Shown here: piece by piece, positions 1 through 64,000 of the stretch
How the letters are laid out: each line of letters starts with the position of its first letter
How positions within the stretch are numbered: the first letter of the stretch is position 1
Assembly (NCBI GenBank): GCA_964106915.2
Contig: OZ066921.1
Length of the DNA stretch: 64,000 nucleotides
Source of the DNA: Podarcis gaigeae
Lineage: Eukaryota
Strand: one strand, 5' to 3'
Made by a program: the position numbers and the translations under genes
The notes under the pieces: generated by a model
Database searches by the model: none
What the model saw: the letters and a program-made list of their open reading frames with translations, nothing else
What the model was told of the DNA's origin: nothing

Positions 1-52119: not shown

Positions 52120-52292
52120 ATAGTGCAAAAGAAGACTAGGACCTGGAAAAGGCCAGGGTTCAAATCCCTACCTGGACATGGGTGACCTTGGAAACTGGCC
52201 ACTGTCTCTCAAACTAAACTACCCCACAGGGTCATTGTGGGGATTAAGCGAGGAGGAGGGAAACCATATGCACCACCAGTAGGATATAAATA
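52120..52292 (+). mobile_element. Older Squam3/L2-tailed SINE
   Basis: ccagggttcaaatccc (B box)..gggtgaccttgg..ctaccccacagggtcattgtggggatta..ggatataaat. Confidence 0.6.
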
Positions 52293-54974
52293 CAAGAAAT
52301 CAATCATTAACAAAGTGGCTTGTTTGTGTACTAAGAAGGATGTGAGCTGAGGCTCATTGTGCTGGATTTGTGATTCTGTCGCTTCTTCTCTTTTCTTTTT
52401 TTAAAAATATCTCTCAAAAAGCTTTGTTGGCCTCTTTCAAGACGCCTCTGGTGTGAAGCTTGACTATAACACTCCTCTGCATTAGTGCTGCCAAAGTCCC
52501 AGTTCTGGGGATGTTCTCCCACTCTGCGTAGGCTTCTAAATGTCATGGAATGTGGCTTTAAGCAAGACAGCATGTATATGCCCACGAGGAAAGTGTACAG
52601 GTGTGTTACAGCAGCGTGTGCTATGCATAAAAATCATAATCCCATACCACTAGGTAGTAGAATTGTCCTTTAATTCTGCTTTTTAAATAGCCCTGTCTCC
52701 ACAAACCATGCTTTAAAAATGCCATTTGCACAGCAATTTATGGTGTAAGCCTAACCATGTCCTCTTTGGGGGAAGTTCTATTGAATTCAGTGTGGCTAAT
52801 TCCCAGCAAAGTGGGGTCCCAATTGCAACCTAAATGTTTGAGGATCTGAGCCCTTTCCACTGTGCAAAGTTATCTCATTTGATCTGGGCATTTAGTTTTC
52901 AGACATGCCTATCATTTTTATTTCTTGCTCTGAGCTTGGGGCTAGCAAGGGAGCAGCTTTCAGTTACTTATGTCTCATCATTTTAAAGCTTTTATTATGG
53001 GTAAGGGCCTCAAGACTTGGAAGTGGCTTGGGCCTCTTTGAACATTTGAAAGGTCCTGGCTGCAGACTACCTGCATGAAACTCATTCACAGACCACAGTT
53101 TGGGAATCCCTGAGCAAGTTCATAATGGTTTAGCTCTTTAGGGACACACTTGGTTGGAATCAAAAACAAGCTCTTGTATTAGCCCATGATAGCCACTGCA
53201 CCCTAAACTGGCAAGAGTGGAGAATTCCTCCTCCAAGTCATCGAAACTCAGAGACATGCAATAGGAGCCAAACCCCAAGGATAGCAAACTTTGAAGAACC
53301 TAATCTCCTTATTCCAAAAACCAAAATCTATCTATCGTGTCACATGTGTCCAAAGTCATTGGGTTGAGAACAAAATGTAGTTAGTACAAATGAAAAAGCC
53401 TAGGAAAACCGTAAGCTCAAAGTGATGAACAAAAAACCCCCCACTTTTTGAAATGACACCAGCTAAATGGCCGCAGGACAGAGACAAACAAAGTTCTGCA
53501 AGCTGTACACCCAGAAAACAAAGGCTTCCTATTTCGGTTGCAAATAATTAGGCATAAATCTGGCTGGGTACTCCTCTTTCTTTAATCGCTAATAAAGTTT
53601 GAGCGAAGCTATTTTTTGCAGTGTTCCTTTCTGTATCACTATTGTCAGCTTCAAATCTCAAACGCAATTGGAGTTATAATTACATTTTAAAAAATAGCAT
53701 TAAAATGACATTAAGGGCTGTAATTGGAACTTCTTGTCCTTATGCACAGAACTTCTAAGATTAGCACTGGGGATCCCACATATTTCACTTGGTAGATGCC
53801 ATATTAGATAGCCAGATAACATATTCTATCTGGCTATCTAATATGTTAGAATATTTGTTTCAAGAATAGGCAACTACCTCCACTCTCTTAACTCCCCTGC
53901 TTCACCCCTTGGATCCTACGTTAAAAAATAAAAGGAGTATGCCTCTGGAATAACACTGGCTTTAGCATAAGCAATGCTAATGTTACATCAATATAAAGTA
54001 ATAACACAAAGTGTGCACTGGGTGGAATGCAGACTATGAGAAGAGACTACTAAAAAAATTTTGGATGATGGGACCATAGGCTTTACAATCCTCCTCAAGC
54101 AGACAGCTCTAAAAACTATTTTTAAAGGTCATAAATTAGGTAGTCTCTTAAATGTAATTCAATCATCTACTTTTAAAGTAGCTAGATTCTATTAGTTGTC
54201 CCTTGCATTTTACAAAAACAGAGCTCCATTAACATTATTCACTTACAGTTTCCATCTATGAGTAGATATTCTGTTCAACCAGCTTTAAATAGATTCTTTT
54301 CCCCCCTCTCTTCTTCTGAAATTGCTATTAAGCATATTTTTACTGCAAGGGCAAAGTAGGCATAGGATTATGCCTGACTCCATGCAAAGGATAGATTTTC
54401 AGCAAGCAGAACCGCATTCCTATGAAGTAAAAATACTCGATATAAGCCGATTGTTTCTATCCTTGCTCAGTAAGGACTCTCCTCTGATCTTCAGAATTAC
54501 ACGCAGGTAGCCTAGTAAGGATGAACAGGACTGCTCTGTTACTGCACAATGCAACCAGTTTTCTCTCCTTTGAGAGTTTAGATTTAAATAATTTAAAGTA
54601 CAGTATTGCTTGGGAGTTCTCAGGGTGGGGGGGTGCACATTGGCTTTGAAAAGTTATCCCATAGTCACTGGCTTCATAAAACCCCTACAAGCTGCAATAA
54701 AATGTTGCTTCACCAATAGCAATCCTCAATTGGGAACTGACATCCCTAGTAGACTGAAGATAAAAATTAAAAATTAAACACTTGTCTCTGCACAGTCAAA
54801 ATTCAATTGTTTCAATTTTGTTATCCCAAGGTTGGTACTCTGTGATAACAACCTCTGTCTAGATAAACAAAGAATTCCAACCATACATCATCTTCCTGTT
54901 TGCCTTAAGTCAATGGGTCAAACAATGTTGTTTGAAAGCAATTAGAACACACATGTTTTGTTATGTAACAGATA

Positions 54975-55400
54975 CAGATGGGAGAGAAATTCAATCCAAT
55001 TCACTTTTAAAGGCAAACCTACCTAATCTGTACTTTCTGAAACCATTTAAGAACCAGAATACAGTCACCCTTCAAAATGTGCACTTCTCTGAATTTTGCA
55101 AGGGAATTTGTCAGTCAAGCAGCATGTACCAAGATGCATATACAAGGTTAAAGTGTGCATAAAAATGCATTTAGTAATTAAAAACAATATGCAGAAATGC
55201 ATTATATTATGGCAAACTGCTCTGCAAAAATGGGTCTATTTGGCAAAATTACATACAAAAATGTGTATATTGGGAGAAATTTACATTGGAATGCAGATAA
55301 ATTTCCATGAGAACCTTTAAAAAAGAGAAAAGAAAAGTGATGTGGAAATGTAGAGAACAGAACTTAAAAGTGGGGGGGGGGGGATGAGAAACTGAGAGAC
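54975..55400. mobile_element. Interspersed repeat, probable non-autonomous DNA element
   Basis: gatgggagagaaattcaatccaattcac.. start with repeated aaaatg(c/t)(a/g)ta motifs; resembles a recurrent lacertid repeat. Confidence 0.4.
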
Positions 55401-56721
55401 TCCAGTAAAGGATTGTCACAAATAAGCCTGAGCTGCATGAACAATACAAGGGGTCAAAACAGAGAATTCAACCCTCTCTCTTCTGCCATGGTCCCAACAG
55501 AATTTCCCACCCCCAGCTGTTTATATCAAGAAATAAGCCTCCTTTTGTTTAAACAGCATTGGCTGCTTTTTAACGAAACAAGTACACATTCCCTGCATCC
55601 ACACAATCCTCTGTCAAGGAATAGCCAAGGTAGCCCCCCAACCTCCAAACACCTAGGCTGCAATCAGAATATTCTGGATTAGACACCAGTCTTACTGAAG
55701 AAATTGACATGGAACAGTCCAGCCAAAGGAGTTGGCGGCAATCCAATTTGAGCTTCCAAAAGACCAACTTCCACATTATACGCTTGTACTGAGTTGGCAT
55801 GTGGTCTGGCTTCTTGGAATTGTGGGGACTGGGCAAAATGAAAACACAATTGTAATTGGCCCAGAAAGACACAAATTGTGAGCACTTGGGGTTCCAGTAC
55901 CTGATGATATGATGGCATATTTTACCACTTATTAATTTGTACCTTAATTAAATTATTATTTTATGTACATGAAACACAATCATGTTCAGCTGCTCTTAAA
56001 AAATAAATAAAAAGCCTGTTTTCTCGTGGGTGGGTTGGAAAGTTCCCCCCCTTTCCATTTTGGTTCCCATTGTTTTAATTCTATATATTGCACACATGTG
56101 TTCTCACAGCGCGGCACACTTAGTTATCGGAAACATCTGGGGTGCCCATGCTGTGGAGGAGGTCAGCTCTGCTTCTACTCTAACTGCCTGTCTTTATTAA
56201 TTTATTAAGCTCGGATTTGCTGGTGGTACAGTCTTGGAACACTGTTGGAGGGCATAGGTTAGATTCAGTAGCAATTCTCCCCAAGAGCAAGCATAAATAG
56301 GACTGTTTGAATTATAGGGAAAGCCTCTCGTTTCTTGAGGAACCACAACACAGGGAATTTTAACTGACGCAGAAATACGAGCACAAGGTTTTTGAATGGC
56401 ATGAGTCCGGGTGATTTGTAAAGCGATGTGAAGTGTCTGTGTGGAGACCCCACAAGTCTGTTACTTAGAAATAAAAATGTGATCAGATATGAACCATTAA
56501 AGATGGAACAAGCTCTGACATGGACTTATATTATTCAAACACCCTTGTACCTTTCTGTTTGAATAGAATGCTAATAGTTTATTTCGACATTGCCATCAAC
56601 AGCAGAGTACTTCAGTATTGTAAAGTTTGCACAGTCCTTTCAGTAAGTTAAGTAGATGGAGTCGGTTCAGTAGATCAAGGTACTATAGTTCCTCTTCCCT
56701 TTGCATCATTGTTGTGAAGTA

Positions 56722-56930
56722 CAGTGGTACCTCGAGTTAAGTACTTAATTCGTTACAGAGGTCCGTTCTTAACCTGAAGCACCACTTCAGCTAATGAGGC
56801 CTCCCGCTCCCGCCGCGCCGCTGGAGCACGATTTCTGTTCTTATCCTGAAGCAAAGTTCTTAACCTGAAGCACTATTTCTGGGTTAGCAGAGTCTGTAAC
56901 CTGAAGCGTATGTAACCCGAGGTACCACTG
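56722..56930. mobile_element. Tc1/mariner (Tigger-like) MITE
   Basis: TIRs cagtggtacctcgagtta / taacccgaggtaccactg; TA TSD; same family as 10432-10641. Confidence 0.92.
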
Positions 56931-58939
56931 TACTAACTATCCCCTTGCATTTAGTAAGATGTTTCAGCAGTGCTCTTTAGCTTTAGGCCCCCAGATGGCA
57001 TTGAACTACAACTCCCATCATCTCTAGGGGATGATGGAACTTTGAGTTTACTCCACTGAATATGTGAATTACTATTTAGCTTCAGCTCTTTGCAAGAGGG
57101 TTACCAGTTTCTGTGCCTTAAACACTATCTATAGTACACAATGCATTAAATCACTTAAGGGGAGTGCCCTACTTCAAGAGAAAAAAATGGGAATGTAAAG
57201 TACTGTCAATAGAATAGAACCACTGCAAATGTTGAATGCTTTGAACATGGTCTTTAAAACAAAACAAAACCTAGTTTTCAGCTTAATCCTGTTGCTTTTA
57301 AAAGGTTTGAGTTTCAAGAGCCTGCCCTGGCTACAAAGACAAAGGCAGTAATGTAAAAAGTTATGCAAAGTCCCCTCTTTTGGAAACAATTTGTCTGTAC
57401 ATAAAAAAGAGAGAGAGATGGAATTAAGCCGTAAATACTCTAGGTATAAACACAAACAGCTTTATTGCAGGTTTTTCCAGAACTCCCAAAGACTCCCAAG
57501 ACTGATTCAGGGAATAATTATGGTATGGAAACGTCATGCAATTTTTGTCACTGATCTTTTCCATGCAAAGTCAGTTTCCATGTGTATTCAATTCAAGGTT
57601 CAAAATTGAAGACTTATGTCGGGGGGAGGAAAAAAATCATAAGTGAAAAATGGAAAACATTGCCATGGGGCACAGCCCAATTCCCATATGAAACGCTGAT
57701 CAACTAATCATAAAAGCACTAAGCAAAAAGTTATTATACAATTAGTTGCTGGTAGCCTACAAAGGGGGCAATCTATTCACTCATCAATTGAGCTGGCCCA
57801 CAGGCTTCTTCATGGTCCAGAGAAGATGAATGTTATGGCCCAAATGACATATTTAACACAAATGTAGTCCAACAGTCCCTTCAGAATATATATTTGAAAG
57901 CTTCAAATGGGCACAGTTCCCCCTAAGGACACAACTTCTATGACCCCATCCTCAGATATCACCTTTCTGAGGACTCTATCCACCAAGACCATCACTATCA
58001 GATGCAGTGTAGCGAACTTAAGATTTAAAGTTATATCAAATGACGTGAACACCTCAACACACCCACACCCCATTTTTAATATGATGCCATAAAGTCTGAG
58101 TTCACATCTACTAAGGGTGTAGGATCTGACCCTCTGAGCCCTCATGTCTCCTGATTTGATTTAAAACAAACTAAAAAAACAGTAGATTGCCCATTGTGTG
58201 TTTATTGTATGCAACATCACAACTGAAATGTACTCTGCTGGTTTTGTTTCTGTTGAACTTGTTTCTGTTGTTGTAAAAGAACTATCAGACCACTATTCCA
58301 CATGTTGCTCTTGTTGTTTAATCATTAATAATTGATGCTATTAATAATGATTCAATTTACATCCACCCTTCCTCCTGGAGACCTGGTTTGCACCATGAAG
58401 TTTACAATCCGAGATTTTGTTGTTGTTGTTGTTGCTTTAAATCAACTTTGTAGTTCCAAGAGCCAAGATCCACCAAAACCTTAAACGTCAGAAGCATTAC
58501 TTTGTTCTTGCTTTGCAAAAGTAAAATTTAACTTAACCATTTTGAGTGCTTAATTTAATCTACAAAGCCATTTTCCTTTTCTGCTCCAGCGCAGAATACG
58601 TTGTGGGAAGGATGATTTGCCCTATTAATCTAAAGTTGATTTTTCTCTCCAGGATTATGGAGAATATGGACCGCTTTCCTTCTCTGTGAGACAAGTTTGA
58701 CTTTCCTTCCTTGCTTCATATGGAACACCATAGATGCAAGAAAGGTTGAAATAGACTTCTTAGTGCCATGTTTTAAAACACCCACAGCCGACATCCTCCC
58801 CACCTTGGGAACAGGTTGGAATGAAAACACATCTGTGACCCAAACTGTGTGCAAATTTTCTCCAATGTTTTATTTTGTTAGCGAGTACAATTGTGAGGGA
58901 TGACATTTGAGGTGGGATACTAGGAAGAGTATCTTTTTA

Positions 58940-59115
58940 GGAACATAGGAATTTGCCATATAGAGGATCAGATGTGGCTCAGTACTGACCACACTGGCTG
59001 GCAGCAGCTCCCTGGTGTTTCAGACAGGAAGGAATCCCAGCCCTACTTTGAGATGCCAGGGATTGAAATGGGACCTTCTGCATTCAAAGCTCTACCATTG
59101 TCCATTGGCCCTTCC
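58940..59115 (-). mobile_element. tRNA-derived SINE (Squam2-like)
   Basis: cccagccctactttgagatgccagggattgaaatgggaccttctgcattcaaagc. Confidence 0.6.
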
Positions 59116-60493
59116 CCTCTGATGGATTTTCTACTAAAAAAAAAAAAAGCCCCCAAACTCTCTTTTTCCCATCCACAGTAGAGAAAAGCAGTTGGGGGAA
59201 TGTTCTTAGTGGAAAAGCTACTAAAATCCTCCTTCCCATCTCCCCATTCCACTCTAGAGCCTTTCATGGCTGCATTTTGCAATAAAACACAATGTTGGAG
59301 ACAAACTGCATGCAACTGAGTGTCATGTATAATTTGTGGTTTGATGAGGAATGCAGAGCACCCAAAGAGCAACACTAGGGTGTTGATACAGGCTGCAAGT
59401 GAGGAGTGTAAGTGGGACATGGGAATTTGGCTTGCCCTTAACAACCTTGGACAACTTTCCCGTGAGCTTGGAAGGATTGCAATTCCAGGCAGTCATCTAA
59501 AAACGATACAAGTTTGCAGTGCGGATATACCCCTCCCCTCCAACTATTTTACATCCTATGCTGAAATCTAAACCTAACTCATTACTATTATTTATTAAAT
59601 TTATTAGTTCCTTTTTTGCCATGGCAACTCAAAACGACTTACAATATTTTAAGCAAAAGAACATACACATACATACATTAAAAAAAGCATTTACAAAATA
59701 ATAATCTGCCATTCTATGCTCAATTAAATACTTTTGGTCACTGTGGGATTTTCTTTTGAACAAGAATCTGCTGCAAATCTAAGACATGTTTCTTACCAGT
59801 TGAATTTTAAAGGAAATATGGGCTATAAACAGGAGCACTACAATGTAGAGTAGGTGGGGGGGGGGTCACGCTTGAACCTATCACTGTGTACAAAACCAAA
59901 AGTTTCAATGGTGTTATTGAGCAGGACAAATATGAAACTATGGAAAACACATTGGCAAAAAAGCAGAGTGGCATGGCATGTGTTTTCACACCCAAATACA
60001 CATATGGTGTGCTTTGGAGCTTGCATCACAAGGAGGCGTGTGAACCCTCAGATGCAAAACATGTGTGTTGGACCAATTAATCGTTCTCACCATTAAAAAA
60101 ACACATTTTTTTCAAGCCTGGGTTAAAAAATACATTTAGGGGTTGCACTGAAAGGTTTTCTATTCTTCAAAAAGGAAATGCCCTACAAACAATCAAATAT
60201 TAACCAAATTTCTCTAATTAGATGGAAAATGCCCTCATCAACGAAAGAAGCCAATTTAATTCAGTAGCTCAAAACTAATGCTGTATGATGCAGCCAGCTT
60301 ATAACTTCTGGAGCATATTAGCTTCATCCACACCCCAGATGTTGCATGGGAAAGATAGTTCTCATTCTCAAGCATGTGGCAAGTGGTAAATTTAGAAAAC
60401 TCCCAATTAATTCAGGAGGCTTCCACTGCAGATCAGTTTCTGGGCTTTCTTTGCACAATACACAAGTGACCTGTGGGGAACCAGAACAAATAC

Positions 60494-60746
60494 AAGAAGA
60501 AGAAGAGGAAGAGTTTGGATTTGATATCCCGCCTTTCACTCCCTTTAAGGAGTCTCAAAGTGGCTAACATTCTCCTTTCCCTTCCTCCCCCACAACAAAC
60601 ACTCTGTGAGGTGAGTGGGGCTGAGAGACTTCAGAGAAGTGTGACTGGCCCAAGGTCACCCAGCAGCTGCATGTGGAGGAGCGGAGACGCGAACCCGGTT
60701 ACCCAGATTACGAACTACCGCTCTTAACCACTACACCACACTGGCT
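60494..60746 (-). mobile_element. Squam3-like SINE, full length
   Basis: Near-identical to 22691-22947 with (CTT)n tail. Confidence 0.9.
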
Positions 60747-61111
60747 GGGGCCCATCCAGACTGGTGTTTCATTTACAGTTGCATTATTTAGTCATAGTAC
60801 ATTGGTGATTAATTTATTCTGCTTTAGTCTGTTCCTCGATGGTGCCCCCAATCCTACACACTATTGGTGTTCAGAGAGGTTACAGAGGGACAAAAGTGGG
60901 GTCAAAAATAAACTAGAACATTTGTGATTAAAAAAATAATAAGAATTGGGATTTCAGTAGAAAGTTACTGGATATGCACTGATTAGAAGTAAAACAGTAT
61001 GACTATCCCAACTGTTAAAGTTACAGATAGGTAGCCGTGTTGGTCTGCCATAGTCAAAACAAAACAAAATCCTTCCAGTAGCACCTTAAAGACCAACTAA
61101 GTTAGTTCTTG

Positions 61112-61149
61112 GTATGAGCTTTCGTGTGCATGCACACTTCTTCAGATAC
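61112..61149 (-). ncRNA. Minimal type I hammerhead ribozyme motif (antisense copy)
   Basis: Minus strand GUAU-CUGAAGA-A-GUGUGCAUGCACAC-GAAAGCUC-AUAC with 4-bp helix I. Confidence 0.75.
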
Positions 61150-61159
61150 ACAGAATGTT

Positions 61160-61196
61160 TATCTGAAGAAGTGTGCATGCACACGAAAGCTCATAC
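61160..61196 (+). ncRNA. Minimal type I hammerhead ribozyme motif
   Basis: UAU-CUGAAGA-A-[GUGUGC AU GCACAC]-GAAA-GC-UC-AUA: core boxes, helix II, palindromic AGCU helix III, short helix I. Confidence 0.75.
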
Positions 61197-61489
61197 CAAG
61201 AACTAACTTAGTTGGTCTTTAAGGTGCTACTGGAAGGAATTTTTTTTGTTCCAACTGTTAAAGGGCACAAACAGCAATGGAAGTGGGATTGTGTGTAACC
61301 ACCCCAAGAGCAACATAAGAACAATCTTCAACCATGATAGTTGAATGAGCACAAATTAACAATAGAAGGGATATCTGGAGGAGCCCTAGATACACAAACA
61401 AGTATTAAGGGGATTCAAGTGGGCCCATGAAACAAAACGCGTGAAGTGTGTGAAGTGCTTCTGATCAGGATAGCATTCCACTCCAGGAA

Positions 61490-61645
61490 GGATGCTGCCT
61501 TATTCTGAATCAATATCCAGTTTGATATTGTCTACAGTGACTGGCATCAACTCTCCAAGGTTCAGGCAGGAAGCCTCTCCCAGCGCTACCTGAAGAAGCC
61601 ATTGGAGATTGAACCTGGGACCTTCTGCATGCAAAGCAGACTCCG
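61490..61645 (-). mobile_element. tRNA-derived SINE (Squam2-like)
   Basis: gagattgaacctgggaccttctgcatgcaaagcag. Confidence 0.6.
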
Positions 61646-63644
61646 GCCCACCCTTAATGGATGGCTGGGTTGGGTGGTTGGCATATGAATTGTTGATTTG
61701 TCCATTGACATCTGTGAGTGGTTCTCACTTCTGTTCCTGGGGACATCTAAAAATAGTATAAACCAGGAGATGTCCTAGCGAGACTATGAGATAGTACCAG
61801 CTACTCTTTTAACATCTATTTGGATCTCTTCCTGCATCCTTCTTTTCCAGCTACACTGTTCCATCCCCCCCTCCTTAAGCCAGTTTCCAGCTTTTCCTTT
61901 CAGCTATCAGTCCGCATTCCACTCCTAAGTCTGTTGGTGCCTCGCCACTTGTGCATGACTCTTACAATTTTGGCTACGAAAGCAAAATGGCACTCAATGA
62001 AGGGACTCGGAATATAGGCTTGGTGTTACTCCAGTAATTCTTTGTGACACTCATTCTCAGTGGATTGCCTGCATGCCATACAAGCTGTACCAATCCTCAA
62101 ATTACTTCCCACTGTCATTTCCTAACAACAATCTCTGTTGCAAGAGTGCCCTACTCTTGCCTATCCTGTTTATTCATGTCCCCTGTAGCATGAAGTTATG
62201 ACTGGAAATAATAGTAGAGATTCTGCTTACTGGCAAAGAGCTCCACTCAGAACATGAAAGACACCTGAATCTTAGATAAAGCATTTACACTTGAATCTGC
62301 TGCACTTGTTCAGGAATGGGAAACCTCTGGTCCATGGTCAATCTTGACCCATTAGGGGGTTCAATTTGGCCTGGACAGCTAGGCAGAGCTGCCCACCTCC
62401 ATCATCATGATGTCAGATGATTGACAGGTGGGTGACCCCACTCACCCACTCATAGGGTGGATGAAATGTTTCCCCCGAGTTTGAGGAACAGACCTTTCCA
62501 CCCTCCTCTCTCTGTGCATTCCCTGCATCATCTTCAAATCTACTCCAGAGAGTTGGGGGACCTCCCACAACAGATTTAGAGGGCATGGAGGGAGAGAGGG
62601 AGCAAATTGCATTGCACAGTCAAAAGTCCTTGCACTGATGGAACAACATAACTGGATATTCCTCATAGTACATTGAACATTCTTCTTTTTTCTACTTATA
62701 TTCCTTATGCACAGTTGGGGGGCAGGGGACAGCCACTAGAAACGTGGAGGTAGTCATATGGTTGCTGTCGTACTTATATACTTGCAGTAACCAATTTTGC
62801 ACTATTCATATACAGTGCACAAGCATAGGGTAAAAAGGAAATATATTGTTGAGACTGAAACACGATCTGCTAATCCTGCCTTGGAAAGTAAGGGTTTATG
62901 GCTGGCTTGCTCAAGAATCTAAGTAACAACAGAGATGAGTAGCACACATATGAGGAAAGATTGCCAGGGCAGACACATAAAGTCAGCTGCCATAGACATG
63001 AAAGAAAAGGAACTTTTTAACATTTAATGTTGAATCCTCCACTCGTAACACACCATTTTCCATTACAACAACTGGTGACATGCCAAAAGAAGGGTGGAGT
63101 GGTCCAAGGCTAAACTTGAGTTGCTAGGATTCATCTGCTTTCATCTGCAAAACCACAGATCTGGGATGTGTGAAGAGAATTGAGTTTCTGAGGATGCACA
63201 GAGTGCCTTTCCTTCAGTAGTGAAGAAGTACAGCCTGCTTAAACATCCCTAAGACTACAGGGCAGGGCTTTCATGTTACATGTTACAGGTTTCAGGTTTC
63301 AGGTTACAGGATGTGGTTTCCATCAGATTGCAATTCTAACTTACTTGGGACATGCTTTAAAAAATAAGTGCTGGGGGGAAATCCTAAAATCTAAGTGTAT
63401 AAAATTTCCCCTGCTCTAAACAGGCATCAGGACTGAAAGCCAAGATCAAACCAATCCTGCTGTCATACAATTTACAACATATCCAAAACATGTCCAAAAT
63501 ATTCCTGATGTGCAAAAGTCAAAGATGTTTAATTAAAATTGACCAGAATCCATCTTCTGTCCCCGTGCTTTGAAAAAGAAAAAAAGAAGTCAATTCTTCA
63601 GCTAAATTTAAAGATTAAATATGATTAAAATTTCTGTAGAATGT

Positions 63645-63870
63645 CTAGGTTTTCTGGAATAGACTATTCCAGCCATCAAAATATTGATAGTCATTGGTAA
63701 ATGACTTCTGGTGTTTAATCAATGTTATTTTTTTATCATCCAATTTTTCCTTCAAGTCAGCTTTGAACACTAAACTGCATTTCATCAAGGTTGGTAAAAT
63801 GTTTAGAAAGGAACAGATGTCAGAATATGGGGATTGCCAATAACACTGATGGAATCCAGTAATTTCTTTC
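63645..63870 (-). CDS. Possible terminal coding exon of an unidentified gene
   Basis: Minus-strand acceptor ttcttcattcttttgcctttggacag|GAAAG at 63871/63870. Frame is ambiguous, with stops at 63820, 63803 or 63645. Confidence 0.3.
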
Positions 63871-64000
63871 CTGTCCAAAGGCAAAAGAATGAAGAATAAT
63901 CTCAACTGTATACAATAATAGAAGATTTACTGCAACATTAATGGCTATAAAAAAATAAAAGTACATAAAAGCTATCTCCATTTTTTCAAGCCATCACTAA

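What the first reader, a model, noticed from the sequence alone, without database searches (positions are those of the whole stretch)
61008..61263. TSD-flanked Penelope-derived mini-element: two inverted hammerhead ribozymes in a perfect 79-bp hairpin
Seen: perfect 79-bp inverted repeat (61070-61148/61160-61238, 11-nt spacer) and a 13-bp flanking direct repeat ccaactgttaaag. Each strand carries a CUGAAGA(A)-helix II-GAAAGCUC motif, and no RT or GIY-YIG coding sequence lies between the arms. Known: Penelope-like retroelements carry minimal type I hammerheads in their pseudo-LTRs, with a palindromic helix III suited to dimeric cleavage, and often insert with inverted pLTRs. Inference: this is a very recent, almost completely truncated insertion, or a non-autonomous ribozyme-bearing unit. 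A transcript from either strand would hold one ribozyme (predicted cut after C61192 on +) and its exact antisense. That would set self-cleavage against a long dsRNA hairpin (Dicer/ADAR substrate).
Basis: partly seen in the sequence, partly recalled or inferred. Interest (0 to 1): 0.75.

Follow-up and report, generated by a model that had tools for sequence, protein, structure and literature searches.

The report
Inverted Penelope fragment carrying hammerhead motifs
This is a 230-base leftover of a known jumping gene (a Penelope-like retrotransposon) that inserted as two short back-to-back copies of its end; the layout is already described, and its self-cutting RNA motifs are almost certainly silenced by the hairpin they form.

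Summary
In detail: exact 79-bp inverted repeat, exact 13-bp target-site duplication, and one minimal type I hammerhead motif per strand. The unit is a coding-less Penelope-like element (PLE) insertion: two short pLTR pieces head to head, the left with a 37-bp one-sided 'tail'. Inverted pLTR, 30-40-bp tail, TSD and opposite-strand minimal hammerheads are all published PLE traits. The motif matches the published turtle PLE hammerhead, with compensatory changes. Six spurious peptides from other copies were found; the one spanning an inverted junction has a junction 78 nt longer, which favours independent insertions over a fixed non-autonomous family. The proposed contest between ribozyme and hairpin is one-sided: the antisense arm is transcribed first and the ribozyme fold costs over 60 kcal/mol. 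One new lead: both arms stop within 3 nt of an inferred initiator, about 30 nt downstream of a TATA-compatible stretch. The insert may therefore be two complete run-off cDNAs (tail to transcription start), primed from both target strands or made by snap-back, and not a random truncation. No transcription, cleavage or eukaryotic DNA database was available. Ordinary element, modest mechanistic value.

The parts
61008..61020 (.). Left target-site duplication (13 bp)
   Evidence: Exact direct repeat; chance 5 of 20000
61021..61057 (-). One-sided 37-bp PLE 'tail' (3' end of the left arm in PLE sense; 57% A+C)
   Evidence: No partner on the right; fits the 30-40-bp tail described in PMC8557442, PMC3846280 and PMC11167929. 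Inner boundary soft: in P0003 the tail-less arm appears to run about 8 nt further
61021..61155 (-). Left arm: short pLTR piece plus tail, PLE sense on the minus strand
   Evidence: peptide matches to other copies; 5' limit at 61151-61155 inferred
61112..61149 (-). Minimal type I hammerhead motif, 4-bp helix I, C3 at 61145, predicted cut between 61116 and 61115
   Evidence: compared by eye with the turtle row of Fig. S3 of PMC4209133
61153..61155 (.). GAA loop at the head-to-head junction, closed by ACA/TGT
   Evidence: Folds
61156..61250 (+). Right arm: short pLTR piece without tail, ending in the T-tract, PLE sense on the plus strand
61160..61195 (+). Minimal type I hammerhead motif, helix I reduced to 3 bp by the mismatch at 61159, C3 at 61163, predicted cut after 61192
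61251..61263 (.). Right target-site duplication (13 bp)

Best explanation
A dead-on-arrival insertion made by the RT and GIY-YIG endonuclease of an autonomous Penelope-like element elsewhere in a reptile genome. The endonuclease nicked both target strands 13 nt apart, giving the TSD (shown by sequence). The top-strand end was extended with cDNA starting at the far end of the tail (61021). A second, tail-less cDNA of the same pLTR stretch was attached at the bottom-strand end (61250). The two pieces meet head to head at 61155/61156 (layout shown; priming order inferred from the Anolis PAc in vitro work). Both pieces stop a few bases upstream of the hammerhead, at what is inferred to be the pLTR transcription start, so they are probably run-off copies of the 5' 95-135 nt of the PLE RNA. 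The hammerheads are passengers of the pLTR. The insert lacks the upstream promoter stretch, and if read through by a host transcript it would form a 95-bp dsRNA stem that sequesters the single sense motif, so it should not self-cleave (computed, not assayed).
For: Layout equals the published PLE pattern of inverted pLTR, one-sided 30-40-bp tail and TSD (PMC8557442; PMC3846280, TSDs of 8-10 bp there). Opposite-strand minimal hammerheads 100-700 bp apart are reported as truncated PLEs (PMC4209133). The motif meets the min-HHR consensus and resembles the Chrysemys row with compensatory pairs in helix I (GCAU/AUGC vs GUAU/AUAC) and helix II (GUGGG/CCCAC vs GUGUG/CACAC). PAc nicks and extends both strands and starts RT at two sites that bound the tail (PMC11167929). 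Six peptides from other copies: P0003 reads antisense arm, then sense arm, with 28 residues between RYTE and SEE against 2 here; P0004, P0005, P0006 and P0008 show the pLTR continuing upstream; P0007 is a sense arm starting just before the motif. Back-translation gives TTCAGT 7 nt upstream of C3 and a TA-rich stretch at -30 to -22. Hairpin z-score -25 and -26; ribozyme fold +64.2 and +60.8 kcal/mol.
Against: No direct DNA match to a named PLE: no eukaryotic DNA collection, Dfam or Repbase was available; 0 hits in prokaryotic genomes, plasmids and phages, as expected. Rfam gives no hammerhead hit. The related copies are known only as unnamed spurious translations, 6 in all, and only 1 spans an inverted junction. 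They are biased towards stop-free frames, which confines visible 5' ends to about 30 nt, so clustering at the start site is weakly tested. TATA and initiator are inferred from degenerate back-translation. PAc is a Poseidon-clade element with a different hammerhead, so its mechanism is extrapolated. The nick sites here are not the ATT motif PAc prefers. Both arms share two variants absent from comparators (TAA where P0003 and P0007 read Lys, 2 of 2; T at the inferred +1 where P0003 implies A, 1 of 1), which fits snap-back equally well.
Confidence: 0.75

Rival explanations
1. Same PLE origin, but a single priming event: the first cDNA reached the RNA 5' end, snapped back around the GAA loop and copied itself, then slipped off in the A-tract and joined the second nick (the self-priming idea proposed for rotifer PLEs). 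This is an alternative for the second-arm step only.
For: The junction is a 3-nt loop closed by ACA/TGT, with no filler needed. Both arms share two variants not seen in comparators. The 3 mismatches sit at the ends of the stem (p = 0.016 under uniform placement). PMC3846280 reads junction palindromes as self-priming.
Against: The second arm stops near the tail boundary, as a second RT start site predicts and a random fall-off does not. P0003 has an inverted junction whose arms differ by about 75 nt in upstream reach, which simple snap-back does not give. Shared variants are also expected if both cDNAs came from one source locus.
Confidence: 0.35
2. A self-propagating non-autonomous unit (retrozyme-like or MITE-like) that is copied as this exact 230-bp hairpin.
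For: Clean TSD and intact motifs. pLTRs alone can mobilise sequence in trans (PMC3846280), and animal retrozymes derive from pLTRs (bioRxiv 10.64898/2026.07.22.740005).
Against: 0 further copies in the 64-kb window. 0 of 6 related peptides show this junction, and the 1 that spans an inverted junction differs. Retrozymes are head-to-tail tandems. The inferred promoter stretch is missing and the RNA would be locked in a hairpin.
Confidence: 0.06
3. A functional RNA switch or co-opted hairpin: read-through RNA partitions between self-cleavage and a Dicer/ADAR substrate.
For: A 95-bp stem would be a good dsRNA substrate if transcribed. RNAs starting in the spacer could form helix II (probability 0.85 on +, about 0.3 on -).
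Against: No partition is predicted: helix II probability is 1e-13 as soon as it is transcribed and 3e-19 afterwards. Even without the antisense arm, helix I forms at 3e-5 (+) and 5e-3 (-). Single min-HHRs did not cleave in vitro and the PAc motif needed protein. No host gene was found: 0 of 213 open frames of 68 aa or more reached a Pfam cut-off, though short exons would be missed. No conservation evidence.
Confidence: 0.05
4. Assembly or library fold-back artefact in a gapped draft scaffold.
For: The window holds 6 N-runs; perfect inverted repeats are a known chimera product (general knowledge).
Against: Exact 13-bp TSD, one-sided tail, 3 arm mismatches and an independent inverted copy (P0003) are not what a fold-back chimera produces.
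Confidence: 0.03

Closest known systems
Endonuclease-containing Penelope-like element insertions with inverted pLTR and tail (PMC8557442 Fig. 2 legend; Adineta Pen2a/Pen2 in PMC3846280; D. virilis Penelope in PMC2377424)
   Same: Head-to-head inverted pLTR pieces, a 30-40-bp tail on one end only, TSD, palindromic junction, 5' truncation
   Different: Here no ORF sequence at all and both arms are under 140 nt; TSD 13 bp against 8-10 bp in the rotifer examples; clade not determined (Neptune is my recall, untested)
Minimal type I hammerheads of metazoan PLEs, Chrysemys picta family (PMC4209133 Fig. S3)
   Same: CUGAAGA core, extra base before helix II, G-C first pair, 5-bp helix II, GAAA-GC-U-H without loop 3, 4-bp helix I; compensatory changes in both helices
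   Different: Loop II is CAUG, making helix II plus loop a perfect 14-nt palindrome; cleavage base C, not U; the + strand copy has only 3 bp of helix I
PAc, Poseidon element of Anolis carolinensis (PMC11167929)
   Same: pLTR hammerhead followed by an AC-rich tail; both-strand nicking and two RT start sites would produce this layout
   Different: Sequence not compared (the .gbk supplement was unreadable); PAc prefers ATT at the nick and its ORF starts in helix II, while the equivalent AUG here is followed by a stop after 8 codons
Non-LTR retrozymes (PMC7229834; bioRxiv 10.64898/2026.07.22.740005)
   Same: Non-coding, pLTR-related, type I hammerhead
   Different: Retrozymes are head-to-tail tandems with two or more same-strand ribozymes; this unit is head-to-head with one motif per strand

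Membership tests
Autonomous EN+ Penelope-like element | ORF encoding telomerase-like RT and GIY-YIG endonuclease | tested here: not met
   Six frames of 61021-61250 have no stop-free run of 40 aa; no RT or GIY-YIG hit among 213 window ORFs
Truncated EN+ PLE insertion | pLTR carrying a minimal hammerhead | tested here: met
   against the consensus; upstream pLTR seen in P0004, P0005, P0006, P0008
Truncated EN+ PLE insertion | Inverted, head-to-head 5'-truncated copy | tested here: met
   same layout in P0003
Truncated EN+ PLE insertion | 30-40-bp tail at one end only | tested here: met
   37 bp, 61021-61057; boundary may lie about 8 nt further out, judged from P0003
Truncated EN+ PLE insertion | Target-site duplication | tested here: met
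   13 of 13; empty allele not available
Truncated EN+ PLE insertion | DNA homology to a named PLE consensus or contiguity with an RT-EN ORF (clade assignment) | not testable with these tools
Minimal type I hammerhead (min-HHR) | Core CUGANGA and GAAA-N-N'-UH, extra base between 9 and 10.1, G10.1-C11.1, palindromic 15.2-16.2 | tested here: met
   0 hits in 150 simulated windows
Minimal type I hammerhead (min-HHR) | Helix I closing across the cleavage site | tested here: met
   4 bp on the - strand, 3 bp on the + strand; published rows range from 2 to 6 bp
Minimal type I hammerhead (min-HHR) | Self-cleavage as a dimer or with protein | not testable with these tools
   Needs a bench assay; folding predicts sequestration in this locus
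Rfam hammerhead families | Covariance-model match | tested here: not met
   No hammerhead hit at gathering or E up to 10
Non-LTR retrozyme | Head-to-tail tandem units, each with a same-strand hammerhead | tested here: not met
   One motif per strand; no tandem array at the site
Non-autonomous family with fixed structure | Same internal junction at several loci with different TSDs | tested here: inconclusive
   0 in the window; 1 of 1 other inverted junction differs; sampling is small and frame-biased
MITE (DNA transposon derivative) | Inverted repeats reaching both termini | tested here: not met
   The left terminus has 37 unpaired bases

The most novel reading that the evidence does not exclude
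The insert is the minimal product of PLE retrotransposition: two complete run-off cDNAs, each from one of the two tail-bounding RT start sites to the RNA 5' end (a TATA/initiator start 7 nt upstream of the hammerhead core), primed from the two target nicks and joined end to end. If general, the short inverted pLTRs of PLEs are start-site run-off products and not random truncations, and thousands of genomic junctions in reptiles could decide between twin priming and snap-back self-priming, an open question of the PLE cycle.
Probability: 0.35. Interest if true: 0.55.

Novelty: new member of a known kind. Interest (0 to 1): 0.27.

Why it matters
As a locus it matters little: PLE fragments with minimal hammerheads occur in thousands of copies in many animal genomes (PMC4209133). 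Its value is as a clean mechanistic fossil. How PLEs make inverted pLTRs and one-sided tails is still described as unresolved (PMC3846280, PMC8557442, PMC11167929), and a young, ORF-free, TSD-bounded case shows all junctions at once and gives a countable genome-wide test. If it lies in a transcribed region it would also be an instant 95-bp dsRNA source that could feed silencing of its own family; that is untested.

Tried and rejected
Rfam: 0 hits at gathering in the window. At E up to 10, 27 matches in 60900-61400, of which 25 are miRNA models, 1 bicoid 3' UTR and 1 Xist, all below gathering and explained by a long hairpin or chance; each arm alone gave 1 chance hit and 0 hits. A miRNA gene is rejected. 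DNA relatives: none elsewhere in the window, in plasmids or phages or in prokaryotic genomes (2 scans); the metagenome and viral contig collections stayed unchecked. P0002, 1 of 2 phmmer hits, is an unrelated tandem-repeat peptide and was dropped. Longer proteins: 0 of 4 candidates scored. The source organism of P0003-P0008 is unknown: P0003 has no name and the look-up for the other five could not be made. Host gene: 0 of 213 ORFs above a Pfam cut-off, 2 weak sub-cut-off hits; the 276-codon ORF at 6107-6934 gave no Atlas hit. The sigma-70 promoter scan is irrelevant to this genome and at chance level. Co-folding two isolated motifs gave an extended helix II duplex and not the helix III dimer, so the dimer model is not supported by folding energy alone. 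Literature: exact motifs in 0 papers; 'Penelope' with 'twin priming' in 3 papers, none on PLE insertions by title or abstract; SINE identity could not be confirmed from papers. PMC5785218 (dimer cleavage) is not held; only its title was seen.

Full report
Observation. The coordinates are right. 61070-61148 and 61160-61238 are exact reverse complements (79 of 79) around CACAGAATGTT, and CCAACTGTTAAAG flanks the unit exactly at 61008-61020 and 61251-61263. The next-best perfect inverted repeat within 1 kb spacing in the window is 25 bp, and such a TSD arose in 5 of 20000 random placements. The stem extends to a 95-bp quasi-palindrome (61058-61152 / 61156-61250) with 3 mismatches and a GAA loop. 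The mismatches lie at the two ends of the stem, which has p = 0.016 under uniform placement. The first 37 bases (61021-61057) have no partner. The whole folds at -173 and -172 kcal/mol, z about -25.

Host. The window is a CpG-depleted (observed/expected 0.05-0.39), gapped (6 N-runs) vertebrate-like scaffold. From memory its interspersed repeats look like lacertid lizard SINEs; no call confirmed this. PLEs and their hammerheads are reported in reptiles, while min-HHR families were not found in mammals (PMC4209133) and PLEs not in birds or mammals (bioRxiv 10.64898/2026.07.22.740005). No host gene was identified: 0 of 213 stop-free frames of 68 aa or more reached a Pfam cut-off. Shorter exons would be missed, so an intronic position is not excluded.

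The ribozyme motif. Each arm reads helix I 5' strand, CUGAAGA, an extra A, helix II GUGUG/CACAC around CAUG, GAAA, GC, UC, helix I 3' strand. This meets the min-HHR traits listed in PMC4209133: extra base after position 9, G10.1-C11.1, palindromic 15.2-16.2. The full descriptor hits 2 times in the window and 0 times in 150 simulated windows; the core boxes alone are at chance level. Among the 56 rows of Fig. S3, compared by eye, the Chrysemys picta row is the closest: GCAU/AUGC against GUAU/AUAC in helix I and GUGGG/CCCAC against GUGUG/CACAC in helix II, both compensatory. Rfam does not recognise the motif; I take this as a limit of the models for minimal variants, which is my inference. The - strand copy has 4 bp of helix I, the + strand copy 3 bp.

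The layout is published. PMC8557442 describes an inverted 5'-truncated copy next to the 5' end and a 30-40-bp tail often at one end only. PMC3846280 describes rotifer copies with inverted pLTRs, a 31-bp optional tail, 8-10-bp TSDs and junction palindromes, head-to-head being the usual arrangement. PMC4209133 reports dual min-HHRs 100-700 bp apart on opposite strands, linked to truncated PLEs. This locus is that pattern with no ORF sequence left.

Other copies. No eukaryotic DNA collection was available, and prokaryotic, plasmid and phage searches were empty. I therefore searched proteins with the 38-residue stop-free frame across the junction. phmmer returned 2 hits: P0002 is unrelated, P0003 is a spurious translation of the same repeat from an unnamed 511-nt contig. 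Searching with P0003 residues 1-80 gave 5 of 5 near-length candidates including itself, 1 of 2 shorter and 0 of 4 longer: six family peptides in all. P0003 reads antisense arm, then sense arm, like this locus, but has 28 residues between RYTE and SEE where this locus has 2, so its junction is 78 nt longer; its right arm also appears to end about 8 nt further on. P0004, P0005, P0006 and P0008 show the antisense pLTR continuing upstream, and P0007 is a sense arm beginning just before the motif. P0006 runs from the pLTR into the SINE-like family present at 22691-22944 and 60494-60746 of this window, which ties it to the same lineage. So the family is dispersed and head-to-head insertion recurs with different junctions (1 of 1). 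This sample is small and biased to stop-free frames.

Where the arms stop. Combining P0003's two frames fixes the sense sequence upstream of the core as TTCAGT-GTAT-C3, assuming its arms are complementary. Five antisense peptides put a TA-rich stretch (DATRTANAR in 2 of 5, one-codon variants in 3 of 5) at -30 to -22 from that A. This spacing is that of a TATA box and initiator (general knowledge; a TATA/Inr pair in a pLTR is noted in PMC3846280, whereas D. virilis Penelope has a TATA-less internal promoter). On that scale the left arm here ends at -3 (61155) if 61152 is a substitution, or at +2 if not; the right arm starts at +1 (61156) with one mismatch at 61159; P0003's right arm starts near -3 and P0007 near +4. 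The two arms thus abut without filler and both end at the inferred start site. This is inference from degenerate back-translation, not a mapped start.

Mechanism. In vitro, the Anolis PAc protein nicks and extends both target strands and starts reverse transcription at two internal sites that bound the tail (PMC11167929). The polarity here fits: the top strand continues from the TSD into antisense of the tail end, and the bottom strand continues from the TSD into antisense of the tail-less end. My preferred reading is twin priming with run-off at the RNA 5' end and end-to-end joining. Snap-back of one cDNA around the GAA loop is a close rival, because both arms share two variants absent from comparators. 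Shown: layout, TSD, tail, motif, recurrence with another junction. Inferred: priming order, start site, clade. Age: young, with 0 differences in the TSD pair and a 79-bp perfect core, against 93.7% identity between the two SINE-like copies nearby. But 0 of 92 only bounds divergence below about 3%, and hairpin arms can be homogenised.

Function. In 430-nt read-through RNAs from either strand, helix II pairs have probability near 3e-19, and forcing the ribozyme fold costs +64.2 (+) and +60.8 (-) kcal/mol. The antisense arm always precedes the motif, and helix II is already at 1e-13 when just transcribed (equilibrium model on growing prefixes). Without the antisense arm helix I still forms at only 3e-5 or 5e-3. 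Single min-HHRs showed no cleavage and dimers low cleavage; the PAc motif needed protein and was dispensable for insertion in vitro; 1 of 9 Xenopus retrozyme dimers cleaved. The motifs are best seen as inert passengers here. A dsRNA role needs transcription, for which there is no evidence either way.

Papers seen. PMC4209133: parts 1-2 of 4 of the text and parts 1-2 of 3 of the supplement. PMC11167929: parts 1-2 of 4, two figure supplements with little text; the .gbk with the PAc sequence was unreadable and the spreadsheet was not opened, so no sequence comparison with PAc was made. bioRxiv 10.64898/2026.07.22.740005: parts 1-3 of 5; its supplements, which may list reptile families, are closed. 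Passages only: PMC8557442, PMC3846280, PMC8969392, PMC6765202, PMC2377424, PMC7229834, PMC10058329. PMC10702118: supplements searched, no hit. I found no paper on this exact family or on start-site run-off of inverted pLTRs in searches, but most subscription papers, Repbase and Dfam are outside the library, and the family is very likely catalogued there.

Verdict. A real, clean, young, ORF-free PLE insertion of a known architecture. New member of a known kind; interest 0.27. The run-off reading (probability 0.35) would deserve about 0.55 if a genome-wide count confirms it.

Noticed in passing
window 61000-61006 and 61050-61056: The left flank holds TGACTAT one base before the TSD; the same 7-mer lies in the element's sense strand near the tail boundary, where P0003's right arm appears to end. 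The 7-mer occurs 15 times in the window on both strands, so this may be chance or a hint of target preference for tail-like sequence.
   Followed up: partly
window 61171-61184 and 61124-61137: Helix II plus loop (GUGUGCAUGCACAC) is a perfect 14-nt palindrome; two molecules are predicted to pair through it instead of through helix III. It could aid or block dimer activity.
   Followed up: partly
window 61087-61105, minus strand: A CUAAC followed 14 nt later by UUUAAG|G downstream of the hammerhead resembles a branch point and 3' splice site; PLEs can carry pLTR introns. Seen by eye, not tested.
   Followed up: no
window 61023-61051, minus strand: An AUG at the tail boundary opens 10 codons to the end of the tail; in rotifer PLEs the pLTR plus tail carries the first codons of the ORF, so this could be the parent's ORF start.
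   Followed up: no
window 22691-22944 and 60494-60746: Two copies of a SINE-like repeat, 93.7% identical; the second ends about 260 bp before the insertion. P0006 joins this family to the PLE pLTR.
   Followed up: partly
window about 45990-46330; 44838-44957; 15545-15662: Repeats that I recall as Sauria/Squam1 SINE copies; identity not confirmed by any search.
   Followed up: partly
window about 45850-46420: A broken reading frame on both sides of the SINE resembles a hAT-type transposase remnant (recall only; no Pfam hit).
   Followed up: no
window 56718-56934, 10430-10645, 41756-42086: MITE-like elements with 17-bp and 15-bp perfect terminal inverted repeats; the first two are 87.6% identical.
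   Followed up: no
window 6107-6934, plus strand: A 276-codon open frame in a GC-richer patch with no Pfam or Atlas match; possibly a coding exon or pseudogene.
   Followed up: partly
window 63269-63310: A short tandem array of GTTACAG, the same 7-mer as the TSD-tail junction at 61020-61026; probably unrelated.
   Followed up: no
window 23690-23714 / 23755-23779 and 53800-53818 / 53827-53845: Perfect inverted repeats of 25 and 19 bp, not examined.
   Followed up: no
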